Shown here: positions 1-64,000 of the stretch, one piece after another | Position numbering within the stretch: position 1 is the stretch's first letter | Layout of the letters: each line of letters begins with the position of its first letter | Sequence record: PZ445530.1 | DNA length: 64,000 bases | Reading direction: 5' to 3' (one strand) | Source of the DNA: a phage | Program-made: the position numbers and the translations under genes | Notes under the pieces: generated by a model | What the model was told of the DNA's origin: nothing | The model's input: only the letters and a program-made list of their open reading frames with translations | The model's database searches: none

Positions 1-88
1 TGATGACCTAGACTGGAGTCATTCTTCACCAGGATCATCTGCAAGTTCATATGATATCGTTGCTTTTCAGGAATAAGGAGAGGGTGTT

Positions 89-571
89 ATGTCAGATTTT
101 ATGTGGAAAGTAGGCTATGCCACTCCTGAAATGTGCGAGGCTTGCTTTGTGAAAATAGGCCGCGAGGATATCGACAAAGTGATCCTTAAGTTTCGTGATG
201 TGACTGTGATCGGCAACCGAGTGCTTAAGCACTTAAAGAATCTGAAGCTCACCAAAAAGAAGTTCTTCGGGCTTTTCGAAGAGAAAGTTGATGCTTGGAC
301 CCATTGCATTCAGGAAGCTAAATCTCACTACAGTGCTATCGTTACTCCAGAACGGGCAGCTAAGATGGAAGGATTCATTAACAGCACAGAATTTGAGTGT
401 CTGAAAGCTGCACTCGATAGTTATCCGAAATGCCTTAAGCACTTGGACAAGTATGCAGAAAAGGATGGGGAAATGTATCTAACCCTGGACGCATATTATG
501 AGATGCAAGAAATTTTAAATTTAGATTTGACATTGGTATCCACCGAGTATACAATAGGTATCCGGGTTTAA
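89..571 (+). CDS. hypothetical protein
   Basis: 160-aa ORF, GGAG-type SD upstream of ATG; no recognisable motif. Confidence 0.5.
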   Translation: MSDFMWKVGYATPEMCEACFVKIGREDIDKVILKFRDVTVIGNRVLKHLKNLKLTKKKFFGLFEEKVDAWTHCIQEAKSHYSAIVTPERAAKMEGFINSTEFECLKAALDSYPKCLKHLDKYAEKDGEMYLTLDAYYEMQEILNLDLTLVSTEYTIGIRV

Positions 572-577
572 CACTAG

Positions 578-604
578 GCCCTGCCCGAAAGGGTGGGGCT
601 TTTT
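578..604 (+). terminator. rho-independent terminator
   Basis: GCCCTGCCC-GAAA-GGGTGGGGC stem-loop followed by TTTTT; identical hairpin recurs at 11566. Confidence 0.6.
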
Positions 605-1387
605 GCATTAGGAGACAGCAAATTGAAATTTATCTACAAAGAACACTACCACAAAGGTGTTGTGTGGAGTCTATTTGACGGGTCTGGTGGTGCAGTCATT
701 GACTGGGCAAAAGCTGGGTACCTGTGCCTGTGCTTTAATGCAGAAGGCGCTGATCACGGCAGTTATGCAGAGGTGATCACCGATCATCCCAACATTCACT
801 ATGTGGACTATTGGATCGACCCGTGGTTCCCTCAGGAAACTTTTTGCATGTATCCGGCTCCAGATTTTATTCTTGCATTTCCTCCGTGCACGCATTTAGC
901 GGTATCAGGTGCTGCACATTTTAAGAAAAAGCTGGCTAAGGACCCCATGATCCAAATTAATGCTGTAAAGGATGCTCGGGTTGCGGAAGAGCTGGGAGAG
1001 ATTTACGATTGCCCGTGGCATGTAGAGAATCCTGTGGGTGTTATGTCCACACTGTGGCGCAAACCTGATTACCGTTTTCACCCTTCGGATTATGGCGGGT
1101 ATTTACCGGAAGATGATGTAAACCCATGGTTTCCTGAATTTATAGCTCCACGTGATGCCTATCCAAAAATAACTTGCGGCTGGATAGGTAATGGATTTAT
1201 AATCCCAGCCACAAAACCTGTCCCGCAAATAGTTGACGCGGTTAGCGGGTATTCCATGCAACACGCCAAGCTGGGTGGAAAGAGTGCAAGAACGAAGATG
1301 ATTCGAAGCCTCACACCACGTGGCTGGGCAAAAGCCGTATTCCTAGCAAACGAGCCTGTAGTAAGGAGCAGAATTAATGGGAAGTAA
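593..1387 (+). CDS. DNA cytosine-5 methyltransferase-like protein; true start probably near 623 because 593 lies inside the terminator hairpin
   Basis: motif I-like LFDGSGG, motif IV-like FPPCT (Pro-Cys), motif VI-like HVENPVGV; AGGAG SD at about 610. Confidence 0.4.
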   Translation: MGLFALGDSKLKFIYKEHYHKGVVWSLFDGSGGAVIDWAKAGYLCLCFNAEGADHGSYAEVITDHPNIHYVDYWIDPWFPQETFCMYPAPDFILAFPPCTHLAVSGAAHFKKKLAKDPMIQINAVKDARVAEELGEIYDCPWHVENPVGVMSTLWRKPDYRFHPSDYGGYLPEDDVNPWFPEFIAPRDAYPKITCGWIGNGFIIPATKPVPQIVDAVSGYSMQHAKLGGKSARTKMIRSLTPRGWAKAVFLANEPVVRSRINGK

Positions 1388-3455
1388 ATTTATGGCATCT
1401 GCATACAACCGTTTCGGTGAGCCAAACCCGAAAGCAACTAAGTATAAAAGTGGGGGAAGTGTGAAACGAGACTATCGTGATGAAAAAGAAGTTGAAACTG
1501 TAGAGACTGTTTTAGAAAATACTAAAATTGTCCCTGTCCCACAACAAAATATCGGTCTGATGGCTGCACAATATTTTGGTGTGCGATCAGCATTGTCACA
1601 AGAAGACGGTGTGACAGTCACTGCAACATATTTCCCATATTACGACCGCTACGGAAATCTGTCCGGTTTCAAAAAGCGTGACTGGACTATTCCTAAAGAA
1701 CAAAGGGGCCACTTCTCCGTTGTTGGCATCGTAAAGGCCAACTCCCAGATGTTTGGTCAAAAGCTGTGTGCATCTTCCAACAACCGTAAGCAGATTAACG
1801 TTTGTGAGGGGGAAGGTGATGTTATTGCAGCATGGCAGGCTGCATATCAGATACAAGTAAAAGGGATTCTCACCAACGCTAAAGCCCCGGCAAAGGTGAA
1901 GCAGTGGGCTAAAGAAGTCCAGGACGGGATCGATGCAGTTATCAACGGTGGTGATCTGGCAGGAAAACCATGCCTGCCTTTTGTTGGAATTAACTGTGGA
2001 TGTGCAAACGCAGTAGATACTTTTGCAAACAATGAGAAGTTTATCCGTAGCTATGGAACAGTTGTGCTGGCAATGGATAACGATGCAGCTAACGAGGTAG
2101 AGAAGCAAAAACACGTCATTAAAGGTGTTGAGGCCACGCACAATATCGCAGCATTTTTGATGGCTGATAACGTTTACCACGTAGAATACCCTGGTGAAGT
2201 AAACGACCCTGACGGTGTAAAAGATATCCGAGACATGCTGAAGGCTAAAAAGCTGGAAGATATTGTCAACATGTTCCGGCATCCTGTTAAATATGTGCCT
2301 GATGCGGTGTCGGATTTAGAAGACTTCTCTATCGAGTCTTTGCGGAAAAAGACTTCCAACGGGGTAGATATCAGCGCAGAGTTCCCAAAACTGCAAAAAA
2401 TGCTAAAAGGCTTGCACAAAGGGACACTCGTAATGCTTACAGGTCCATCAGGTGGCGGTAAAACAACCGTAGCTAAAAAACTGGAACACTGTATTGCAAG
2501 ATACCTAATGGACCCGACATGCCCGAAGGCTGATGACTATGAAGAGGATGATCGTCTATGTATGATCCATCTTGAGGAGGACCCAGAGGAAGCAATTAAC
2601 TCCTTGTATGCAAACCAGTTAGGGTTTGATGTTAAAGAGTTTGTTGAAGATCCTAGCCAGTTTTTAACTGATCAAGAACACGCAGAGATTCACCAATCAT
2701 GGGCAAAAGCTGGAAAAATCAAAGTGTTCAAACATTTCGGGTCTATTCCGGTGGATGAGTTGATTACCAAGCTTAAGCAAATGGTTTGCCTGTACCATTG
2801 CCGTTATATTGTGCTGGATCACCTGTCCATGGTAATTTCAGGGCTTAATGTTAAGGATGAGCGAAAAGAACTGGACATGGCTATGACTCAGCTGGCTGCG
2901 TTTTGTAAGCAGTTTAACGTGTTTATCTTGGTGATCGCTCACCTCAAACGTACAGAGATTGTGCCTCCTAAGGACAAGGATGGTAACCCGTTACCTTTCT
3001 GGTATCCTGTGCGAAAAGAGAATTTGCGAGGATCGGCGGGGCTTGAACAGTTGAGTTGGGTAGTCATAGGTGTCGAGGCCGAAGAAATGGTGGATCGTTC
3101 TCGTGGACGTGTCCGTCTGGTAGGTCTTAAAAACCGTCCAGCAAAAACTCTAGGTATTGCTGACACTTTGGTTATGGACCCGCACACAGGTAAGTTCCAT
3201 GATGCCAGTAATTGGTACTGGGACAAAGAAATGCAAATGTTTACAGACGGAGAAGGTGGGGAGGTTGTTTGGAGACCTCAGGCTATGTTTGAGGATCAGG
3301 AGCATGCAGTTGTAGAAACACCTATGGGCAAGGTTGTGGCTGATAAGGTTGTAACTCCTACTGTTAAGCCTGTTGACACGCAGGAAGACCTCCAGTACGA
3401 TGATCCGTCCTCTGACCATGTTCCTGGTTTTGAGGATGATGAAACACCTTTTTAA
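1377..3455 (+). CDS. bifunctional DNA primase-helicase (T7 gp4-like)
   Basis: TOPRIM-like CEGEGD; Walker A GPSGGGKTT; DnaB-like C-terminal half; acidic tail ending FEDDETPF. Confidence 0.8.
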   Translation: MGSKFMASAYNRFGEPNPKATKYKSGGSVKRDYRDEKEVETVETVLENTKIVPVPQQNIGLMAAQYFGVRSALSQEDGVTVTATYFPYYDRYGNLSGFKKRDWTIPKEQRGHFSVVGIVKANSQMFGQKLCASSNNRKQINVCEGEGDVIAAWQAAYQIQVKGILTNAKAPAKVKQWAKEVQDGIDAVINGGDLAGKPCLPFVGINCGCANAVDTFANNEKFIRSYGTVVLAMDNDAANEVEKQKHVIKGVEATHNIAAFLMADNVYHVEYPGEVNDPDGVKDIRDMLKAKKLEDIVNMFRHPVKYVPDAVSDLEDFSIESLRKKTSNGVDISAEFPKLQKMLKGLHKGTLVMLTGPSGGGKTTVAKKLEHCIARYLMDPTCPKADDYEEDDRLCMIHLEEDPEEAINSLYANQLGFDVKEFVEDPSQFLTDQEHAEIHQSWAKAGKIKVFKHFGSIPVDELITKLKQMVCLYHCRYIVLDHLSMVISGLNVKDERKELDMAMTQLAAFCKQFNVFILVIAHLKRTEIVPPKDKDGNPLPFWYPVRKENLRGSAGLEQLSWVVIGVEAEEMVDRSRGRVRLVGLKNRPAKTLGIADTLVMDPHTGKFHDASNWYWDKEMQMFTDGEGGEVVWRPQAMFEDQEHAVVETPMGKVVADKVVTPTVKPVDTQEDLQYDDPSSDHVPGFEDDETPF

Positions 3456-3513
3456 TGTTTAACAAAGAGTGGGAGGGGTAGTACAACCGCCTCCCCTTTA
3501 AGGAGAACTGTAT

Positions 3514-5937
3514 ATGAGCATGTGGTCGTTCGATTTTGAGTCATCCGGTTTGCTGGAAGACCCAGATCTTTATTATCACTGCGGCCTGTTTAAAGAGCTG
3601 AATAAGAACCGTTTTATGCTGTTCCTTCCTCTGAATGACCGCACACACTACTCCGAGGAGGATATAGAGAAGGCCAAGAACTTTATTCTGGCAAAGAAAA
3701 CTCTTTATAAGGATTTTGAAGTTCGCATAGCAGATTTTTCGGAGTTGGAAGGTTGGCTTACAGGAAATTCCGACTGGTCACCAACAGCTTTGAACTGCCA
3801 TAACTGCTACAGTTATGACTTTATGCTGATGGAGAGATTATCCGGTATTCATTTTGATATGTTCCGTGATCCTAAATGTATGGGGACTATCAACGACCAC
3901 CAGGTTAACCTGTTTGATACGTTGGCGATGAGCCGAATCTTGTGGCCTGATCGCCCTTTACCAAAAGGTTGTCCGGACTCCGTATTCAACCCGGTTACTA
4001 AGAAAATGCAGCCTGTTGGTCCTCACGGCCTTATGGCATGGGGCTACGCCCTTGGTAACCAGAAAGTTCAAATTGATGATTGGCGCGATCTTCCGTTGTG
4101 GAAGTATGTGGATCGTGTATTCGAGGACGTTATCATCCAGGAGCTACTCTGGAAAGAGCTGGTAGCGGAATCAAAAGGTGTATTCTACGGCAAATCTGAC
4201 ATGCAGAACTTTATGTACGATCCTGCCAAAGAGAAGCCGAAAGGGTTCAAGAAGATCACCTGGAAGAACGCATTGCGCCGGGGTATGCTGCAACACTTCC
4301 TGATGGAGCTGCAGGCCCGTCAGGGTGTGTATTTTGACATAGATGGAGCTATTGCTTTACGTGACCGTTGCGATGCGTGGATGAAAGAAATCGCTGATCG
4401 TGTTGAACCACAACTGCCTTTAAAAGAGCTGTCAATGTCTCAGCGGCCCAAGTTCCCTGAAAAGCCGTTTAACCAAGATGGGACAATCTCTAATAATGGT
4501 TGGAAATGGTTAAAAGATAAGCTTGGCTATCCTGTGGACATGAGTGCTTTAGAGTTCAAAGCCCCACCTAAGCGAGCATTTACCTCTACAGGAGATGTCA
4601 GTAAGATGGGGATAAAATGGTGTGAAGAGATGGGCTGCAAAGACCACGATAAGATGGCTGATTTCTTGAGAGGCTATATTAAGGGCACCTCCACACCACA
4701 ACCTTTACCTAAAGAGCTGATGGATCAGGCAATAAGCGATCTGCAGCAGAAGCGAATGCCTGACTGCAAGATACCTATGAAAATCAGCAATCAGGACGAT
4801 ATTAAGCGATACCTGATCAGTGCTGGTTGGCTTCCGACAATGTGGAGAACTAAGGATGTAACTAAAGACAGCAAGAAGAAAGCTTTACCTGATGCAGATG
4901 TTGATGCACGAGTATATGCATATATGGACGAGCTTTTGGAGTCAGAGTATTGTGACCTAATTATCAACTTCTGGAACAAAACTGATGCTAAGTTCCAGAC
5001 AACCGTGCACAAGTTCCGAAGCTTTCCTAACTCCGAAAGGATTAAAAAGGAAGTATTCGGGAAAATACGTAGAAAAGCTAGGGCACTTATTACTTCTCCG
5101 CAACTGAAAGATACGTTTGGACACCTGTGTCCGAATCTTGAAAAATTGAACGGAGAGATGGCTAAAGATATCGTCTTATGGTTATCATTGCGAAACCGCA
5201 GATCGGTACTTGATCCAATCAAGGAGGATAAGGTTGACACTGGTCTTCTTAATCACCCACGTTTGAAGATTGACCATAAGCTTCCTGCTAAAAGCTCTGG
5301 ATTAACAAACACTTCCAGACAGAAACACAGTATTTGTGCAAACATGCCTAAACCCTCTCCTAAAGTGGTTATGGGTAAAGAGATGCGTAGCTTGTGGGGT
5401 GTTCCTCCAGGATACTTTGAGATCGGTATCGACGGGTCCAACTTAGAGCAGCTTATCGGGGCTTGGGGTGCCTTTGAGTTCGACAACGGCCTGTATTACG
5501 ATGTTGTAAGTAACGGAGACGCACACCAAAACAATGCTGAGGCATATACAAAAGTAGCAGGCAGAGAGGTGTCCCGTAACGACGGTAAACCTATCACGTA
5601 TGGGGTTATGTACGGGGCACAAAAAGATAAAGTTGCAGATATGCTGGACATCTCTCCAGAGTTGGGACAAAGGGTAATCGATGCGCTTTGGGATGCCAAC
5701 CCTGGTCTTAAGGGCCGTAAAGAGGATCTGGAGAAATTCTGGGAAGCAACGGGTAAGAAGTTTATCTACTCTTTTGATGGTCATGCCATCTGGACCCGAT
5801 CTAAACACTCTTTACTTAATGCATACCAACAGAATGGTGGTGCATCGCTGTGTGACTTGGTTGGGATACTTATGCACCACCAAATGGTGAAGCGTGGGTG
5901 GTACGATGAAGGTGTTCGTCGTATTATCTATTACCAT
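3514..5937 (+). CDS. DNA polymerase family A, exon 1 (3'-5' exo domain plus polymerase motifs through motif B)
   Basis: exo motif FDFESSGL; motif B KPITYGVMYGAQ; frame ends ...IIYYH immediately before stop, where motif C HDE is expected. Confidence 0.8.
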
Positions 5938-6779
5938 AAATAACATTGTGGCTTCGTGCAGTGATGCACGTCGAAAACCTCTTTAATTGACGGGAAGGCT
6001 AAGTTGACTTTTACACCTAAACATGGTAAAAGCTCAATATGCTAATCCGCAGCGAAGACTAAAGGGGTGTAGTTAAAATGGCTAGATCAGTTGAGTATCA
6101 CGGATATACCGTGTTTGATGATGGAACAATACCTTTATCGAAACGTGATCATACAACAATGTTTTGTTTTGATAATGGTCGAGGTTACCTTTGCGTAACC
6201 ATGTTCATCGAGGGGAAGCAGTGCACAAAAGGTGTCCACCACTTGGTTGCTGAATGCTTTGTATCAAACCCTGATCCTGAAAGGCTCACATGGGTGAACC
6301 ATAAGGACGGAAACAAATACAACAATGCATACTGGAACCTTGAATGGACCACCCCTGGTGGAAATATCAAACACGCTTATGATAATGACCTCAGAGTAAG
6401 GCCAGTCGGTGAGTATAATGCCAACGCTGTACTGACCGAGGATGAGGTAACGGAGATTTGCGAACTGTTACAAAGTGGTTTACGACAATGCGAGATTAGG
6501 GATCTTGGGTATCCTTATGAGACGGTCAGAGCCATAAAGCAAAGAAGACAGTGGAAACATATCTCTAAAAACTACACCTGGTAGTAACGTTCAGAGACTA
6601 TCGAAAGCATAGCGCCAACATAAATTGGTGCGAAGAAGCGAGTAGAGTAGACCAGCAAGTGCGGTCGAAATGGGAGGTGCCTTGGTAACAAGGTAGTGAG
6701 ATAGTCCGATCCATACAGGAAACTGTATGGCTGTGCACGTAATGGTGCGGGGTAGCTTAACGACCTACCTGAACTATTG
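5938..6779 (+). mobile_element. group I self-splicing intron interrupting the DNA polymerase gene
   Basis: conserved core elements P (AATTGACGGGAAGG ~5985), Q (AATCCGCAGC ~6044), R (GTTCAGAGACTA ~6589), S (GAGATAGTCC ~6698); exon 1 ends in T, intron ends in G; exon frames differ. Confidence 0.7.
6078..6584 (+). CDS. intron-encoded HNH homing endonuclease
   Basis: NHKDGNKYNNAYWNLEW HNH motif; ORF nested between intron Q and R elements; own SD. Confidence 0.75.
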   Translation: MARSVEYHGYTVFDDGTIPLSKRDHTTMFCFDNGRGYLCVTMFIEGKQCTKGVHHLVAECFVSNPDPERLTWVNHKDGNKYNNAYWNLEWTTPGGNIKHAYDNDLRVRPVGEYNANAVLTEDEVTEICELLQSGLRQCEIRDLGYPYETVRAIKQRRQWKHISKNYTW

Positions 6780-7133
6780 GATGAGTACCAACTTCAAGTC
6801 CCTGACACACCGAAGTATAAGACTGTGTACACCTTCGACACAATTGAAGAATTGGAAGCATTTAAGGCAGAGCAGGAGGCCAAACTTCATGTGTTCGACG
6901 GTCATAAGTACAAAAAGGCACGCAAGGATGAAAACGGAAACGAAGTGGTTGACAGAGACGGAAACACGGTGTACGATCCTATCTTGAACGATGACGGAAA
7001 GCTTGAACTTATCTGGAGTCCTGTGGGCGAAATGGTGGTACATTGCTTCTGGCAAGCTTCTAAAATGATGGGAGTCCCGTTCCAGATCACAGGTGAATAC
7101 TTGTGTGGTCGTAATTGGGGTGATTGTCACTAA
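6780..7133 (+). CDS. DNA polymerase family A, exon 2 (C-terminal part incl. motif C)
   Basis: splicing joins ...YYH to DEYQ... giving HDE; C-terminus ...GRNWGDCH resembles T7 pol ...GPNWAICH. Confidence 0.65.
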   Translation, partial: DEYQLQVPDTPKYKTVYTFDTIEELEAFKAEQEAKLHVFDGHKYKKARKDENGNEVVDRDGNTVYDPILNDDGKLELIWSPVGEMVVHCFWQASKMMGVPFQITGEYLCGRNWGDCH

Positions 7134-7182
7134 TGTAAACTATCAACACATGGAAGTGTTGTTGAGCAAAGAGGAGACTTTT

Positions 7183-7467
7183 ATGGTAGTAGAACCAACA
7201 AAAACATTTACATCTATGACTATCCCTGTTATTATGCAGGTGGAGTGTGTTCAGGTATCTCAAGTGTGGCCTGGTACCAAAATCCCAACAGGGCCTGATT
7301 TCTTTCAGGTTGGGAAAGTGTACAATGTCTGGAAGGCACCAGATTGTTACCCTTTCATCAAAGATGACCGTGGAATGTTGTGGTATCTTGGAAATGATTT
7401 GACACTGCACCTTGGGAATGTTATTATTGCAGTATTCAGACTTAACAAGAAGGAGACCGATCAATGA
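7183..7467 (+). CDS. hypothetical protein
   Basis: ATG preceded by AAAGAGGAG SD; inside longer track ORF 7093..7467. Confidence 0.45.
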   Translation: MVVEPTKTFTSMTIPVIMQVECVQVSQVWPGTKIPTGPDFFQVGKVYNVWKAPDCYPFIKDDRGMLWYLGNDLTLHLGNVIIAVFRLNKKETDQ

Positions 7468-7691
7468 CAACTTTGGTTAAAGCTACTTTTGTAGAAGAAA
7501 AGATGACAGACCTGTCATTCTTTAAAGAAGGAAAGACCTACGAGGTTTATTACGATAAAAATCGTGCAAACAAGATGATTAAAGACGAGGAAGGGATTGC
7601 CTGGTTTATCTCCCATCTGGCAAACGGTGAGTATCATATCTACGGAACCACCCTGCTTGCCAAGTTTGTAGCTGTAGAAGAGGACCTATGA
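7464..7691 (+). CDS. hypothetical protein
   Basis: 75-aa ORF, SD AAGGAG, overlaps upstream stop. Confidence 0.5.
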   Translation: MTTLVKATFVEEKMTDLSFFKEGKTYEVYYDKNRANKMIKDEEGIAWFISHLANGEYHIYGTTLLAKFVAVEEDL

Positions 7692-7882
7692 AAGTAAAGT
7701 ATCTTGCTGAAGGTATGAGTAGGTATTTTACCCTTGGCGAAGAATATTGGCCCTTTACAAGCAACGGCGATGTCTACGTGAAAGATAATTTCGGAACGCC
7801 GTGGTTTCTGCACTCTAATGGGCTGGGATACTCCATTTACTGCGGTGCAGTGAACAACACAACTCTTGCAGAGTTCGTTTAG
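7688..7882 (+). CDS. hypothetical protein
   Basis: 64-aa ORF, ATGA stop-start overlap with upstream gene. Confidence 0.4.
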   Translation: MKVKYLAEGMSRYFTLGEEYWPFTSNGDVYVKDNFGTPWFLHSNGLGYSIYCGAVNNTTLAEFV

Positions 7883-7892
7883 AGGAGGTAGG

Positions 7893-8264
7893 ATGTTAGT
7901 AAAAGGTACCCACACAGTCAAACAACGTATTGAAGTTGAGATTGATGATTGTGAGCTGAAGCATATTCTACGGTCATGTTCTAACGTTTTGCTCCTTAGC
8001 ATTCTCCAAGAGCGAGCGGAGAACGAGTTCTTAAATGCATTGGCAGGCCGTCCGGGTGACTTTTGTGTGCGTAAGCGTGGTGACAACAAGTCATGGCTGT
8101 GGGAAATCGATGCCGACTGGGATTACCACAAAAATGAGGGTATAGATGAGCCTATTCGTGAACTGACGGACAAAGAGATTCAGATGTACAATGAAGTTTG
8201 TCATTGGGCAACACGCCAACAAATTTACCTCGACCCTGTGTGGCTGATTGAAAATAGCCATTGA
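7893..8264 (+). CDS. hypothetical protein
   Basis: ATG after AGAGGAGG SD. Confidence 0.5.
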   Translation: MLVKGTHTVKQRIEVEIDDCELKHILRSCSNVLLLSILQERAENEFLNALAGRPGDFCVRKRGDNKSWLWEIDADWDYHKNEGIDEPIRELTDKEIQMYNEVCHWATRQQIYLDPVWLIENSH

Positions 8265-8340
8265 CAAGAAGTAAGATTAGATATAAGATGCTTCACACAA
8301 ACAGATCGGTGATTTTTAAATAACTAAGGAGACTGCCAAG

Positions 8341-8595
8341 ATGAAAATTACTTTGAAGCCAGATTGCGTTGCAAATGACCGAGCTTTTAAAGATTGCCCA
8401 GTCGGTGCAATTTATGAAGCAGAGTTTTGTGAGAACCCTCTGGTAAAAGCCCTTCTGGAAGAAGGGGCCCCTTTATCACAAGAAGAGATCGATGAGCTGG
8501 AAAACTCAGCACAGTGCCTTACCTTTAAAGATGATGAAGGAGACTCTGTCTGGTGCACTGTTAATGAAGTCGTTTTTGTAAAACCTGAACATTAA
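8341..8595 (+). CDS. hypothetical protein (paralog of 8659..8931)
   Basis: shares KPD..AFKDC..DDEGD.VWCT pattern with next gene. Confidence 0.5.
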   Translation: MKITLKPDCVANDRAFKDCPVGAIYEAEFCENPLVKALLEEGAPLSQEEIDELENSAQCLTFKDDEGDSVWCTVNEVVFVKPEH

Positions 8596-8658
8596 TACTT
8601 GACAACAGCGATAGGACCTAGTACAATGGTCCTATCAAAACGAAAGGGGACCACAACA

Positions 8659-8931
8659 ATGACCAAACAATACCAACGAATTAAAGCCAAGGTTAAGCCA
8701 GACTATCTGGAGAAGGACTCTGCTTTTCGGGACTGCACAGCTGACAAAGTTTATACAGGGGCCGTCCTGTTGAACGATGAACTTGAAGTAGATATTCTGG
8801 GTAAAGAGGCAACTATTAAGGACGACCAAGGCGATTATGTTTGCTGCACCACACGTGAGCTAGAAATCTTAGAATACTTCGGTGAAATCTTCACCTCTCT
8901 TGATGATTACTTAGATGATGAGGAAGCGTGA
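8659..8931 (+). CDS. hypothetical protein (paralog of 8341..8595)
   Basis: ATG after AAAGGGGA SD; KPDYLEKDSAFRDC...DDQGDYVCCT. Confidence 0.5.
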   Translation: MTKQYQRIKAKVKPDYLEKDSAFRDCTADKVYTGAVLLNDELEVDILGKEATIKDDQGDYVCCTTRELEILEYFGEIFTSLDDYLDDEEA

Positions 8932-9320
8932 TGAAAAATATTTGGGATATCGATATCTTTGAAGCCTCTAAGCTTGATGGTGCTGATGGAGTGATTATGG
9001 TGTCTGATGGCAAGGCAACACTAACTTCCGGAGATATCATCTATGCCTTGGACGAGCTGGCGCTTCTGAAATCTACCGGTAACACTTTGGAGGAGCGTCT
9101 TCAAGGATTCGCTTTCAAAGAAGGTACAAATACAGCCATGATGTGCACCACACGGACAGTTCAGGTTGGTAACGGTGTCTATATGATTATTGCTGTGTGT
9201 CCTAAATTCAGCAACGTCAACAAAGATGATGCTGACGCGGTCAACGATGTGGTTGTTCTCTTCGTGGGTGACGCTATGGCAGATCTGATGAATGCAGGAG
9301 AAGCAGCAAATGAAGACTGA
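8928..9320 (+). CDS. hypothetical protein
   Basis: 130-aa ORF, start overlaps upstream stop. Confidence 0.5.
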   Translation: MMKNIWDIDIFEASKLDGADGVIMVSDGKATLTSGDIIYALDELALLKSTGNTLEERLQGFAFKEGTNTAMMCTTRTVQVGNGVYMIIAVCPKFSNVNKDDADAVNDVVVLFVGDAMADLMNAGEAANED

Positions 9321-9612
9321 AAACATCACCCCAGCAGGGTTCTTAAAAGTATACCGTGAACTGCTATATACTACAGAGGACAGTGTTCTAGAGTATCCAG
9401 AATATCTTTTGCTGTATAAGTATCTGCAGGAGGCTGGTGAAAATCTGCCAGTTAGTGCAGAAGGTGGTCCAAACTGGATATACAGTGCATGGAGAAAGGT
9501 TGACATTCTCCCAGACCCAGGTAAAGATATGGTAGTTTGGCAGCTTATCAACAACATCGGGATTCCAATCTTTGATGAAGCTGTTAAAATCTATTTTGAA
9601 CTTGACGATTAA
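9310..9612 (+). CDS. hypothetical protein
   Basis: ATG internal to track ORF 9292..9612. Confidence 0.45.
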   Translation: MKTENITPAGFLKVYRELLYTTEDSVLEYPEYLLLYKYLQEAGENLPVSAEGGPNWIYSAWRKVDILPDPGKDMVVWQLINNIGIPIFDEAVKIYFELDD

Positions 9613-9629
9613 TATCAGGAGACCTTAAG

Positions 9630-9875
9630 ATGACTGAAGCAGTTGCTCGCGCAGGACAGAAAGTACGTTGTGTTGAAGTAGGTTTTGGTGGCAAAGGGTG
9701 TCAAAACTTGACTCAAGGTAAGGAATACGCTGTTATCTCTGGGGGCGGAGACGAAAGTATTGTGTTCGAGGGCCACATCCTGGATGCTGAAAACTTTGAA
9801 ATCTTTGACGACGATGGGGACCCGATCACCTGCCTGCTGGACGGGAATTGGGGAACTTTCGAAGTGATTGGCTAA
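9630..9875 (+). CDS. hypothetical protein
   Basis: 81-aa ORF with SD (AGGAGACC). Confidence 0.5.
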   Translation: MTEAVARAGQKVRCVEVGFGGKGCQNLTQGKEYAVISGGGDESIVFEGHILDAENFEIFDDDGDPITCLLDGNWGTFEVIG

Positions 9876-9958
9876 CAAATACCTATTGTAATTTACAGAA
9901 GGGGATGCTAAAATAGTGTCTCCTTCTATGTTGTTCAAATAAAATCGGAGATTCCATA

Positions 9959-10327
9959 ATGGAACAAATGAACGATCAAGCGTCGGTTGCGATGAACGAG
10001 CAAGAACAACCTCAAGAATTTTTCTTAGGGTTAAGTAAAGATCAAGTGTCTCTTCTGCTAGTGCTTTCTTCTTTCATGGGAAGACTTCAGGAGCTCACAC
10101 AACAGCCAGAGGCTGAACAATTATTTCAGGCTCTGCGTGAAGAAGAAAAATATCGTCGTTTGGACTATGCCTTGGGTTGGGTAGCTCAACAACGAGATAT
10201 GCTGATGGCCCTCTCTGGGACCACAAGTTTTGCAATGGGCCTGTTGGCTCAAGTTCAGGACAAATTAATTCAAGCAGGGTTTGCACACACGGCAAACACT
10301 AACGAAGAACAAGGAGACAAAGAATGA
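9959..10327 (+). CDS. hypothetical protein
   Basis: 122-aa ORF, SD CGGAGA. Confidence 0.5.
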   Translation: MEQMNDQASVAMNEQEQPQEFFLGLSKDQVSLLLVLSSFMGRLQELTQQPEAEQLFQALREEEKYRRLDYALGWVAQQRDMLMALSGTTSFAMGLLAQVQDKLIQAGFAHTANTNEEQGDKE

Positions 10328-11550
10328 GCGTTATTCAACAATTCGCTAACCCGATGAATCCGCGTGAAACTGTTTTACTGGCTCACGGCATGATTAAACG
10401 CGTCAGCATCAAGCCTATCAAAGGTGCTGATCCTACAACAGGTATTAAAACCACTGTGTGGCAAGGTAAGAAAATTGAGTCCAGCCACACCATCTCTTTA
10501 CTGATTTCTGAACTGGATTCCTCTGATAACCTACTTCAAGGTGGTGAAGAAGTTTGGATCAGTATGGGCGATAAGCTGCTTAAACCGGGTCATCAAGACT
10601 CTGTCTCTGTTAAAATTGATGACAAGTGGGAAACCGTAACGCCAGGATGGATCGTAAATATCCCTTTGAAGGCAAACGAGCATAACGGTAAGACCTACTA
10701 CAAAGGCTCACTGGCTAAGATGGTTAAGCTGGGTGCAGGAGAGGCTCCAGCAGCGACTCAGCAGCAAAAACAGCAACAAGGTGCACAATCACAAGGCCAG
10801 AAGCAGAAACCTCAGCAGAATGCCAATCAGGACGTTTTACGCATCTATGGTGATGTGACTCAGATTGTTGGCAACGTGGTTACTGTTAATGACCACAAGA
10901 TTGGCGAAGGTGCTATGGTTGTAACTGATGAGCAGCTTAAAGACCTGGTGGTAGGTGGTCGTGTTGCAGCCATTGTTGACAAAGACACCGGAAACATTAT
11001 CAGTGGTTTCAAAGCCTATCCTCCTAAGGCAGAGAACGGTACTCAAGGCTCTGGTGGCAAGCGTAAATCCTCTTACGACCCTATCGGTGTGGAAACGGGG
11101 CATAGCATCAATGCGTTGCAAATCATCCTGGATCGCGGGTTTAAGGTAGACGACCCACTAGGAGTGGCTAAAACACTACACGTAGTCACTATTGAGCTTA
11201 AGAAAGAGTATGCTCAAGCCACCAACCGAACTGAAGATGAAGTAGGTGCCAGTGTCGGTAATGCGGTGTTGAACGCTTGTCGCCGTATTGACAAGAAAAC
11301 GAAAGTTGATGATTTTGCAGCGGCAATTACTGCAGAAGCAAAAGATGTCTTGACTAATCTGGCTGAGCCGTTGTACGATTGGATCAAGAACGGTGCTGGG
11401 TCAACTGACCATCAAGAACCTCAGGCTGCCAAACAGGAAGCAGCTCCACAGCAAAACACTGTAGACGCTCCTCCTGTAAATGATGGGGAAGATGACCCGA
11501 TGGATCAGAATCCAGCACAGTACGCCTTTGATGATGACATCCCATTCTAA
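10324..11550 (+). CDS. putative single-stranded DNA-binding protein
   Basis: Q-rich linker and C-terminal acidic tail ...FDDDIPF identical in type to bacterial SSB tail; location in replication module. Confidence 0.45.
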   Translation: MSVIQQFANPMNPRETVLLAHGMIKRVSIKPIKGADPTTGIKTTVWQGKKIESSHTISLLISELDSSDNLLQGGEEVWISMGDKLLKPGHQDSVSVKIDDKWETVTPGWIVNIPLKANEHNGKTYYKGSLAKMVKLGAGEAPAATQQQKQQQGAQSQGQKQKPQQNANQDVLRIYGDVTQIVGNVVTVNDHKIGEGAMVVTDEQLKDLVVGGRVAAIVDKDTGNIISGFKAYPPKAENGTQGSGGKRKSSYDPIGVETGHSINALQIILDRGFKVDDPLGVAKTLHVVTIELKKEYAQATNRTEDEVGASVGNAVLNACRRIDKKTKVDDFAAAITAEAKDVLTNLAEPLYDWIKNGAGSTDHQEPQAAKQEAAPQQNTVDAPPVNDGEDDPMDQNPAQYAFDDDIPF

Positions 11551-11565
11551 CATCTAGTTAACATA

Positions 11566-11593
11566 GCCCTGCCCGAAAGGGTGGGGCATTTTT
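11566..11593 (+). terminator. rho-independent terminator
   Basis: same GCCCTGCCC-GAAA-GGGTGGGGC hairpin as at 578, followed by T-run. Confidence 0.6.
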
Positions 11594-11612
11594 GTATAAG
11601 GAGATCTGAAAA

Positions 11613-12029
11613 ATGACATTAGAAGATATCATTGTTAAACCTGAGAACTATGACCAATACAACCTGTCAACTCAATCTGTAGACCTTGGATGCGCCACAG
11701 TTAGTGCGTGGCTGGTTAACGGAAAAGAGCTGGACAAGTGCTTAGAAGCTCACATGTCTGTTAACAAGTTTCTGGATGAAAATACTCACTGGCTGGAAGG
11801 TGCAGGCGTATATGCTTCATGGTTGGAGAGCATGGGCTTTGACTATCAATCTGATGAAGGGTGGTGGAGCTATCTAGCTATCTGTCCAGAAACACGGCAA
11901 TGCTTCATGAAATACTCTGAAGATCTTGAGTACCGAGCGGTGGTTGATAGTGCTATTGCCCGTTATAGCCGTAAACCTTTTTCCCACGACATTAAAACTG
12001 TGGAAGAATTTGTTGAAGTTTTCTGTTGA
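11613..12029 (+). CDS. hypothetical protein
   Basis: 138-aa ORF, SD AAGGAG. Confidence 0.5.
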   Translation: MTLEDIIVKPENYDQYNLSTQSVDLGCATVSAWLVNGKELDKCLEAHMSVNKFLDENTHWLEGAGVYASWLESMGFDYQSDEGWWSYLAICPETRQCFMKYSEDLEYRAVVDSAIARYSRKPFSHDIKTVEEFVEVFC

Positions 12030-12125
12030 CACAGGTTGAAAGGTGTGCAATTATAACTTCATATAACGGGAGGACGCGATGAACGAAGAAAACTGGGATG
12101 TATAACTAACAGGAGGCCACTGCCC

Positions 12126-12323
12126 ATGATTTATCGAATCCGTGTAAGAGAAGATGCACCAGGCTGTTACTTTGACTGGCGTGGGTGGTGGTTTCTCCAC
12201 CCAATGGATGGACTCACAGATAGAATGCTGGATGCTGCCCTTTATACAGATACCGACATAGAATATAATCTCTATCTGAAGGACGGTATAGATAACGGTC
12301 TATTTGAAGCAATTCCTGTGTAA
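12126..12323 (+). CDS. hypothetical protein
   Basis: 65-aa ORF, SD AGGAGG. Confidence 0.45.
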   Translation: MIYRIRVREDAPGCYFDWRGWWFLHPMDGLTDRMLDAALYTDTDIEYNLYLKDGIDNGLFEAIPV

Positions 12324-12388
12324 GAGACTGTGATAGCCATGTTTTATGATCTTCCTGTAGCACCACCTGTTGAACCTAGAGAACTAAG

Positions 12389-12814
12389 ATGATCTATGAA
12401 ATGCCAAAACTGATTCGTGACGATGCCCAAAACGCTAACACCATTATTATGGGCAAACGCATGGATATTATTTGTCATAAAGATTTCTGGGAAGGGAGTT
12501 ACTTCACAGAGTATTTTGGTAAACTGGACAATGGTCTGCTGATCCAGTTCTACACCGATGCGGAAAACAATATCTGCTGGGAGTTCGAAACTGAAGATAT
12601 CCATAAACTTTTCACCTTCCTAGGTATTAAGGTTGAGGCCAAGTTCGAAGAAGGTGAGTGCGACGATTGTGGATTCTACGAGGTAACAGATTTCTATCTC
12701 CCAAGTGGTGAGAACCTTTACTATGAAAGCCACTTCGGTAACTCCAATATGCCACAGTGCTGGACTGAGTTTTTTGAAATTGCGGAAGAGGAGCTGGCAT
12801 ACCGTGATTATTGA
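12389..12814 (+). CDS. hypothetical protein
   Basis: 141-aa ORF. Confidence 0.5.
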   Translation: MIYEMPKLIRDDAQNANTIIMGKRMDIICHKDFWEGSYFTEYFGKLDNGLLIQFYTDAENNICWEFETEDIHKLFTFLGIKVEAKFEEGECDDCGFYEVTDFYLPSGENLYYESHFGNSNMPQCWTEFFEIAEEELAYRDY

Positions 12815-13262
12815 TACTGTAGAGGGAGATTTAATCTCCCTTTTTAAGAGCGGTGCTGGTCACCTGATCCACGGTTGTAACTGCTTCCACACAATGGGCA
12901 AGGGGATAGCAAAACAGATTTCCCGTGAGTTCCCTCAAGCATTGGCAGCTGACAAAGAGACTAGATATGGTTGCCTAAGTAAACTGGGTGCGTTCTCCCG
13001 ATGGGAGCACTTATCTCCGAGAGGTATTGTCTACGGAATCAATCTGTATACTCAGTTCTACCCAGGACCTAATGCTGAATATTTCTCAATTCTGAAAGGC
13101 TTTGAGCTAGTCAATGAGGTATTCAGTAGATCGACTTTACCATTCTACATCCCTAAGATCGGGTGCGGCATAGGCGGTTTGAAGTGGGAGCACGTAGAGG
13201 ACGTTATTAACCTTGCCACTTTTGATATGGATATTATCGTGGTAGACTACAAAAAGTGTTGA
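12804..13262 (+). CDS. macro-domain protein (ADP-ribose / Appr-1''-p processing), putative GTG start overlapping upstream stop
   Basis: VEGDLISLFKSGAGHLIHGCNCFHTMGKGIAKQI and IPKIGCGIGG resemble macro-domain motifs. Confidence 0.45.
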   Translation: MIIDTVEGDLISLFKSGAGHLIHGCNCFHTMGKGIAKQISREFPQALAADKETRYGCLSKLGAFSRWEHLSPRGIVYGINLYTQFYPGPNAEYFSILKGFELVNEVFSRSTLPFYIPKIGCGIGGLKWEHVEDVINLATFDMDIIVVDYKKC

Positions 13263-13315
13263 CAGCTGGTTTTTGGGATGGTGTAGTCACCACAACGATT
13301 GAGATAGGGAGCACT

Positions 13316-13486
13316 ATGGAGACTAAAATCTTAATTCTAGCTGTGATAGATACAACCGAAGGGGCTGTGTTCGAATCTGCAGGAGGGTATTTCTACCTAC
13401 CCTACGGAAAAAGAACTGCTGAACCAGGTAAAGATTCAATCATCAAAGTGTTCCCGTGTGCTTTCTGGCTGGAGATTTTGGTATAA
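13316..13486 (+). CDS. hypothetical protein
   Basis: ATG after GGGAG SD. Confidence 0.4.
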   Translation: METKILILAVIDTTEGAVFESAGGYFYLPYGKRTAEPGKDSIIKVFPCAFWLEILV

Positions 13487-13512
13487 GATTGCAGAGGATT
13501 TGGGAGAGAATT

Positions 13513-13707
13513 ATGAGAAACAAGAGAGAGCTTTACTCTGGCGAGTGGATAAACGATCAACAGGTTGGAGAGGTAACCTGCTTCCGGTGTTTTACTCGGT
13601 ACAATCTTAAAACTGCACCAAAAAGTATTCCAAAGACTGATGGTTATTACATAAAAGAACCTCATTGCCCGAAATGTAAATGCCGATTATACTGGAGCAA
13701 CCTGTAA
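13513..13707 (+). CDS. zinc-ribbon protein
   Basis: CFRC ... CPKCKC cysteine pairs; SD GGGAGAG. Confidence 0.45.
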   Translation: MRNKRELYSGEWINDQQVGEVTCFRCFTRYNLKTAPKSIPKTDGYYIKEPHCPKCKCRLYWSNL

Positions 13708-13770
13708 AAGATTGACATCTGAAAACTACAGTGTATAATATACGCACAGACTAACAGAGAGCGATGTATT

Positions 13771-13962
13771 ATGGTAATTTTTAACCGGGATGGTATCATA
13801 GTTAGACAGCACCCCTTCCTTGAATACTATCAAATTGAGCAATGGTGCTACGGGGATTGCAGTCACTCCTATGGGCAAAGTTGGGGATATCGCACAGTTT
13901 TTGAATCAACAGACCTTGACAAAGTAAGACAGAAAGTTTTAGAACTTATTAACAACAAGTGA
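13771..13962 (+). CDS. hypothetical protein
   Basis: 63-aa ORF. Confidence 0.4.
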   Translation: MVIFNRDGIIVRQHPFLEYYQIEQWCYGDCSHSYGQSWGYRTVFESTDLDKVRQKVLELINNK

Positions 13963-13971
13963 GTATGATAC

Positions 13972-14304
13972 ATGGTAACATTAGAAAGACGTAAAGCTAT
14001 CGCCGCCACACTGGCAGACATCTTTTGGGATTGCAACTTAAAAGATACCCGAAATTGTGGCGCATCTGTAGATGTATTATTCCCACGGCCCACCATTGTT
14101 GCAATGGGAAACCTGTTAAACGTAGTGTACGGAGCATGGGACAAAGAAGGTGGATTCTATATCTGGCAACCTGACTACGGAGCCTGGAAAGAGGTAAGGG
14201 GTGCGGATGACTTTGGGCCTACAGTTGCTAAGATGGATGGCTGGGAAATTTATGTTGGAAACGACATGAAGCTGAAAGGCGAGATTGTTTACTGGTTACC
14301 TTAA
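13972..14304 (+). CDS. hypothetical protein
   Basis: 110-aa ORF. Confidence 0.5.
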   Translation: MVTLERRKAIAATLADIFWDCNLKDTRNCGASVDVLFPRPTIVAMGNLLNVVYGAWDKEGGFYIWQPDYGAWKEVRGADDFGPTVAKMDGWEIYVGNDMKLKGEIVYWLP

Positions 14305-14324
14305 GAAAGTGCAGGAGATAAAGT

Positions 14325-14570
14325 ATGAACAAAGGGTGGACATTTGTAGACGGCGTTAAAAACATGCCTCTAGGAAAGTATATCGTAGCCATGGCTGATG
14401 AGGATGGCAATGTAGATTTCGGAGCTTGCGAGGTTGTTCTTGCAGGATCTGGTAACTATGTGAGTAAAACCGGGATAATTAACGGTCAGTTCTACTTTGA
14501 TCACAACCCTGTTGTAGCGTATATGACTATGCCAGAGTTCAAGTTCCCAAAGGAGGGTGCAGATGTTTAA
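14325..14570 (+). CDS. hypothetical protein
   Basis: 81-aa ORF, SD AGGAGA. Confidence 0.5.
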   Translation: MNKGWTFVDGVKNMPLGKYIVAMADEDGNVDFGACEVVLAGSGNYVSKTGIINGQFYFDHNPVVAYMTMPEFKFPKEGADV

Positions 14571-14760
14571 GCTTAAATCTGCATGGAACATCGCTGTGGG
14601 GGACGAGATCCGTATCCCAGGTGGAAAGACCATTATGAAGATATCTCGTATTGAGTACGAAGGTGACCGTGTATTCCACATCCTCGCAGAAGATGGTCGA
14701 GAAATTTATATACAGGCAGGTTCTCACATTTATATCCGTAAGAAAGGGGACGACAAATGA
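14557..14760 (+). CDS. hypothetical protein
   Basis: 67-aa ORF, SD AGGAGGG. Confidence 0.5.
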   Translation: MQMFKLKSAWNIAVGDEIRIPGGKTIMKISRIEYEGDRVFHILAEDGREIYIQAGSHIYIRKKGDDK

Positions 14761-15086
14761 CAGAGATCATCATTTCAACTGCAGGGTATGTGTTCCTGAC
14801 AATCATTGCACTGACTATTTTGGTGACAGTGTATGGGTTTGTTATCCTTCCTATCCTTGAGACATTTAGTTTGTGTCGGTGTTGGAGAAAAGCTTACGGT
14901 CCACAACCATGGAAGGACTGGCCCCACCTGGTGCGCTTAGCGTTCTCTTATGCTTACGATCACTCCAGTAGTGCATGCATAACCGGATACCACGCCCACA
15001 ACTGGAGCTGGGAAGGATTGAGGAAATGGAATGTTACAAAGACCATACCTCTACGCATGTACAAACCTAAAAACAAAGACAGCTGA
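14757..15086 (+). CDS. putative membrane protein
   Basis: N-terminal hydrophobic segment IISTAGYVFLTIIALTILVTVYGFVILPIL. Confidence 0.5.
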   Translation: MTEIIISTAGYVFLTIIALTILVTVYGFVILPILETFSLCRCWRKAYGPQPWKDWPHLVRLAFSYAYDHSSSACITGYHAHNWSWEGLRKWNVTKTIPLRMYKPKNKDS

Positions 15087-15119
15087 TACTTGAAAATTCC
15101 TGGCATATCAAGTGTAAGG

Positions 15120-15700
15120 GGGATTTCTAAAATGGATTTCCTCCTTTTGATATTTCACCGGGCTGGATATTTTAAAATTCTTAGAAAATCAGAAAATGGA
15201 TCGAAAACTAAAATGGATTTTTCAGAGTAGGCGCGACAAGCTGAATAACTCATCCTATCGTTTGCACCATATTCCAGGCCACCATTATAGATTTTCCACA
15301 CATGCTAACCTCCCTCTACTAGAACTTCCTCCACTTGCCCTTAACCTTCTATGGTAACAATCTAACCACTATCTTGAAGTTGCGGTGCAGCTTTCCAAGT
15401 ACTCGATCTGTTTTTCATTTCATGGCTTGGATTTTCTGAAAATTTTTCTCGATAAATTTCTCAGTACTCGATCTGTTTTTCGTTTTCTGAATCGGATTTT
15501 CTGGAAATCGTTCCGGATCTCGACCTGAAATTTTTGGGGACGAAATCGATTTTTCGTTTTCAGAAATGGATTTTTAAAATTTCTATATGGGAATATTTTA
15601 TGGGATACTGTTTTATAGGAAATTGTTACGGAGGGTAATTAGCATGCTAATTAAATTTATTAAATGCGAGGAGTTCTCATTTAGAATTTTGAATGATAAT
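15120..15700. repeat. AT-rich non-coding region with short direct repeats (AAATGGATTT x4, AGTACTCGATCTGTTTTTC x2)
   Basis: no ORF with SD; repeated motifs visible by eye. Confidence 0.5.
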
Positions 15701-15900
15701 CATTCTCGTTTGCAGAATAACGGGCAGGCCCGGTGATTGTCTCCCGGCCCCTGTTGCCCCGGCTTGTTATTATAGTATCACACAGGACAAAGAAAGCAAG
15801 GATTTTTTGCATAAATTTTTAAATGATAATGATAACCGTTCTCATTTTATGCAGCGCCCATCCCCGGTGGTTGTCTTCCCCGTCACCGGTGCCTGCCGTC
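15690..15900 (+). repeat. two copies of an ~80-nt element (AATGATAAT...TTCTC.TTT..GCAG... then GC-rich CCCGG tract)
   Basis: copy 1 ~15690-15770, copy 2 ~15820-15900; followed by three CCTGGCGGGGCC motifs (~15926, ~15989, 23100). Confidence 0.4.
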
Positions 15901-16114
15901 CTTTCGATAGGTATATTGTGCCACCTGGCGGGGCCGCTGTCAACACTTTTCAAAAAATTTTTCTAACCTGATGCGCTAACCGCTGCAACCTGGCGGGGCC
16001 AGCCTGGCAGGACCTAACTGACCAGGTAGGAGAGAATGAAGGCTTGTAAACCTGGTGGGCCTATGCTATAGGACAGGTAACAATTGAAGAGGAGGTACAA
16101 AAATAAAAGGTAAT

Positions 16115-16273
16115 ATGATCCCCCTGGAAAATGTAGCTATTAATGACGCTGAGGCTATCGCCCTGGTTGAAAAGGCCATGGCGGGAGCGTTGGAACATAA
16201 AGAAGAGTACGAAAAAATGATGGTTAACCTGGCAGGGCGGCGGCAGGTGGATTCTATCATAAAAATAATTTAA
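16115..16273 (+). CDS. hypothetical small protein (52 aa)
   Basis: ATG with AAGG SD 5 nt upstream; below ORF-track length cutoff. Confidence 0.35.
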   Translation: MIPLENVAINDAEAIALVEKAMAGALEHKEEYEKMMVNLAGRRQVDSIIKII

Positions 16274-16281
16274 AATAATTG

Positions 16282-16309
16282 TTGACAACCGGGGGAGTCC
16301 TGCTATTCT
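16282..16309 (+). promoter_or_regulatory. sigma70-type promoter
   Basis: TTGACA-16nt-TATTCT. Confidence 0.5.
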
Positions 16310-16361
16310 TACCCTACAAGGTGAACAACACCGCACTAACTAGTAAAGAGGATAAAAAATC

Positions 16362-16559
16362 ATGAACGCATACGGAATCAAAGTACGTCGCAACACTCGC
16401 CAGGTGGTCACCGATCAAGTGGTTTGCCTGGTGGATGTAACCATCAACAACGGGCAAGGCCTTTATAAATTTCGTCGCGGTCATAGCTATACCCTGCAAC
16501 AGCTTAATCGTTGCGCCCTGACAAAAGGTCAGATCAATCACTGGTTTAATAAAAAATAA
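16362..16559 (+). CDS. hypothetical protein
   Basis: 65-aa ORF, SD AAAGAGGA. Confidence 0.55.
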   Translation: MNAYGIKVRRNTRQVVTDQVVCLVDVTINNGQGLYKFRRGHSYTLQQLNRCALTKGQINHWFNKK

Positions 16560-16562
16560 GTA

Positions 16563-16591
16563 TTGACATACGCCCCGACACAAAATATACT
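16563..16591 (+). promoter_or_regulatory. sigma70-type promoter
   Basis: TTGACA-17nt-TATACT. Confidence 0.55.
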
Positions 16592-16623
16592 GAAATCACA
16601 AAAGACACTAAGAGGATAAAATC

Positions 16624-17022
16624 ATGAAAACCACAACCTTTAATTTTGACAATGCCGACTTCTCTTTTTCTGATGTCAAGAACTGCCGCCGTGATCGTGG
16701 ATTTTACAAGGCTTATAATCTGGTTGGCCTGGACGATGATAATAATTTGCACGAAGTAGCGGAGATCCGGTACTATGCCGCCGCCAGCGGTAACACTAAC
16801 TACTGCGTTTTTTGGATACACGACAACAAGAACAATAAGTACGGTTATACTGGCGGCAAGGCGAGCGGTCACGGTTATGATAAAGCTAACGCAGCACTTG
16901 AGAGCGCATTAAATGCTATGGGGATCACTGCCAACGGCTGGATCTACGAAGAAGAGTTTTTGTCGGCACTTGCTGACCACCTAGGCTATAAAAAGCACAT
17001 TGTAACATGTGCCCACGAATAA
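16624..17022 (+). CDS. hypothetical protein
   Basis: 132-aa ORF, SD AAGAGGA. Confidence 0.55.
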   Translation: MKTTTFNFDNADFSFSDVKNCRRDRGFYKAYNLVGLDDDNNLHEVAEIRYYAAASGNTNYCVFWIHDNKNNKYGYTGGKASGHGYDKANAALESALNAMGITANGWIYEEEFLSALADHLGYKKHIVTCAHE

Positions 17023-17029
17023 AAAATTA

Positions 17030-17057
17030 TTGACACGCTGCAAAATTCAAGTAAACT
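17030..17057 (+). promoter_or_regulatory. sigma70-type promoter followed by 5'UTR hairpin GGCGGGG-atgttt-CCCGCC (~17068-17086)
   Basis: TTGACA-16nt-TAAACT. Confidence 0.5.
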
Positions 17058-17105
17058 AGACACAAAAGGCGGGGATGTTTCCCGCCAGCACAAAGGAAAA
17101 AGATC

Positions 17106-17510
17106 ATGAATAAGAACGTACGCCGCATCATGAACGAACTGGCAAACGATGAAAAAATTATTGACATGCATTTATTCAACATTTGCCGCCGTTGTGTAAC
17201 ATATAACAACCGCGCCGCAAAAGCGCGTGAGATGAACGCAAAAGGCACCTTAAAGCCATTCCAGGTGGTGGTAAAGGCCATTAAAGATGTAACTAATACG
17301 GCAAACCAGGTACAGGGGAACACCAACGAGAGTACCAATATTGATCCGGCTTACATCATGAAACGGATCCGGACCTGCAAGAACAAAGAGCAAGTGTATA
17401 ATATCATAGACTGGTTGGATTCTATGGGCGATGTGGTTTACAATAGGTTTTCTGCAGCTATCGAGATCCAGCTTGACAGGTTGGACGGTAAAGTACTGAA
17501 AACTTACTAA
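17106..17510 (+). CDS. hypothetical protein
   Basis: 134-aa ORF, SD AAGGAAA. Confidence 0.55.
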   Translation: MNKNVRRIMNELANDEKIIDMHLFNICRRCVTYNNRAAKAREMNAKGTLKPFQVVVKAIKDVTNTANQVQGNTNESTNIDPAYIMKRIRTCKNKEQVYNIIDWLDSMGDVVYNRFSAAIEIQLDRLDGKVLKTY

Positions 17511-17512
17511 GT

Positions 17513-17560
17513 TTATTTTTAGATGGCCTTGACTTCAGGGCCATCAATAAAGTAAACTAA
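17513..17560 (+). repeat. repeated intergenic element containing hairpin GATGGCC-TTGACTTCA-GGGCCATC and promoter-like TTGACT/TAAACT (copy 1)
   Basis: near-identical copies at ~18134-18180 and ~21853-21898; variant at ~18472-18520. Confidence 0.55.
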
Positions 17561-17591
17561 TCTCAACTAAGCGAAAAAAGGGGGCTTTAAG

Positions 17592-17711
17592 ATGAGCACT
17601 ACACGCCAATACACAAAGGTAACTATTATCGTTTGCGTTGTCGGTTACATCCTGGCGCAAATGTTAATGAGTAGCGCTAACAGTTTTGCAAAATTTTTCT
17701 TAAATTTTTAA
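17592..17711 (+). CDS. small hydrophobic peptide (39 aa)
   Basis: ATG after AAGGGGG SD; TM-like TIIVCVVGYILAQMLM. Confidence 0.35.
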   Translation: MSTTRQYTKVTIIVCVVGYILAQMLMSSANSFAKFFLNF

Positions 17712-17739
17712 TTGACAAACTAACTTAGATCGATATACT
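17712..17739 (+). promoter_or_regulatory. sigma70-type promoter
   Basis: TTGACA-16nt-TATACT; hairpin GGGAAaactTCCC in 5'UTR. Confidence 0.55.
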
Positions 17740-17790
17740 TAAACACGTAAACGGGAAAACTTCCCAGAGCACACAAAAGGAGAAAACACC

Positions 17791-18132
17791 ATGACTACTA
17801 TGACCGCCGCAGAAAAAGCTATGCAGATCGCCGCGCTGAAAAAACAGATCGCAGACCTTGAGAACAAGATCGACAACTTTGAAATCGACGAGGACAAGTA
17901 CGACGAAAACTATGATGAATGGTTAGACGAGATCTACGGCGAAATTATGATCGGAAACATTTCTTTTCTTCCGTCGCGTATCCTCAAGGAGCTAGATCCT
18001 ATCGCTTACCGCTGCGGATTTAGCGACTACATCGACAGCCTGGATATTGAGGAAGATGAAGAATACCAGGAACTACAGACAGAGTTAGAAGAAGCAAAAG
18101 AAGAGCTTGCGGAGCTGGAAGAAAACGAGTAA
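17791..18132 (+). CDS. highly acidic coiled-coil protein
   Basis: 113 aa, about one third Asp/Glu; SD AAGGAGA. Confidence 0.55.
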   Translation: MTTMTAAEKAMQIAALKKQIADLENKIDNFEIDEDKYDENYDEWLDEIYGEIMIGNISFLPSRILKELDPIAYRCGFSDYIDSLDIEEDEEYQELQTELEEAKEELAELEENE

Positions 18133-18133
18133 G

Positions 18134-18180
18134 ATTATTTTTAGATGGCCTTGACTCCAGGGCCATCAATAAAGTAAACT
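18134..18180 (+). repeat. repeated hairpin/promoter-like element (copy 2)
   Basis: ATTATTTTTAGATGGCCTTGACTCCAGGGCCATCAATAAAGTAAACT. Confidence 0.55.
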
Positions 18181-18221
18181 TTATACTGTTAACACTGAAC
18201 TAATTCAGAGGAGTTAAAACC

Positions 18222-18467
18222 ATGGCAGCACTAATCACCAAATATTATGCCCCTACCAACACCAAAAGCGCCCGTATCATGGTAAAAGGCTTCGGACGTA
18301 AAAAGGTTTACACCTGGGATTATGCCTTAGACATGGAAGACAACTACACCAACGCGATGACCGATTTTATTAATGATCTGAACACGCGGATCTTGACAAA
18401 TTATAAAATTACCGATATTGCCTATATAGGGGAAGGCGGGATCTGTTTTGTCGGTATCGTCAAATAA
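18222..18467 (+). CDS. hypothetical protein
   Basis: 81-aa ORF, SD GAGGAG. Confidence 0.55.
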   Translation: MAALITKYYAPTNTKSARIMVKGFGRKKVYTWDYALDMEDNYTNAMTDFINDLNTRILTNYKITDIAYIGEGGICFVGIVK

Positions 18468-18542
18468 GCTGTTTTTTCGGTGGTCCTGGTAGCAGGGCCA
18501 TCTATAAAGATAGTTTATCAACACAATGAAAGGAGAAAGTAC

Positions 18543-18890
18543 ATGATCAGCGGGGCAAGTTTTATTATTGGCGCTATTGCTACGGCTTTAATTGTAAACA
18601 AGATCCAATCTAAAAACGAAAAAGAGAGCAACGCGCTCACAGAATACCCATTTTGGGTATTCAACGACAATGAAGACTACATTATCAAGTACAAGAATGA
18701 GAAGGGCGACCAGGTAACACCGCGACCGATCCCGGCCTACAAGATGCAAGAAACACTATACCGCCTAAAGGCTGGAGGCGCAAAAATCGTAGACTTTTGG
18801 GGATATGATTGCAAGGATCAGGAGGTTATAAAACGGCGTATCCGGGCTATTCAGGCCAATATTGAAGTTAGCAAGGGGGGGAATATATGA
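18543..18890 (+). CDS. putative membrane-anchored protein
   Basis: ATG after AAAGGAGAAAG SD; N-terminal TM SGASFIIGAIATALIV. Confidence 0.5.
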   Translation: MISGASFIIGAIATALIVNKIQSKNEKESNALTEYPFWVFNDNEDYIIKYKNEKGDQVTPRPIPAYKMQETLYRLKAGGAKIVDFWGYDCKDQEVIKRRIRAIQANIEVSKGGNI

Positions 18891-19084
18891 AGATTAATTT
18901 TGAGAAGATTGTAAAGCGATCTCATGATTCCGAAGAGCTGCCGGAACGACGCCAACGTAACAATAAACTGAATAAGCCAAAAAGATTTGGAAAGATCTGG
19001 CGAAATCATTATGATCGTAAATTGCCTGGCCTACTTTTGGAACGTGAACGACAGGCAGAACGATACCGCCATAAAGACAAATAA
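18887..19084 (+). CDS. small basic protein
   Basis: 65 aa, Arg/Lys-rich; start overlaps upstream stop. Confidence 0.45.
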   Translation: MKINFEKIVKRSHDSEELPERRQRNNKLNKPKRFGKIWRNHYDRKLPGLLLERERQAERYRHKDK

Positions 19085-19242
19085 CAACCAACGCCCCCGC
19101 CATTGTGCGGGGCTTTTTATTTCTATCCTACGAATAGCGCCCCTGGTTGGCCCTGTAAGCGCCAAAAAGGCCCCACCTATGCAATCGCCCCCTTTAACCT
19201 GAAAACATCGCCCAGGGCCGTTTCATGGCGTTAAAAATATCA

Positions 19243-19270
19243 TTGACATCGTCAACAGGTTAGCTATACT
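19243..19270 (+). promoter_or_regulatory. sigma70-type promoter
   Basis: TTGACA-16nt-TATACT. Confidence 0.55.
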
Positions 19271-19302
19271 AACCACATCAAAGAGAGAAAGGAGTAAACG
19301 CC

Positions 19303-19563
19303 ATGCGTAAATTAAAAAATTTTGATAAAGTTGATGTTGTCCTGAATAATTTTTACTACTGCAACAACAAGGCCATTTGGTGGCGTGATAGTTCCACCGA
19401 TAAAGTCAAGGCGCGCTTTCTCCAGGGGCACTGGCAAGGCCGCCCAGTGATTAAAATCATGGGGCAATTGGTAGCGTTTAAAAATTGCCGCCGTGTTGAT
19501 GACGTTGAGGAGATTTTAAACATTTTGCGCCACAATAATTTAAAAAATAGTGTTGACAAGTAA
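19303..19563 (+). CDS. hypothetical protein
   Basis: 86-aa ORF, SD AAAGGAG. Confidence 0.55.
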   Translation: MRKLKNFDKVDVVLNNFYYCNNKAIWWRDSSTDKVKARFLQGHWQGRPVIKIMGQLVAFKNCRRVDDVEEILNILRHNNLKNSVDK

Positions 19564-19580
19564 ATCTCAATAAGTATAAT
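19553..19580 (+). promoter_or_regulatory. sigma70 consensus promoter
   Basis: TTGACA-16nt-TATAAT; hairpin GGCGGG-aaaactta-CCGCC downstream. Confidence 0.6.
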
Positions 19581-19637
19581 TAAACACACAGGCGGGAAAA
19601 CTTACCGCCACTAACAAAGAAAACAGGAGAAAATATC

Positions 19638-20262
19638 ATGACCACCGTTAACATTACCACAGGTTACAATTTATCTTTCGACGTGCTGACCGATGAACAA
19701 AAAAGAAAAAGCTATTGAAATGGTCCGCGAAAGAGAAGAACACAGCGGGGATAACTTTTTTGCAGAAAGTGTAATTGAAGACTACAAAGAACATATCTTT
19801 CCAGAGTATGGCCTTGAAGATACCAAGGTACATTGGTCCGGCTTTTGGTGCCAGGGCGACGGCGCGTCAATCAGTGCGGAAAACGTGGATTTAGAAAAAT
19901 TCTTGCGTAAAGTCAAGTCTCTGACTAAATTCCGCTCAATTCGTCACTTGTTCGGCACAATGCACGATGGCGAGCTATCCGCAAGTGTTGAGCGTGATCC
20001 ATATAGCCGCTATAGTCACGAAAACACTGTAAGCGGGTACATCGATACTACATGGCTAGACCTGACAGCCAAGCAAGAAAGTAAGGTTGAAGAGCTGGAA
20101 GAGTTGATCACCGAGAACGTACGGGAACTATCCCGCAAGGTTTACGTAGACCTGGAGCAAGCTTATCTTGAACAATTTACTACCGAAAACCTGATCGGCC
20201 TTATCGAGGCCAATGATTGGCGGTTTGATGTGGATGAATATGGAGAGATGAGTTTTTCATAA
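19638..20262 (+). CDS. hypothetical protein; reading frame interrupted, needs a +1 shift in an A6 run (~19699-19704) or the sequence has a homopolymer indel
   Basis: promoter, hairpin and AGGAGA SD serve ATG 19638, which stops after 26 codons; long ORF 19693..20262 continues in +1 frame without its own SD. Confidence 0.4.
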
Positions 20263-20270
20263 ATAAAGTG

Positions 20271-20298
20271 TTGCAATAATCTAAAAACCTGCTATATT
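20271..20298 (+). promoter_or_regulatory. sigma70-type promoter
   Basis: TTGCAA-16nt-TATATT; hairpin GGGGCAA-gacgtt-TGCCCC downstream. Confidence 0.5.
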
Positions 20299-20352
20299 AA
20301 AACTCAAGGGGCAAGACGTTTGCCCCCCACACAAAACAAAGAGGAAAACATC

Positions 20353-20733
20353 ATGAAAAACACTACTAAAGCTATTGACACCGTCATGTTTAACCTGGTT
20401 ACCTTTCGCGAGGATATGAAAGATCTTCCACGTGAAACAGTGTGCGATCACATTGAAAACTATCGCAAACTAATCAAAGAGTTGCCTTTAAAACGTGATC
20501 AGTATGCGGCTAACGCCATGCTTAATGCCATGATCAAAAAGATGATCCAGTGTGATTTAACTCTGGCCTATGACTATGCGGGTGGTCGTTTTGCAGTATA
20601 CAATCAGCCCGTGCCCGGTATGGGCACCACCGAAGAATTGCACGCGTTAAATCTGAAGCAAGATGTATGGGATAACATGCCCCGCGTGGTGGTGTGGGCA
20701 GAAAGCGGAAAGATTTACGGCGATAATTTTTAA
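20353..20733 (+). CDS. hypothetical protein
   Basis: ATG after AAAGAGGAAAA SD. Confidence 0.55.
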   Translation: MKNTTKAIDTVMFNLVTFREDMKDLPRETVCDHIENYRKLIKELPLKRDQYAANAMLNAMIKKMIQCDLTLAYDYAGGRFAVYNQPVPGMGTTEELHALNLKQDVWDNMPRVVVWAESGKIYGDNF

Positions 20734-20797
20734 TCAGGTAACAGGCGGCATATTTGCCGCCTTATTGTTAAACAGAGCTGCAAAAGAGGTACATAGA

Positions 20798-21169
20798 ATG
20801 GAATTTATTATTTTGGCTGTAGTAGTTGCCTTGTTCAACGCCTGGATAGCTGGCAAAATAGGTAGATCCGCTTTTCTATGGTTTGTTATATCTATTTTCC
20901 TGGGAGTGGTTGCAACCATTGTACTAGTTATCCTTGCAATTGTTGACAAGGATAATAATAAGAAGGGTAAAGTATTTTCCGACCTGTATGACGCCCAAAC
21001 TTTTGTTAACGCCTATTATAGTGATCTTCCGGTCTCCTTGCGCTGCAGCCTGGCGCAACAAGTTTTTGATGAGGCTAAAACCAGAGATCAAGCCCATGAG
21101 ATATGTTTAACTGAGGCGGATCGCCTATTTGAGAGGAATAGAAAATATGTGGGCCAGCCGTTTAAATAA
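20798..21169 (+). CDS. putative membrane protein (2 TM)
   Basis: ATG after AAAGAGG SD; hydrophobic segments FIILAVVVALFNAWIAG and LWFVISIFLGVVATIVLVILAIV. Confidence 0.5.
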   Translation: MEFIILAVVVALFNAWIAGKIGRSAFLWFVISIFLGVVATIVLVILAIVDKDNNKKGKVFSDLYDAQTFVNAYYSDLPVSLRCSLAQQVFDEAKTRDQAHEICLTEADRLFERNRKYVGQPFK

Positions 21170-21392
21170 TACCACGTTAATTAATCCCTTTAGTGAAGAT
21201 TTGAAGCCAGCCGCCTGGCGTGATGGATTCAATAACGAACGCTTTATTTTCAAGCCTGATCTTGAGGAATTTTATAACAATGGATCGAACAACAGCGGAG
21301 ATAATTTTTCTTGGGATGTGCGTGGTGATGGTACTCCTGGGGGCCATTGTAAACCACGTCACTACTACCAGGAGGAAAGGGGGAGACGATGA
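21147..21392 (+). CDS. hypothetical protein
   Basis: ATG after GAGGAA SD. Confidence 0.4.
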   Translation: MWASRLNNTTLINPFSEDLKPAAWRDGFNNERFIFKPDLEEFYNNGSNNSGDNFSWDVRGDGTPGGHCKPRHYYQEERGRR

Positions 21393-21508
21393 CAACCAAG
21401 GATAAGCCCCGTACCGATAAGGCGCGCCGGGTTATGGTATGGCTTGAGATCATCGCCCTTGAAATATTGCTAGGCGTAGGGATGTACTTTATCGCTGTAA
21501 GTAACTAA
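21389..21508 (+). CDS. small membrane peptide (39 aa)
   Basis: ATGA overlap with upstream stop; GGAGG SD; hydrophobic C-terminal half. Confidence 0.35.
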   Translation: MTTKDKPRTDKARRVMVWLEIIALEILLGVGMYFIAVSN

Positions 21509-21563
21509 GAACGGCCCCCGATCATGGGGGCCTATCTTTTTAAAAAATTTCCCTTTCAGGGTG

Positions 21564-21591
21564 TTGCAATCCGGTCCGCAATATGGATAAT
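21564..21591 (+). promoter_or_regulatory. sigma70-type promoter
   Basis: TTGCAA-16nt-GATAAT; hairpin CGGGGaaacaTCCCCG downstream. Confidence 0.5.
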
Positions 21592-21650
21592 AACAATCAA
21601 CGGGGAAACATCCCCGCCACACAAACAAAAGCCCGAAGAGGAGAAAGAAG

Positions 21651-21850
21651 ATGAGCAACAATATCCGCGTTATTAACTTCAAAAAGAAGAAAAAATTGCC
21701 GTGCTGATTGACGGTCAAGAAATCTTCAAGGGCGACTATGAAGATCATCAAACGGCGATTAGTATCACTCGCGTGATTGGTTATCATAATTTCTACCCCC
21801 AAGGCGCTGAGGCAGCAGTTAAACGAATCAAAGAGATTGTAGGCCTGTAA
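21651..21850 (+). CDS. hypothetical 66-aa protein requiring a -1 shift at AAA-AAG (~21681-21687), or sequence indel
   Basis: ATG with GAGGAGAAAG SD stops after 18 codons; -1 frame continues ...EEKIAVLIDGQEIFKGDYEDH... to stop at 21850. Confidence 0.4.
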
Positions 21851-21852
21851 AA

Positions 21853-21898
21853 TTTATTTTTAGATGGCCTTGACTTCAGGGCCATCGATAAAGTAAAT
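21853..21898 (+). repeat. repeated hairpin/promoter-like element (copy 3)
   Basis: TTTATTTTTAGATGGCCTTGACTTCAGGGCCATCGATAAAGTAAAT. Confidence 0.55.
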
Positions 21899-21943
21899 TT
21901 AAACCCTGTTAAAATACCACGCAGTTAACAAGGAGTGATAGAC

Positions 21944-22243
21944 ATGTTTATCCAGGCTAATAATCTTTATTTCTTTGATGGTCAGATCGTAGATGGTGTG
22001 GAAGTGGAGATCACCGGGTGCCCTGGTGGTCAGGCTATGACTTTCCGGAATAATGCCTTTGATGATTCTCATATCGTTATGAGAATGGAAGTTACGAAGC
22101 TGGACGACAAGAAAACACTTATTGACTATTCTGTGAAAGATCATCCAGACTACCACATGATCTATGGTGATTTGTGCATTGTTGACCGTGACAAGGTGGG
22201 CGGCATTGTGATCGCTATTGTGAACGATGTTTTCTCAAACTAA
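21944..22243 (+). CDS. hypothetical protein
   Basis: ATG after AAGGAG SD. Confidence 0.55.
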   Translation: MFIQANNLYFFDGQIVDGVEVEITGCPGGQAMTFRNNAFDDSHIVMRMEVTKLDDKKTLIDYSVKDHPDYHMIYGDLCIVDRDKVGGIVIAIVNDVFSN

Positions 22244-22260
22244 TTTCAGCAGGTGATTTT

Positions 22261-22611
22261 ATGAAAGTAAAACTATATTACCTTAATGAGCTTAACCCCC
22301 TTGCCCAGGTCCGCGCCCTGGCTAATACCTTGATTTGTGAGAAATCTGTATATTGTGTTGAGCTTAACGCCATGCGTGAACGTCTCAAAGGTGGTTACTT
22401 TGACATCCATGCTGCAATCAACGGCCTGAATATGGAATTTATCCGCTTACGTAACAACAGCCGGAATCTGGCAAGAATGGAACAAGATCCGGCCCACCTT
22501 CGTAAGCTGGTTATTGAAAATCATCTGATGTTCAATGCCGAGGGTGATTATTACCATTTTCACCGCAAACGTTGGTACCGTGGCGGCAATACAAGCAAGA
22601 ATGCAAAATAA
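22261..22611 (+). CDS. hypothetical protein
   Basis: 116-aa ORF. Confidence 0.5.
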   Translation: MKVKLYYLNELNPLAQVRALANTLICEKSVYCVELNAMRERLKGGYFDIHAAINGLNMEFIRLRNNSRNLARMEQDPAHLRKLVIENHLMFNAEGDYYHFHRKRWYRGGNTSKNAK

Positions 22612-22729
22612 GGCCCCTAGCAGGGCCTGCAGCGATATAATCACATAAAGGCTATGCGGTTGCATGGCCTTTATTATTTTAGCGTTACAGCGACCCCTAA
22701 GGCGCTTAAAAAATTTTTTAAAGAAGTAC

Positions 22730-22757
22730 TTGCATCAAGCCCTACAGTATGGATAAT
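22730..22757 (+). promoter_or_regulatory. sigma70-type promoter
   Basis: TTGCAT-16nt-GATAAT; GC hairpin GGGGGGCGGCCCCC downstream. Confidence 0.45.
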
Positions 22758-22813
22758 AGGACGTGTCGGGGGGCGGCCCCCAATCATTAACCGGATAGAT
22801 AGGAGTTAAAACC

Positions 22814-23098
22814 ATGGCTATTGTTACCGCTGGCGATGTAGTAGAAATGGAAGCAAAATACTTAAAAGCGGGTATGCATATCCTACGCAACGATCTTGAA
22901 CTGGTCCTGACAATGGTTGACTATAACCCAGGGCAAGATTATCCAAGTGTTGACTACTTTTTTGAGTATGTTGATGAAGAATTAAAAGAGGATGAGGCTT
23001 ATCAGGGCGAATTCTGTAATTTCTTTTGCTCTGATGAGGTTGTAAAAGTTATCTATCAACCTGGCGTACCTTTCCCGCTGCACGCTATCAATAAATAA
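22814..23098 (+). CDS. hypothetical protein
   Basis: 94-aa ORF, SD TAGGAG. Confidence 0.55.
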   Translation: MAIVTAGDVVEMEAKYLKAGMHILRNDLELVLTMVDYNPGQDYPSVDYFFEYVDEELKEDEAYQGEFCNFFCSDEVVKVIYQPGVPFPLHAINK

Positions 23099-23154
23099 AC
23101 CTGGCGGGGCCGAAAAGGCCCCCCAATTATGAAAATAAAGAGAGGCAAATCATC

Positions 23155-23388
23155 ATGATGGAACAAATTAAACGCGCCGAGGCTATTAATGGCAACGTGA
23201 TCTATTTTGTCAGCAAAAACGAAAAAGGCGTACCCTATGCGGCTGTAATAGTACAGCCTGACGGCGATTATTGGTGCACTGTGTACGGCGCTTATTCTTT
23301 TGGGCGTCCAGTGCATGATAAAATTTTGAAAGTAGCGAACCCTACCGGGAAAAATATTACAGCAGAAAAATTTTTTGAAAAGTGTTGA
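23155..23388 (+). CDS. hypothetical protein
   Basis: 77-aa ORF, SD AGAGAGG. Confidence 0.55.
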   Translation: MMEQIKRAEAINGNVIYFVSKNEKGVPYAAVIVQPDGDYWCTVYGAYSFGRPVHDKILKVANPTGKNITAEKFFEKC

Positions 23389-23412
23389 CATGACCTTATA
23401 AGACTGTAGAAT
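23385..23412 (+). promoter_or_regulatory. sigma70-type promoter
   Basis: TTGACA-16nt-TAGAAT; hairpin GGGGGGC-aacaa-GCCCCCC downstream. Confidence 0.55.
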
Positions 23413-23466
23413 ATAAATCAAAGGGGGGCAACAAGCCCCCCACCAACCACAAAGAGGATAAAAATC

Positions 23467-23646
23467 ATGGCTATTATTGCAAAGACTGAGATCGTAGGCT
23501 TAGATTCTATTCTCCTCGCATATGAGGAAGCTATAGAAATGTATGTGGTTTCCTATGGTGAGTATATTCGTGAATATAAATCTATTGATCTGGCTTTTGA
23601 ATGTTATATTCGCCAGGTAAATAAAGCATATGATGATTATCGTTAA
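23467..23646 (+). CDS. hypothetical small protein (59 aa)
   Basis: ATG after AAAGAGGATAAAA SD; below track cutoff. Confidence 0.45.
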   Translation: MAIIAKTEIVGLDSILLAYEEAIEMYVVSYGEYIREYKSIDLAFECYIRQVNKAYDDYR

Positions 23647-23652
23647 AATAGT

Positions 23653-23680
23653 TTGACAACAATTACAAATCGGGTAGAAT
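23653..23680 (+). promoter_or_regulatory. sigma70-type promoter
   Basis: TTGACA-16nt-TAGAAT. Confidence 0.55.
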
Positions 23681-23731
23681 GTATTTCGTAGGGCGGCAAT
23701 GATGCCGCTCACAACTAAAAGAGAGATCATC

Positions 23732-23926
23732 ATGGCGCTTAAAAAACTAACAAGCAATACTCGTTGGGATGAAATCGACGGGGAAGTTTACATTTTTGCC
23801 CGTAAACCAGGGGATCAAAAATGGTCAAAGGCTTTTACTTGCCATCCTGCAACAATAGATCTGATAAAAAGTCAAGGACTACGTGAAGCAGTAGCAAGAA
23901 GTTTACTGATCCCTTGTAAAAATTAG
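23732..23926 (+). CDS. hypothetical protein
   Basis: ATG after AAAAGAGAG SD. Confidence 0.5.
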   Translation: MALKKLTSNTRWDEIDGEVYIFARKPGDQKWSKAFTCHPATIDLIKSQGLREAVARSLLIPCKN

Positions 23927-23927
23927 T

Positions 23928-23955
23928 TTGACAACAGTCAACAATCTGGTAAAGT
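23928..23955 (+). promoter_or_regulatory. sigma70-type promoter
   Basis: TTGACA-16nt-TAAAGT. Confidence 0.5.
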
Positions 23956-24003
23956 GTACTACATAGCGCGGGAATACTTCCCGCCATTAATGAGGGTAAT
24001 TTA

Positions 24004-24141
24004 ATGAAAACTTTCAACGCAACAGCCTCGACAATTGGTTATATTATTACAGTACAAGCCGTGGATCTGGTAGCAGCAGCAAACAAGATTAAAAAGATGA
24101 TTCCGCCAGGTAGTGAATTTTCCGTTTGGGAAGTAAAATAA
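24004..24141 (+). CDS. hypothetical small protein (45 aa)
   Basis: ATG after TGAGGG SD. Confidence 0.4.
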   Translation: MKTFNATASTIGYIITVQAVDLVAAANKIKKMIPPGSEFSVWEVK

Positions 24142-24144
24142 ATC

Positions 24145-24172
24145 TTGACAATAATTTATTACTTGATAGACT
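24145..24172 (+). promoter_or_regulatory. sigma70-type promoter
   Basis: TTGACA-16nt-TAGACT. Confidence 0.5.
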
Positions 24173-24224
24173 GTATTTCGTAGTGCGGGGAAATAAGGCA
24201 ACGCCCATTAATGAGGGTAGAATC

Positions 24225-24329
24225 ATGTTAGAGAAAATTTTCACGGTTGTAGTAGTTGGCCTGGCATTATCGGTTGGATGGGTTGCAACTATGGCTAACA
24301 TGATCCTATCTTCCCACGGTATCGGTTAA
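24225..24329 (+). CDS. small hydrophobic peptide (34 aa)
   Basis: ATG after TGAGGG SD; FTVVVVGLALSVGWVATMANMIL. Confidence 0.4.
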   Translation: MLEKIFTVVVVGLALSVGWVATMANMILSSHGIG

Positions 24330-24339
24330 GGTGAATCAA

Positions 24340-24555
24340 ATGATCACGAATAAAACAGGTAAAACGGAATTCTTGCGCGGCTTGCAGGTCGGCAAGCCTG
24401 AGATCTGGCATTGCACTAAAACACCACGTGACGAAATGAAAGACTTCACCGCCACGCTGCAACGGGTAAAGATATCCATTACGCAGAAAAAAGCCTTGAT
24501 AGTGGTGGAAGGTGAGATCCCTCAAGCCGTTGTTATAGTTGAGCGTACAGCATAG
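24340..24555 (+). CDS. hypothetical protein
   Basis: ATG after AAGGTGA SD. Confidence 0.45.
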   Translation: MITNKTGKTEFLRGLQVGKPEIWHCTKTPRDEMKDFTATLQRVKISITQKKALIVVEGEIPQAVVIVERTA

Positions 24556-24646
24556 TTTAATTTATACCGATACCCGAAAATTAACCAACAAAGCATAAAC
24601 AGGCGGTTGCCGCCGCCTTAAACGTAGCAGAAAGAGGATAGATACA

Positions 24647-24880
24647 ATGAAAAAGATGATCGCAGTAGTTGCCCTGGTTCTGGAAGAAGAAATTAAAGCC
24701 ATGCACCATAGCAACAGATTTATTGGTGACGCGCAGGATAATATGAAAGTATGCCGCCATAAAGTTAATGAAGTGCTTAAAGAGTACGGCTATAAAGATC
24801 TTATGATCAAACGTGAGGAAAAATTCCGCTACCGTAACGACCTGGCAAATCGGATTTTTGAAATATACGAATCATTATAA
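24647..24880 (+). CDS. hypothetical protein
   Basis: 77-aa ORF, SD AAAGAGGA. Confidence 0.55.
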   Translation: MKKMIAVVALVLEEEIKAMHHSNRFIGDAQDNMKVCRHKVNEVLKEYGYKDLMIKREEKFRYRNDLANRIFEIYESL

Positions 24881-24898
24881 TTTTTTAACTGAATTATC

Positions 24899-24923
24899 AA
24901 GGGGCTTAGGCCCCTTTCTTTTT
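24899..24923 (+). terminator. rho-independent terminator
   Basis: AAGGGGC-TTAG-GCCCCTT followed by TCTTTTTGT. Confidence 0.6.
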
Positions 24924-24930
24924 GTCTGCT

Positions 24931-27360
24931 CTTCTCCTACCATAAACGGCCCTACCTGGCAAGTGGAATAATTGACTAGCCATCAATCCCACATACTGTA
25001 CAAATATACATGGAAAATAACTATTGCATAATTTTTCATTGTGTGGTAGCAAGTCCATTTTTACCCGTTTTCTCTCCCAAAAGTGCACGTAATGCCGCTA
25101 TTGCACAAATTTTAACCTGATGCACATCTCCAATATCTTGTCAACAACTAAAAATCTTTATAAGTCATACACTTACACAGCATCGAAAGCGTGTTCTACG
25201 CGAAAAATCGAGTATAACTATAGCCGCCAGATCTCAGAATTCACGTACGCACGCCATTCTATAGCCTGCAAAGTATTTATTCCAACCACAGAATAACGGA
25301 ATAGTCAATACCTGCATAAAATAATTATTCGTGCAAACTGCATAACATAAATCAGCTCAGGTGTCAACATTTTTCGTAAACAGTCCGAAATTATAACGAT
25401 GAGTTATCATAAACAGAGAAATCTTTAGTCGTCTAATGTTTACTGTACATTACTATACTGACTGGAATCATTAGATGACTAAGAGAAAGATAAGAAATAA
25501 TTAATAATGTAATTATTTTACCTGTAACAATAAGGCAACTATGCAAACGAATGGCATGGCGCGACGGAGTCGCGACATAATATAAAAGCAGTAACCATCA
25601 CCCCCGTGATAGTTTGTCTGCAAACTATTAATCAGATCATAGTTGCCTTGTATTTAGTTAATCATGACATAACAAGCAAGGCAACTATAGATCTGCTAAT
25701 AGTTGCCCTGCTTTTATATTATGTCATGCTAATTATAATCAGTGCGATTATTGTCATGTATAATTATTGTCATGCAAACGAATGGCATGGCTGATTATCG
25801 GTGTGTAAACAGTCAATCATGTAAATGGTTAGCATGTGAACAATCAGGAATGTAAACAATCCAGTGTGTAAACTAATAGGTGTGTAAAAGTGTCATGTTG
25901 TGTCAGTTAGGTCACATTATGTCAGACAAGTTTTTCTCCTCTTTGTCAAGTGCTGCATGAAAAATTTACAAACTGGTATGGTAGCATTTTTGCGGCCCTG
26001 TTTACATTCAGTAATGTATGTATAATCCTTGTTGTGTGGGCGTTTAGACGTCTAGACGGTTGGAAGTCCACAGGTCAATATCTAATCTATCGGCTGCTAA
26101 CTATATCCCACACAAATAGCAAGAAATATGATTGTTATATGCGTAAACTGTAACTCATGTTATCAATCCCTGTATGGATCGCCAGTGGTGCGCATAATGG
26201 GTATTATGTTAAATTGCCCGTAATGATAACTATTCTCACAATGATAGGTATTCTCATTCATCCACATAAAATAGGTTGCAAATGTTGTGCCACTGTGTGA
26301 ACGGCCTGGCCTATTAATTTGCCTCACTGCCTTGATATTTGAGAATTGTTATAAGAATGAGAAGTATTCCCATTTCGTCCGCCTGGCAGCACTCCTGTAG
26401 GTCAGGTCAAAATCGTGGTAGAATTGGGCCTGTTCAGATATTTCTGGCTGACTCTTCAGGTCTGTGTGGGAAAAGCCAACCTCTCCGGCGGGGCAGGGGG
26501 TCATGACGGGAAAATTGCAGGTCAATTAAAAATTTACGTGGTGTATGAAGCGCTCTTCAGGTAAGGCATGTATTATGGGATGAAACCCGCTTCAGGCAAT
26601 GATATTTGTGGGTGTGATATTTGCTGGAAAGCCAGATATGACGGGACTCCCGGCGGGGATGGGGTAGTACAGACAGGGAAAATATGAGAATGTAGTTGGG
26701 GAAATTGATCAGACAGGTAGAGTATGGAATATGTTACAAGTATGTTAAATATGGAGGTTGAATATCTGTAGGATTTGTGTGTAAAATCAAAGACTTAAGG
26801 GGTGTTGTGGTATTTTCTATAAATAATTCAAGTTTAATAGGCAATATTTGTCTCTATCCGTTTTGTGTGGTAAACAGATTCAGATTAGATTGGTTTACAA
26901 GTGTATACATAATATACAAATTAAAGATACAAGAAACCCCCCTCCCCCCTTCGGCTACCATTCACCTTTTCCTCTGACTGGTACTTAAACACTTATTCAG
27001 ACTCTTCAGGTTATCACCCATATATCATATGGCAGTGACTGGTGTCCTCCGGCCCCTCTTTCGTCACCCGTCCGCTTCGCCATGCTAATGCCATAGCCAA
27101 TGGTTCGGTTGTTCACCCTGTTCACTCAGGTGTATCTCCATACCCCTTCAAACCGAAGAGAACAGAAAACCCGAATTACTCGGTAAAAGAAAAGAGAAGA
27201 ACTTAATTTTATCAGGATAGGCAAGAATGTCAAGGCATGACTGCTCACTAAACAAGCAAACAGTCATGTGTGGAAGGTAAGTGATTGTGGTGGTGGGAAA
27301 TTTAGTTGAAAGATGTGTTATAGGTGCTTCCAGCACTTTAGCCGGGCAGCTAATTGTGTG
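24931..27360. repeat. 2.4-kb AT-rich non-coding region dense in direct and inverted repeats
   Basis: no ORF with SD; 20-bp direct repeat ATGCAAACGAATGGCATGGC at ~25541 and ~25772; inverted GGCAACTAT/ATAGTTGCC; GTGTGTAAAC x3; CTCTTCAGG x4; CCGGCGGGG x2. Confidence 0.55.
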
Positions 27361-27576
27361 TCAGTCCAGCGGTTCATCCTCTACTTCACTGAAATCAATG
27401 TTCATGGTCTCTTCCCAACCATCGATCTCAGCACAAGAGTGGAGTTCTTTAGGGTTTACTCCCAAAGCCTCAGCAACAGAGTCTATATTTAACACCTCTG
27501 GCAGGTATGATTCATCGAATTCAAGGTAAATCAGGCCACGAGTGTTGTCAGCTCCACCAAATATTTCTATCTTCAT
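27361..27576 (-). CDS. small acidic protein (MKIEI... family)
   Basis: 71 aa, acidic, N-terminus MKIEI as in other members. Confidence 0.5.
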   Translation of the reverse strand: MKIEIFGGADNTRGLIYLEFDESYLPEVLNIDSVAEALGVNPKELHSCAEIDGWEETMNIDFSEVEDEPLD

Positions 27577-27697
27577 GAAATCTCCTCTGGAAATGAGAGT
27601 GTGAACAGGGTTTTATACGTTCCGATGCACAGGAATTATGCACGTTTGCCTCTTCAGGCCATGCTTTAGCATGAGGAACCTGTGTGGGCTCGGTGCT

Positions 27698-27910
27698 TCA
27701 TAGTCTACCACCCCTGAACTCTTCGTGCTCAGGCATAATAGAGAACCAGATATCTACGATGTCTTCCCACGTTAGGTCATCAGCCTCAGGATCTACCTGG
27801 AGCGAAGATGGAGAATCTTCAGAATCTAAGTTTTCCTCTTTCACTGGCTCAGCCAAGGGACATATAGTCACTCCTTTGGATGTCTCTTCAGATGCATGTG
27901 TGTTTATCAT
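27698..27910 (-). CDS. small acidic protein
   Basis: 70 aa, Asp/Glu-rich. Confidence 0.45.
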   Translation of the reverse strand: MINTHASEETSKGVTICPLAEPVKEENLDSEDSPSSLQVDPEADDLTWEDIVDIWFSIMPEHEEFRGGRL

Positions 27911-28270
27911 GTTCCACCCGTGAGTATTCCGGCAACAGCCGCTATGGACGTAATGATCATCAGGATCACCACTAAAACTTCGGACAATGTTCTCATTGTG
28001 TACTCCATATTCTACAAACTATGTGTGGATACTATCACTGGATCGGTAATGTGTCAACAGAAACGCCGCGAGGGTTTGGTTAAAATCCGAGCGTATGGTG
28101 ATTTGGGTCAAAACGGACGTGCGTTCTCGCTACGCTCGAAATACGGAGTTGTTTGTAGGGAGCTCTTAAACGCTCTGTAATGAGATTAACTGCCCAAGGT
28201 ATGCAATCGTGCACCAGATAAAGAAAAGGACGCCACAGAGCGTCCTAGGTGTCTTAAATTTGATATTTTG

Positions 28271-28582
28271 CTATACCCACGAGGGCTTATCAAGGTTGGA
28301 GTAGCTGAAAGGTGTCAAAAGGTGACTGTCAAAATCTCTCAAACTATCCAAATCTTTTTCCTCGTCCTGACACCATCTGTGCCTACATTTGTTGTTGTAG
28401 TGCATGGAATGCATAGCGTTCTGCAACTTAACAGGCACAAGTGATTCAGGAGTAGATAGTATTGTTGGGTATGCCAGAACCACCTCAAACAGTGGAAACA
28501 CATCGAAACTAAAGTCTACCTCTGCAGAGGTTGATGGCATGTAGGAGTATTTAGCCGCCTTTGTAGACATAATCCACCTCAC
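28271..28582 (-). CDS. hypothetical protein
   Basis: 103-aa ORF. Confidence 0.45.
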   Translation of the reverse strand: MRWIMSTKAAKYSYMPSTSAEVDFSFDVFPLFEVVLAYPTILSTPESLVPVKLQNAMHSMHYNNKCRHRWCQDEEKDLDSLRDFDSHLLTPFSYSNLDKPSWV

Positions 28583-28911
28583 ACAGGTTTGATAATACCT
28601 TCACCGAATAGCTCTTCGTATCTAATCTTGTCCGGATCCCACTCCTGGATAATTTCGAAGACAATATCCAACCCAGGAACAATCACTTCTCCAGTGTCAA
28701 GCTTAGCAAGAACAAAACCGGAAGGTTGAATGGTTTCCCAGTTACGGCGATCAGAATAAAATACTTCGAAAATATCACCAACCTCAATCCGTTTCTGTTG
28801 CTCAAGATGCTCAAGGTTCTCTTTCATACGGATGCAGCGTATTTTTCGTGCAGGCCATAGACCACCTGCATCACGTTCATTCAATTCTTTTACAGTGATC
28901 GGTATACCCAT
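28579..28911 (-). CDS. hypothetical protein
   Basis: 110-aa ORF. Confidence 0.5.
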   Translation of the reverse strand: MGIPITVKELNERDAGGLWPARKIRCIRMKENLEHLEQQKRIEVGDIFEVFYSDRRNWETIQPSGFVLAKLDTGEVIVPGLDIVFEIIQEWDPDKIRYEELFGEGIIKPV

Positions 28912-28938
28912 CTCAAATCTCCTTCATAGATAGTAAAA

Positions 28939-28958
28939 AGAGGGGCCCAAGCCCCTCT
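28939..28958 (-). terminator. bidirectional hairpin terminator
   Basis: AGAGGGGC-CCAA-GCCCCTCT flanked by A-run and T-run. Confidence 0.5.
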
Positions 28959-28966
28959 TTTTGTCA

Positions 28967-29272
28967 TTATTCTACAGAGCGTTTGAACAGAATGTCTGCC
29001 TCGGACATGTGCTCAACCTCTTCTTCGATTTTAGCTCGACGTTTTTCAGCCTCATAGCGAATATCGAACTCGGTAGCCACCAGAGATTTGATGAATTTAG
29101 GAGAATACAGGTGATCCTGCTTCTCAACGAGAATGATATCCTTAATGGCATCTTTCAGATCTTTAATCTGAAGTTGGAGTTCCACCAGTTCTTCGATTGT
29201 CTTGCGAAGGCGATCACGCTCTGCAGTGTCAGAAGGAAGAGAGGTGAACAGTTCAACTTTAGATTTAGCCAT
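28967..29272 (-). CDS. coiled-coil protein
   Basis: 101 aa, heptad-like charged pattern. Confidence 0.5.
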   Translation of the reverse strand: MAKSKVELFTSLPSDTAERDRLRKTIEELVELQLQIKDLKDAIKDIILVEKQDHLYSPKFIKSLVATEFDIRYEAEKRRAKIEEEVEHMSEADILFKRSVE

Positions 29273-29300
29273 AGTAAGAGTCTCCTTATGTTGTTTTAAA

Positions 29301-29552
29301 TTAACGTTCTACAAAAATACCGTTCAGTTCAATAACCAGGAATTTCTGGTCTTCACTGTCGTCTCGTGCCAGCACCTCACAGACGTATCGGTCATCTCCA
29401 TCATCATCGCAGTCAAATACAAGACTGAGGACTTTATCATGATAAACCTTCGCCACTACCGCCTCGTAAGTATTGCCGATTGTGAATCCAAGATAATCTC
29501 CGATGCATTTGACAACAACATGGTCGCCAGCATTCAAGTCAATCTTCGTCAT
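29301..29552 (-). CDS. small acidic protein
   Basis: ATG after AAGGAG SD; DCDDDGDD acidic patch. Confidence 0.5.
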   Translation of the reverse strand: MTKIDLNAGDHVVVKCIGDYLGFTIGNTYEAVVAKVYHDKVLSLVFDCDDDGDDRYVCEVLARDDSEDQKFLVIELNGIFVER

Positions 29553-29707
29553 TACTGCGCTCCTTGGGTAATAATACTGTATGTAAAACTTTAACCAGAG
29601 ATGTGAATAACGCCCCAAAACACACCGATAGCGCTAAAACAGACAAGGCCATCATTAAAGCTTCAGTAAAATCAGTCACTCCTCACCTCTTGTTAGTCAC
29701 TATACTG

Positions 29708-29971
29708 TCATTTATCCTTGCCGTCAAGAACTTTTTTAAATCTTTCAGGGATATCGCCTGTTCTTAGATAGCTCATGACCTCACAAGGTTCCCACTTGAA
29801 TTTCTTACAAAGCAGGGCGGCTGAGATTGTTTCATTGCGAAAAGAAAGGATATTAATATCCCATTCTGAGAACCCCAACTTCCGAAGGGTAGCTACAGAA
29901 ATCCTCACCGCAACCCAGCAGCAAAAACATGCAACAAACGCCACTGCTATAACCCACATCAGGATGTTCAT
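29708..29971 (-). CDS. putative membrane protein
   Basis: N-terminal TM ILMWVIAVAFVACFCCWVAV. Confidence 0.45.
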   Translation of the reverse strand: MNILMWVIAVAFVACFCCWVAVRISVATLRKLGFSEWDINILSFRNETISAALLCKKFKWEPCEVMSYLRTGDIPERFKKVLDGKDK

Positions 29972-30060
29972 ACAAGCACCTCACTGAAATACAAGACACA
30001 GTGTTAAGGTTACAGACCAGCAAATAATTAACAGTGCCGTTGCAACCTTGGCAAGATTTA

Positions 30061-30348
30061 TCATAGTGCCTCTAAGATTTCATATCCTTCGGGTCGGAAT
30101 ACAAGCCACTCCGTGGCTCCGTTTGGTCGATACGTTTTATACAGAACAACCTGATCTCGGCACATGCACATAGCTACATAGTTTTCATCCACACCTGCAG
30201 CCTGCATTGCAGCTTCTTCTCCGGCAACTGCTTTGCTTACAACCTCCTTAGTAGGCAGGTGTGCGATCAGCTCGTCACCATCATTAATTCCAAAATGGCT
30301 GAGTTCTCCATTGGTATCTTTAATCTTAATCTTAACCAGATCTTTCAT
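30061..30348 (-). CDS. small acidic protein (family member; ends ...YEILEAL)
   Basis: GGAGG SD; start overlaps stop of the alternate frame of the upstream gene. Confidence 0.55.
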   Translation of the reverse strand: MKDLVKIKIKDTNGELSHFGINDGDELIAHLPTKEVVSKAVAGEEAAMQAAGVDENYVAMCMCRDQVVLYKTYRPNGATEWLVFRPEGYEILEAL

Positions 30349-30400
30349 TAGTCTTCCTCCAGGTTCAAAGGCCCTAAGATTTCATATGCCAGATTAGAAG

Positions 30401-30679
30401 TTACCAGAGGGTCTTCTGCATCTTTAGTATTATACCACCCGTGAATAACCAGAGTCCCACACTCTGTTTCATATCTAACTGGAACTGTTCTGCAGTTTCC
30501 TCATCCATCTCTAAGATCTCCATAAGGTACTTGATGTTAGGAAGGTATGCAGCTGTTACAGTTCCCTCTACCAGACCTTCGGGCCAACCTACATCCGGAT
30601 GACAAGTAGGAACCAGATTAGTCAGCTTAATAGTGTACGCTTTTTCTGCACGAGCCTTCAGTAACGGGTCAATCTTCAT
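30401..30679 (-). CDS. small acidic protein (family member); 3' end may continue in another frame to 30351
   Basis: alternate frame is open to a TAA that overlaps the next ATG and encodes a family-like C-terminus ...YEILGPLNLEED. Confidence 0.45.
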   Translation of the reverse strand: MKIDPLLKARAEKAYTIKLTNLVPTCHPDVGWPEGLVEGTVTAAYLPNIKYLMEILEMDEETAEQFQLDMKQSVGLWLFTGGIILKMQKTLW

Positions 30680-31029
30680 TATTCGTCCTCCTCTTCGGTG
30701 CCTGCTTCCAGTAATAAGTTAAGAATATCTTCTGCACAAGGCTCATAGAACTCTTGGCCTTCATTATCAATGATTTTGTAGTCATCTCCACGAATAATCA
30801 GGGGATCACTCTCAAAATTATCGAGACCTTTAACAACGACAACACGATCGATTGCCATCATTGTAAGAACTTTATCGACATCTTCCTCTGCTACACCATA
30901 CTGCAGCAGAATGTCTTTGGTAGGAGGAACAGCATCCACCACAACGCCGTTACCAAAACCTTCCGGAAGTTTAGCTAAAATATCTTCCGGAACCACATTC
31001 ACATCAAAACCGGTAATTTCTACTTTCAT
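30679..31029 (-). CDS. small acidic protein (family member)
   Basis: MKVEI... start, ends ...EAGTEEEDE; shares GFG...EED...VVV pattern with 31030..31290 and 32454..32723. Confidence 0.55.
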   Translation of the reverse strand: MKVEITGFDVNVVPEDILAKLPEGFGNGVVVDAVPPTKDILLQYGVAEEDVDKVLTMMAIDRVVVVKGLDNFESDPLIIRGDDYKIIDNEGQEFYEPCAEDILNLLLEAGTEEEDE

Positions 31030-31290
31030 TTACAGCACCTCTTCGTCAACTACTTCATAAAAATGGCCTGGGATTGCAATAGCGTTCTCACCTTCACCTA
31101 CAAACACAGTTCCGTCAAGAATCAACATCATAAGAATTTCTGTAATATCCTCTTCCGGAACGTTGCCAAAACCTTTAATCAGCTCGTAGGTTGGAATATT
31201 TACCTCTAAGATGTCACCATCTTTAGAACGGAAATCAACACCGTCCTGAATCTCTGCCGTTTCAAGGTTTTTCAATTTAATCTTCATCAA
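31030..31290 (-). CDS. small acidic protein (family member)
   Basis: MMKIKL... start, ends ...YEVVDEEVL. Confidence 0.55.
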   Translation of the reverse strand: MMKIKLKNLETAEIQDGVDFRSKDGDILEVNIPTYELIKGFGNVPEEDITEILMMLILDGTVFVGEGENAIAIPGHFYEVVDEEVL

Positions 31291-31366
31291 TCGGTCTCCT
31301 GTCTTGTTAAGATGAAGGTATTATTTCACACAGGGTTGGCGTTGTCAACACCTGTGTGCAAGAAAA

Positions 31367-31762
31367 TTACTGAAACAGTGCGGATAAATTACCTTCTGGT
31401 GGGAACTTATCTGCCAAAAACGGTGTTAGCACAGTAGCCTTCTGAAGATCTGGGGTCCACTCGTTGTTCAGAACATCCCAGTAGTACGCAATGTTGCTGT
31501 GTGGGTGCCGCATTACGAACTTTTTCCCTTCGTAGTCATCTGAAACCTCTACAGAAGAAATAACAACAGAATCTTCAAGGGTTTCTTCATAGAAAGATCC
31601 ACCTTCAAATTTCCAACGAGATGCAAGAGCCCCTGCCTTGAACGCTGCAGATAACGGACTGTCGGCAAGAACATACATTTCTTGCACTCTGTCGCTGCGA
31701 TCTTTGCTTCTTACGTTGTATACAGTATCTGAGCTATACTCAACACGGTATAGGCTTACCAT
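31367..31762 (-). CDS. hypothetical protein
   Basis: 131-aa ORF. Confidence 0.5.
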   Translation of the reverse strand: MVSLYRVEYSSDTVYNVRSKDRSDRVQEMYVLADSPLSAAFKAGALASRWKFEGGSFYEETLEDSVVISSVEVSDDYEGKKFVMRHPHSNIAYYWDVLNNEWTPDLQKATVLTPFLADKFPPEGNLSALFQ

Positions 31763-32121
31763 TACCGCACCTCCTCAATAACTTCCACATCTGAACCTAC
31801 CGCAAATGCAAAAGGACAGGTTTCATGAAAGATATCCGGATCGCCGCCAAGCTTGCTAACAATTTCTCCACCACTAATAAACACAAGCTCACCGATATTC
31901 ATCAGATTGCTGAAATAGTACCCATAATGATTAAAGAATGCAGCAGGGTCAGGTAGACTAGTAGCCTCAAGCACTACATCGGTTGAGGTTACTTTCTTAT
32001 CATAACCTCTCGCCTTTTGAGATGCAAGATCTGCAGAATCCTCAGGAGACCGGAGATGCACAGGAATTGTTTCACCAATAAAGCGTACTTTCATATTATC
32101 ACCCAACAACCATAGCTTCAA
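31762..32121 (-). CDS. hypothetical protein (ends ...VEVIEEVR)
   Basis: 119-aa ORF. Confidence 0.5.
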   Translation of the reverse strand: MKLWLLGDNMKVRFIGETIPVHLRSPEDSADLASQKARGYDKKVTSTDVVLEATSLPDPAAFFNHYGYYFSNLMNIGELVFISGGEIVSKLGGDPDIFHETCPFAFAVGSDVEVIEEVR

Positions 32122-32362
32122 AAGGAGTCATGAACGAATAAACGGCATCATCATCTGCTTCAGGGAATGCTCCCAAAGACTTCATGTCTGAGCCCTTGAC
32201 AAATACAAGGTTTTGATCAAAAGCTTCTTGGGGGTCAATCCGATACATATTTCGTAGAATATCGCTTACCTCCTCATCAAGAGGTGAGTATGCTGTGCAC
32301 GTTTTTCCGATCAAGCTTTGAGAATCAGGGTAGCCACCTGAAGTTTTAAAATAAACAATCAT
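32099..32362 (-). CDS. hypothetical protein
   Basis: 87-aa ORF. Confidence 0.45.
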   Translation of the reverse strand: MIVYFKTSGGYPDSQSLIGKTCTAYSPLDEEVSDILRNMYRIDPQEAFDQNLVFVKGSDMKSLGAFPEADDDAVYSFMTPFEAMVVG

Positions 32363-32453
32363 ATAGTATCACCTCTGGTAAGAGATTGGGATTCCTTTCC
32401 CATAAATAATTACAAATCTTCCTTAGCGAGGAAGTATGCTAATCCAAGCAGGA

Positions 32454-32723
32454 TTATTCCTCTACAATCTCATACACATCAGGAGTTACAATCAACTCTT
32501 CTCCGTTACCCGGTGCAACAAACACCACCAAGCCTTCAGGTGTGTGCTTTTTAGCCATCTCGATAACATCTTCTCGCAGAGCTGGCTCCATCAGATCAAA
32601 GCCTTCACCCAGGGCATCACGAACCACCTTCATATAGTCCACTGGTTGTGCTTCAACAATCATGCCTTCAACCAGTCCACAGTTTTTGTCTGCCAGCTCA
32701 GTTTTGAATAATTTAATTTTCAT
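32454..32723 (-). CDS. small acidic protein (family member)
   Basis: MKIKLFK... start, ends ...PDVYEIVEE. Confidence 0.55.
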   Translation of the reverse strand: MKIKLFKTELADKNCGLVEGMIVEAQPVDYMKVVRDALGEGFDLMEPALREDVIEMAKKHTPEGLVVFVAPGNGEELIVTPDVYEIVEE

Positions 32724-32775
32724 TTAGAGGTCTCCTCAATTATTTGATATTAATAGCCGTAACCTAACACATTAA

Positions 32776-33030
32776 CTACAACTGCGATTGCAAACATAAT
32801 TTCAAAGCATGCCCATGGTAAAAATCTTTGTCCTTAGACAGTTTCTCATCTATATCTGCATCAACACATTCGTGATCCATAGCATTTTGCCTGAACGCAT
32901 CGGTTATGCCAATGCACGCCTTGCTCTCAAGACTGGTATATCCGATATCTTTTAATTCAGTTTCCCAAGTCCAGTACCCTATAAAAGCTAAAACAGCTAC
33001 CCACAGTAATAACGTTTTAATCTTTGGCAT
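32776..33030 (-). CDS. small secreted/membrane protein
   Basis: N-terminal hydrophobic LLLWVAVLAFIGYW. Confidence 0.45.
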   Translation of the reverse strand: MPKIKTLLLWVAVLAFIGYWTWETELKDIGYTSLESKACIGITDAFRQNAMDHECVDADIDEKLSKDKDFYHGHALKLCLQSQL

Positions 33031-33092
33031 TCTCTCTACCTCTTTCTTAGTTTATTTCACTATGGCACATCCTTTGTGCCATATCTCAACTA

Positions 33093-33563
33093 CTACTTAA
33101 ATAGTAGTTCAAAATAGTGCAAAATTAACAGAAGTTGAACTACACCTAGTGCAACGGCGAGTATGTTAATCTTAGAATCGAAAAACTTCTTAACTTTTAC
33201 TCTAAAAGGTTCCTTAATGTCCTTTACGATCCTATCTATAGATGACCTCATATCTCTGATTACCCTCCTGAACATTAAAGACGGATGCTCCCCCATCTCT
33301 GTAACGGAATCGAAAACATACTCTCTTCGGTCATAAGGGCCGCCAGCTCTGCGTATTAACCTCTCCACAGAGACCTCGAACGTCACACCTGTAACGTAAT
33401 CATCTATAACAAGTCGTGACGGGTCTTTACCTTTACTATCAAGAGGTATCAAAGTTATCTTTCCAGATTTTGTTAAAATTTCCCCTTTTTCAAGCAAGGT
33501 GTACCAATGCTCTCTGCCAAGACTGTTGAGGCACGTTTTTACATATTTAACAAACATCGTCAC
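33093..33563 (-). CDS. hypothetical protein
   Basis: 156-aa ORF with C-terminal hydrophobic segment. Confidence 0.5.
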   Translation of the reverse strand: MTMFVKYVKTCLNSLGREHWYTLLEKGEILTKSGKITLIPLDSKGKDPSRLVIDDYVTGVTFEVSVERLIRRAGGPYDRREYVFDSVTEMGEHPSLMFRRVIRDMRSSIDRIVKDIKEPFRVKVKKFFDSKINILAVALGVVQLLLILHYFELLFK

Positions 33564-33763
33564 CCCTCATCGCACGTCTGATATAACCACTCTATAAAAT
33601 CTTGATACCATTCGCCCTCTGAGCGCTCCGTAGGCCAATAATCTTCACCCTCTCGTGCATTAAAATCTGAGTATTCAACTTTCCACTCCTTTACCAGCTC
33701 GTGGAGAAGGTTTTCAGCCTGCTCTAAAGATTTATTTTTTACCATTGCTGTCTCCTTTTTCAA
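33560..33763 (-). CDS. hypothetical protein
   Basis: 67-aa ORF. Confidence 0.45.
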   Translation of the reverse strand: MKKETAMVKNKSLEQAENLLHELVKEWKVEYSDFNAREGEDYWPTERSEGEWYQDFIEWLYQTCDEG

Positions 33764-33964
33764 GATAGTTATACATCAGAACTGCACCACCTAAGATGGC
33801 TACCAGTAACAATACCCCAGATAGCATCTCAATAAACATGGCTTGAAACACTGGAAGGCCTCCCTAAATTAACGCACCATTTTAAATACATGCTCTTTTC
33901 CCATAAAGGTGCCTGGCTAAGATCTGCGTAGAACGCAATCTCTTTAAGAACAGTATAAACAGTT

Positions 33965-34201
33965 TTAGGTGCGGTCTCCATCCCTACCCTCCTTTTTCTC
34001 CTTACGGATATTCTTGTAGTAATCAACCAGGCACATTATCACGATGAAGATAACAACAGGCCAAAAAGGTGCAGCAGTGATGATGGTGATAAAATCATCA
34101 AACTTCACCCTTCGTCTGGACACGATGCATACACCTGTCAAGAATACCGCTGTTATAACGGACATTACCAGGTAACCTATTAGCACAACATTTATACTCA
34201 T
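33965..34201 (-). CDS. small membrane protein
   Basis: two hydrophobic segments. Confidence 0.45.
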   Translation of the reverse strand: MSINVVLIGYLVMSVITAVFLTGVCIVSRRRVKFDDFITIITAAPFWPVVIFIVIMCLVDYYKNIRKEKKEGRDGDRT

Positions 34202-34231
34202 TGGTCCTCCCTTTGTAGGTTAAATTGTATA

Positions 34232-34765
34232 CTACAAATGGCAGCTGAGGGTGTCAAGAAAATTATCCCGTTCTTTCTCAGAGTTTTCATGGGTGTAGCT
34301 GAAAAACATATCGAGAATAACCTTATTGATATATTCCAGCTCCTCTGTGTTCAGATGCTTAGCAGGATCTACAATGACATCCCAAATATCATACAGACCC
34401 CACTCATGATACCCATAACGCCACTCAATTGTCAAGCTGAGCGGCAAATCTTTACCGTCACAAACAACCTTCCATCTACATATGTTGGTATCTGGTCGTA
34501 CCTGTGCACGGTACACCTGTACAAAATCCAATTTGAATTTGAGGTACTCGTCATACAATTTAAGCACAAAGCTCTCGATTTGTGGAGACACTTTTGCAGC
34601 AAACTGTGCGTATTTGTACTTGCACTGGATGATCTTTCTGCGTTTTGCAGTTAAATTTTTTGCCGCCAGTTGTTCTTCAGTATATCTCCACCTACGATCA
34701 ACAAACGCAACAGGGTCTTTGTCTCCATAGAGGTCTTCCCAGTTAATCAGAAGCATACCTGTCAC
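34232..34765 (-). CDS. hypothetical protein
   Basis: 177-aa ORF. Confidence 0.5.
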   Translation of the reverse strand: MTGMLLINWEDLYGDKDPVAFVDRRWRYTEEQLAAKNLTAKRRKIIQCKYKYAQFAAKVSPQIESFVLKLYDEYLKFKLDFVQVYRAQVRPDTNICRWKVVCDGKDLPLSLTIEWRYGYHEWGLYDIWDVIVDPAKHLNTEELEYINKVILDMFFSYTHENSEKERDNFLDTLSCHL

Positions 34766-34995
34766 TCCTCTACAACTTCAAGGCCTTTACCGCCTCGCTC
34801 TGGCAGATTACTTAAAGATAGGTAATACATATAATCAGGAGAGATCCTGCCAGACTCTGCACCTGCAGCTAGTAAATCCTTCCCTTTAACCAGGACAACA
34901 TTCTCGTTTGCAGATAGCCGTTTTGTTTCCACAATTTTACCAACACAGTCAACCAAGGAAGGGTACCCTAAATCTGTAAGAAATTTAACTTTCAT
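34762..34995 (-). CDS. small acidic protein (family member; ends ...GLEVVEE)
   Basis: MKVKF... start. Confidence 0.5.
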   Translation of the reverse strand: MKVKFLTDLGYPSLVDCVGKIVETKRLSANENVVLVKGKDLLAAGAESGRISPDYMYYLSLSNLPERGGKGLEVVEE

Positions 34996-35032
34996 GCTAC
35001 CTCCTACCTACCGTCCCTGGTAAGATAAATTA

Positions 35033-35431
35033 TTACTGAACAGAGCGCGGTGCTGGGAAGGATAACTCTTCTAAAGAGAAGATTTCATTTCCTACCACCC
35101 AAGTTGCTGGGTCATCTGGATCAACAGGTTGGATAATCATTACCTCATCCGCCTCGCACACACGTTTCCCACCCATAGTAGCGTCAGCCACTAACATACG
35201 CGGCTCTTCAGAAATGCACAGGTAGCCACCTCGGCCCACTGTTCCTTCCACGGGATCCTGCCCTTTGACCACAATGAATACCTTCTCTCCTGTGGCGATA
35301 TTACTTTTCACACTAACAGTTTGACCAACTTTAGATGTACCGATCTTGGTGGCTTCAAACATTAAATCCCGAATTACTGTTGCATAGTTGCCGGACACTT
35401 TCTTACCTTCTTTAGTAATCTCAATCTTCAT
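35033..35431 (-). CDS. hypothetical protein (MKIEI... start)
   Basis: 132-aa ORF. Confidence 0.5.
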   Translation of the reverse strand: MKIEITKEGKKVSGNYATVIRDLMFEATKIGTSKVGQTVSVKSNIATGEKVFIVVKGQDPVEGTVGRGGYLCISEEPRMLVADATMGGKRVCEADEVMIIQPVDPDDPATWVVGNEIFSLEELSFPAPRSVQ

Positions 35432-35703
35432 AATCTAGGCTCCTTAAATGAATCTATGTAATCAATTAAATCCCAAACATCGCGATGGGCTGTCAGAGGG
35501 TATACTTCTCCGAGAGGGATCATAGCAATAAGTCTATCAAAAACCCAGTCTGGACGCAACATTTTATGGTGATATTCCCACTCACCTTCCACAGATTTTT
35601 TCTGAGTGATCAGGATCTCTGTGTAGTGTTTCGCCTGTCTTGAGTAGATTGAAAATGACTTGTACATAAATGACCCCCTCTTGTTGAAAACAACAATACA
35701 CAA
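35428..35703 (-). CDS. hypothetical protein
   Basis: 91-aa ORF. Confidence 0.45.
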   Translation of the reverse strand: MCIVVFNKRGSFMYKSFSIYSRQAKHYTEILITQKKSVEGEWEYHHKMLRPDWVFDRLIAMIPLGEVYPLTAHRDVWDLIDYIDSFKEPRL

Positions 35704-36018
35704 CTACCAGGTTACTGTCAAGTAGGCAACCGTATTATTTTTCTCTGGGGAGATGCCAACAACATCTACCTGCAGACCTCCTGCCCTTAAATCTCCAACA
35801 ATGTGCGGGAAGTAATCTGAGAGATGCGAGGGTAGATTTATCGAAAATCCGCACCCCAGAAAGCCTGCTAACGCTTTATTTTGTATCTCCCCCACAATCG
35901 AATCATAAATGGAGTTAAGCTCGTCAGGGAGCGTTACAGGACGTTTTAGCGCTAACTGGTGTAATTTGTCCTTAGCACTCATTTTCATTTCAGGTCTACC
36001 TCTGGTGGTGCCAACCAC
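35704..36018 (-). CDS. hypothetical protein
   Basis: 104-aa ORF. Confidence 0.45.
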   Translation of the reverse strand: MVGTTRGRPEMKMSAKDKLHQLALKRPVTLPDELNSIYDSIVGEIQNKALAGFLGCGFSINLPSHLSDYFPHIVGDLRAGGLQVDVVGISPEKNNTVAYLTVTW

Positions 36019-36518
36019 ATAAATGGCGGCAAGCCTAAACGGTTTTTCTTATCCCACACAAAATATGCATATGCTTGCCCGTCAGTTCTGCCATTTGATT
36101 GAAAAGATGGACGCTTAGATATTGTGATCACAGAGGTAGGTGCATTATCAAGCCACCATTCAAATCTGGCTTTGCTTTCCAGAAAATTAAGACGCAAAAG
36201 CATAATAACTACGTCAGCATCTTTCAACGCCTTGTCTACAAACTCACGAGCCAAACTGTATGGTGGGTTGGTGATAATACAGTCAACATGGTTGTATTCT
36301 GTATTCAGATAGTCAACACCTTCTTGGATTTCTCCCCATGCAGATCCTAACGGCATACGGGAGTAGAACACACCTGAGGCACTATTCCTGCAAGGCTCTA
36401 AGTAGGTCCAGTCTTCTGGGAACGGAATAAGGTCATACAGCCCTTCTGCACACCACTCCGGTGTCACATACTCATCGTAAGCGTTACGTTGTTCATCAGG
36501 TTTTCTAGCACAAGTCAT
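35985..36518 (-). CDS. DNA methyltransferase (N6-adenine/N4-cytosine type, DPPY class)
   Basis: catalytic motif DCIITNPPY; upstream YVTPEW. Confidence 0.6.
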   Translation of the reverse strand: MTCARKPDEQRNAYDEYVTPEWCAEGLYDLIPFPEDWTYLEPCRNSASGVFYSRMPLGSAWGEIQEGVDYLNTEYNHVDCIITNPPYSLAREFVDKALKDADVVIMLLRLNFLESKARFEWWLDNAPTSVITISKRPSFQSNGRTDGQAYAYFVWDKKNRLGLPPFMWLAPPEVDLK

Positions 36519-36534
36519 GCAAATCTCCAGATCA

Positions 36535-36557
36535 TAAAAGCCCTCCGAAGAGGGCTT
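36535..36557 (-). terminator. hairpin terminator between ClpP-like and MTase genes
   Basis: AAAGCCCTC-TTCG-GAGGGCTTT followed by TTTTAT on minus strand. Confidence 0.45.
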
Positions 36558-36569
36558 TAGAATTAATGT

Positions 36570-37616
36570 TTAAGCTTCTTCGACAATTCCTGCACCCAGG
36601 ATTTTTTCATTGAGCTCTTTTGCTGTTTTAATAATATTGTCCACCAGACGCTTGCGAGTCTTATCTTTTACCTTAACCTCTTCACCGCCGTTCAGGGTTG
36701 TCTTCAATTGGGACAGAATGTCTTGAAGTTCAACGACAGAGAATCGCTGCAGATCTTCTGAGGTAATCTCACCTAAGGCAATCTTAATGGTCTCACCACT
36801 TTCCATCTGCAGATTTAGGAACACAGTGTGAACATCACCTTTCGAACCAACCGCTTTCGCAGATTCAACAGCATGAACTAGCTCATCTAAAGAGGTGCAC
36901 TGGTGAATCTCAGGAAGACCTGCTTCACCTAACACGCCTTCATCACCTTTTGCCAGAAGCTTTTTAGGTTTTTGTCCGTTCTGGATGCGCTGTATGTTAC
37001 CTTCATCCAGAATGATGGCTCCAGTTCGAGCTGCCAGCTCCTCTCCGTCCAACCACACTTCACCACCAGCTGTGATGGATGCGATCTCATCTTCTGTCAG
37101 CACCCCACCGTAGTATTTTTCGATCAGGCGTTCAAAACGTTTTTTCCAGTAGCTGACCTGAGTATTCATGTTCACACCGTTACCATAAGTGCCACCTTGA
37201 TAGTAGTGGAACATAAATTCTGTGTCCGGAGCCACAGTGCGTTCTTTACAACCCAGCCATAAGATTGTTCCCGCAGAGCAGCACATCCCTTCAGCATGTG
37301 CAACAACGCTTGCCTGAGACTCGCGGAATGCCTGCAGATAAGCCATTGCAATGTGCACGCAACCACCAGGGCTATTGATGATCACCCGAATGCTTTCTTC
37401 CGGCTGAGCCATACGGATCGTCTGCAGACGAGACATATGATCCTGCAGGTCTTCCAAATCGTCGATATAAAGAACGTGGTCAACAACAGGTGTTGGGTAG
37501 CTGTATGTTTCCATGATACCGCCCGGCATACCAAACATTTTATTACTCATAGGTTCGAAACCGTTCTGTTTTTCTTTCATGCCGTGTACCATGGTGCTGC
37601 GAGGTGTTAAATTCAT
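36570..37616 (-). CDS. ClpP-like serine peptidase (S14 family) with N- and C-terminal extensions
   Basis: INSPGGCV... GMCCSAGTIL ... FMFHYYQGG align with ClpP INSPGG / GQAASMGAFLL / MIHQPLGG. Confidence 0.6.
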   Translation of the reverse strand: MNLTPRSTMVHGMKEKQNGFEPMSNKMFGMPGGIMETYSYPTPVVDHVLYIDDLEDLQDHMSRLQTIRMAQPEESIRVIINSPGGCVHIAMAYLQAFRESQASVVAHAEGMCCSAGTILWLGCKERTVAPDTEFMFHYYQGGTYGNGVNMNTQVSYWKKRFERLIEKYYGGVLTEDEIASITAGGEVWLDGEELAARTGAIILDEGNIQRIQNGQKPKKLLAKGDEGVLGEAGLPEIHQCTSLDELVHAVESAKAVGSKGDVHTVFLNLQMESGETIKIALGEITSEDLQRFSVVELQDILSQLKTTLNGGEEVKVKDKTRKRLVDNIIKTAKELNEKILGAGIVEEA

Positions 37617-37676
37617 GAGAAATCCTTAATATTGGAAGTTGAAAGCTATTTATTTAAACCTGATTCACATTTACCT

Positions 37677-37988
37677 TTATTTAGCAATCACTATGGAATA
37701 CTTACGATTGTCAGAAGCATCACAACTCAATGATTGCCAGTCTACCACATACCACGTATCATTGTCAACAATTACTTTATCGCCTGTTCTGTAGCAAGTG
37801 CTGCTTTCAATAATTCGAGACTCGATAAAGAATCTGTGTCGGCGCTCACGTAGCAACGCTAAGTTAATTATATTACCACCGCTGTCCTTGGTCCACACAT
37901 TCTTGGATCCTTTATTTGCCAAAATTGTCTCGCCGTTATAGACAAACAGGCAGTATATTTTATTCAATCTCTCTTGTATTGTAGCCAT
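37677..37988 (-). CDS. hypothetical protein
   Basis: ATG with upstream minus-strand promoter TTGACA-17-TATTAT. Confidence 0.45.
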   Translation of the reverse strand: MATIQERLNKIYCLFVYNGETILANKGSKNVWTKDSGGNIINLALLRERRHRFFIESRIIESSTCYRTGDKVIVDNDTWYVVDWQSLSCDASDNRKYSIVIAK

Positions 37989-38089
37989 ACTGTCCTTCTC
38001 TTTGTTTTGTCCGATAATAATATCTAAAGCTTGCCTATTTGTCAACAACTGTTTTAGATATTTAAGGGTGGAATAACCACCCTTCTATA

Positions 38090-38878
38090 TTACTCGGAAA
38101 CAGGGGTCCAAATATGATTTGCACGATCCTCAATAAGATTGAGTGCGATCTGACGACCCAACCCGGAACGAACGACATCGTCTGGACTATCAAAGCTGAT
38201 CATTCCAACCTCAGGATCTGGATGACGAGTAAAGAAATCCGTCACCCATGCAAGTCCAGATTTACCAGGGATGTCACGTTGGCTATTATCCCCCATAATT
38301 ACAAGGGTGGCCTGATCAGAGATCCTTGTGATAATTGACAACATTTCTTCAGGGTTAGTTTGCTGTGCCTCGTCAATCAGGACAAAGCATCGCTCATCGA
38401 AACTACGACCACGAATGCTTTCAACTTCACAAATCTCGATACGGCTGTTCTGACCGTCTCCCAGCATTGCGGCAAAAGCACCTTTGCCAACACGGCGACA
38501 AATCGTGTCCATCATGCTTCGAAGATAGGGCCACAGTTTCTGCATTGCATTTCCAGGTTTAAATCCTGAAGTCTTCCCTGTCTGAACGTAAGGGCGTGCA
38601 ACAATGATCTTATCAATCTCGTTCTTACGCAGAAGATCACCTGCATATGCAGATGCCATGAATGTCTTACCGGATCCAAACACACCGTTTACAATAATAA
38701 TCTTACGTGACCCTAGATAATCAAGGTACTTTTGCTGCTTTTTATTCATTGGTCGGAGAGCTGGAGCGGTGTGCTCTCTTTCGTCAGCAAATTTCTCAGC
38801 AGCCTTACGCAGGCGATCAGATTTGCGAGCCTCTCTAGCTTCATCACGCATGCGTTTTGTTTCTTTAGCTCGACCCAT
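38090..38878 (-). CDS. phoH: PhoH-like ATPase
   Basis: Walker A GVFGSGKTF, Walker B FVLIDEAQ; PhoH-like overall pattern. Confidence 0.7.
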   Translation of the reverse strand: MGRAKETKRMRDEAREARKSDRLRKAAEKFADEREHTAPALRPMNKKQQKYLDYLGSRKIIIVNGVFGSGKTFMASAYAGDLLRKNEIDKIIVARPYVQTGKTSGFKPGNAMQKLWPYLRSMMDTICRRVGKGAFAAMLGDGQNSRIEICEVESIRGRSFDERCFVLIDEAQQTNPEEMLSIITRISDQATLVIMGDNSQRDIPGKSGLAWVTDFFTRHPDPEVGMISFDSPDDVVRSGLGRQIALNLIEDRANHIWTPVSE

Positions 38879-38916
38879 GTTGGGACTCCTTTCAGATTGA
38901 GATGTGCCAAGTACTT

Positions 38917-39267
38917 TTACTGCAACAGTTTTTCAATAGCCGCTTCCATGCTGCTTGCAACAGCCTGAACTCGGATATTCATCTCTTCTTGGTGGATCAG
39001 CTCCTTAAGCTCTTTAATGGTAAATTCTTTAGAGAAACCTTCCACCATAATCTTGTGCAAGGCTTCTTGCGTGTCTACTTGCAAGAACTTTTCCAGTTTG
39101 TTGGCAGAGGCTTCTAAATCAGCCCGAATACGAGGGTCATCTGTGCGATTCAGCATTAGGCGTAAGCCATCAAGATTAGTAGAAATAGCATCTGCATGTT
39201 GAGTAACTAACCGTGGCAAAATGAGATCTACAACCTTATTAGCCAAATCGATACGTTCTTGTGTCAC
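38917..39267 (-). CDS. hypothetical protein
   Basis: 116-aa ORF. Confidence 0.5.
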   Translation of the reverse strand: MTQERIDLANKVVDLILPRLVTQHADAISTNLDGLRLMLNRTDDPRIRADLEASANKLEKFLQVDTQEALHKIMVEGFSKEFTIKELKELIHQEEMNIRVQAVASSMEAAIEKLLQ

Positions 39268-39377
39268 TGTTGCACCCCCTCTTCATCTTCATGATGTTTC
39301 TTTTCACGCTTGTGTTTTTTCTTAAGCTCAAGCGCAATCTCTTTCTTGTACGCCTTCTTCAAGGCTTTTTTAGCCAT
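39264..39377 (-). CDS. small lysine-rich protein (37 aa)
   Basis: ATG after GGAGG SD; MAKKALKKAYKKEIALELKKKHKREKK...; stop overlaps next start. Confidence 0.3.
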   Translation of the reverse strand: MAKKALKKAYKKEIALELKKKHKREKKHHEDEEGVQQ

Positions 39378-39408
39378 TTGGCACCTCCTCTGCTTTCATT
39401 TTACGATA

Positions 39409-39438
39409 ATTATACCTATCTACACCAAGCTTTGTCAA
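39409..39438 (-). promoter_or_regulatory. sigma70 consensus promoter (minus strand)
   Basis: TTGACA-18nt-TATAAT read on minus strand. Confidence 0.5.
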
Positions 39439-39441
39439 CAA

Positions 39442-39915
39442 CTAGTCTACCTGAACCCAACCGCCTGCTACTTTTTTAAACATTCTTTGGTTATCGCTGC
39501 CTCGGAACGGTTTCTTGGTTGGTAAATCTTTTACATACTTACCGTCAATGATGATATCAGCCAGTTTAAGAACATCACTAGAGATATGGTCAAATGTGAA
39601 CCCAGTATATACAAGAATAGTTTTCTTGTCACCAAATTTTTCCTTAATTTTCTCCATCAGGCTAATAATACCTGGCTCATTATAGTATGCTAAGGGTTCT
39701 CCACCCAGCAGAGAGATACCGCACACAGACGGGTTATCCAGATCTGACAAGATTTTTTGCAAATCTTCTTCAGTGAACTCCCTCCCCTTATCTTTTGACC
39801 AAAATGCCTGATTAAAGCAACCAGGGCAAGCGTGTGGGCACCCAGATACCCACAAGGCAGTTCTAATACCTGGCCCTTCTGTGTAAGATACTTCTGTGTA
39901 TCCGACAATGTTCAT
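39442..39915 (-). CDS. nrdG: anaerobic ribonucleotide reductase activating protein (radical SAM)
   Basis: CPHACPGC (CxxxCxxC) cluster near N-terminus; adjacent to nrdD. Confidence 0.75.
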   Translation of the reverse strand: MNIVGYTEVSYTEGPGIRTALWVSGCPHACPGCFNQAFWSKDKGREFTEEDLQKILSDLDNPSVCGISLLGGEPLAYYNEPGIISLMEKIKEKFGDKKTILVYTGFTFDHISSDVLKLADIIIDGKYVKDLPTKKPFRGSDNQRMFKKVAGGWVQVD

Positions 39916-39944
39916 AGATACTCCGTATCACATTTAGGGCAATG

Positions 39945-40028
39945 TCAAATAAAATCGTCTAGTGCCTTGCACCAACGAAGATTGCAACGACAACCACACT
40001 TGCAAATTTTATAAATACCTGTAGACAT
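39945..40028 (-). CDS. cysteine-rich micro-protein (27 aa) between nrdD and nrdG
   Basis: MSTGIYKICKCGCRCNLRWCKALDDFI; GGAGG SD 6 nt upstream of ATG. Confidence 0.35.
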   Translation of the reverse strand: MSTGIYKICKCGCRCNLRWCKALDDFI

Positions 40029-40091
40029 ACTGTACCTCCTAGCCCACTGTGTGTCAATAATATGCCACATCCTTGTGGCTTTTGTCAAGTA

Positions 40092-42215
40092 TCAGCAACT
40101 ACAACTTCCATAGTGCTTAACTCGCTCGATAACTTCCGCTTGCTTACCTTTATTGTAAGGACGGGAGTTAGGACTGGAAAGGTATCCAGACACTCTTCGG
40201 ATCACTGAGATATATTGTTCATCGTGGCATCCGCACGCAGGGCAGCAGAACCCTTTAGCTGTTGCACTGAACTCACCAGAGAAACCACACTTGAGACATT
40301 TATCTACAGGTTGGTTAATACCAAAATACATAATGTGTTTATACCCGAAGTCAACAAGAGCCTCTAAAGCATCCAGGTTGTTTTTCAGGTTAGGTGTCTC
40401 TACGTATCCGATGTTGCCACCAGAGGAGATCATAGCAAAACCTTCCTCATACTCCCACTTATCAAAAGGAGAGCTATTTATCCATACTGGCTGATGGAAA
40501 CTGTTGGTGAGATATTCATGCTCGTGCTTCAACACTTCCGGATATTCACGATCCAGACAGGTTGCAGCTTTATAGCATAGACTCTCAGAAGGAGTGCCGT
40601 ACAAGCTAAACGCTAGTCTACTTTCCTTCTTGTATCGCTCACAAGCATCTCTCATGTGCTGAAGGATTCCAAGAGCTAAAGCCTTGTCACCCTCTCTACC
40701 CAAAATCTGACAGGTTTCATACACACCAATATACCCAATACTGATGGAAGCGTACCCGTCATAGAAGAGTTTATCAATACTCTCTTCAGGATCCAGGCGA
40801 GCAAGAGCTCCTTCACACCACATGATGGGGTTCTGCCCTGCCTTTGTTCCTTTTAGACGGTTAACCCTTACAAGGTGAGCCTCGTATGCAAGATCCAAGT
40901 ATTCGTCAAGAACTGCAAAGAAATCAACACCTTCCGTCTTAGCTTTTGCCGCAATCATTGGCAGGTTAAGGCTAACAACGCCTAAGTTAAATCTGCCAAG
41001 GTATTTCTCCTCGCCTGTTTCCAAGTCATTGTATTTGCTAAGAAAACTCCTGCAACCCATGCTAGTTACTTTGCCATCTGTCGAGCCTGTCACTTTTCTA
41101 TTTAGTGGTACAGATACGAAGTCAGGATAGATACGTTCTGCACAGCATTCCAGAGCTAATCGTTTCAAATCATAGTTAGGATCCCCAGGGTTCATGTTGA
41201 CACCCTCTTCCAGGAAGAACAGCACTTTAGGGAACACAGGTGTGATACGTTCTTCACCAAGACCCATTTTGTGGACTTTCAAGTAGTTTTTGGTAATCAT
41301 TCTACCAAAGACCGAGGTATCCAGCCCTAAACTTAATGTTATGAATGGAGTTTGCCCGTTGACAGAGGTTAACGTATTGATTTGATAGAGCAAAGTCTGC
41401 ATGCTGTCAAATACGTCTTTATCTGTCATTTGCATTGCAACAGTCTCAGCATCTGGCAACCAATGTTCCTGGCAAAATTTAAGGTTCTTCTCATAAGTTG
41501 CTTCAGCATATTGTGCCAGATAATGATCAATATGGCTCATAGTCTGACCACCATATTGAGCACTAGCTACCGCACTAGAGATTTGGCTAAGGATTGTTGT
41601 TGCAACCCCTATTGACTTCGGCTTACTGACATGGGCGTTACCAATGTTGAATCCGTTTTCCAACATATCTGGATAATTTACCAAACAACAGTTTGTTAAC
41701 GGACTGATCAAGTAGTCAAGATCATGCACATGGATGAATCCTTTATTGTGCTCTTCGGAGACACGGTCTGGCAGGATCTGTGTTGATGCAAGGTGTTTGC
41801 TAAGAATACCTGCAAGCAGGTCGCGATGAGTGTGTACATGATTAGTAGGCTTATTTGCGTTTTCTTTTGTAAATTCATCACAAGTTCGATCCAAGAAGCC
41901 ACTAATATCTGCAAGCAGTTTTCCACCTGCCTCTCTGTTATTATCTCTTGTCTGTCTATACTGGATGTATTCTCTGGCTGCACATTTTAAACCCATATCC
42001 ATAAGAGCATCTTCAACAAGGATATGGATATTTTTTACAGAGATCGTGCACTGGTCGGTTGGTAGATTGTTAGCAACAACTTCATTAACTGCACAAGCTA
42101 TCCGGTAAGCTTCTTCTTCAGTATGTCCAGACTCAAGTAAGGCGGACTCTGCCGCCTTGATCACCTTAATTCCGTTATAAAACTCTTCTCTACCGTCCCG
42201 TTTTACAACTTTCAC
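40092..42215 (-). CDS. nrdD: anaerobic ribonucleoside-triphosphate reductase (class III)
   Basis: C-terminal glycyl-radical motif RVSGYLS and Zn site CLKCG...CPACGC; 707 aa. Confidence 0.85.
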   Translation of the reverse strand: MKVVKRDGREEFYNGIKVIKAAESALLESGHTEEEAYRIACAVNEVVANNLPTDQCTISVKNIHILVEDALMDMGLKCAAREYIQYRQTRDNNREAGGKLLADISGFLDRTCDEFTKENANKPTNHVHTHRDLLAGILSKHLASTQILPDRVSEEHNKGFIHVHDLDYLISPLTNCCLVNYPDMLENGFNIGNAHVSKPKSIGVATTILSQISSAVASAQYGGQTMSHIDHYLAQYAEATYEKNLKFCQEHWLPDAETVAMQMTDKDVFDSMQTLLYQINTLTSVNGQTPFITLSLGLDTSVFGRMITKNYLKVHKMGLGEERITPVFPKVLFFLEEGVNMNPGDPNYDLKRLALECCAERIYPDFVSVPLNRKVTGSTDGKVTSMGCRSFLSKYNDLETGEEKYLGRFNLGVVSLNLPMIAAKAKTEGVDFFAVLDEYLDLAYEAHLVRVNRLKGTKAGQNPIMWCEGALARLDPEESIDKLFYDGYASISIGYIGVYETCQILGREGDKALALGILQHMRDACERYKKESRLAFSLYGTPSESLCYKAATCLDREYPEVLKHEHEYLTNSFHQPVWINSSPFDKWEYEEGFAMISSGGNIGYVETPNLKNNLDALEALVDFGYKHIMYFGINQPVDKCLKCGFSGEFSATAKGFCCPACGCHDEQYISVIRRVSGYLSSPNSRPYNKGKQAEVIERVKHYGSCSC

Positions 42216-42490
42216 TTTTTCTCTCCAAAACCATTCTTAACAAAAGAGATGAAATCGTCTGCACCGCCTATATGGACACTGTCAAGATCGCTTTCTAAGA
42301 AGATCTGCGGCAACGTTCTGGGGACGATTGGACTACACTTCTCAATAAGCTCTTCTTTTGTGTAGCCCTCGCCAAGTGTCTTATATACAAAAGGCAGACC
42401 TTTGCTGATTGCAAATTCTTTTGCTCTGACACAATGTGGGCAGTTATCCTTACCGTAAATGATGATGAAAAAAGATTTTTCGCAGCTCAT
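42212..42490 (-). CDS. glutaredoxin/NrdH-like redoxin
   Basis: CPHC active-site motif near N-terminus; located between nrdB and nrdD. Confidence 0.65.
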   Translation of the reverse strand: MSCEKSFFIIIYGKDNCPHCVRAKEFAISKGLPFVYKTLGEGYTKEELIEKCSPIVPRTLPQIFLESDLDSVHIGGADDFISFVKNGFGEKK

Positions 42491-42493
42491 ATA

Positions 42494-43582
42494 TTAAAAC
42501 TCCCAAATTTCTTCTTCAGCGTCGTTAACAGTTGTGTTGACGCGGTAGTCAGTGTTCGACATTTCTTGGTTCGCCGTCTGTTGCAATGAAGGTTTCATCC
42601 ACACCTGCATAAACGGTAGCGGGTCCTTTGTTGGCGGCACAAAGTCTTTGTCGATGTCGTAGTAATCATAAATCGGTGAGCAGTTATAGTCAACCCACTC
42701 TTTAAGCAACGGTGAGTTAAGACCTATAATCGCTCTTCCTTCGCTGAAAATATAGTCACTCCAGCCGTACTCTTTGGTTCGTACTTCATCAAGAATCTCT
42801 TTTAACTCCCCCTTTATCTCAAGGAAGCTTTTCTCCCATGCGGGATCATTAAGCAAGATATCAATGATGGCAAAATCACCTTTCGAATGTAGCATTTCGT
42901 CAAGCATGATTTTTTGAACAAGCTGCGCCACCTGAACAAAGATACCCTGTTCAGCTACTGCGAAAGTGCATGCAAAACTTGCAATAAACTCAATACTTTC
43001 CAGAGCTAAAAGTGCAAAAAGCGCTCTAAGAATGCATTTCCGCACAACATCTTCTTCAACACTAGAAGGATCCAGTCGGTATTTTGCACCAATAACCTCA
43101 AGCTCTTGCATGTATTTGACAATAACTCCGGATCTGCTCAGAACGTTTTGGTTTTCCTGAATCTCTTCTATAATCTCACGGGCATTAGGGAGGCATTGTC
43201 TAACAATCTCTGAGTAAGTTAGTGCGTGAAGAACTTCAATCTCTGACTGTTTCATCAATAGAGTGAAAAGCTCACTATTAGTGATGAATGGTGAAAAGAG
43301 GCAGATGATCGATCTTGCCGCAACGCTATCAGCCTCCCATTGCCACATCAAGGTCTGCACCATCACGTCATAAGTTGACTTTGAGCATGTTACAAAATCT
43401 GAAATAGATTGCGACAAATCCACTTCATCCTCTGCCCAATCTTGCTCTTTTTGTTTTTTGTATAGTTCAAACAGTTGTGGATATTTTTTGTTGATAGAGT
43501 CGTACATACCCATTTGCTGTCCCAGAAACAGCGGATAGTCACCAGTTTTATGAGCGGTGTTCTCAGCATTAAATACAGCCAT
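42494..43582 (-). CDS. nrdB: ribonucleotide reductase class I small (beta) subunit
   Basis: size and position next to nrdA; helical ferritin-like pattern; ATG at 43582 with GAGGT SD (track ORF extends to 43642). Confidence 0.7.
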   Translation of the reverse strand: MAVFNAENTAHKTGDYPLFLGQQMGMYDSINKKYPQLFELYKKQKEQDWAEDEVDLSQSISDFVTCSKSTYDVMVQTLMWQWEADSVAARSIICLFSPFITNSELFTLLMKQSEIEVLHALTYSEIVRQCLPNAREIIEEIQENQNVLSRSGVIVKYMQELEVIGAKYRLDPSSVEEDVVRKCILRALFALLALESIEFIASFACTFAVAEQGIFVQVAQLVQKIMLDEMLHSKGDFAIIDILLNDPAWEKSFLEIKGELKEILDEVRTKEYGWSDYIFSEGRAIIGLNSPLLKEWVDYNCSPIYDYYDIDKDFVPPTKDPLPFMQVWMKPSLQQTANQEMSNTDYRVNTTVNDAEEEIWEF

Positions 43583-43620
43583 TATTCTACCTCTAAAATG
43601 GGGCCGAAGCCCCTTTAAAA

Positions 43621-45936
43621 TTATAGTGCACAGCTTTCGCAATACGGATCTTCAACTGAACTATCTGCAATCAAAGGATAGTTCTTTCTGGTTTCATCTT
43701 CAGCCTGTTTCTTGGCATGAAGTTCCTCTGCCAAGGAGTCACCAGCACCAACCCTAGAGTTTAAATAATACCATGTCTTCATCCCGAATTTAGTGGCACG
43801 GATAAGGTACCCTAACTGCTCCTTCATTGAAATTTTACCATCTTTCAACTTGGTGTAGTCTATGTATAAATCCGCGCTGATTGCCTGACCTGTGAATTTT
43901 TGAATCACGGCATACATATCGATCATGTCGTTAGTATCAACGTCCCAAGCCGAGGTGTAATACTCTTTCAACTCATCATAGTCAGGAACGATAAACAGCA
44001 CCTGCCCTTGTGGCGACTTTTTAAAGATAATGTGCTCACGGACAGGATAAACCCCGTTAGTGGTGTTTGTTGCCAGCGAAGAGCTTTCATTAGGCATATA
44101 TGCTTCAAGAACGCTATTACGTAGCCCACCATTCTCAATGATTTCTTTACGTAACCCTTCCCAATCCTGTTTAAGAGAAGGATCTTTCACCACGCTATCG
44201 ACCTCTTTGTTATAGGTGTCGATTGGTAACCAACCTTCTGGATATTTTGTTTTATGCATCCACTCGCAGACACCACGCTCTTTTGCCAACCGTAAACTTG
44301 CCTTATGCAAGCTGTAGCTGTGAAGTTCTGCAAGATCGTGAACGAGCTGTTTACTTTCAGGAGACCCGTAAGTAACCTTGTGGCTGGCAATAAAATGTGC
44401 AACATTGGTAAGGCCAACCCCGATGGATCTGCGTTTTTTAACTGTGCTTTCCATATTTTCATACGGATATGTCATGATTTCCATAACATTGTCAATCATA
44501 AGCACCGTGTAGTATGCAACATCCTCATACTCCTCTGGAGTAACCCTTCCAGCTACAAGAGATGACAGGAAGCACAATGCAACCTCTCCATCATCAGCAT
44601 CGTACTTGAAGATATTACGCATATCTGAATAGCCTTTTGTCGGGAGGGCTATTTCTGCACACAGGTTACTTGAATAGATCACATCTTTAAAAGGTGTATG
44701 TCTATTCATCTCATCTGTCCAGTATACATACAGCCTTCCCACCTCAGTACGCTGCGTGATCAGTTCAACAGCAAGATCTCTGGCTCGGATCCATGTTTTA
44801 GGAATACTGTCATCTTTAGCAATACGCTCAACCTCTGCATCGAACTCCTCCATAGACATGGTGAAGATACCCTCATGCAGTTGAGGAGCGTGCTTATAAG
44901 AAACAAGCATCCAATCTAAATTCTTAGCCACACGGTTGATAAACGACCTATTAATACCGATGGAGTAGTCCATGGTGTTGATTCTTTTTGAAGCAACAGT
45001 CATAGGGTTTCTCAAACGGATTAGCTCATCAATCTGCGGGTCCAGTGCAAGGAATGATACTGTTGCAGAACCGCCACGTGATTGTTGTCTGTTCTCCTTA
45101 ACACCAGCATCAATACCTCGATAATATGGAATCTTACCCATATGTTTAATAGTGTTACCACGAACACCATCGCCTGCAGATCTTGAGGATAAGTAGTAGC
45201 CGATACCTGCTTGGTTAACCGTCATTGTGTACGCAACTTCACGTGCCACACCAATAGATTTTGCTGTATCGTCAGCTTTTATTACACAACAAGATGCATA
45301 CCCTGTCTTACCTGTGCGCAGCCCGTTTAAGTACGGTGTCGGGGCATTGATCTTTAAGTCGGACAGATAAGTGTATAATTTTACAACATCGTTGATACGA
45401 CGTTCTTTCGGCATATTCTTCATGACAGCCATTGCTATCCCCATAAACATCATCTGGGGAGATTCAAACAAGGTGTCTTTAAGAGTATCCTTGATCCCGT
45501 ATTTGTCGCGAAACTGTTTAAGGACTGCATAGCCATAACCGAGATCTTTACTGTGGTCAATAACAGCGTCTAAAGTGTTTAGCTCGGTAAAGCTATAACC
45601 CATATCCTCCCAATAACCTTTCTCAACCATGTCATTGTAAAATGATGGTAAGGAAGGGATCTTTGTAAACCCTCCAAAAGCCTCTTTATAGATCTGACCA
45701 ATAAGAACACGACCAGCCATACGGGAATGTGCTTCGTCTTTACGGCTAACACAAGAGTCTATAATAGCTTGGTTAACTTCTTTGGTTGTACATCCATCAT
45801 ACAACCGCTTGTAGGCATCCAGTGCAATATGTGACCAATTGCCGTTACCATCGTCACCGAAAATAGCTGCCTTATTTAAACGTTCTGGATCGAATGCTAC
45901 TTCACATCCGTTGCTTTTAATTACCTTGGTGATCAA
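43621..45936 (-). CDS. nrdA: ribonucleotide reductase class I large (alpha) subunit
   Basis: 771 aa; C-terminal redox cysteines ...CESCAL; gene order nrdA-nrdB. Confidence 0.8.
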   Translation of the reverse strand: MITKVIKSNGCEVAFDPERLNKAAIFGDDGNGNWSHIALDAYKRLYDGCTTKEVNQAIIDSCVSRKDEAHSRMAGRVLIGQIYKEAFGGFTKIPSLPSFYNDMVEKGYWEDMGYSFTELNTLDAVIDHSKDLGYGYAVLKQFRDKYGIKDTLKDTLFESPQMMFMGIAMAVMKNMPKERRINDVVKLYTYLSDLKINAPTPYLNGLRTGKTGYASCCVIKADDTAKSIGVAREVAYTMTVNQAGIGYYLSSRSAGDGVRGNTIKHMGKIPYYRGIDAGVKENRQQSRGGSATVSFLALDPQIDELIRLRNPMTVASKRINTMDYSIGINRSFINRVAKNLDWMLVSYKHAPQLHEGIFTMSMEEFDAEVERIAKDDSIPKTWIRARDLAVELITQRTEVGRLYVYWTDEMNRHTPFKDVIYSSNLCAEIALPTKGYSDMRNIFKYDADDGEVALCFLSSLVAGRVTPEEYEDVAYYTVLMIDNVMEIMTYPYENMESTVKKRRSIGVGLTNVAHFIASHKVTYGSPESKQLVHDLAELHSYSLHKASLRLAKERGVCEWMHKTKYPEGWLPIDTYNKEVDSVVKDPSLKQDWEGLRKEIIENGGLRNSVLEAYMPNESSSLATNTTNGVYPVREHIIFKKSPQGQVLFIVPDYDELKEYYTSAWDVDTNDMIDMYAVIQKFTGQAISADLYIDYTKLKDGKISMKEQLGYLIRATKFGMKTWYYLNSRVGAGDSLAEELHAKKQAEDETRKNYPLIADSSVEDPYCESCAL

Positions 45937-46241
45937 TTTGCTTCCTCCACTTCACTAACGTATTTATCAAGGCAGGTATCAGTATCTTGCTGGATAAAAG
46001 TATCCTCTTCTACAGAGATATTTATAATTTTACCTGTATACTCGTCATAATAGACATCATCATACATTTTAATATCGTTTGTCAGGCCATTGAACCAAAG
46101 CCAACCAACATACTCTGCCCGACTTGCAAAACCAAGATCCTTCCACTTGGAGTTATGACTCATCTTCACCACCTTAGCTTTCAATACCGAATAATTTTTC
46201 CAGGCGATGCAGATCTTCAAAATTGAAAGGTTCATCAACAA
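45933..46241 (-). CDS. hypothetical protein
   Basis: 102-aa ORF. Confidence 0.45.
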   Translation of the reverse strand: MLMNLSILKICIAWKNYSVLKAKVVKMSHNSKWKDLGFASRAEYVGWLWFNGLTNDIKMYDDVYYDEYTGKIINISVEEDTFIQQDTDTCLDKYVSEVEEAN

Positions 46242-46674
46242 TATGAATATCTTCAGCCTTTTCAGATTGTTTTGTATACTTTCTTACATTAACACGATCC
46301 TCTACAGGGATATCATACGGGAGATCTTGAACAAGCATTGCCTCACCAGGTGCTTTATCTACATCTAAAATATCTACACCGTTATACATTTGTGGGTATC
46401 TAAAGTCTGCACGCATGACACCAGCAAATACATCTGCCTTTCGATAATGTGTTGGCTTATTTTTGCATCGAACGTTTTTTCCACGAAGAACATCAATACT
46501 TTTTAAATCAAACCCTACGGCAAAGAGTGCAGCTCGGAGACCGTTTCGTGTGCGAACGTTAAACCCGGGGACGGTAGATAGAAAATCTAAAGTAACTGAA
46601 ATAAATGTCTTTTTAGGAATCATAACATTACTCATATCTGTCTCCATTTCTGGCTCACCAACAAAGTGAGCCAT
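46174..46674 (-). CDS. hypothetical protein
   Basis: 166-aa ORF. Confidence 0.5.
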   Translation of the reverse strand: MAHFVGEPEMETDMSNVMIPKKTFISVTLDFLSTVPGFNVRTRNGLRAALFAVGFDLKSIDVLRGKNVRCKNKPTHYRKADVFAGVMRADFRYPQMYNGVDILDVDKAPGEAMLVQDLPYDIPVEDRVNVRKYTKQSEKAEDIHIVDEPFNFEDLHRLEKLFGIES

Positions 46675-46733
46675 TATTATAGATTATCTAATACTATTAG
46701 TCAACACAAAAGTTACCTATCGCTGTGATAGGA

Positions 46734-47717
46734 TTAACCTTTCACGAAGTGGTTATTAAGCAGTTGTCTGTGCTGAACCCACCCACAAAAGTTGGCAGAC
46801 CAGAATTTACCATCACGGTCTTGATGGGTTACACCTTCCTGCCAAGTACTGATGTCTTGTGTGATTTCACATGAAGACAGGTAGTAGTTTAAACGTTCCA
46901 TTGCATTATCGTGATCCATAGGTGTTGCCTGGTGCTCGTAAGGGCTTGCATGAATACGATCCCCACCAATCAATTTTTTAGCAACACTATCTGCCTTTTC
47001 AAACGTGCTGTCAATATTTCGATAAGATACTTGTGCACAGCAACTAGCACTGATAGACAGAGCTTCTTTAGTATCGAGAATGCAAAGCTTTCCTTCTGTG
47101 TCACGTACAGCGTAGTTAAACTCTCCGTCCAAATAAACGTGCTCTACATATGGGGTGTGCCATTGACCCGGTTTAAGGATTTCAGGAGTGCTATTCTCAA
47201 GAGCCTCCCACATACAATTAGCTAACATCTGAATCGTAGGATCCGCATCGTGCCAGCAACGGAGGTGGAAAAAATTATTCCACTCGGTGCTTGTTACAAC
47301 TGTTTTCATGCGCTGGAACGGCTCCACTAAGCGGTTACATACTTGCTTATGGTAACCAGCAAGGGCGAACTTCTCTGCATGCCAAGCGGCGTTTTTTGCA
47401 GCTTCTTTCCAAAACTCTTCAGGAGTTAGCTCCATGTCAGTGTACTCTACACGGATCTTTTGATCGTGTTCCCCACCATCTTCCATTCCTCGCTTATTTA
47501 CACCGAAGCGAACTGGCATTGCCGGATTCTCCACAATCTGTTGCAGCATCTTGCCGACAGGTACTGCACGGGAAGACATGGCGTTTCTGCTGAACACTCG
47601 GTGCGTCATAAGCTCTGAGTGAATAATTCGAGGATACTCTAGTTCAAAAGTGGTGATACGCTTACCTTTCTCGGAAATGCTGTCAGCAATAATCTTTGCA
47701 GTGCACAGTTTTAGCAT
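46734..47717 (-). CDS. thyX: flavin-dependent thymidylate synthase (ThyX-like)
   Basis: ThyX-type motif ...HRVFSRNAMSSRAV (RHR-x7-S pattern, first residue T) and NRLVEPF. Confidence 0.6.
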   Translation of the reverse strand: MLKLCTAKIIADSISEKGKRITTFELEYPRIIHSELMTHRVFSRNAMSSRAVPVGKMLQQIVENPAMPVRFGVNKRGMEDGGEHDQKIRVEYTDMELTPEEFWKEAAKNAAWHAEKFALAGYHKQVCNRLVEPFQRMKTVVTSTEWNNFFHLRCWHDADPTIQMLANCMWEALENSTPEILKPGQWHTPYVEHVYLDGEFNYAVRDTEGKLCILDTKEALSISASCCAQVSYRNIDSTFEKADSVAKKLIGGDRIHASPYEHQATPMDHDNAMERLNYYLSSCEITQDISTWQEGVTHQDRDGKFWSANFCGWVQHRQLLNNHFVKG

Positions 47718-47917
47718 TATTTAGCTCTCCTTGTTTTAATTTTGGAAATTTCGTCTGGGTTTATGTTGGCCTTAAATGCAAGGTATCTGTTGAACATGTC
47801 AGAGCACATATCTTGGGTGATCCTAGAGGCATACACTAGCTTACCTCCTAGATCATACACCTCTAGCCAGTCACCATATCTGACTACAGGATCGCCACCT
47901 TTAGAACATCTGCCCAT
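47717..47917 (-). CDS. hypothetical protein
   Basis: 66-aa ORF. Confidence 0.4.
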   Translation of the reverse strand: MGRCSKGGDPVVRYGDWLEVYDLGGKLVYASRITQDMCSDMFNRYLAFKANINPDEISKIKTRRAK

Positions 47918-47918
47918 T

Positions 47919-48512
47919 TCAAATACCTTCTAAAAATTTTCCTATTTTATACCAGCTATTAGCGGTATAGTCAACACTGACCTTTAACTCCTCGAATTGC
48001 TCATAAGGCGTATCTTTTAGGATTTTAATAACTTCAGGTCGTGAAGCGAATTGGTTCAGGTATTCATGCCTGTCGTCAATTATAACATCTACAGCCACAT
48101 TCCCTTTGAAATGTGTGGCGTAGAAGCCGTGGCCCTGGGTGTGGTCGTCCAGATCCATAAAATCACTGGTCCAACGCTTTAAGAACCTTGATTTAGATGC
48201 AAGGTGACCTTTCTTGCATACCGAGATAAATGCAAGCTTGTGACCACGAGCCACCAAATCTTTCATAACCTCAATAGCCCCCTCTTCAGGCTTAAGGAAG
48301 TCGTAGAGGAACGGATCACTCCAGAAATCAAAAGGTCCTATGATGTTTTCTTTGGGACGATCAGGCCAATACTTTGACAGATCGTAATACATTAGCCCAT
48401 TAGAAGGTTTAGCTACTGTCTTACTGGCTGGACCATACAAACGCTCCAACCACTCCCACCATGCTGTTCCTGAATCTACCAGTGTCAGATCTACATCAAT
48501 TCCGATTAACAT
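47919..48512 (-). CDS. HAD-superfamily phosphatase (putative 5'-nucleotidase)
   Basis: HAD motif I IGIDVDLTLVDS (DxD). Confidence 0.5.
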   Translation of the reverse strand: MLIGIDVDLTLVDSGTAWWEWLERLYGPASKTVAKPSNGLMYYDLSKYWPDRPKENIIGPFDFWSDPFLYDFLKPEEGAIEVMKDLVARGHKLAFISVCKKGHLASKSRFLKRWTSDFMDLDDHTQGHGFYATHFKGNVAVDVIIDDRHEYLNQFASRPEVIKILKDTPYEQFEELKVSVDYTANSWYKIGKFLEGI

Positions 48513-49120
48513 TCTTCTTGGGCCTCTTTAACATCAATATACTTGCACACAATCTCCGATGCACACTCCCAAGGTGCACCTTCAGGGTTTACAACATCAA
48601 ACTCAACCCCTTTTATTCCGTTCTTTTCCAGACTTAGATAGGTTCTGGAATCATTTCCCCAGTCATATCCTACACGGTGAATACGGAACAACAACAGATC
48701 TCCACCTGTGCTGTATGCGTACTCGCTAAGGCATGCCAGCTCCTCTTTGAATCCCCCATCGGAGTAAACAATAACCCCTTTACCTTCAGGGAAATCTTTC
48801 TTCAAAGATGCGACTGCGGCTTTACCGAAAGCATCTTCACCAAAGATAGGTTTAATCAGATTTTCACTACAATGGATCATCCATTCTCGCGGAGAAACAT
48901 GCTTGCCGTCTATCATTAAGAAAGGGCAAGGCTCTTCTTTGTAGTGGCGGTCATAAAGTGCATTCCAGAGTTGAGGAGTTACACCAGCTGCCTTAATTGC
49001 CACACTGAAGAGCATTTCCTTAACCTCACGGTGGTGTGAGTTAGGAATAGCTTCCAACAAGAGATCTGCAATGTGATCCTTACCACTGCTGGGTGGGGCG
49101 TTAAGAACAATAATATCCAT
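48506..49120 (-). CDS. P-loop nucleotide kinase-like protein (possible dNMP kinase)
   Basis: N-terminal NAPPSSGKD P-loop variant of the SGKD type. Confidence 0.4.
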   Translation of the reverse strand: MDIIVLNAPPSSGKDHIADLLLEAIPNSHHREVKEMLFSVAIKAAGVTPQLWNALYDRHYKEEPCPFLMIDGKHVSPREWMIHCSENLIKPIFGEDAFGKAAVASLKKDFPEGKGVIVYSDGGFKEELACLSEYAYSTGGDLLLFRIHRVGYDWGNDSRTYLSLEKNGIKGVEFDVVNPEGAPWECASEIVCKYIDVKEAQEEC

Positions 49121-49323
49121 TAAAAACCTCCGTGGTATTCTTCAACTGCATCAATAATACTTTTACACTTATCTACCAGCTCGTTAGCCACTACAGCATC
49201 GTCTTCCCAAACAGCCTCCTCAATCTGATCAAGCAATGATCGCATCTTACTCATCATTTCTGGGATAAAGTTTTCTGAAAAGCTGTCTGGAATTGTTAAC
49301 TCTAGTGTCATTTCGGTCTCCAA
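49120..49323 (-). CDS. hypothetical protein
   Basis: 67-aa acidic ORF. Confidence 0.4.
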   Translation of the reverse strand: METEMTLELTIPDSFSENFIPEMMSKMRSLLDQIEEAVWEDDAVVANELVDKCKSIIDAVEEYHGGF

Positions 49324-49338
49324 TCATACTATGCGTTA

Positions 49339-49797
49339 TTAGAAGTTTGTTTTTACACGTCCCTTCTCATCAACCTCGTTGTTAGCTAAAAGCGTTACAA
49401 AGTCTGTGAAACGAACATGAAGAACCCTTTTCTTATCAAGGTATCCTAAAGCCACCCCTGAGAAATTTAGCATCAAAGGGGCTAAAGAAGCTCTGGCACT
49501 GAAATGCTGTTGTTCTACCCTTCCAACACCCTTAGTGTAGGATGGGTTAAGATTGTAAGTTCTGAATCCCAGTTTTGTTGGAGCTTTAGAATTAAAAACG
49601 ACTTTATAGCGTTTCTTACTCAACTTATGCTCCAGGATAAGCATTCCCTTATCACCTTTGATAAGTTGAAAATCTGTAAAGTGCTCTTTTAAGACGAAAG
49701 GTAGTGCCAGTCCCATCGCCTGTCCTCTTTGTACCGCTGTCTCACCAAAAGCTTTTGCATCAGTAAGTTCTTTGGTCAAGTCTATGCTTTTGATCAT
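49339..49797 (-). CDS. hypothetical protein
   Basis: 152-aa ORF. Confidence 0.5.
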   Translation of the reverse strand: MIKSIDLTKELTDAKAFGETAVQRGQAMGLALPFVLKEHFTDFQLIKGDKGMLILEHKLSKKRYKVVFNSKAPTKLGFRTYNLNPSYTKGVGRVEQQHFSARASLAPLMLNFSGVALGYLDKKRVLHVRFTDFVTLLANNEVDEKGRVKTNF

Positions 49798-50608
49798 ACC
49801 TGGTCTCCAAAATGTATTGTAGTTCTTTCTTACCTATACTCTTCATTCCAGCAGTCTTACCTGCTTCTTCTTGAAAAGAAGAATAGCATTCAGCAAACAC
49901 TCTGTCAACACCGTTAACTAAAGATTTTATGAAATATGTTGATTCTTCAGATTTTGGGTCATCATCCCCCAATACTTTTCCAGCATTATACCCAACACGT
50001 CTTACACAGAAGTCGTAGTCATCTGGTGTGCTAAAAGAAAATAACTTATTCTCTCCAATCTCTACAGGATCCCTATTGCACGCCTTTTTCTCCCAAATTT
50101 GGAAAACACATGGCACGTCATAAGGTTTGCCATTAAGTAAAAACGAATTCTTAGGGCACCTTTCGCTGTAGACAAGGTGCATCGACATGTCCAGTTTGTT
50201 TGCAAAAAATATTTTTTCAAATGTCCGTGGCAAGATGAAGGCTATAGCCCCTCCAAGCTCTAGCAATGATGCACAATGGTTAAAGAATTTGCAAGCTAAG
50301 GATGAATTCTTGCCAAATGGTGGGTTACCTATGAAGACATCTGCCTTGGGATGCACCTCCAAGAAGTTTGCCTGAATGCACGGTGTTGGTCCTTCAAATT
50401 CAGGATCTGGTACTAAATCGTACGACAGTATCTCTGAAAATAGTTTTGAAAAAGAACCCCTTCCAGCAGAAGGCTCAACGTATGCACAATTCCCATACTT
50501 ATCTTTTACTTTACCAACAAGATATTCTGCATACTCAGGGTTTGTGTAGTATTTGTCGTTGGACTCTTTCTTGCTCAAAGTGCCTCCAAAAGGAAAAGGG
50601 AGGCGCAA
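49760..50608 (-). CDS. DNA N6-adenine methyltransferase-like protein
   Basis: motif I-like VEPSAGRGSF and motif IV FIGNPPFGK; non-ATG start. Confidence 0.6.
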   Translation of the reverse strand: MRLPFPFGGTLSKKESNDKYYTNPEYAEYLVGKVKDKYGNCAYVEPSAGRGSFSKLFSEILSYDLVPDPEFEGPTPCIQANFLEVHPKADVFIGNPPFGKNSSLACKFFNHCASLLELGGAIAFILPRTFEKIFFANKLDMSMHLVYSERCPKNSFLLNGKPYDVPCVFQIWEKKACNRDPVEIGENKLFSFSTPDDYDFCVRRVGYNAGKVLGDDDPKSEESTYFIKSLVNGVDRVFAECYSSFQEEAGKTAGMKSIGKKELQYILETRYDQKHRLDQRTY

Positions 50609-50623
50609 GCCTCCCTATAATTG

Positions 50624-51607
50624 TTAGATTATCTGAATCAGGGTATTTTTCATTTCTTCTCTGGTGCGGATGTTGTTACGGTCACGAACAACAGATCCAC
50701 AACCTTCGCAGCGGTATGTTTTAAATGCACTCAGTTGAGTATACGCCAAAGCTTCTTCCTCGTGAAGGTGTTCTCCACCACAGCGTGGGCAACGAACTTT
50801 TGGCTCCTCATCCTGGTAGTACAATGACATGTTGGGGTGCTGCTTAGCAAACGGGCGAGCCAGCAAATACAGGCCTTCCAGAGATAGGATATCGCCAACA
50901 TTGTACTCCCGCATCTGTTTAAACGCCTCAAGATCACCGTGAACACACTTGATCCACATTTCAAATGTGTGGTCAATCAGTTTCTGTCGGGCAAGTTGGA
51001 AGTATTTGCATGCATACTCCAAAGTGTTTGCATTCAAACGGAATGCCTTCTTGATCATTTTAAGGGTGTCAACCTCTTTGTAGGGGCTTGTTGGAGGCAA
51101 TCCGTGAAATGCAAATCGTTGGTTGGCCCACCCACAGTCAAAACCTGAATTGTGGGCTACTGCGACATCACATTTATCCAGATAATACCACAAATCCTGA
51201 ATCAATTCGAGATCATTGTGAATATCCTCATCCCACATTTTGTAATCAGGAAGAGCGCAGTCAACCACACTAGGACTGTCTAACCACTTACCTGCGAAAG
51301 TTAGCATGTAGGGCATAATTTCAATACCGCAGGTTTGAATGTTGGTCTTATAGTGCCCAAAGAACCAGCCGTTTGTTGGAGATGTCTCTGTATCATACAC
51401 CCAAACTTTAGCACCTTTGTGCTCTTCAAGGAAGCGCTCCGTTGCTTCTCCTACAATCTCTGACATATTCTCTTGTGCACGTTTAAGCTGTAGTCGGATC
51501 CAGCTCTCACGTGACTCACGGCCTAAAAATTCACGAGCAATTTGTCTATTAGTGTATCCCTGTTGCTTTAGTGTTAAAATTTGCTCAAGAGTTAACTTTG
51601 TCATCAT
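50624..51607 (-). CDS. DEDD-family 3'-5' exonuclease with N-terminal HTH and C-terminal Zn ribbon
   Basis: Exo I VYDTETS, Exo II VAHNSGFD; CPRCGG...CEGCG. Confidence 0.65.
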   Translation of the reverse strand: MMTKLTLEQILTLKQQGYTNRQIAREFLGRESRESWIRLQLKRAQENMSEIVGEATERFLEEHKGAKVWVYDTETSPTNGWFFGHYKTNIQTCGIEIMPYMLTFAGKWLDSPSVVDCALPDYKMWDEDIHNDLELIQDLWYYLDKCDVAVAHNSGFDCGWANQRFAFHGLPPTSPYKEVDTLKMIKKAFRLNANTLEYACKYFQLARQKLIDHTFEMWIKCVHGDLEAFKQMREYNVGDILSLEGLYLLARPFAKQHPNMSLYYQDEEPKVRCPRCGGEHLHEEEALAYTQLSAFKTYRCEGCGSVVRDRNNIRTREEMKNTLIQII

Positions 51608-51619
51608 CGTTAAGATTCC

Positions 51620-51841
51620 TTAGTAAAACTGAAGAATGTCTTTTAAAGCGAAGTCACGATATTCGCCCTTGTCTACATCGAAGGCACGCATCAACCACTG
51701 CTCTTCTTTATGATACTCTGTAGAGCCAAACCATAAATTAGGCTCAGTAACGCAGCGATCTGCAACAACACCTTTCCAGTTACGGTATTTCATCCTGATC
51801 AGGACTGAGTCGCAAGGATTGAATACCTTTTTCATCCCCAT
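51620..51841 (-). CDS. hypothetical protein
   Basis: 73-aa ORF. Confidence 0.4.
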   Translation of the reverse strand: MGMKKVFNPCDSVLIRMKYRNWKGVVADRCVTEPNLWFGSTEYHKEEQWLMRAFDVDKGEYRDFALKDILQFY

Positions 51842-52385
51842 AGAAATCTCTCTCCTCAGTTTTCTTTATAAACTCCTGCATGTAGGACTCAATAGCCTCA
51901 TGCTTGGTGCACTCTGGATTAATGACAAGATTGAGATCTGATTCTGCTCGTGCAATAATCGTAGCTTTAGAGCATCTCCTCAAGAACTTTGTCATATCAT
52001 CTCTGTAGTTTTTGTGGAGCGGGAAGTCGCTGTAGTCTTTCTCCAGATAGTCAGCCATCCGGCGCAACGCCTCTGATAAACTGCAATCTGTATACTCGTT
52101 ACAGTATTTCATCCAGTATTTAAGCACATACCCCTCAAAGGTATTAGTGCACTGAGACAAAACACCCCTGCAACGACCAGTCAGATGATCATGATCTAAA
52201 CAAGGCTTACGAAGTGGCTCGCACAAGATCGGATCAAGACCATCCTGCTCCTCTGACAATTCTTTTCGAAAGTTGGCTATGTCCTTAGAATCTTTTAGCC
52301 ACCCGCTATGAACGGGGGCTTTGACAGCTTTCTTTCTTATTTTACGCTTTGCGATAACCCCTCCAGATGCGCCCTGCCTATCCAA
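51780..52385 (-). CDS. recombination endonuclease VII-like junction resolvase
   Basis: CEPLRKPCLDHDHLTGRCRGVLSQCTN matches EndoVII Cx..C.DHDH.TG..RG.L..CN signature. Confidence 0.65.
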   Translation of the reverse strand: MDRQGASGGVIAKRKIRKKAVKAPVHSGWLKDSKDIANFRKELSEEQDGLDPILCEPLRKPCLDHDHLTGRCRGVLSQCTNTFEGYVLKYWMKYCNEYTDCSLSEALRRMADYLEKDYSDFPLHKNYRDDMTKFLRRCSKATIIARAESDLNLVINPECTKHEAIESYMQEFIKKTEERDFYGDEKGIQSLRLSPDQDEIP

Positions 52386-52966
52386 TAAGCATCTGCGAGA
52401 TCGGCCTTACCTTGTACCAAATTGATCCCATCTAGGAACCCTGGTTCAGATACTTCGCAGGCCTTAACCATCAACTTTTTATCCATCGTAACAGGTTTCT
52501 TCACAGTATGCTCTTTACCTGTCTTTTTGTCAAGCTTTTTCTTCTCCTCAAAAGCAAGTTCTTCAGGAAGATGACTACGAGCAAACTTTTTGGCAGTTGT
52601 TGGTGTCACTGTGTGAACCTTAAACAGGCCGTCATTTTCACAATCAGCTAAAGCATCCCAAAGCATAACTTCGAGACCGTAAAACAACCCAGCCAGTTCA
52701 CGTGTGGCATCCCCGCGAGATCCGAAGGAAAGTCCTTCCATAACCACGGTGTCAACTCCGTGCGTGTGGATATAATATCTGACCTGTTTGCAGATCCAGT
52801 CAATACGCTCAGCAGCTGTTGCAAAAGAAACCGTCCCTGGTTTCTTCTCTTTTGCAGATGAGCTTTGAGTTCGTAACACAACCTTATGAACAGGCTTTCC
52901 ATCGTCCCATACAACGCAAGCTGTGTGTGTCAACGACTGGTCTATGGATAATAGACGCTCTCTCAT
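52337..52966 (-). CDS. RuvC-like Holliday junction resolvase
   Basis: LLSIDQSLTHTACVVWD (Asp), VVMEGLSFG (Glu), ADLADAYWIGRAHL (Asp) in RuvC order. Confidence 0.5.
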   Translation of the reverse strand: MRERLLSIDQSLTHTACVVWDDGKPVHKVVLRTQSSSAKEKKPGTVSFATAAERIDWICKQVRYYIHTHGVDTVVMEGLSFGSRGDATRELAGLFYGLEVMLWDALADCENDGLFKVHTVTPTTAKKFARSHLPEELAFEEKKKLDKKTGKEHTVKKPVTMDKKLMVKACEVSEPGFLDGINLVQGKADLADAYWIGRAHLEGLSQSVK

Positions 52967-53298
52967 ACTTCCTCATCCTCCTCTCCTTCATCAGGAGCAT
53001 AAGCCTTATCTTTGAACAAGACGAGAGAGCAAAGCTTAACATCTGTTTCCACACTGGTGAACATGCATAACCGCTCGCCCTCAATCAGTTCACAATCCTC
53101 TTTTAAAACAGCAGACCATACACGGTCATCTGCGTAATCATCAGTGTACAGGATGTATGAAATGGTGTCATCTTCATACAACCGCCACATACCTGTGGCA
53201 ACAACGAATGTATTTTTTGTTTTAAGTGTCCCTGTTGTATGATCATCCTCAAAAACAGCTTCCATAATTGCACTATCTACAGAATTTTTAGTCATCAA
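52963..53298 (-). CDS. hypothetical acidic protein
   Basis: 111-aa ORF. Confidence 0.45.
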   Translation of the reverse strand: MMTKNSVDSAIMEAVFEDDHTTGTLKTKNTFVVATGMWRLYEDDTISYILYTDDYADDRVWSAVLKEDCELIEGERLCMFTSVETDVKLCSLVLFKDKAYAPDEGEEDEEV

Positions 53299-54434
53299 AT
53301 TGCTCCAACATTTCTAAGAACGTTAACAAGTTTTGTTTGATCATTGAATGTTCGCTTCATATACAAACAGTCAAAAATTATACTCATCCATTGACCTACG
53401 GAAATTCTACGATCAACACCATTGAAGTCAGTATACTTAACAACACCTTTCGGGAACCACTTCTTGTACTGATCAATAATAGCCACCCACATCTCCTTTG
53501 GAGTGCTGCACTGAGACAGTAGGTAGAATGCTGAGGCATCCCCGAACTTACCCTTACCGATAAGTCCTTGATACGGCTTGATATTGTCGGCAGAGTCACC
53601 ACACAGCATTTGGTATCCGAAGAACAGCATTCCGTAACCACCAACCTCTCCATTAGGCTTCATGAAGATGTTCCCCATACCGTTATCGATCAGCATAGGG
53701 GTTTCCCTTACAAAATCTCCCTTATCGTTTCGCATGGGATCGAACACAAGCCCCGGCAGTGTTCTTTGGTCCTTATCAATAGAGATAATAAACTTGTTGA
53801 ACTTACCTGTTTTTTGGTAGTGGTTCCAACCTTCAAATTGCTGGATAGCTAACCAGTCGTCAGCCTCGATACCGTTGATCACTTGAGCATTATACTGCTT
53901 TTGGAGATACTGTCTTGCATCTCCAAGCAGCAGTGGTCGAAGAGTATTGTTACGGTTGGCTTTATATCTTTCCGGCATGGGAAGATCTAGTCTGAAATTA
54001 CCTGTGCCTCCAAGTACCCCCACGCACCGATCTTCCGGAATACCGAGATAATTAAGGACTGCATTAGCTTTACACTTAATTGTGTGCAAGCAGTTCTCTA
54101 CAGGATCAGGGGTTTGGATATCCAAGACATCGAAATCTTCTCGTGTCCACGGAATAAACTCCTTGCCAGCCTTTTTACATGCAGCTTCACGGTTGGTATT
54201 CTCAGCTTTTAACCAACCACCAACGGTGTTCTTCTGCCGCCCCCAGAACTCTGTTCGTGTTTTAAACATCTTCTTACGTCCGGAGGCTTTGTGTGTTACC
54301 TCAATTGTCCTTTTTTCACAACTTGCTGCAGCTTGATATGCAACCTGATCGAAGTCATAATAAACTATAGCGTCAGGTTCAAGAAGATCAGCCAGACAAT
54401 CTATGGACTCAATAAGTGGATATTCTCTACTCAA
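53295..54434 (-). CDS. 5'-3' exonuclease / flap endonuclease (FEN)
   Basis: GIEADDW, SIDKDQ and CGDSADNIKPYQGL match the EADD / DKD / GDxxDNIPG FEN motifs. Confidence 0.75.
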   Translation of the reverse strand: MSREYPLIESIDCLADLLEPDAIVYYDFDQVAYQAAASCEKRTIEVTHKASGRKKMFKTRTEFWGRQKNTVGGWLKAENTNREAACKKAGKEFIPWTREDFDVLDIQTPDPVENCLHTIKCKANAVLNYLGIPEDRCVGVLGGTGNFRLDLPMPERYKANRNNTLRPLLLGDARQYLQKQYNAQVINGIEADDWLAIQQFEGWNHYQKTGKFNKFIISIDKDQRTLPGLVFDPMRNDKGDFVRETPMLIDNGMGNIFMKPNGEVGGYGMLFFGYQMLCGDSADNIKPYQGLIGKGKFGDASAFYLLSQCSTPKEMWVAIIDQYKKWFPKGVVKYTDFNGVDRRISVGQWMSIIFDCLYMKRTFNDQTKLVNVLRNVGAI

Positions 54435-54735
54435 AGACCCTCCTGTTAGTTATTCTGCAAGATGGTTGGATGCTGTAATGGAATGCATCATCACTCTCTG
54501 CAATAAGTGACTCAACATCCCAATACTTTTCAAAAAGGAACGGATTAGACCCCCAGTGGTGGGTTATTTTCATCAAGGAGTCTGATATCATATAACCACA
54601 GATCTTAATTACATCGCCAGGTTGAATTGTGTTTTCATGAAGGTTGCTTGCCTTCTTCAGAATCATACCTTTATGATTCTCGTTTGCATACAACTGGACA
54701 ATATCTTTATCTTCAACAATAAAAATTTTAAGCAT
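54427..54735 (-). CDS. hypothetical protein
   Basis: 102-aa ORF. Confidence 0.45.
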   Translation of the reverse strand: MLKIFIVEDKDIVQLYANENHKGMILKKASNLHENTIQPGDVIKICGYMISDSLMKITHHWGSNPFLFEKYWDVESLIAESDDAFHYSIQPSCRITNRRVFE

Positions 54736-54794
54736 ATCTAGTTCTCCTAGTTTATAGATATCTGACCGATAATATCAGATTAATAACACTTTTG

Positions 54795-55088
54795 TCAAGA
54801 CTTTTTGGTCTTTCTTGGAGAGCTTTTTGTTGATCTTTTCCTTTTGTGGTAGATTCCAAGTGCAGCGTTTTCTTGGGCGCACGTTTTAACAGTTCTCAGA
54901 CAAGAACTTTCAGCTTTAGGCAGGTTTAACTCCCACCAACCAAGCCAGTAAAGTTCTGATTCAGACAACTGCTCAGATTCAGCCTTCCGATACAAGGATT
55001 GCATACCTCTGATGATGTCGTCCAGAGGTGTATCGAATACAAAAGCTGTCTTATCAAATTTCTCTTTTAAAGGTTTCTTAGCCATCAA
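54795..55088 (-). CDS. hypothetical protein
   Basis: 97-aa ORF. Confidence 0.45.
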   Translation of the reverse strand: MMAKKPLKEKFDKTAFVFDTPLDDIIRGMQSLYRKAESEQLSESELYWLGWWELNLPKAESSCLRTVKTCAQENAALGIYHKRKRSTKSSPRKTKKS

Positions 55089-55542
55089 GGTAACCCTCTA
55101 TCCACGAAAAGTCAGTCTTCCATTCTGGAACTTTACTAAGCTCACGCCACTCTGCAAAGCAGTCTCGGTAATACGCCTCTGCCATACCCTTGGTGATCTT
55201 ATTCACCTTAGCCAACTGACTAACTGCCTGAGCATACTTTCCACGGATATTTGCTAACCCAGGATGCACAGATGTGTGACAATCTGGGCACAACGCTATC
55301 AGTCCGACAAGCCGGATCACTCCCTCTTCGAAAGTGTAAAGTTCATGACACTCCACTGGGTGTTTGCTGCCTTTACCGCCGCACACCTCACAGGTGTAGT
55401 TGGCTTCTCTATAGCACTTCTTGCGGATCTTATCCCACTCACTCTTCTTTACAGCGTTTCGGAGGTTATTATACCAAGCTGTTTCTGGGATCAGTTGCAC
55501 AATAAGCCTGCGTTCAGACTTCATTAAACGTCCGTCTTCCAC
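55078..55542 (-). CDS. HNH nuclease-like zinc-finger protein
   Basis: CEVCGG...HPVECHELY...LCPDCHTSVH. Confidence 0.5.
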   Translation of the reverse strand: MEDGRLMKSERRLIVQLIPETAWYNNLRNAVKKSEWDKIRKKCYREANYTCEVCGGKGSKHPVECHELYTFEEGVIRLVGLIALCPDCHTSVHPGLANIRGKYAQAVSQLAKVNKITKGMAEAYYRDCFAEWRELSKVPEWKTDFSWIEGYLDG

Positions 55543-55551
55543 GTATCCCCC

Positions 55552-55758
55552 TTATTCAAAGAAATGGGTGCGAGGGCAGGAACCTGCCTCGCCTTGTTTC
55601 ACAAGCTCGTAGAGCTCACCTTGGCTTGTCTCATAAAGGCAAATACGTTTACCATTGTCCCGATATACATCGACAAGATACGCTGTTTCACCTGCAAACA
55701 CGACACCACAGGCCAGACATGCTGCCATGAACAAAATTGCCAACAGAAAATCTTTCAT
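55552..55758 (-). CDS. putative small lipoprotein/secreted protein
   Basis: signal-peptide-like MKDFLLAILFMAACLACG with possible lipobox Cys. Confidence 0.4.
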   Translation of the reverse strand: MKDFLLAILFMAACLACGVVFAGETAYLVDVYRDNGKRICLYETSQGELYELVKQGEAGSCPRTHFFE

Positions 55759-55826
55759 GGTTAAACCCTCCCTAACATTGTATGAGGTAACAATACCACG
55801 TCCGTGTGGTCATGTCAATGATACTG

Positions 55827-56525
55827 TTACAATCTTTCAGCAAGAGCCTTTGCGTAACACGCTTCAGCAGACTCTTTGGTGTCAAACCTGCCTAGCGTTT
55901 TTCCTCTGAAAGTTACTTTCCATTTGCCCCTATCTGCTTCAAATCTGACACCTCTAGATTTATCCCTCCCTAAAGGCTGTCCACGATATTCCCTGACAAA
56001 CGTGCCACTTTCAAAAGACTTTTGAGCAGCAAGGGCCTCTTCTAAGGTATCGTATTCTCCTAGGTCTTTCTTATAGTAATGACCTACCTTACCAAAAGCA
56101 GCATACCTTCCAGTTCTAGCATGAAAATATACACCCAAGTGTCCAGTGTTAGATTTAGGTATCTTGCGTGCCAGGCATCCGTCATCTGCCGCCTTTTTTG
56201 CGTTTTCTTCTGGTGTTAACAGTTGTAGGTTTTCTATCCTGTCATCAGCAACACCATCGGAATAGAAAAGTGGCTTTATGTGATCAACTTCGTACCCTTC
56301 TGGAATTGGTCCATAATGCATCTCCCACACCAATCTATGCCTGTAGTAATGCACGCCGCGATAGATTATATCCCTGTACCCGTCCATGTTAGTACATCCA
56401 GCCTCCTTTCCCATCAGTTGAGGTTTGTTTTTTGGTGGGGACTTCCAAAACAACCTTCCAGTGCCTGTATCGTATCTAAAGACACTCCACCAGTCAATCC
56501 CGTTACTCATCTGTAACAACTCCAC
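55827..56525 (-). CDS. HNH homing endonuclease
   Basis: HRLVWEMHYGPIPEGYEVDHIKPL...NLQLLTPEENAKK HNH signature. Confidence 0.7.
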   Translation of the reverse strand: MELLQMSNGIDWWSVFRYDTGTGRLFWKSPPKNKPQLMGKEAGCTNMDGYRDIIYRGVHYYRHRLVWEMHYGPIPEGYEVDHIKPLFYSDGVADDRIENLQLLTPEENAKKAADDGCLARKIPKSNTGHLGVYFHARTGRYAAFGKVGHYYKKDLGEYDTLEEALAAQKSFESGTFVREYRGQPLGRDKSRGVRFEADRGKWKVTFRGKTLGRFDTKESAEACYAKALAERL

Positions 56526-56991
56526 CTGCCTTCTTAAAGATCTCCAGCATCTTGTCTATACTTTCTGCTCGCTGATTGTACAGCTTTCCAGCCCCTGGCG
56601 GTGGTGGGAAGCTTGCCCAGCGGCTGCGGCATTTATAAATGGCCTGATGAATACGCCCTTCATCAATGTCGGCGAGAGCCTTGCACTCACGGATCAGTTG
56701 CAACGCAATCTTGTCCTGACTGTCAGGGCCAAAATCTGGTAATCCTAACTGTTTCATGTAGTGTTTAGCAAACTTCTCCAAAACCTGGTAACGCCCAGCA
56801 GCGGAGGAGGTAAGTTTAGCATTTAGCTTAACGTAAACACCGGGATGCTTGCTGTAATCGCTGAACAGCTTGCCTCCGACTATGACATCGTACCCCCGAT
56901 CCTTGGTAGGTTGTCTACCATTATCTGTGCCTTCCGAATATGCGATCATATCCAAGAAAGCTTTTCGTTGAACATTTTTATCAAGTTTCAT
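56503..56991 (-). CDS. endolysin, lambda R-like lytic transglycosylase
   Basis: near-colinear with lambda R: QRKAFLDMIAYSEGTDNGRQ...GYDVIVGG...FSDYSKHPGV...AAGRYQ. Confidence 0.8.
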   Translation of the reverse strand: MKLDKNVQRKAFLDMIAYSEGTDNGRQPTKDRGYDVIVGGKLFSDYSKHPGVYVKLNAKLTSSAAGRYQVLEKFAKHYMKQLGLPDFGPDSQDKIALQLIRECKALADIDEGRIHQAIYKCRSRWASFPPPPGAGKLYNQRAESIDKMLEIFKKAGGVVTDE

Positions 56992-57115
56992 TTTTCATAC
57001 TCTCCAGTTTACTCATAACTAACCCGATCAACAACACTGCATAGTGTGGTTATGTAGGTGCCAATTGAAAAACCATCATTCAATTGGCTACCGTTACCTA
57101 CTGAACCTCCCTACA

Positions 57116-58399
57116 TCATTCCAGCACCTCCCAAGTGTCTGGGTTAACATTTCGGACGCAGATACCGACAGGGAATTGGTAGTTGTTGTCTTCTGTCCTT
57201 GCTTGATATTTGAAGGTGACAAACTTGCCGATCATTTCCTGCATCCTGTCATAGCTACGCTCCTCGTGCGTGCCTTTCATCTTCATTTTAACAACAACAC
57301 CTTCCTTGTCAACACAGATAAGAACACCTTCATCATTCTTATCTTTCTCAACGTCAATAACTTTCACCTCTGCGTCGTTGAACTTTTTCCATTTCAATGC
57401 TTCAGATGTTCGCTGACCATACTCATATTTACCACAGAAGTTACGCATAATGGTACCTTCATATCCTTCAGACATAAATATACCAACAGACTCTTCGCAC
57501 CGATCAACCGTATATGCAAGCTCTGCATCAACAACCTTAATATGATCAAGCATCAAAGAAGTAATAGCACCGTTTGCCTCCATAAGATCCTTACAGCGAC
57601 CAGACTCTGTTTCAGGATCCCACCACACCTTATCGCTAGGAATATCGAAAATATGATACTCTAAGTCGTAGCTGCAGTACCCTCCGTAACGCAAATCATC
57701 ACGAACAGGCTCAACATCAACAGGAATGTCCACCTTGTTGAAGTTTTTGTATGTTGCTAAACCTGCTTTAATCGCAGCCTGACGGCGTTTTTTATCTGCC
57801 TTGTAGTCTTTATCGATCTCGGCCTGAATTTCTTCCTGTGTGCGCCACCGTTTAGCAAGAGACACTATTTTCTGCAAAGGAAGACCATGAATGTATAGTT
57901 CCCCATCAAGTTGTTTAATCCCAGTGGTAGAATGGAAAGAACGAAGTTGCTCTAAAAGCTTTCCTTGAATAGGGTAGGACTTATTACCACGGGAAATAAA
58001 TTTAGGCTCACCATTTTGGAAAACAACAAGCAGACGAAGGCCATCTAACTTACGCAAGATCCAGCAAGGTAATTTAAGTGCCTTGCCACGCTTCAGGTAG
58101 TCATGCACCAGCATGGGTAAAAGATCAACACCCTGCTCGCAATCTTCCATGTTTTCAACATACCCCAGACGGACTTGTTTTTCCCACTTGCTGATAGCCT
58201 CAAGCTCGGCCTGTTGCTCAGCTGTAGTCTCGTTGGCACGACCTACGTTCTTAGGTGTGCATACCGTCTCTTTGTACTGCAGTTTACCATCAAGCTTGCC
58301 AAACTCTACGATAACCTTATCACCATCCGTGAATACTTTCCACTGTTGGTAGCTGCCATCTTTATTCAGTGCGTACAGTGTTGTTTTGATCTGATGCAT
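57116..58399 (-). CDS. ATP-dependent DNA ligase
   Basis: motif I KLDGLR, motif IV EGYEGTIMR, motif V ALKWKKF. Confidence 0.75.
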   Translation of the reverse strand: MHQIKTTLYALNKDGSYQQWKVFTDGDKVIVEFGKLDGKLQYKETVCTPKNVGRANETTAEQQAELEAISKWEKQVRLGYVENMEDCEQGVDLLPMLVHDYLKRGKALKLPCWILRKLDGLRLLVVFQNGEPKFISRGNKSYPIQGKLLEQLRSFHSTTGIKQLDGELYIHGLPLQKIVSLAKRWRTQEEIQAEIDKDYKADKKRRQAAIKAGLATYKNFNKVDIPVDVEPVRDDLRYGGYCSYDLEYHIFDIPSDKVWWDPETESGRCKDLMEANGAITSLMLDHIKVVDAELAYTVDRCEESVGIFMSEGYEGTIMRNFCGKYEYGQRTSEALKWKKFNDAEVKVIDVEKDKNDEGVLICVDKEGVVVKMKMKGTHEERSYDRMQEMIGKFVTFKYQARTEDNNYQFPVGICVRNVNPDTWEVLE

Positions 58400-58668
58400 T
58401 ACTCGGCCTCTTCCTTAAAAATTTTAAACATCTCTTCTTTACTCATTACCAACCAGTCTCCCATAAAGTCAACTAGCCAATCCCCCTGGTACAAGACAAG
58501 GTTACCAAAAGGCTCGACAAGCTCACACATGCGACGAAGATCTCTGGTCCGAACAGGTGACGATGTAAACACACCTGTATCAATCCACCGTTGCAGATCA
58601 GATACTGATGAAGAGCTTCCGTCAAACTGATGTGCTTCTACAGGTTTAGCAAGATTAAATAACGGCAT
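58399..58668 (-). CDS. hypothetical protein
   Basis: 89-aa ORF. Confidence 0.45.
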   Translation of the reverse strand: MPLFNLAKPVEAHQFDGSSSSVSDLQRWIDTGVFTSSPVRTRDLRRMCELVEPFGNLVLYQGDWLVDFMGDWLVMSKEEMFKIFKEEAE

Positions 58669-58963
58669 TGCAGTCCTCCTTCTGTAGTAGGTCTTTTATA
58701 GGATAAACAAGTAAGTGTGGGTCGTAATAACGTATAGTCCTATTCTGCCACACTATGAACTTTATTACAACCAAATTTACAATATCTTTATCACCATGTA
58801 GCCCAACACACACATTTGTCCATATTTTGTGGTTGAAGACCTTGCTATCGATGTAGATTTTAGTGTCAAACTTATCTTCCATTCTACCAATAAGTTTGAT
58901 CAGCTCCTTCATCTGGTCGCCAAACACAGCATCTTTTTCAAGATCTCTGGAATGCTTGTACAT
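58655..58963 (-). CDS. hypothetical protein
   Basis: 102-aa ORF. Confidence 0.45.
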   Translation of the reverse strand: MYKHSRDLEKDAVFGDQMKELIKLIGRMEDKFDTKIYIDSKVFNHKIWTNVCVGLHGDKDIVNLVVIKFIVWQNRTIRYYDPHLLVYPIKDLLQKEDCNAVI

Positions 58964-59025
58964 AACTGACTACCTCACTGCATACTTTCCATAATAAGTA
59001 AAGCCGGGTAATCCCGGCTATGTTG

Positions 59026-59739
59026 TTAAATATACTCTGTTACATCCTTGAAGCTCGAAGGCTTCATAATCTTACCTTTACTGTCAAGGAATATAATAAC
59101 TTTATTGCCGTTGTAGAACTCCTCTTTAGCAACGAAACCTTCGTAGCGACCACCAAAACGACGCTCAAGATCTTTAATCTCCAACTCGATGAGTTGTTCA
59201 GCAGGCATATCTGCACTGGCACCGTGTGAATGCCGTAGATGGTTGATCCGTGCAAACTTACTGTCATTAGATTTTAGAACCTTCCGCATCATCCCACACA
59301 CATCCCCGCTAAGCTGGAACAGCAAAGCTGTTGATAACTCCGCTAGTCGGTAAGCTGACGCTCTTTGCTTGGATGTGTTTTTCGCAGCGATCAGTGTATC
59401 ATAGAACTCACCGATCTTGAACTTAAGACCTCGCGGATTATCAAACAGGTTTGACCACTTTTCGTGGTTATCATTAACAAGATAAGCTGCATAACTTGTG
59501 ACAACGTGAAGATCGCAGGCCTCTTTTAGCAGGTGATCTCCACCATCACCTTTCTCCAGCTCTTCCAAAACCTCATTGAACTCTTCCTCAATGAAGCTAA
59601 GCTGTAATTCGAATGGTGTGTATGATTTTTTCACTTTAGCTGCCACACGGTTCCAGTTTTCCACCCAGTTGGCAGACCAAAGGTAGTTTTCAGGCTGGGA
59701 CAGTTTTTCCAGGTTGTCGATCAGTTTAGTATTCAGCAT
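59026..59739 (-). CDS. hypothetical protein (weak MazG-like EExxE...E..D pattern)
   Basis: IEEEFNEVLEELEKGDGGDHLL. Confidence 0.35.
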   Translation of the reverse strand: MLNTKLIDNLEKLSQPENYLWSANWVENWNRVAAKVKKSYTPFELQLSFIEEEFNEVLEELEKGDGGDHLLKEACDLHVVTSYAAYLVNDNHEKWSNLFDNPRGLKFKIGEFYDTLIAAKNTSKQRASAYRLAELSTALLFQLSGDVCGMMRKVLKSNDSKFARINHLRHSHGASADMPAEQLIELEIKDLERRFGGRYEGFVAKEEFYNGNKVIIFLDSKGKIMKPSSFKDVTEYI

Positions 59740-59752
59740 TAAAGGTCTCCTT

Positions 59753-60286
59753 TTAAAGTTCCATAAAGTTTTCTACAGTTTCAATAAATGCTTTATCAGA
59801 GAAAGCGTCAACAGCACCGTTAAACCATACAGGGATCCCGCGATCCTCATATTGATAAAGGTCGCTACGTGAAATGCCACTTCCATCTGCACTCTGCGAA
59901 TCATACTTGTTTACAATCAGCAGTTTTGTGCCTTTACAAGTAGCAGGAAACAATTCCCAGTTAAAATTAATAACTGTGTTAGAACAACCTACCAGGATCA
60001 CCATATCATTGCTTGTGAGAGATGTCAACAGGTCATACATGTCTGTATACTTAGGAGCAACCTCACCGAAGAACACTACATTGGGCTTAACCCAGGTATA
60101 CTTGCCTGTATCTACCTCCGTGTATCCGATATTTTTAATTACATCATTACCTTCAGCATCTTCGTAGGTGATTTCAGGCAAATACCCGTGGACATGTAAA
60201 ATATCTTCATGTTTTACACCAGCACGCTCCAGCAAATCATCTACATTGGTAGTAAGGTTGATCACACGACCAGACCAGCGGGTCAT
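59753..60286 (-). CDS. Sir2-like (sirtuin-fold) protein, apparently lacking the N-terminal NAD-binding GAGIS region and the Zn-binding cysteines
   Basis: NVDDLLERAG, ILHVHG, KPNVVFFGE, MVILVGCSNTV match sirtuin motifs QNID.LH.RAG / LHG / RP.VV.FGE / LV(I/V)GTS. Confidence 0.45.
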   Translation of the reverse strand: MTRWSGRVINLTTNVDDLLERAGVKHEDILHVHGYLPEITYEDAEGNDVIKNIGYTEVDTGKYTWVKPNVVFFGEVAPKYTDMYDLLTSLTSNDMVILVGCSNTVINFNWELFPATCKGTKLLIVNKYDSQSADGSGISRSDLYQYEDRGIPVWFNGAVDAFSDKAFIETVENFMEL

Positions 60287-60791
60287 GGAGTTTGATTCAT
60301 GTCAAAAACACAGATCTCAGTATGATCACAATCTTGACAGTATGAATGCGGGAATCATCGCCGAGTGGAACTCTGTTGTGTCACCTGCAGACACTGTGTT
60401 CCACTTGGGAGATATTGCGTGCACTAATGATAAGAATATCAACAACTTACTTCCAGATATTCTAAATATGTTGAACGGACATATTATTCTTGTTCGTGGC
60501 AACCATGACACAAGGACGACTGTCAGAATTATGAAAGAGTTCGGTCATGAGGTTGTAGATTATTACGAGCTTCGCCACAACAAGAATTTAATCTGTATGA
60601 GCCATTACCAGTTTGCAAAGTGGAACAGAAAGCCTCACGGATCAGTCCAACTGTTCGGTCATGCTCACGGAACCACACAACAGTTGTTTGGCAGGCAGCT
60701 TGATGTCGGTTGGGATGTGTGGGGGAGACTCTTACCATTAGAAGAGGCATACCGTATTGCAATGAGTTTTGATATTGACAGCAGGGAGTAA
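60285..60791 (+). CDS. metallophosphoesterase-like protein, N-terminal metal-binding motif I absent or degenerate
   Basis: IAEWNSVVSPADTVFHLGDIA (motif II), LVRGNHD (motif III), GHAHG; start abuts the Sir2-like start codon on the other strand. Confidence 0.45.
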   Translation: MEFDSCQKHRSQYDHNLDSMNAGIIAEWNSVVSPADTVFHLGDIACTNDKNINNLLPDILNMLNGHIILVRGNHDTRTTVRIMKEFGHEVVDYYELRHNKNLICMSHYQFAKWNRKPHGSVQLFGHAHGTTQQLFGRQLDVGWDVWGRLLPLEEAYRIAMSFDIDSRE

Positions 60792-60838
60792 TCCCTGCTA
60801 TTTTAAAGAAAATTGCCACACAAGGAGAATCAGGAGAT

Positions 60839-61189
60839 ATGAAAGATGGGGATAAGCTGCTATATCTTAAAGTCCCCCTTGAAATACTATCTATGTCAAA
60901 AGTTTTGAATGACACAACTGGGGAGGTTGTTGTTCTTGACTTGTATGACAAGATCGTATACTGCTACCTGCACAACTGGTATAAGCTTGGAGGAAATTCA
61001 CGCTTCACACCAAGCACAAGGAAAATTGCAGCAGATGTTGGGATAAAGAAAACAAAAGCAGCAGCGTGCGTTAAAACTTTAGAATGTGCAGGAGTGGTTG
61101 AAACATCCACACAAGGGAGAGGTAAAAGATGCACATTTTCCAAAGTTTTGCCACCAGAAGAAGTTATTCGGATGTCAACAACTGGTTAG
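60839..61189 (+). CDS. helix-turn-helix DNA-binding protein
   Basis: STRKIAADVGIKKTKAAACVKTLECAGVV HTH-like segment; SD AGGAGA; immediately upstream of palindromic operator array. Confidence 0.5.
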   Translation: MKDGDKLLYLKVPLEILSMSKVLNDTTGEVVVLDLYDKIVYCYLHNWYKLGGNSRFTPSTRKIAADVGIKKTKAAACVKTLECAGVVETSTQGRGKRCTFSKVLPPEEVIRMSTTG

Positions 61190-61264
61190 ACCAGTAAAAA
61201 CTTAAATATCTGTACTATAAGGATTCGTATGTTTTATGTTCGCCATGGAACGGATACTATTAAC

Positions 61265-61345
61265 TGTCCGTGATACGGACACTACTGTCCGTCACGCGGA
61301 CACATCTGCCCGTAATACGGACACTAACTGTCCGTGATACGGACA
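61265..61345. promoter_or_regulatory. array of four 17-bp palindromic sites TGTCCGT-N3-ACGGACA at 21-22 bp spacing
   Basis: copies at ~61265, ~61286, ~61307, ~61329; copies 1 and 4 perfect. Confidence 0.6.
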
Positions 61346-61349
61346 CATA

Positions 61350-61480
61350 AAGAATATAACTAAAATAACTAAATAATAAAAAATAAAAGATCTAGTACTT
61401 ATGGTACTAAGTACATATACTTAACTTATGTAGAATATACTAGATCCTAAGTACCATGTTTTAAATTTATTACTTACTAT
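61350..61480. repeat. AT-rich region with palindromes (GTACTTA...TAAGTAC)
   Basis: lies between operator array and GC-rich element. Confidence 0.4.
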
Positions 61481-61484
61481 GGGC

Positions 61485-61750
61485 AGTGTCGGCCCTTCAT
61501 TGGCACTCGCCTACGAGGGGCGAGATGCCGGGCCTCCTTGGTGCACACAATAACAGAAGTTCATACATGCAGGTCTGTTAACATGTGTGGGAGCGAAGCG
61601 ATAGCGCAGGCCAAAGGCCGAGCACTGATGTGGACCACCGACGAAAGCTTGCCAGCGCCGTAAGGAGTCGGTTGAGAGTCTCCCGCGCGAGCTTGGATGA
61701 AGTTTATGTGTGGAAACTGACAAGAAGGCCCCTAAATCGCTCCACAGCTA
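61485..61750 (+). ncRNA. candidate structured non-coding RNA (GC-rich island, unknown family)
   Basis: marked local GC excess, long imperfect hairpin ~61491-61534, no credible ORF on either strand. Confidence 0.25.
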
Positions 61751-61850
61751 TATAAACTATACCAGGTAATGCAATCGCACCAGTTTGATAGAAAAGCTCG
61801 TTACAAAGCGATACAGTGAGTTTTTCTATAACTTGAAGAGGGGGGCAGCT

Positions 61851-62429
61851 ATGGGTTCACGCAAAGATGACCGTGAAAAGATTGCAAAACGTTATCAGAA
61901 TGAAGAACAGATGGAGAAAACTTTCAAGTGGAAGCCCGGTTTCCAGCGTAATCATTCTAACGCTCGTGATCGTAAGCATCCGGATAAGTGGCTAACACCG
62001 CCAAATGATGGCATGCAGGTTGGTGATGAGAAGGAGATGTCACCTGGAAAAGATGGCAACTACATTCGCACTAAGGAAGCTGGTCCAAAGGATGACAGCT
62101 ATCTTGTAGATAAGGTTCTTAATGGTATTGATGTAGATGTTGACACTGCACGAAACCTTTTTCTTGGTTGGTATCGTACAGGGTTTTTCGACATCAAGGC
62201 TATTCGTCGTGTTTGTGATATTAAAAAGTCTGCCTATGATGATGACTCCCTACATCGCACTCTGAGACAATACTCAGAGAGATACGGTCATCCAGTTATC
62301 ACTCTTGACGATATTAACGAAGTGATGTATCATGCAGAGGTTGTTGCAGGTAGATTCGGTGATGCATATCTAGATATCCTTTCTGCAAAGGATGAGGTAA
62401 TGTTAAATAAGATTTACTATGAACGCTGA
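61851..62429 (+). CDS. hypothetical protein
   Basis: ATG after GAGGGGGG SD; 192 aa. Confidence 0.5.
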   Translation: MGSRKDDREKIAKRYQNEEQMEKTFKWKPGFQRNHSNARDRKHPDKWLTPPNDGMQVGDEKEMSPGKDGNYIRTKEAGPKDDSYLVDKVLNGIDVDVDTARNLFLGWYRTGFFDIKAIRRVCDIKKSAYDDDSLHRTLRQYSERYGHPVITLDDINEVMYHAEVVAGRFGDAYLDILSAKDEVMLNKIYYER

Positions 62430-62628
62430 GGGGTGCTTAATGAACAATCCGGTAGCAAAGAACTGTACTAAGTTTAACAAGTCTGCGATTCACACTGACA
62501 GGAAAAAGGGCTGGTCTCCTGACATTGACGAGGAGCTTGAGAGTTACTTTGAAGACCTGGTCACTAATGCAGATGAGGTTGCGATTAAAGAATACACAGA
62601 CAGGCGAGATAAGGCCGGAATCTGTTGA
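62419..62628 (+). CDS. hypothetical protein
   Basis: 69-aa ORF overlapping upstream stop. Confidence 0.4.
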   Translation: MNAEGCLMNNPVAKNCTKFNKSAIHTDRKKGWSPDIDEELESYFEDLVTNADEVAIKEYTDRRDKAGIC

Positions 62629-62704
62629 CAAAAATAATGTTACCTGATAAGATCTGCAATATGATGTGATACAATTTTAACTTACGAGGTCTACAGGTAA
62701 TGCT

Positions 62705-62947
62705 ATGTTTAAGGTTAAGCTCGTTTTTCGTTCCATGAATGAGGATTATTTAGAAGATGAAGGTGAATTTCGTGCACTGGATGATGCAATAGATTTTGCC
62801 AACGACTTAGCTTGTATGAATACGGGTTATGGGCTATGCTGTTGGGATGGTGGTGTTCAGATCGGTGATAGCAAGATCTTCTACTTCTACCCTGAGCCTG
62901 ATAACAAACAAATTAAGTATGTTTTATTTATTTGTGCTTTACAATGA
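62705..62947 (+). CDS. hypothetical protein
   Basis: 80-aa ORF. Confidence 0.45.
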   Translation: MFKVKLVFRSMNEDYLEDEGEFRALDDAIDFANDLACMNTGYGLCCWDGGVQIGDSKIFYFYPEPDNKQIKYVLFICALQ

Positions 62948-63291
62948 GGTTGTTTTCGTGTATCATGATGAATATCCAATTTAAAGATGAATTTGATGGC
63001 TTTATCTCCGGATGCTTTGAAACAGGGTTCGGAGAAGGCTGAGTTCCCCTTAGAGGGCTTGATAGTGCACCACACTTAAAATGGTAGGGGCAGCCAGCAC
63101 ATGACGATGTGACCCCAGCCAACCTGTAATAAGGTCTAGCCAAAGCGCGGTAATGGGCTCTGGTAACCCACTTGTTGGGTCTTGCTGGTCCAGGACGCTG
63201 GACAAGTCGCAGGGAATACCACCCTGCGGCGAACTTGACAATCAGTATTTGCTATGATAAAATCCACCTATCACGTGATAATGGAGGAAAC

Positions 63292-63630
63292 ATGGCGGAT
63301 ACAACTAAAAAGCGTCGCCGTAGAGGCAGACCTCTGAAAGAGGAGTCCAACGCCATTCAGCTAGAGAAGAACATCCTTGATATGAAGGAATCTTTTATAG
63401 CGATGGTTCCAGAAGCTCACAAAGTTCTAAGAGAGCTGATGTTGGACCCGAAAACCAAACAAAATATTCGTCAAAGCATTGCAGAGTATGTTCTTGATAA
63501 GGCAGACCGAATGCAGGAAGAATATGATGAGATGTTTGGTGAAGAGGAAGAGGTGGTAGTAGAAGAGGCTGAAAAACCAGCACCTTTTATGCCATTTACC
63601 ACAGAAATACAACCTGTTAGCAATAGCTAA
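63292..63630 (+). CDS. hypothetical protein with basic AT-hook-like N-terminus and acidic C-terminus
   Basis: ATG after GGAGGAAAC SD; KKRRRRGRPLK; upstream promoter TTGACA-17-TAAAAT (~63236). Confidence 0.5.
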   Translation: MADTTKKRRRRGRPLKEESNAIQLEKNILDMKESFIAMVPEAHKVLRELMLDPKTKQNIRQSIAEYVLDKADRMQEEYDEMFGEEEEVVVEEAEKPAPFMPFTTEIQPVSNS

Positions 63631-63639
63631 AATATTTTC

Positions 63640-63668
63640 TTGACAAACTTTGCTTAACAGTGTAATAT
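63640..63668 (+). promoter_or_regulatory. sigma70-type promoter upstream of tRNA genes
   Basis: TTGACA-17nt-TAATAT. Confidence 0.5.
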
Positions 63669-63726
63669 TGTAAACATGGTCTCACACCTTTTCTGGCGGC
63701 TAAGGTGTAAAAGAAAGCCACCCAGT

Positions 63727-63801
63727 GCCCTGTTAGCTTAGTGGATAAAGCAGCGGCCTTCTAAGCCGTTGACACTGGTTCGAGTCCAGTACGGGGTGCC
63801 A
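63727..63801 (+). tRNA. tRNA-Arg (anticodon TCT), CCA encoded
   Basis: cloverleaf folded by hand: 7-bp acceptor, GCTT/AAGC D-stem, anticodon loop CTTCTAA, T-arm ACTGG-TTCGAGT-CCAGT. Confidence 0.75.
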
Positions 63802-63805
63802 AATT

Positions 63806-63892
63806 GGGGAGTTATCCCGTAGAGGTAGCGGTGTAGACTGTAAATCTATTGTCATTACGACTCGGGTGGTTCGACTCCACCACTTCCCACCA
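63806..63892 (+). tRNA. tRNA-Tyr (anticodon GTA), long variable arm, CCA encoded
   Basis: anticodon stem-loop GTAGA-CTGTAAA-TCTAT, T-arm GGTGG-TTCGACT-CCACC; close to E. coli tRNA-Tyr through anticodon and variable arms. Confidence 0.75.
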
Positions 63893-64000
63893 AATTTATA
63901 GTTTTAAATGCATAAATCATACAGATAATGGCATTGATATTTATCGTCGTTTATACTAGTCACTAACTGCTCGAAAATCAGTGTCATTATCAGTATTGTT

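Follow-up and report, generated by a model that had tools for sequence, protein, structure and literature searches.

The gene and its surroundings

The window analysed here, a 64,000-nucleotide stretch of sequence record PZ445530.1, comes from an rV5-like Vequintavirus (E. coli myovirus relatives), and the 901 bases around the gene under study are 99.8% identical to Escherichia phage A51.2, in which the gene is annotated as a hypothetical protein. The features of the locus are collected in Table 1. The promoter is a member of a series of plus-strand TTGACA promoters that precede small genes between 16 and 24 kb, and the A/T-rich stretch next to it is a possible UP element, to judge by its sequence.

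Table 1. Features of the acidic gene and its flanks, in window coordinates
Feature	Position	Strand	Support
Hairpin repeat, upstream copy, after the stop codon of the preceding gene; bounds the cassette	17516..17557	+	-25 kcal/mol, z = -6.6
A/T-rich stretch aaaatttttcttaaatttttaa, abutting the -35 hexamer TTGACA on its upstream side	17684..17711	+	sequence reading
Sigma-70-type promoter, TTGACA-16 nt-TATACT	17712..17739	+	11/12 consensus positions
Ribosome-binding site AAAGGAG, ATG 8 nt downstream	17776..17782	+	sequence reading
CDS, 113-aa acidic protein (PHROG 9294)	17791..18132	+	phrog_9294 1.3e-53, 72 homologs, dN/dS 0.07
N-terminal arm, helix aa 6-28, roughly charge-neutral	17806..17874	+	AF2 model
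Conserved acidic alpha/beta core, aa 34-83, helix/beta-hairpin/helix/helix	17890..18039	+	alignments, AF2 model
C-terminal arm, Glu-rich helix aa 90-111	18058..18123	+	
Hairpin repeat, downstream copy, 6 nt past the stop codon	18138..18179	+	-21.1 kcal/mol, z = -5.5
Hairpin repeat, third copy	21857-21898	+	

The product has a mass of 13.3 kDa, a pI of 4.05, and a net charge of -26, with 35 aspartate and glutamate residues (31%) and nine lysine and arginine residues. Among the 116 non-overlapping open reading frames of at least 60 amino acids in the window, for which the median aspartate plus glutamate content is 13.7%, it ranks first in acidity both by that fraction and by charge per residue. 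The original prediction had described a 113-residue protein, about one third aspartate and glutamate, with its own consensus promoter; this observation is confirmed in all particulars by the composition, the calculated pI and charge, the near-perfect agreement of the promoter with the sigma-70 consensus, and a strong ribosome-binding site in addition.

The 42-nt repeat that flanks the gene, TTTTTAGATGGCCTTGACTYCAGGGCCATCRATAAAGTAAAY, occurs three times in the window where no copies are expected, each time directly after a stop codon, and its predicted structure is a long stem-loop of high stability (-21 to -25 kcal/mol, z -5.5 to -7.8). The sequence flanking the hairpin is U-rich on the 5' side and A-rich on the 3' side, and because this polarity is the wrong one the hairpin is not a canonical intrinsic terminator on either strand. 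No Rfam match was found for the repeat, which may be an RNA processing element (RNase III-type) or a 3'-stabilising element between early cassettes. Upstream, the gene-poor region at about 15100-16050 contains degenerate direct repeats, with units of 47-62 nt at 15389, 15454, and 15528 (spacing 65-74 nt), as well as several shorter repeat families; these could be iterons, mark a replication origin, or form a cluster of regulatory or promoter elements.

A complete single copy of the gene occurs in each of 114 phage records, compared with a Vequintavirus total of about 121; the large subunit of ribonucleotide reductase encoded in the window is found in 121 records, some of them partial genomes. 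The identity profile of the gene across records resembles that of ribonucleotide reductase, and comparison with a 90%-identical ortholog gives a dN/dS of 0.07 at a dS of about 1. The gene is therefore real and strongly constrained, a genus-level core gene under strong purifying selection. Records MG065635-MG065666, labelled as Campylobacter phages (C2, D1, C5, and others), are 99.4-99.8% identical to E. coli rV5-like phages in both the acidic gene and the ribonucleotide reductase gene; the assignment to Campylobacter jejuni as host is probably an error, or else the records contain contaminating sequence.

The core domain and its variable arms

Conservation among divergent homologs is concentrated in the middle of the protein, while the arms are variable or missing. 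The core has the motif YDxxLDExYG-x5-G-x5-SRxLKELDPIAYRCGFSDY, in which, across 138 diverse sequences, D69 is invariant and Y41, L45, S62, L65, P70, A72, Y73, G76, and D79 are each at least 90% conserved. An AlphaFold2 (AF2) model of the core alone has a pLDDT of 94.5, which is above the confidence for the full-length protein. Acidic character is conserved at positions 42, 43, 46, and 47, which form one helix face, and at 67, 69, 79, 82, and 87 (for example, 0.88 at residue 46, 0.97 at 47, and 1.0 at both 69 and 79). Several of the invariant residues appear to be structural, with S62 and D69-P70 as helix caps, and G76 likewise.

The original prediction called this an acidic coiled-coil protein. 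The acidity stands; coiled coil is an incomplete label, as the conserved part is the alpha/beta core and the helices that could be read as coiled coil are the variable arms. Both arms have hydrophobic stripes of a/d type by sequence (I13, L16, I20, L23, and I27 in the N-terminal arm; Y92, L95, L99, A102, L106, and L109 in the C-terminal arm), and in the AF2 monomer model they are paired within the molecule, packing on each other as a hairpin. The protein is an elaborated member of a domain family built on a core of about 45 residues, and the two flanking helices are lineage-specific.

Searches with the single protein and with profiles against Pfam, NCBIfam, PADLOC, and PDB sequences returned no match covering the core, and sub-threshold coiled-coil noise on the arms was their sole yield. 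Among this noise were weak matches to scaffold and tail-chaperone profiles, as would be expected for a virion assembly, scaffolding, or injected internal protein; however, they lie far below threshold and on the variable arms. When 1.84 billion representative proteins were screened with a profile of the 49-residue core, 3,592 clusters (50% identity) were retrieved at E<=1e-3, with 1,381 remaining at E<=1e-10; most are proteins of 50-150 amino acids. The window protein itself matches the core HMM with 95.3 bits (E = 3e-28), and while its full-length match is to phrog_9294 (1.3e-53), the core also matches phrog_9396 and phrog_37123 (about 1e-10). These three PHROGs are groups without assigned function that split the family, and the core profile search unites them. 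Foldseek against predicted viral structures found the same fold (query TM-scores 0.72-0.88) only in uncharacterised proteins, from phages of Clavibacter, Gordonia, and Pseudomonas and from uncultured siphoviruses.

Annotated carriers include the Vequintaviruses and phages of Pseudomonas (PAK_P3/KPP10-like and PAK_P1-like), Vibrio, Proteus, Providencia, Klebsiella, Serratia, Acinetobacter, Pelagibacter, and Microbacterium; the hosts thus span Proteobacteria, Actinobacteria, and marine SAR11, and every member in the annotated phages is labelled hypothetical. In viral metagenomes a member typically consists of the core and a short acidic tail; the median length is 74 amino acids, and many members have 61-68. 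The core was found in one of 72,556 plasmids, PLSDB CP057073.1 (137,565 bp, an E. coli "non-mobilizable plasmid", match at 15063-15185), which is most likely an rV5-like phage genome mis-binned as a plasmid, and at one locus in 185,579 one-per-species bacterial genomes. The family is essentially restricted to phages, with next to no occurrence in plasmids or cellular genomes, and plasmid leading regions accordingly gave no informative context for it. No papers were retrieved in a literature search for the core motif. Small acidic early phage proteins are already a known kind, but this fold and family appear to be undescribed, and unusually large and widespread.

Some relatives are much longer. 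Proteins of 211-837 amino acids with two or three tandem copies of the core (P0073-P0077, P0080, P0082, and P0104; also L093 at 8001-10514) have unrelated modules after the cores, with repeated (G)AETFGAE or AESF-like linkers between the modules; in several of these proteins the C-terminal end is a transmembrane helix. They contain no Pfam domains and therefore offer no fusion-partner clues. The contig that encodes P0104 is 145 kb long, with all genes co-directional and almost no Pfam hits. The long relatives may be polyproteins with protease processing sites.

Acidity, early placement, and gene neighbourhood

Acidity is kept throughout the family. All 199 of the small members retrieved have a pI below 5, with a median aspartate plus glutamate content of 28% and a median net charge of -23; the 78 members from viral contigs have net charges from -4 to -33, and acidity is maintained in members with unrelated extensions, such as PM16 gp02, PS3 gp5, and PAK_P3 gp86. 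Extreme acidity is thus a trait of the whole family and not of the window protein alone. Six further small acidic open reading frames are found in the window, all on the minus strand (27361-27576, 27698-27910, 30679-31029, 31030-31287, 49120-49311, and 52963-53295), with 22-27% aspartate plus glutamate, pI near 4, and no Pfam match in any of them. They are equally valid candidates for proteins of the decoy type considered below. A scan of these other acidic reading frames and of the immediate neighbours of the gene found none of the known anti-restriction families.

The gene or its homologs occupy early positions in phages of three unrelated types. PM16, a T7-like phage of Proteus, has its homolog as gene 2, and the T7-like Providencia phage PS3 has two homologs, genes 2 and 5; in each case they lie in the early region at the left end, upstream of the genes for primase and helicase. 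The homolog in Pseudomonas phage PAK_P3 is gp86 (core match 41.6 bits), which has its own annotated promoter and lies inside gp74-gp112, the early region as determined by RNA-seq (PMC4933390). Like the window protein, gp86 combines the core domain with high acidity (28% aspartate plus glutamate, pI 4.05) and its own promoter, here in an experimentally defined early region, but it has other N- and C-terminal extensions (132 amino acids). Early expression has therefore been demonstrated by RNA-seq for a region that contains a homolog, while for the window gene it is suggested by promoter and placement. As separate observations, the two core genes in PS3 (L008, a 41-kb podovirus) are paralogs, at 1683-1886 and 2931-3131 with 62.8 and 63.9 bits, which suggests duplication and possible diversification of target specificity; and in the PAK_P3 record (L095) an antisense RNA based on RNA-seq, as17 (897-2492, minus strand), overlaps gp86 and its neighbours, which hints at antisense control of gp86 in that phage.

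The early timing also bears on a role in the virion. The polyprotein-like nature of some long relatives, with their repeated linker motifs, would suit such a role, as would the position of the gene within a few kb of terminase and portal genes in marine contigs. However, the window gene has a sigma-70 promoter amid cassettes of early type and the PAK_P3 homolog is transcribed early and not late, and a virion function is accordingly considered very improbable.

A small, highly acidic protein that is encoded by a genus core gene and co-expressed with many small uncharacterised early proteins could also act on a partner from the phage itself, as an acidic chaperone for some basic protein or as an antidote to it; a nuclease, a histone-like protein, and a toxic early protein are examples of such partners. 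If the partner were a dedicated one, the two genes should occur together, but no partner gene is conserved in the neighbourhood of 80 viral loci (57 of them distinct), which makes this explanation improbable.

The same lack of a linked partner gene is in keeping with another possibility, that the protein is a host-takeover factor with a shape-specific interface for a conserved host protein, for example a subunit of RNA polymerase, a sigma factor, a protease, or a protein that acts in replication or recombination, and that its acidity is secondary. Early expression is consistent with this, as is the near invariance of the motif LKELDPIAYRCGFSDY across phages of distant hosts; the conservation of the motif and the behaviour of a genus-level core gene under strong purifying selection fit a specific host-takeover interaction equally well. 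However, many of the invariant residues look structural (helix caps, proline, glycine, and core hydrophobics) and need not form a recognition surface, and negative charge is the one property kept everywhere, including in unrelated tails and arms. A takeover factor of this kind is considered unlikely, though less so than a chaperone or a virion protein.

Known DNA mimics, restriction, and a possible decoy function

Small size, a pI near 4, and early expression are hallmarks common to the DNA mimics Ocr, ArdA, Arn, and gp5.9. The window protein, at 13.3 kDa, pI 4.05, and 31% aspartate plus glutamate, agrees with the general description of the class (small, pI of about 3-5, and 20-30% Asp/Glu), and so does the family as a whole. 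The resemblance to Ocr extends to length (113 versus 117 amino acids), a pI of about 4, a mostly helical structure, an acidic C-terminal tail, and an early gene with its own strong promoter that, for both proteins, host RNA polymerase would read. The original prediction had proposed a mimic of the Ocr type that inhibits restriction or BREX systems. The decoy or mimic part of that proposal is supported by acidity across the family, a conserved acidic helix face, early genes, and occurrence in phages only, but the Ocr-type part is not, as there is no similarity in sequence or fold. Ocr (PF08684, T7 gp0.3) is not among the families that Pfam scans reported for the protein itself (E<=1) or for sets of 39 and 138 relatives, PDB sequence searches returned nothing relevant to Ocr, and the predicted structure, a confident fold, resembles neither Ocr nor ArdA: it has neither the all-helical, elongated shape by which Ocr, as a dimer, mimics bent B-form DNA nor the fold of the ArdA domains.

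The comparison with ArdA and sArdC (PF07275) gave a similar result. Aligning the family alignments with hhalign to a 27-sequence ArdA profile, a shallow one whose members are at least 64% identical to Tn916 ArdA, gave probabilities of 0.07-0.43%, and 2W82 alone as target gave 0.1%. A likeness between the motif ...YIDYQAYGRDL in ArdA and ...ELDPIAYRCGFSDY in the window protein is superficial. ArdA and sArdC are carried on conjugative plasmids, ICEs, and chromosomes, whereas the window family is nearly absent from plasmids and genomes. A link to OrbA, the BREX inhibitor of phage ICP1, was considered by comparing descriptions and rejected: PSI-BLAST found no homolog of OrbA outside ICP1 (PMC11580459), while the present family has thousands of members, and its 12 Vibrio phage records do not include ICP1.

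Plating data from the BASEL collection are informative about restriction. Phages Bas57-59 are Vequintaviruses, the Bas59 ortholog is 96% identical to the window protein, and the study described Vequintavirinae as "exceptionally susceptible" to R-M systems (PMC8594841). Bas57-59 have an efficiency of plating (EOP) of about 1e-4 on the type II system EcoRI and form no plaques on EcoRV (type II) or EcoCFT_II (type III) (PMC8594841). Protection against type II and type III systems is excluded under the conditions of the BASEL panel, in which BREX was not among the systems. The type I systems give a different picture: EOP is 0.06-0.83 on EcoKI, despite 9-15 sites in Bas57-59 (nine in Bas58 and 15 in Bas59), and 0.22-1.0 on EcoCFT_I despite four or five sites, while Bas01, with three EcoKI sites, has an EOP of about 1e-4 on EcoKI (PMC8594841).

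Resistance to type I systems only is the signature of Ocr and ArdA, and the very short stand-alone acidic domains sArdN and sArdC are able to inhibit type I R-M systems including EcoKI (PMC12548430), so that the narrower form of the original prediction, an inhibitor in the manner of Ocr or ArdA that acts specifically on type I R-M, on BREX, or on both, has to be weighed as a special case of the decoy model. However, the phenotype does not follow the gene. The phi92-like phage Bas60, with 12 EcoKI sites, is as resistant as Bas57-59 (EcoKI EOP 0.13-0.72; PMC8594841) but has no family member in the 98% of its genome that was searched (best hmmsearch E = 2.4, compared with 3e-28 for the window gene), and because it is equally resistant without the gene, type I resistance is not attributable to the gene; the plating data speak neither for nor against an action on type I systems. 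In addition, there is no homology to Ocr or ArdA, and the family is absent from plasmids, where such inhibitors are common. A specific type I or BREX inhibitor is thus quite unlikely.

The re-reading of the raw data exposed a separate observation. Bas57-62, with 9-15 EcoKI sites, plate at 0.06-0.8, as opposed to the roughly 10^4-fold restriction of a siphovirus with three sites (PMC8594841, S1 Data, S5 Table). This evasion of type I restriction by large E. coli myoviruses, which deserves mapping, is not explained by rarity of sites and is untied to the gene studied here. The window contains six EcoKI sites, at 410, 7336, 12156, 31347, 42048, and 56452.

Other small, acidic, early phage proteins block host DNA-binding proteins, among them T7 gp5.9 (RecBCD/MukBEF) and T4 Arn (McrBC/H-NS), and each protein of this kind belongs to its own structural family. 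The window protein is like gp5.9 and Arn in its size, its charge, its early timing, and the general logic of a decoy, but no sequence or structural relation to them was detected, and none of these proteins is known to belong to a family as large or as broad.

Given these comparisons, the reading favoured here, at a probability of roughly 0.4, is that the gene product is a polyanionic protein, made early, that serves as a decoy for some nucleic-acid-binding protein of the host. Host RNA polymerase would transcribe the gene from its strong sigma-70 promoter right after DNA entry, to judge from that promoter, and the product would be an abundant cytoplasmic early protein, the working part of which would be the compact alpha/beta mini-domain of 45 residues. 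Helix-capping and core residues (S62, D69-P70, G76, Y41, L45, L65, A72, and Y73) would fix the core fold, which would present a conserved acidic surface composed of D42, E43, D46, E47, E67, D79, D82, and E87. This surface could then occupy and block the positively charged nucleic-acid-binding site of the host protein, which may be an enzyme of a DNA-targeting defence or else a conserved protein of the nucleoid or of DNA metabolism. The extra helices of the Vequintavirus proteins would add a hairpin stalk and more negative charge, and may mediate oligomerisation. The spread of the family over phages of hosts from unrelated phyla, together with the nearly invariant core motif, points to either a broadly conserved target or generic recognition of DNA-binding surfaces.

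The decoy reading fits the acidity of the whole family, the conservation of acidic residues at defined positions of the core, the confident fold, the early placement, and the restriction to phages. Against it, neither the sequence nor the fold resembles any known mimic, the Vequintaviruses are heavily restricted by type II and type III systems, and acidity is common in small phage proteins, with six other open reading frames in the window exceeding 22% aspartate plus glutamate. The conserved non-acidic residues and the behaviour as a core gene are also unusual, since anti-defence decoys tend to be patchy in distribution and fast-evolving. A broader proposal, held more tentatively and somewhat unlikely as it stands, is that the mini-domain represents an undescribed and widespread class of phage early protein, with a new fold that mimics nucleic acid and neutralises a widely conserved DNA-binding protein of bacteria, whether nucleoid-associated or a common component of DNA-targeting defence.

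Two E. coli and Pseudomonas systems offer tractable representatives of the family, namely the E. coli BASEL phages Bas57-59 and gp86 of P. aeruginosa phage PAK_P3. If the decoy reading is true, the family would be a new structural family among the few phage nucleic-acid mimics, with a far wider spread than Ocr or ArdA, and its core of about 45 residues would be small enough for a useful tool. If the mini-domain is indeed a nucleic-acid-mimic fold with a broadly conserved target, it would be among the commonest phage counter-host modules still unnamed. Whatever the mechanism, thousands of "hypothetical proteins" are now recognisable by one short profile as members of a consistently early, strongly constrained, and phage-specific family.

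Follow-up and report, generated by a model that had tools for sequence, protein, structure and literature searches.

Programmed +1 frameshifting of the prfB (RF2) type couples a slippery codon to a slow codon that follows it, and the shift site of prfB is conserved across bacteria, contains an in-frame stop and carries a Shine-Dalgarno-like stimulator 3 nt upstream. Transcriptional slippage, as in Thermus dnaX and in the transposases of IS elements, relies on a run at the junction of two frames; the runs concerned are long (about 8-9 nt or more) and conserved, and it is at this length that slippage becomes efficient. Errors in 454, Ion Torrent and nanopore data also typically concern homopolymer length. 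Among phages, the closest described counterparts of the locus presented here are rV5 gp180 (ORF185, YP_002003682.1) and navn_147, which are found at the corresponding place of a syntenic block of early genes and are intact, with a run of five A (A5). Promoters matching the E. coli consensus have been described throughout the genome of rV5, in a paper that makes no mention of a frameshift or of a homopolymer issue (PMC3606486).

The window, by which we mean the whole stretch of 64,000 nucleotides that was analysed, belongs to an rV5-like coliphage of the genus Vequintavirus and carries the counterpart of this gene split between two reading frames. The 751 bases around the split gene matched 118 phage records at 80-99% identity, with navn as the top match (99.2%), and over the split gene more than 110 Vequintavirus genomes were 92-99% identical to the window; across 24 kb, the closest phage record was about 95% identical. 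The flanking genes and their order agreed with those of navn, rV5, FFH2, A6-1 and typing phage 14. Seventeen GenBank records within MG065635-MG065690, entered as 'Campylobacter phage' with C. jejuni as host, were 92-98% identical to E. coli Vequintavirus at this locus and look like mislabelled or contaminant genomes.

The signals and reading frames of the locus are collected in Table 1, along with the homopolymer changes discussed below. The preliminary description of this DNA had reported a promoter, a hairpin and a Shine-Dalgarno sequence before ATG 19638, a frame that stops after 26 codons, and a long open reading frame (ORF) in the +1 frame that is closed by a TGA just upstream and lacks a Shine-Dalgarno sequence of its own, and every one of these coordinates checked out. 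The first 22 codons of the short ORF (19638-19703) are the authentic N-terminus of a 207-aa protein, identical to residues 1-22 of the navn protein, and its codons 23-26 (RKSY) and stop are out-of-frame read-through past an extra A. From GAA 19705 on, the long ORF encodes residues 23-207 of the same conserved protein. Its ATG at 19693 is fortuitous, and no AGGAG-like sequence was found 5' of it.

Table 1. Sequence features of the split gene, window-private changes of homopolymer length and the phage tRNA considered in the text
Feature	Position	Strand	Remark
Sigma-70-type promoter, TTGACA-16 nt-TATAAT	19553..19580	+	Consensus match 12/12; top score within 17000-21500
5'-leader hairpin, GGCGG-N9-CCGCC	19591..19609	+	RNA fold centroid -10 kcal/mol; z = -2.07 vs shuffles
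Shine-Dalgarno AGGAG, 8 nt 5' of ATG 19638	19625..19629	+	Direct sequence reading
Short ORF, 26 aa, ATG 19638-19640, translation MTTVNITTGYNLSFDVLTDEQKRKSY then stop	19638..19718	+	TGA stop 19716-19718
TGA closing the +1 frame	19687..19689	+	One codon before ATG 19693
Long +1-frame ORF, 189 aa	19693..20262	+	PHROG 5162 match; 624-nt CDS annotated in relatives
A6 run within CAAAAAAG (19698-19705)	19699..19704	+	Site of one-base insertion; A5 in all relatives examined; splits the rV5 gp180 homologue
G7 in window, G6 (or AG5) in relatives	18875-18881		Last few residues of gene ending 18890 altered
C5 in window, C4 in relatives	19094-19098		Edge of terminator hairpin 19095-19112
A5 in window, A6 in relatives	21681-21685		Breaks 66-codon gene from ATG 21651; -1 correction needed
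A5 in window, A6 in relatives	26528-26532		Non-coding
G6 (GGGGGG) in window, GGAGG in relatives	61840-61845		Shine-Dalgarno before ATG 61851
tRNA-Arg(UCU), decodes AGA	63727-63801		

That the two ORFs derive from one gene, as had been supposed, is confirmed by the coding sequence of the relatives, by profile coverage and by restoration of the protein. In navn, rV5 (gp180/ORF185), O157 typing phage 14, A6-1 and FFH2, the position is occupied by a single 624-nt CDS (207 aa), running from the equivalent of ATG 19638 to the equivalent of 20262; every annotated relative examined has the 624-nt gene, the copy of magaca being split at another site. The intact navn homologue covers positions 2-200 of the PHROG 5162 profile (E = 6e-89), and the long ORF of the window covers positions 19-200 only (E = 4e-81). 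No single polypeptide of the window as written gave a full-length match, the first 18 profile positions lying in the other frame. When one A was deleted from the run, the resulting protein was identical to navn QHR75047.1 (navn_147) at all 207 residues, and the extra A aside, the CDS differs from that of navn by one synonymous base. The window copy is a member of the PHROG 5162 / rV5 gp180 family by descent, but a disrupted one: its DNA is 95-99% identical to that of rV5 gp180 and navn_147, which are intact with A5, whereas the window has A6 at codons 21-23 and the gene falls into ORFs of 26 and 189 aa.

The intact protein is widely represented. Its cluster at 90% identity has 250 members, and all 15 of those listed are 207-208 aa long; the exact 189-aa ORF was absent from a collection of 15 billion proteins. 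Homologues with as little as 27% identity still keep the N-terminal block, in which L17 and A25 are near-invariant, and the invariant residues include G68, F69, Q72, G73, D74, G75 and H127. The AlphaFold model is confident (pLDDT 87.9) and places the frameshift inside a predicted helix (residues 19-35). Pfam returned nothing at E <= 0.1 for two proteins scanned singly and sub-threshold matches only for 19 family members (best E = 0.0046), no NCBIfam family was found for the protein, a sequence search of the PDB gave nothing credible (top match EngA, E = 0.2), and BFVD yielded uncharacterised phage proteins only. The protein has a confidently predicted fold with no solved relative.

The lesion itself was located by base-by-base alignment, in which the window has C-AAAAAA-G-AAAAA-G and six of six aligned relatives have C-AAAAA-G-AAAAA-G. 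An 86-nt probe laid across the run found no exact match in any of 114 phage records; every match in two complementary listings extended over 85 nt for the 86-nt probe, with one partial match of 80 nt for 81. The exact A6 pattern, GACCGAYGAACAAAAAAGAAAAAGC, was absent from the contig collections searched (viral, metagenome and genome), and its A5 version occurred in 3 viral and 8 metagenome contigs. A5 is the ancestral state, shared by all relatives examined and named in the preliminary description itself as the outcome that would indicate a simple error. The same description had held that the frames could be joined only inside CAAAAAAG. From the sequence alone this is overstated, because the zone in which the two frames overlap (19690-19715) also holds a second run, A5 at 19706-19710, separated from the A6 by one G; it is the alignment with the relatives that places the extra A, and with it the join, in the A6 run, as proposed. 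The second run was considered as the lesion site and rejected, since the relatives have A5 there too. Nor does the tract behave as a phase-variable (contingency) homopolymer locus, given that its length did not vary among the relatives, with A5 in all six of those aligned.

The split gene is very probably a single conserved early gene of Vequintavirus that has one extra A in an A5 tract and involves no recoding device. The additional A converts CAA-AAA-GAA-AAA into CAA-AAA-AGA-AAA, and ribosomes starting at ATG 19638 would read 22 authentic codons and four out-of-frame codons before stopping at 19716, leaving the remaining 185 codons with no ribosome-binding site. With so short an authentic stretch before the stop and such a remainder, the allele would be null or strongly hypomorphic, or else an artefact of the consensus; loss of expression is the consequence we infer. 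The gene itself is accessory and probably dispensable, and a split of this type is an ordinary event.

A leader peptide of 26 aa followed by a separate 189-aa protein, for which ribosomes would reinitiate at ATG 19693, would offer another explanation of the arrangement. Both ORFs have an ATG, and the first reaches its stop 21 nt past the start of the second, which would leave terminating ribosomes nearby. ATG 19693, however, has no Shine-Dalgarno sequence, and a start located 21 nt upstream of the stop is a poor geometry for coupling. From a predicted fold that is compact, the 189-aa protein would moreover miss two elements, the strand formed by residues 9-13 and the first part of helix 19-35, and the arrangement was seen in no relative. 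We regard two separate products as improbable in the extreme.

Recoding is a further explanation. In the 0 frame AAA-A is followed by AGA, which is formally shift-prone, a slippery codon before one that may be decoded slowly. E. coli uses AGA only rarely. By this explanation the full 207-aa protein would be produced from the A6 allele, either through tRNA-Lys shifting by +1 on AAA-A before AGA or through RNA polymerase dropping one A, and in both cases expression would be regulated or leaky. A +1 slip on AAA (19701-19703)-A, with the rare AGA in the A site, would yield exactly the wild-type sequence ...DEQK-EKAIE, and the junction peptide of the full-length protein would be ...LTDEQKEKAIEMVR. 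The phage encodes a tRNA-Arg(UCU), the tRNA that decodes AGA, and could thereby change the waiting time at this codon during infection. The genes for tRNA-Arg(UCU) and tRNA-Tyr(GUA) lie together at 63727-63892.

Several observations stand against such a mechanism. Unlike the prfB site, the A6 site is unique to the window and has neither an in-frame stop nor a Shine-Dalgarno-like stimulator; no GGAGG/AGGAG-like element was found in the sequence before the run, GTGCTGACCGATGAAC, and no structured stimulator adjoins it. The shift is required by no relative, so that nothing about it is conserved. As in Thermus dnaX and the transposases of IS elements, an A run lies where two frames meet, but with six A it falls below the length needed for efficient transcriptional slippage and it is not conserved. 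Slippage in the -1 direction was considered and rejected, as it leads to a dead-end frame with a TAA about 23 codons on. In the neighbouring broken gene the correction has to run the opposite way, and no common mechanism could therefore serve both. Expression regulated by slippage, which the preliminary description had put forward as one of two explanations, thus finds no support in the conservation of the shift, the length of the run or its surroundings, and production of the full-length protein by recoding seems highly unlikely. Literature searches on Vequintavirus and frameshifting returned nothing apparently relevant, judged by the titles listed. We note as speculation, of very low probability, that a low spontaneous +1 leak on AAA-A before AGA might restore some wild-type protein. 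It is scarcely conceivable, if A6 is genuine and some full-length protein is made, that its yield would fall as tRNA-Arg(UCU) accumulates, creating an accidental switch dependent on the stage of infection.

A second small gene in need of a frame correction had been reported within 2 kb, and it does exist, at 21651-21850, with its lesion at the A run 21681-21685; the correction that it needs is -1 and not +1. From ATG 21651 the frame runs for 18 codons to a stop at 21705-21707, and the 66-codon gene continues in the -1 frame (GTG 21701-21850). At the lesion all relatives have A6, and an 86-nt probe for the change found no exact match in any of 120 records.

The proximity of the two cases had led to the suggestion of systematic homopolymer miscalls. 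We compared the window with its relatives for indels of a length not divisible by three that set it apart from every aligned relative, with four relatives aligned over 1-41 kb and three over 40-64 kb. The 64 kb of the window contain 304 homopolymer runs of 5 or more, among which six window-private changes of run length were found (Table 1), two of the six breaking a coding sequence. Further private single-base insertions were found at 21638 and 25760, outside homopolymer runs. The G7 at 18875-18881 also shifts the spacing before ATG 18887. It is a genuine polymorphism, because the 86-mer that contains it recurs identically in the independently sequenced phage EduardKellenberger (MZ501061.1).

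Five of the six private run changes fall within 18-27 kb, a region that is home to 26% of the runs (binomial P ~0.006, for a region picked after the data had been seen). In the remaining ~55 kb, parts of which were covered by fewer than three relatives, no unique indel that breaks a coding sequence was found, and the genes for polymerase, helicase, RNR and ligase had no private indel of this kind. Each of four relatives in turn had 3-11 private indels of the same class over ~45 kb, similar to the window. A private G6 insertion in navn (15265-15270) lies just 5' of its annotated macro-domain CDS, which measures 399 nt, whereas typing phage 14 and FFH2 have one of 459 nt; this insertion is likely another homopolymer frameshift in a deposited relative. 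With two unique CDS-breaking changes among 304 runs, both in the accessory early region, and with private indels of the relatives at a similar level, systematic miscalling finds no support. The private changes were not spread over homopolymers regardless of the importance of the gene, and they show the pattern expected of real indels under selection in dispensable early genes rather than that of evenly spread errors.

The single change at 19699-19704 may nevertheless be viewed in two ways, both of which agree with the proposed explanation of one conserved gene with one extra A. It is quite possible that the 207-codon gene is intact in the phage itself, with A5, and that a homopolymer miscall added the extra A to the consensus; this view falls within the proposed explanation and competes only with a real mutation. 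Such an artefact would fit an A6 allele that is unique against 114 phage records and absent from three other collections, a second unique A-run change 2 kb away that disrupts another small conserved gene, and a repaired protein that is 100% identical to an existing allele and has no further damage. Errors of this type should scale, however, with the number of homopolymers, and the observed concentration in the accessory 18-27 kb does not follow that number. The genes of polymerase, helicase, RNR and ligase were spared, the nearby G7 variant is also present in an independent genome, and the private indels of the relatives are the same in kind and number.

We lean slightly, on inference, towards the other view, by which the extra A is a genuine mutation, very recent and specific to the strain, that shifts the frame of an accessory gene the phage can do without. 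The clustering of private changes, the lack of comparable lesions in the rest of the window, the G7 shared with EduardKellenberger and the similar indel counts of the relatives argue for it, as does the existence of other records with different broken alleles of the gene, some of them present in several contigs or member sequences. A real mutation is made less certain by the uniqueness of the A6 allele and of its sibling 2 kb away (A6 to A5), both of which lie in A runs of 5-6 nt. A broken copy with no other defect is equally the signature of an isolated homopolymer miscall, and the region for the clustering test was chosen post hoc. Curators, moreover, often repair frameshifts in large named genes but leave those in small hypothetical genes as they are, a habit that could produce a distribution like the one observed.

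Our comparison further revealed disrupted alleles of the same gene in magaca (magaca_194/195), Alma (PHAGEALMA_171) and V18 (A0A220NUA2, in BFVD), in the protein clusters P0033 and P0036, which have several members or contigs, and in the protein P0043. Their lesions differ from that of the window, none of them lying in the A run: in magaca (3089-3713) a T6 has become T7 near codon 40, and in Alma the frame is left after LRKVK. These alleles suggest that the rV5 gp180 homologue has been either repeatedly lost or repeatedly mis-sequenced.

For the annotation of the window, the 26-aa and 189-aa ORFs should be described as one frameshifted rV5 gp180 homologue, or as a possible sequencing error, and not as two genes or as a case of recoding; the small gene at 21651-21850 should be treated likewise. 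Several independent Vequintavirus records have the rV5 gp180 homologue broken, at sites that differ, and this suggests that it is dispensable to these phages under at least some conditions of propagation.

Follow-up and report, generated by a model that had tools for sequence, protein, structure and literature searches.

The window analysed here, a 64,000-nucleotide stretch of phage DNA (PZ445530.1), contains a small gene that is broken by a frame change near its 5′ end (Table 1). The frame opened by ATG 21651 stops at TGA 21705-21707, and its codons 1-12 equal the N-terminus of the 66-aa protein of the family to which the gene belongs. The −1 frame is interrupted by a TAA at 21674-21676; from 21677 onwards it has no stop until a second TAA at 21848-21850, and the overlap productive for a −1 shift is 21677-21704. 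The original prediction for this locus, made from the letters of the window, had described a frame ending after 18 codons and a −1 frame open from just 5′ of an A-run, both of which were confirmed. The 48-aa continuation given there was found to comprise 54 codons, which follow ...NFKK and read EEKIAVL...IVGL, 49 aa being the length of the GTG-started ORF inside this remainder. The GTG sits 4-6 nt ahead of the TGA of the truncated frame, in a GTGCTGA overlap. This ORF is what gene callers report for the frameshifted gene, and it is called as a gene on contigs L007-L010.

The signals that had been proposed to serve ATG 21651 were all found, namely a promoter-like site, a leader hairpin and a GAGGAG element. 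The promoter is putative, being recognised by its consensus match. The reverse complement of the leader hairpin was returned by the terminator/promoter scan. The intrinsic terminator of the preceding small gene is the upstream limit of the transcription unit, and in phage Murica terminators are annotated at the places equivalent both to this element and to the hairpin directly 3′ of the stop codon. The next gene has a promoter-like site at 21870-21899, which the latter hairpin overlaps. Lying between a terminator and the next promoter, the gene appears to form its own small early transcription unit. In the records of phages A51.2 (L001 1625-1777) and rV5_ev158 (L022 783-932), at the equivalent of window 21524-21676, a 49-50-aa ORF is annotated over the promoter and leader, and the unbroken 66-codon gene just downstream of it is left unannotated; the overlapping call is probably a gene-calling error.

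Table 1. Features of the broken gene and its surroundings (window coordinates)
Feature	Position	Strand	Description
Intrinsic terminator of preceding small gene	21513..21541	+	GC-rich hairpin (21513-21532) followed by T-run; found by scan
Sigma-70-like promoter (putative)	21564..21591	+	TTGCAA-16 nt-GATAAT; found by scan, 9/12 consensus matches
Small 5′-leader hairpin	21598..21619	+	GGGG...CCCC core; read from the sequence, conserved in relatives
Shine-Dalgarno sequence	21638..21643	+	GAGGAG, 7 nt 5′ of ATG 21651
Truncated reading frame	21651..21707	+	18 codons (MSNNIRVINFKKKKKLPC) and TGA
First A-run	21681..21685	+	A5 in the window, A6 in all relatives (alignments, run-length tally)
Out-of-frame gene remainder	21686..21850	+	54 codons (EEKIAVLIDGQEIFKGDYEDHQTAISITRVIGYHNFYPQGAEAAVKRIKEIVGL) and TAA
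Second A-run	21690..21695	+	A6 in the window; A5 in L007-L009, A7 in WalterGehring
Predicted RNA stem with inner hairpin	21694..21760	+	21694-21702 pairs with 21752-21760
GTG-started ORF inside the remainder	21701..21850	+	49 codons
Hairpin 3′ of the gene	21863..21886	+	GATGGCC...GGCCATC, directly 3′ of the stop codon

By sequence identity, the window is from an rV5-like phage (Vequintavirus). About 120 GenBank records of rV5-like Escherichia coli phages match the region at 92-99.7% identity, none of them completely; the nearest is that of phage A51.2 (ON286973), to which the whole window is 93-98.5% identical. In A51.2, isim and Murica, the corresponding sequence is TTC-AAAAAA-GAAG-AAAAAA-TTG (A6/A6), and the gene is a single 201-nt, 66-codon ORF with a hypothetical-protein annotation. 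The window reads TTC-AAAAA-GAAG-AAAAAA-TTG (A5/A6), one A short in the first run, and the frame is therefore broken. This missing A is the sole difference between the window gene and the A51.2 gene, the remainder being 100% identical in nucleotide sequence to the intact gene. The frame break is thus not a chance pattern of ORFs, as the two halves together constitute the conserved 66-codon gene of the relatives. Once repaired, the window gene encodes a protein identical to the family consensus; given this and the complete nucleotide identity to A51.2, the lesion is taken to be recent.

The A5/A6 allele is a singleton among the sequences reached, being seen in none of the approximately 120 GenBank records, the metagenome contigs or the Logan contigs. 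Of the 120 matching GenBank records, 106 distinct ones were listed; over the first 91 nt of the gene, the net length change is zero in 105 of these and +1 in the remaining one. A gapped pattern allowing any run length matched three contigs in IMG/VR and the JGI metagenomes, all of them A6/A6, and gave no match in the GTDB genomes; the exact pattern of the A5/A6 allele gave none in IMG/VR. All 10 long contigs that carry the neighbouring 99-aa gene are A6/A6, and in the contigs matching that neighbour by exact protein look-up, the 66-codon gene was always either intact or otherwise lesioned. Exact look-ups of other proteins gave no record for the 189-aa neighbour and A51.2 as the sole source of the 50-aa upstream ORF, and complete E. 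coli genomes yielded no match.

The intact gene encodes a protein of an already known family. The repaired 66-aa sequence aligns over residues 1-66 with profile positions 1-66 of phrog_12347, a 66-aa Vequintavirus protein (E = 1.6e-49), which the window copy, as written, cannot yield by standard decoding. An identical protein was found in 76 of 116 GenBank records; by tblastn, only a few records depart from a single 66-codon frame, and about 97% of relatives have the gene intact and highly conserved. Between divergent members, pairwise pN/pS in the single frame is 0.04-0.11, with pS up to 0.47; the intact ORF is under strong purifying selection. The repaired protein matched no Pfam family above threshold, and a HMMER search of 1.84 billion representatives returned, beyond the family itself, a single protein of 1057 aa, which is repetitive and dubious. 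A medium-confidence AlphaFold model (mean pLDDT 74), built from 3 aligned sequences only, places three strands ahead of two helices, and Foldseek gave no significant match for it in the PDB (best E = 0.5).

Besides the allele of the window, five independent variants of the gene were observed in the alignment. An A6/A5 form occurs in three ENA metagenome assemblies, of which L007 and L008 are identical and L009 is one SNP apart. Phage WalterGehring (Bas51) is A6/A7, with one additional nucleotide in the second run, and the gene is unannotated there. Contig L016 has C4 in place of C5 at TACCCCCAA, phiWec193/196 carry a 10-nt deletion near the 3′ end, and Logan contig L017 (SRR32236299) carries an in-frame 45-nt deletion. 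In L017 (1001-1230), the next (99-aa) gene is largely missing too, only its last codons being left before the following gene. The repaired proteins of the window, L007 and WalterGehring are all equal to the consensus, indicating that each of these lesions is young. Broken alleles were identified in 3 of 116 GenBank records (about 3%). Given these repeated, independent lesions, the gene looks dispensable as judged from its broken alleles, and the pattern is in keeping with a gene that has a use in nature but whose loss does not kill the phage, short homopolymers being its easiest break points. The literature on escape mutants of Bas51 reports retron triggers in other genes, and nothing on the 66-codon gene.

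The run-length background of the window was also surveyed. The window contains 238 homopolymers of five, 65 of six, one of seven and none longer. Long homopolymers are thus almost absent from 64 kb of 43% GC, the single run of seven being G7 at 18875-18881; A51.2 likewise has few long runs, but has two intergenic T11 runs beside TTGAC promoter-like boxes, one of which corresponds to A6 at window position 17027. RNA polymerase slippage in E. coli requires roughly 8-9 or more A/T, and transcriptional slippage was rejected, the A5 and A6 runs being too short and no A or T run of the window exceeding six. Among the runs of five and six, the first A-run is the only one whose difference from A51.2 disrupts a gene. 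Where intergenic runs differ in length from A51.2, other phages share the difference: JeffSchatz is 100% identical to the window over 37940-38140, and EduardKellenberger has the same length as the window over 18800-19200.

When all A51.2 ORFs were compared with the window by tblastn, only one other true frame change was found, a GT duplication at approximately 30462-30463 in a minus-strand gene (30401-30679), where CAGAGTGTGGGACTCTG stands against CAGAGTGGGACTCTG. The gene encodes 109 aa in relatives (A512_113, ime_82), whereas the window ORF is of 92 aa with an altered C-terminus. The 350 nt around the duplication are 100% identical to phage ime, and the duplication is missing from all 30 relatives listed of 115. 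It is a dinucleotide slippage and not a homopolymer miscall.

Other differences between the window and its relatives were noted. At the start of a 189-aa gene (19693-19710), the window reads ATG AAC AAAAAA GAA and A51.2 reads ACG AAC AAAAA GAA, the difference in A-run length coinciding with a change of start codon; the A51.2 counterpart has its annotated start further upstream, in a 624-nt CDS. A hairpin at 23427-23441 has each arm two bases longer than in A51.2 (GGGGGG...CCCCCC vs GGGG...CCCC), a concerted change after which the stem is still paired. For four window segments (5938-6779, 23999-24204, 39560-40116 and 55823-56650), megablast found no counterpart at the corresponding place in A51.2, and A51.2 segments of about 3.1 kb (L005 27502-30619) and about 2 kb (L006 5763-7831) are absent from the window. 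These unmatched segments are mosaic gene content, and may be homing-endonuclease or other accessory genes. Furthermore, 17 GenBank records within MG065635-MG065690 named Campylobacter phage (host Campylobacter jejuni) carry rV5-like sequence of 92-100% identity, which suggests mislabelled or contaminating phages in that submission.

The original prediction preferred a dnaX-like programmed −1 ribosomal frameshift. An evolved signal of this type would set the ratio of an 18-aa product to a 66-aa trans-frame product. The likeness to dnaX lies in the AAA-AAG lysine pair with its shift-prone tRNA-Lys, which falls within the two-frame overlap, in a short zero-frame product ending soon past the site, and in a predicted stem (−20.5 kcal/mol, z = −2.74) that begins 7 nt after A_AAG. 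However, in dnaX an SD-like element lies upstream of A_AAA_AAG and a stem-loop downstream of it, whereas the heptamer of the window (C_AAA_AAG, 21680-21686) starts with C rather than A. On a −1 shift, the A-site tRNA would re-pair (AAG to AAA), but the P-site tRNA would be mismatched at the first position (AAA to CAA) and unable to re-pair fully. A canonical X_XXY_YYZ heptamer is absent and the only Z_ZZN tetramer is A_AAG (21683-21686); the slippery character claimed for the site thus held for the tetramer and not for the heptamer. The SD-like stimulator is lacking as well, the 20 nt upstream (21660-21680, AATATCCGCGTTATTAACTTC) containing no GGAG/AGGA-type element. Nor is the stem specific to the broken allele: its sequence is the same in relatives with an unbroken ORF, its pairs are kept at nine of nine in close relatives, eight of nine in HMD-6 and six of nine in Aya, where it is degraded, and no two-sided compensatory change was found. 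In 21400-22000, no Rfam family reached threshold, the two sub-threshold matches both lying on terminator-like hairpins. Moreover, the two-frame layout is not conserved, essentially all relatives carrying one unbroken frame, and the +1-nt lesion of WalterGehring is beyond correction by a −1 shift, which would make it worse. Shifting gives dnaX its short product, whereas the window gene would need it for the normal protein. Programmed frameshifting is already largely refuted by this sequence comparison and is considered extremely improbable. A different possibility, very unlikely though less so, is that the A6-GAAG-A6 tract is an on/off mutational switch, with leaky frameshifting at A_AAG, helped by the stem, keeping a little product; loss of the protein would then be advantageous on some hosts, for example by escaping a defence that it triggers or that targets it. 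Consistent with a switch, the two adjacent A-runs have been hit by three independent indels (window; L007-L009; WalterGehring), three further lesions lie elsewhere in the 201-nt gene, and every frameshifted allele retains a perfect downstream ORF. A_AAG is also the most shift-prone tetramer in E. coli, although its shifting reaches 5.6% only with the strong IS3 pseudoknot, and Z_ZZN tetramers without a dedicated stimulator give approximately 0.15% against a background of 0.11% (Sharma et al., 2014; PMC4066793). The concept has a documented precedent in the "savior" indel of the herpes simplex thymidine kinase G-run, with its compensatory frameshifting (Atkins et al., 2016; PMC5009743). There too a homopolymer indel inactivates the gene and rare slippage in the same run could restore a little product, but the run is G7, longer than the A5/A6 of the window, and the likeness is a possibility only. 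As for features of phase variation, A5, A6 and A7 occur in three lineages, but the tracts are short (A6), the other lesions are not repeat-mediated, and off alleles amount to only about 3% of GenBank relatives. The lesions also vary in sign (−1/+1) and in kind (deletions), a picture compatible with neutral or mildly selected loss but not with a switch, and the PHROG, Pfam, homologue and structure searches give no evidence of a host-defence or other function. If the switch were true, a savior indel accompanied by compensatory frameshifting would be exemplified here in a phage.

The two readings that carry most weight are a missing base in the phage DNA and a missing base in the consensus. We consider it most probable, at roughly 55%, that the allele is a recent, real slippage mutation that shortened the first A6 run of the conserved 66-codon gene by one A. 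The alternative, that the phage is truly A6/A6 with an intact gene and that an A was dropped at the homopolymer in the consensus, is a serious contender to which we give distinctly less than even odds. It is favoured by the uniqueness of the allele among all sequences reached and by homopolymers being the commonest site of indel errors, and the second unique frame-breaking indel in the window could mean that a few residual errors are present. The nucleotide identity of the rest of the gene to A51.2, with its absence of downstream decay, fits an artefact and a recent mutation equally. On the other hand, approximately 300 other runs of five and six contain no gene-breaking error, the polymorphic run lengths seen elsewhere in the window are shared with other phages, and the second lesion duplicates a dinucleotide. 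Real lesions of the same gene are present in three metagenome assemblies that are independent of one another, as well as in other phages. The assembly gives no impression of noise, and a real slippage mutation is accordingly favoured as somewhat more likely than a consensus error. The original prediction had named a one-base homopolymer difference as its alternative; the difference itself was borne out (A5 against A6 in relatives), but it had been equated with assembly error, whereas the other independent lesions and the lack of general homopolymer noise make it at least as likely, judged from sequence, that the base is missing from the phage DNA. If the base is missing from the DNA, the window allele shows no material difference from homopolymer-slippage pseudogene alleles of accessory phage genes, which likewise combine a one-base length change in a short run with an otherwise conserved ORF lacking downstream decay, and in which the same tract is hit independently across lineages, A5, A6 and A7 being seen here.

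Under the slippage-mutation reading, strand slippage during replication of the phage DNA would have removed one A from the first A6 run, after which translation from ATG 21651 would end after 18 codons and leave the remaining 54 out of frame. The allele would be a recent null or a strong hypomorph of a gene with which the phage can dispense under the conditions of its propagation. Full-length product might then arise only if tRNA-Lys slipped by −1, at an unprogrammed background level, on A_AAG or within the second run, and reinitiation at GTG 21701 might give an N-terminally truncated 49-aa protein; both routes are regarded as possible. Judged by the AlphaFold model, initiation at this GTG would cost the protein its first predicted strand and the greater part of its second.

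Overall, the lesion is of an ordinary kind in an already known family, and not recoding. Its main import is for annotation: the locus is to be described as a conserved 66-codon Vequintavirus gene in frameshifted form, to be corrected if reads show A6; neither a recoding site nor a pair of tiny ORFs should be annotated. An orphan early gene that is strongly conserved yet repeatedly and independently broken appears to be conditionally dispensable, which makes it a reasonable candidate for a role in host interaction.

Follow-up and report, generated by a model that had tools for sequence, protein, structure and literature searches.

The gene-free convergence zone of an rV5-like Vequintavirus genome as its probable concatemer junction

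The gene-free zone at 24931-27360 of the window (the whole stretch of 64,000 nucleotides analysed here) is very probably the concatemer junction of its phage, i.e. the place where unit genomes are cut from multimers, flanked by cis elements. The window belongs to a Vequintavirus, an rV5-like coliphage. The type of region is already known, namely genome ends with a T7-type direct terminal repeat (DTR), and it is the cutting, hairpin and promoter signals that are newly described for the rV5-like family. The features are as follows, in window coordinates:

24899-24916, plus strand: intrinsic terminator closing the plus-strand gene block (7-bp GC-rich stem, then a T-run)
24931-25532, no strand: AT-rich, moderately conserved gene-free spacer (87-97% identity to relatives; ORFs broken there)
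25541-25560, plus strand: first copy of the perfect 20-nt direct repeat that flanks the stem-loop (invariant in 18 of 19 sequences)
25574-25725, minus strand: conserved branched stem-loop (perfect outer stem of 18 bp, arms 25574-25591 and 25708-25725)
25772-25791, plus strand: 20-nt perfect direct repeat, copy 2 (invariant save for one G-to-T change in two relatives)
25797-25919, no strand: hypervariable short-repeat array abutting the DTR (TGTRAAC units spaced by 15-16 nt, followed by GTCAY units)
25920-25924, plus strand: TGTCA motif just outside the DTR, proposed nick TGTCA^GAC (invariant in 19 Vequintavirus sequences)
25925-26383, no strand: DTR of 459 bp (once in the window, twice in the virion DNA of relatives)
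26384-26388, minus strand: TGCCA motif adjoining the opposite end of the DTR on its outer side, proposed nick TGCCA^GGC
26393-26440, no strand: indel hot spot 10 nt past the DTR boundary (three alleles: without an insertion, or with one of about 33-39 nt or of 50 nt)
26450-26690, no strand: two related units with CTCTTCAGG and CCGGCGGGG-nn-GGGG G-runs (CTCTTCAGG reads CCTGAAGAG on the minus strand)
26810-26935, no strand: segment of very high AT content (GC 0.254), flanked by two blocks of opposite G skew
26944-27290, minus strand: near-invariant block of 350 nt, purine-rich on the minus strand (identity 97.4-99.9% per 50 nt)
27206-27233, minus strand: extended -10 promoter of the sigma-70 type (11 of 12 consensus positions matched, and the TG present; TTGACA-16-TGaTAAAAT), directed toward the terminal repeat
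27361-27576, minus strand: 71-aa gene closing the minus-strand block, with a ribosome-binding site; right limit of the zone

We propose that the terminase would nick the plus strand after TGTCA (25924/25925) and the minus strand after TGCCA (26384/26383), and that the phage polymerase would then fill in the two 459-nt 5' overhangs, in the T7/Watson manner, so that each daughter genome would receive a full repeat. The putative cis elements are the invariant branched stem-loop at 25574-25725, located 200-350 nt outside one boundary, whose functional strand is probably the minus one, the fast-evolving short-repeat array that abuts one boundary, the CCTGAAGAG/G-run units beyond the other, and the host-type promoter at 27233-27206 (-), which would transcribe toward the junction and, in concatemers, across it. 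There is a precedent in T7, where transcription pausing at the concatemer junction recruits the terminase and where the terminal repeat is duplicated during packaging.

The zone had been described in an earlier note, made from the letters alone, as non-coding, AT-rich and lying where two transcription blocks converge, and this description holds. No credible gene is found in 24931-27360: it contains 26 ORFs of at least 30 aa, most of which are broken among 18 relatives by frameshifts, stops or lost starts, and neither a Shine-Dalgarno sequence nor an excess of synonymous changes was found for the few that are intact across these relatives. Ribosome-binding sites are present for the real genes on either side, at 24647-24880 (+) and 27361-27576 (-). 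Five ORFs (25433-25546, 26157-26300, 27006-27125, 27042-27206 and 27148-27336) are open in many relatives, but a small-protein reading of them was rejected, as none has a ribosome-binding site and the signs of purifying selection are unconvincing, given that their few synonymous counts come from 2-3 sites. The plus-strand block ends at 24880 and the minus-strand block at 27361, and both are transcribed toward the genome ends; the terminator of the former is annotated likewise in the relatives Alma, Murica, EdH4 and Gotham, and the 71-aa gene closing the latter is intact in 17 of 18 relatives. The GC content is 0.394 in the zone and 0.429 in the window, the AT-richness being concentrated in 24931-25924 (GC 0.359) and in 26810-26935. 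In the Gotham record orientation, the spacer at 24931-25532 is the left-unique end region. The genome map of the rV5 paper shows an ORF-free 'non-coding' box, and the rV5 record leaves the interval between ORF163 and ORF164 without annotation. The zone is common to about 120 GenBank phages, at 87-97% identity, and an IMG/VR search for it returned only 3 loci. A DNA-level search outside Vequintavirus gave no matches, and the homology of the zone in other genera was recognised only through position and motif. Host-derived sequence is ruled out, since no homologue was found in 5,426 E. coli genomes.

The genome ends were placed on the window by transfer from relatives at about 93-95% identity. 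The two repeat regions of the Escherichia phage Gotham (MT682716, 1-459 and 136567-137025) map to window 26383-25925, and the ends of this genome match the window once each, at a single locus; the Gotham paper itself speaks of '459-bp terminal repeats'. EdH4 (MK327930) carries an exact 459-bp repeat at both ends, with boundaries identical to those of Gotham, and the published terminal repeats of EdH4 and HdK5 are 458 bp long. The Aya record opens at window 25925 and, more generally, window 26383 and 25925 are the exact positions at which the GenBank sequences of independent isolates begin or finish; most relatives' records are opened at arbitrary positions. In the 19 Vequintavirus sequences the DTR boundaries are invariant and the DTR length is constant (457-460 nt in 19 of 19 genomes), and both outer flanks are indel-rich. 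Three hallmarks of a T7-type DTR are found: the same direct repeat at both virion ends in the close relatives Gotham and EdH4, one repeat copy per junction in assembled DNA, and conserved boundary sequences marking specific cut sites. Other genera have comparable ends. In particular, the DTR of the Klebsiella phage KPP-1 (MT438396) measures 514 bp and shows twofold coverage, and PhageTerm assigned this phage to the 'T7 type', the Erwinia phage Hena1 (NC_048828) has annotated DTRs of 519 bp, and a DTR of about 515 bp is predicted in the Salmonella phage PVP-SE1. The annotated DTR of KPP-1 and the predicted one of PVP-SE1 sit in an equivalent convergent gene-free zone, and Hena1 has gene-poor flanks on both sides of its DTR. 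The earlier suggestion of a packaging region or terminus was right in that the zone holds the physical genome ends, and wrong as to their type: they are formed by a 459-bp DTR of the T7 type, not by a cos or pac site. A cos site is ruled out by the 459-bp duplex repeat that relatives' records carry at both ends.

The sequences at the DTR boundaries are homologous across 4 genera. In 8 genomes from these genera, a TGYYA motif is read from outside to inside at both boundaries, on opposite strands; in Vequintavirus, a T-to-C change at the fourth base of the motif affects both boundaries. Such an inverted pair is compatible with staggered nicks followed by fill-in; we infer which strand would be nicked at each boundary, and the polarity of the overhangs, solely from the symmetry of this motif, which is 5 nt long and shared by related genomes.

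On one side of the repeat, the block 25533-25727 is invariant in 19 genomes, with sharp edges, and it contains the branched stem-loop, whose fold as single-stranded DNA has a z-score of -11.1. Its inner hairpins are made of GGCAACTAT/ATAGTTGCC repeats, and the inverted repeats pointed out before are stems of one conserved structure. ATAGTTGCC has 4 exact copies in 25534-25707, in both orientations, and a reading as protein-binding boxes was dropped because the copies pair as stems. Equivalents with perfect outer arms of 18-22 nt exist in KPP-1, Ro1, PVP-SE1, 4MG and Hena1; the arm sequences differ between genera and the pairing remains perfect. In 4 genera the element measures 150-250 nt and lies 200-400 nt beyond one DTR boundary. 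Covariation spans three genera: both partners have changed in 21 pairs, shuffles giving 7.6, and none of the 500 shuffles reached as many. In 6 of 6 genomes, folding favours the minus (J) strand over its complement by 7-13 kcal/mol, and A-C mismatches of the complement correspond to G-U wobbles in the minus strand, a difference carried by few independent wobble pairs. In the window, a U-run comes after the last hairpin of this strand (25614-25593). The 20-bp direct repeat noted earlier was confirmed, ATGCAAACGAATGGCATGGC being exact at 25541 and 25772 with 0 copies expected by chance, and both flanks of its second copy vary among relatives. A MITE or insertion reading was rejected, since the stem-loop recurs at an equivalent position in four genera although its sequence has diverged, and since its arms do not border on the 20-mers. 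Searches of Rfam 15 at E<=1 gave no relevant match for window 23500-29000 or for positions 2600-4500 of the KPP-1 sequence (L022).

A more specific proposal, which we regard as speculative and rather doubtful as a whole, is that the stem-loop may be a previously undescribed functional nucleic-acid element of Vequintavirinae, needed for concatemer maturation, acting as RNA or as single-stranded DNA, with the TGYYA motifs as terminase nick sites. As RNA, it may belong to a junction-spanning transcript that could be made only from concatemers, from the promoter firing into the repeat; as single-stranded DNA, it may form a strand-specific hairpin that primes or directs the duplication of the terminal repeat.

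Between the second 20-mer and the DTR, the sequence evolves fast. This spacer measures 106-219 nt and holds 1-8 GTRAAY units among 19 genomes, and the identity to relatives falls to 60-74% in the array at 25797-25919. GTGTGTAAAC is exact only twice (25800 and 25864), with two more copies as GTGTGTAAAA, and the shorter TGTRAAYA shows no window-wide enrichment and forms a local array only. The sole regular array is that of TGTRAAC at 25797-25890, with 1-8 units among close relatives. An iteron-type origin would have at least three conserved direct repeats of 17-22 bp at regular spacing beside an AT-rich unwinding element, and a reading of the TGTAAAC units as iterons was rejected, since near-identical phages differ in the number and the sequence of these units and the motif is not enriched over the window. 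An 18-nt tandem at 26222 has 1.9 copies. Beyond the other boundary, 68-118 nt separate the DTR end from the first CTCTTCAGG, a motif that the window contains 7 times in exact form, always on the plus strand, against 0.49 expected; four of these copies lie in 26452-27658. CCGGCGGGG occurs at 26485 and 26650. On the equivalent side of their DTR, KPP-1 and PVP-SE1 have CCTGAAG(A/T)G boxes and C-runs; a C-run of this sort, together with CCTGAGTGTCC boxes, also occurs in Hena1.

Further on the same side stands the promoter. The divergent relative L007 keeps its -35, TG and -10 elements, with a changed spacer sequence whose length goes from 16 to 18. A single TTGACn-N16/17-TGnTAnnnT is found at the equivalent place and orientation in KPP-1, Ro1, PVP-SE1 and 4MG, and an equivalent promoter exists in three genera; no clear match to a DTR-directed promoter was found in Hena1. 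The near-invariant block around it compares with 81-99% identity only in the flanking genes, and its downstream (3') end adjoins a G6-A-G6 run (26950-26938). The plus strand had been called pyrimidine-rich at 26930-27130, which is correct (64.7%, rank 3 of 1276 windows), although it is located 3' (downstream) of the gene that closes the minus-strand block and not upstream of it as had been stated. A structured RNA in this block is unsupported, either by its fold as RNA (z = -0.99 for the minus strand and -0.14 for the plus strand, neither significant) or by Rfam 15, which gave no relevant match for 26380-27370 at E<=10.

These features raise the question of a replication origin, possibly present besides the termini. 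In such a case, the transcript of the 27233 promoter, purine-rich and ending at G6AG6 (26950-26938), would form an R-loop adjoining the 25%-GC segment at 26810-26935 and prime a T7-like replisome. Transcript-primed origins include the T7 primary origin, T4 oriF, ColE1 RNA II and mitochondrial CSB II, and the G-run resembles those of such origins. Of what a transcription-primed origin would need, the zone has a promoter (27233-27206) and an AT-rich segment, and the use of the transcript as a primer is a putative step. The conservation of this minus-strand promoter, a 350-nt block whose conservation exceeds that of the genes next to it, the strong purine/G skew of the transcript beside a very AT-rich segment, a cumulative GC skew that peaks in the 26001-27000 bin, and the family-A polymerase and gp4-like primase-helicase encoded by rV5 all agree with an origin. 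However, the switch in GC skew coincides with the change in transcription direction, as the rV5 authors pointed out, and the invariant block is genus-specific, the last gene and the DTR of KPP-1 being no more than about 335 nt apart. We consider an origin here rather unlikely.

A non-coding RNA locus, in which the stem-loop, perhaps within a longer junction-spanning transcript from 27233, would be a packaging or regulatory RNA, appears unlikely as well. The covariation over three genera and the better folding of the minus strand in all six genomes would suit it, as would the U-run after the last hairpin in the window, which resembles the 3' end of a terminator, and the correct orientation of the promoter at 27233-27206. 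But no promoter was found directly upstream of the stem-loop, no Rfam family matches it, and the strand asymmetry depends on few wobble pairs. Moreover, perfect Watson-Crick outer stems of 18-22 bp suggest a palindrome at the DNA level and, in RNA form, would be RNase III substrates. A literature search found no published transcriptome for these phages.

It is very improbable that the zone is a headful (pac) region in a circularly permuted genome, with record ends that would be mere conventions. The rV5 paper does describe its genome as circularly permuted, a 2026 Vequintavirus study (BpE1AUH) obtained a PhageTerm call of 'headful', and the arbitrary opening of most records would fit. Against this stand exact 459-bp repeats with identical boundaries from independent laboratories, the twofold coverage published for Gotham-type and KPP-1 genomes, and boundary sequences conserved across four genera; the pac/headful type is rejected, as independent isolates have identical end coordinates and a repeat fixed at 457-460 nt. 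Finally, a functionless acquired insert or a set of decaying genes, which the earlier note linked to an absence of the region from close relatives, can be dismissed almost with certainty, since even if no ORF survives and some segments are indel-rich, the zone is present in all of the about 120 relatives, two of its blocks are more conserved than the adjacent genes, its architecture is conserved across genera and it has no E. coli genome homologue.

The reading as a concatemer junction accounts for the 'non-coding' box of the rV5 reference map, and it argues that the description of rV5 as 'circularly permuted' is wrong for the genus. It also provides a rule, TGYYA | RRC...DTR...|, read on both strands from outward to inward, to locate the true Vequintavirinae ends in assemblies that lack them, the predicted repeat of about 515 bp in PVP-SE1 being an example. 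The conserved cis elements are to be retained when therapeutic-candidate phages are engineered, synthetically rebooted or re-opened. To our knowledge, the mechanism of end duplication and cutting is detailed mainly for T7 and T3; a covarying stem-loop together with a repeat-directed promoter gives a handle on these processes in large short-repeat myoviruses.

Among known systems, the T7/T3 junction, with its repeat of 160-230 bp, is similar in having a short exact DTR, fixed ends and one copy per junction that needs duplication, and in having a promoter near the right end that transcribes into the junction, where RNA polymerase pauses, recruiting the terminase. In T7 and T3, short-repeat arrays reportedly flank the terminal repeat, and an inverted repeat near the junction is reported to form a hairpin intermediate (Dunn & Studier 1983; Chung, Nardone & Hinkle 1990). 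Unlike T7, with which its zone shares no sequence similarity, the phage considered here is a myovirus whose genome measures about 137 kb; its promoter is of the host sigma-70 type and not a phage RNA polymerase promoter, the genes on both sides point toward the ends, with no early-promoter leader at an end, and the stem-loop, whose packaging role is putative, is large, with 3- to 4-way branching. The cos site of lambda and the pac sites of P22 and SPP1 are likewise cis-acting terminase targets in gene-poor segments with repeated motifs, but cos yields 12-nt cohesive ends and pac permuted, variable ends, whereas the ends are fixed here, with a 459-bp duplex repeat. By analogy only, the pRNA gene of phi29 is also a structured element of 150-250 nt near a genome end, in which structure is more conserved than sequence; the present element differs by its long perfect Watson-Crick arms, its different fold and the lack of similarity, it is known from DNA alone, and these phages, unlike phi29, use a conventional terminase. 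The closest counterparts are the DTRs of Gotham, EdH4, KPP-1 and Hena1, whose records and papers give the repeat and its length, without the stem-loop, TGYYA, arrays or promoter. The window assembly differs from these records in that it carries the repeat once, mid-sequence. The length is 459 nt in Vequintavirus against 514-519 nt in the other genera, and in all of them it is the same element, with homologous boundaries, placed between converging gene blocks.

The gene-free zone at 24931-27360 lies between two converging transcription blocks, as the earlier note had it: the plus-strand block ends at 24880 and is followed by a terminator, and the minus-strand block ends at 27361.

Limits of the zone
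24647-24880, plus strand: last gene of the plus-strand block, left limit of the zone
24899-24916, plus strand: intrinsic terminator, 3' of the last plus-strand gene
27361-27576, minus strand: last gene of the minus-strand block, right limit of the zone

The zone had also been called non-coding, and this holds. When all ORFs of 30 aa or more within it were followed in an alignment of the window with 18 relatives, most were ruined by frameshifts, stops or lost starts, and the few left open had neither a ribosome-binding site nor a convincing synonymous excess, unlike both flanking genes. The map in the rV5 genome paper has a grey 'non-coding' box devoid of ORFs, and nothing is annotated in the rV5 record from ORF163 to ORF164. 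The AT-richness that had been ascribed to the whole zone is found mainly at 24931-25924 and 26810-26935, and not in the remainder. Far from being absent in close relatives, the case that had been raised against a function, the region is common: 122 GenBank phage records match the 2.5 kb around the zone, nearly all of them Escherichia phages of the genus Vequintavirus (the rV5-like myoviruses), and 98 of the 122 span at least 80% of it (identity 92-97% by megablast, 87-97% by blastn). Nineteen records named as Campylobacter phages (host Campylobacter jejuni), including MG065644 (whose positions 130060-135590 are our sequence L015), MG065647, MG065653 and MG065659, share 88-95% identity with this E. 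coli Vequintavirus region and seem to be either contaminating coliphages or isolates under a wrong label; A147, the one examined, is marked UNVERIFIED and is classified by NCBI as Vequintavirus.

In blastn comparisons, the records of several relatives break within the zone, and they do so at two positions only. Those of EdH4, Gotham, bov11CS3 and bov25_3 begin at window 26383, while those of ECP2309, YN3 and Aya begin or end at 25925, Aya opening exactly there. Gotham has a repeat_region annotated at 1-459 and 136567-137025, the two identical copies of which map to window 26383-25925 with 93% identity, and EdH4 carries an exact 459-bp copy at each end, with the same boundaries. Terminal repeats of 459 bp have been published for Gotham, and terminal redundancies of 458 bp were reported in EdH4 and HdK5 by Korf et al. 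Because the record ends of Gotham, EdH4 and Aya and the Gotham and EdH4 copies all map there, we assign window 25925-26383, by sequence comparison, as the direct terminal repeat (DTR), very probably the physical ends of the genome; this assembly has it once, because assemblers collapse both copies. This makes the 2.4-kb zone very probably the concatemer junction, in which either side of the repeat has roughly 1 kb free of genes. Packaging or termini had been among the candidate functions put forward, and this candidate is borne out in substance, though not as pac or cos, the zone holding the 459-bp repeat of the relatives' record ends. In a 19-genome alignment, the DTR is 457-460 nt long in every genome, and 15-20 nt across each boundary are invariant.

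The subfamily as a whole keeps this arrangement. A DTR of 514 bp has been published for Klebsiella phage KPP-1 (Mydovirus), together with twofold coverage and a PhageTerm 'T7 type' call, and in its record the DTR lies where plus and minus blocks converge, within a sparsely coding 1.8 kb. DTRs of 519 bp are annotated in Erwinia phage Hena1 (Henunavirus). Salmonella phage PVP-SE1 (Seunavirus) has an ORF-free gap of 2.24 kb between the convergent genes 179 and 180, and this gap contains the same boundary sequences, from which we predict a DTR of about 515 bp, the start of which is where the match to Hena1's annotated DTR begins and, by coordinate arithmetic, where record KP12 starts. The reference genomes of PVP-SE1, 4MG and Ro1 were deposited without annotated ends there, and their predicted repeats measure 514-516 bp.

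DTRs predicted from boundary motifs
PVP-SE1 (GU070616, our sequence L027): 17219-17733
4MG (sequence L030): 835-1350
Ro1 (sequence L032): 549-1062

Boundaries (at the slash), each read inward from beyond the repeat, the two on opposite strands
Vequintavirus: tgcca/GGCGGAC and tgtca/GACAAG
KPP-1, Ro1 and PVP-SE1: tgcta/GACGGAC and tgcta/AACAC
4MG and Hena1: tgtta/GACGGAC and tgcta/AACAC

An inverted TGYYA motif brackets every DTR compared, its fourth base being C at both boundaries in Vequintavirus and T at both in the other genera.

The 19-genome alignment is a mosaic in which the DTR is fixed in length whereas the DNA just past both boundaries is unstable. On the 25925 side there is an array of TGTRAAC units that recur every 15-16 nt, followed by GTCAY units, and across the 19 genomes it varies from 1 to 8 units, with a spacer of 106-219 nt. 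An indel hot spot, of which there are three alleles, starts 10 nt past the other boundary (26383), and on that side two related units carry CTCTTCAGG (minus strand: CCTGAAGAG) and CCGGCGGGG-nn-GGGG. KPP-1 and PVP-SE1 likewise have, on this side, CCTGAAG(A/T)G boxes with a C-run, on the strand running into the DTR; the C-run of Hena1 is similar, and its boxes are variants. The repeats listed in the earlier note were largely recovered: CTCTTCAGG has 7 copies in the window against 0.49 expected (4 of them within 26452-27658), two CCGGCGGGG units are present, ATAGTTGCC has four exact copies in both orientations, and the 20-mer direct repeat has its copies at 25541 and 25772, with 0 expected; the GTGTGTAAAC repeat exists, but is exact at two sites only. 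The three other exact CTCTTCAGG copies (40782, 47415 and 48282, plus strand) are within the minus-strand gene block and may be no more than an effect of codon usage (coding-strand CCT GAA GAG), which the shuffle control does not model. Phage I29 (sequence L013, ON286975) has a tandem duplication of about 560 bp near 3363-3412, equivalent to window 26167-26726, which covers the right part of the DTR and the first CTCTTCAGG/G-run units; its edges are not the DTR boundaries, and it could be real or an assembly artefact at the junction.

Beyond the 25925 boundary, block 25533-25727 is invariant in the 19 genomes, with sharp edges. The inverted GGCAACTAT/ATAGTTGCC repeats seen earlier pair as the stems of a branched hairpin, the closing helix of which is a perfect inverted repeat of 18 bp (25574-25591 with 25708-25725), and the two invariant 20-mers flank this hairpin; folded as ssDNA, it reaches -52 kcal/mol (z = -11.1). 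Equivalent elements lie 200-400 nt past the corresponding boundary in KPP-1 (also z = -11.1), Ro1, 4MG, PVP-SE1 and Hena1, and their outer arms of 18-22 nt differ in sequence among genomes, each being perfectly complementary. RNAalifold on these five non-Vequintavirus elements gives a four-helix junction in which 92.8% of cells are paired, with 21 pairs changed on both sides against 7.6 +/- 1.9 in shuffled alignments (none of 500 reached 21) and no more than 7 in slid controls; one hairpin is wholly re-sequenced in Ro1, 4MG and Hena1 with its pairing retained. In 6/6 genomes the strand reading from the DTR to the element (minus in the window) has a better fold than the complementary strand, whose A-C mismatches stand opposite its G-T/G-U wobbles in the comparison; this is a hint that the active form may be one of the two strands in particular, whether as RNA or as ssDNA. 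An ncRNA is a rival reading of the stem-loop, supported by the covariation and by this strand asymmetry but weakened by the perfect long Watson-Crick arms and by the lack of a promoter adjacent to it; Rfam gave no relevant match to it. A further reading, in which concatemers could not mature without the stem-loop as a structured RNA or as an ssDNA element, seems to us rather unlikely. Insertions occur in its apical loop region (33 nt at 25669/25670 in rV5, A147 and phita32) and just beyond its right arm (a 29-nt GC-rich hairpin-like insert, AGAAACACCCGAAGGGGTGACC..., at 25727/25728 in eight genomes), and its stems are unaffected by them.

On the other side, identity in block 26944-27290 stays at 97-100% throughout the alignment, higher than in any comparable stretch of the neighbouring genes. 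Near its upstream end there is a candidate promoter.

Predicted promoter
27233-27206, minus strand: sigma-70 promoter with extended -10, 11/12 matches plus TG

The most divergent relative retains the -35, TG and -10 with a spacer altered in sequence and length, the pattern that would be expected of a real promoter. A single TTGACn-N16/17-TGnTAnnnT site upstream of the DTR and firing into it is found in KPP-1, Ro1, PVP-SE1 and 4MG, with no clear match in Hena1. The predicted transcript is purine-rich; that of the block has no significant fold and no Rfam match. The pyrimidine-rich stretch at 26930-27130 is real (64.7% on the plus strand, rank 3/1276), although it lies 3', not 5', of the last minus-strand gene. 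Immediately after the downstream end of the block comes a G6AG6 run (26950-26938), ahead of a 25%-GC segment; this tract, C6-T-C6 on the plus strand, resembles the G-run/A/G-run of mitochondrial CSB II, and its one-C variation among genomes could be homopolymer slippage or sequencing error. Promoter, G-rich RNA and AT-rich segment would also suit a transcription-primed origin, which could coexist with packaging, but the GC-skew extremum is confounded by transcription direction and block 26944-27290 is genus-specific. Farther out, window 28970-29272 (minus strand) encodes a 101-aa protein whose identity is 98-100% among more than 110 Vequintavirus records; it is still conserved, at 42-60%, in Vequintavirinae as a whole, and is annotated in some records as a transcriptional regulator or dsDNA-binding protein; its gene is 2.6 kb from the DTR here vs about 33-36 kb in KPP-1 and PVP-SE1. 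Adjacent tRNA-Arg(TCT) and tRNA-Tyr(GTA) genes are found near the window end (63727-63892, plus strand).

The DTR assignment contradicts a 2013 statement that the rV5 genome is circularly permuted and one PhageTerm 'headful' call of 2026, both of which count against it; headful packaging is itself contradicted by record ends that are shared, a repeat of fixed length and boundaries that are conserved. A junk insert is contradicted by a zone common to relatives, with conserved blocks. To our knowledge, the literature does not describe the link of the DTR to the rV5 'non-coding' box, the cross-genus boundary rule of inverted TGYYA, the covarying stem-loop and the hypervariable arrays beside the DTR, or the promoter aimed at it. 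The DTR itself has been published before for Vequintavirus and relatives, and a few records annotate it.

We propose that the terminase would recognise the junction and nick at the inverted TGYYA motifs, one strand (we infer which) being cut 3' of TGYYA at each boundary; this would leave repeat-length 5' overhangs and recessed 3'-OH ends, which a polymerase would fill in, duplicating the repeat. Both the stem-loop and the boxed units may be recognition or processing signals, and the 27233 promoter would drive transcription into the junction. On a linear infecting genome its transcript would run off the right end, and it would cross the repeat and reach the stem-loop only on concatemers; on the minus strand of the window, the stem-loop has a hairpin and U-run at its end. 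A junction-spanning transcript made only from concatemers is an attractive possibility. Nicking followed by fill-in duplication is the classical T7 model; the T7 terminal repeat is also flanked by arrays of short repeats, and an inverted repeat close to the T7 junction gives rise to a hairpin intermediate. The T7 terminase is recruited by RNA polymerase that pauses at the concatemer junction. The DTR region described here is most probably, in kind, a T7-type terminal region.
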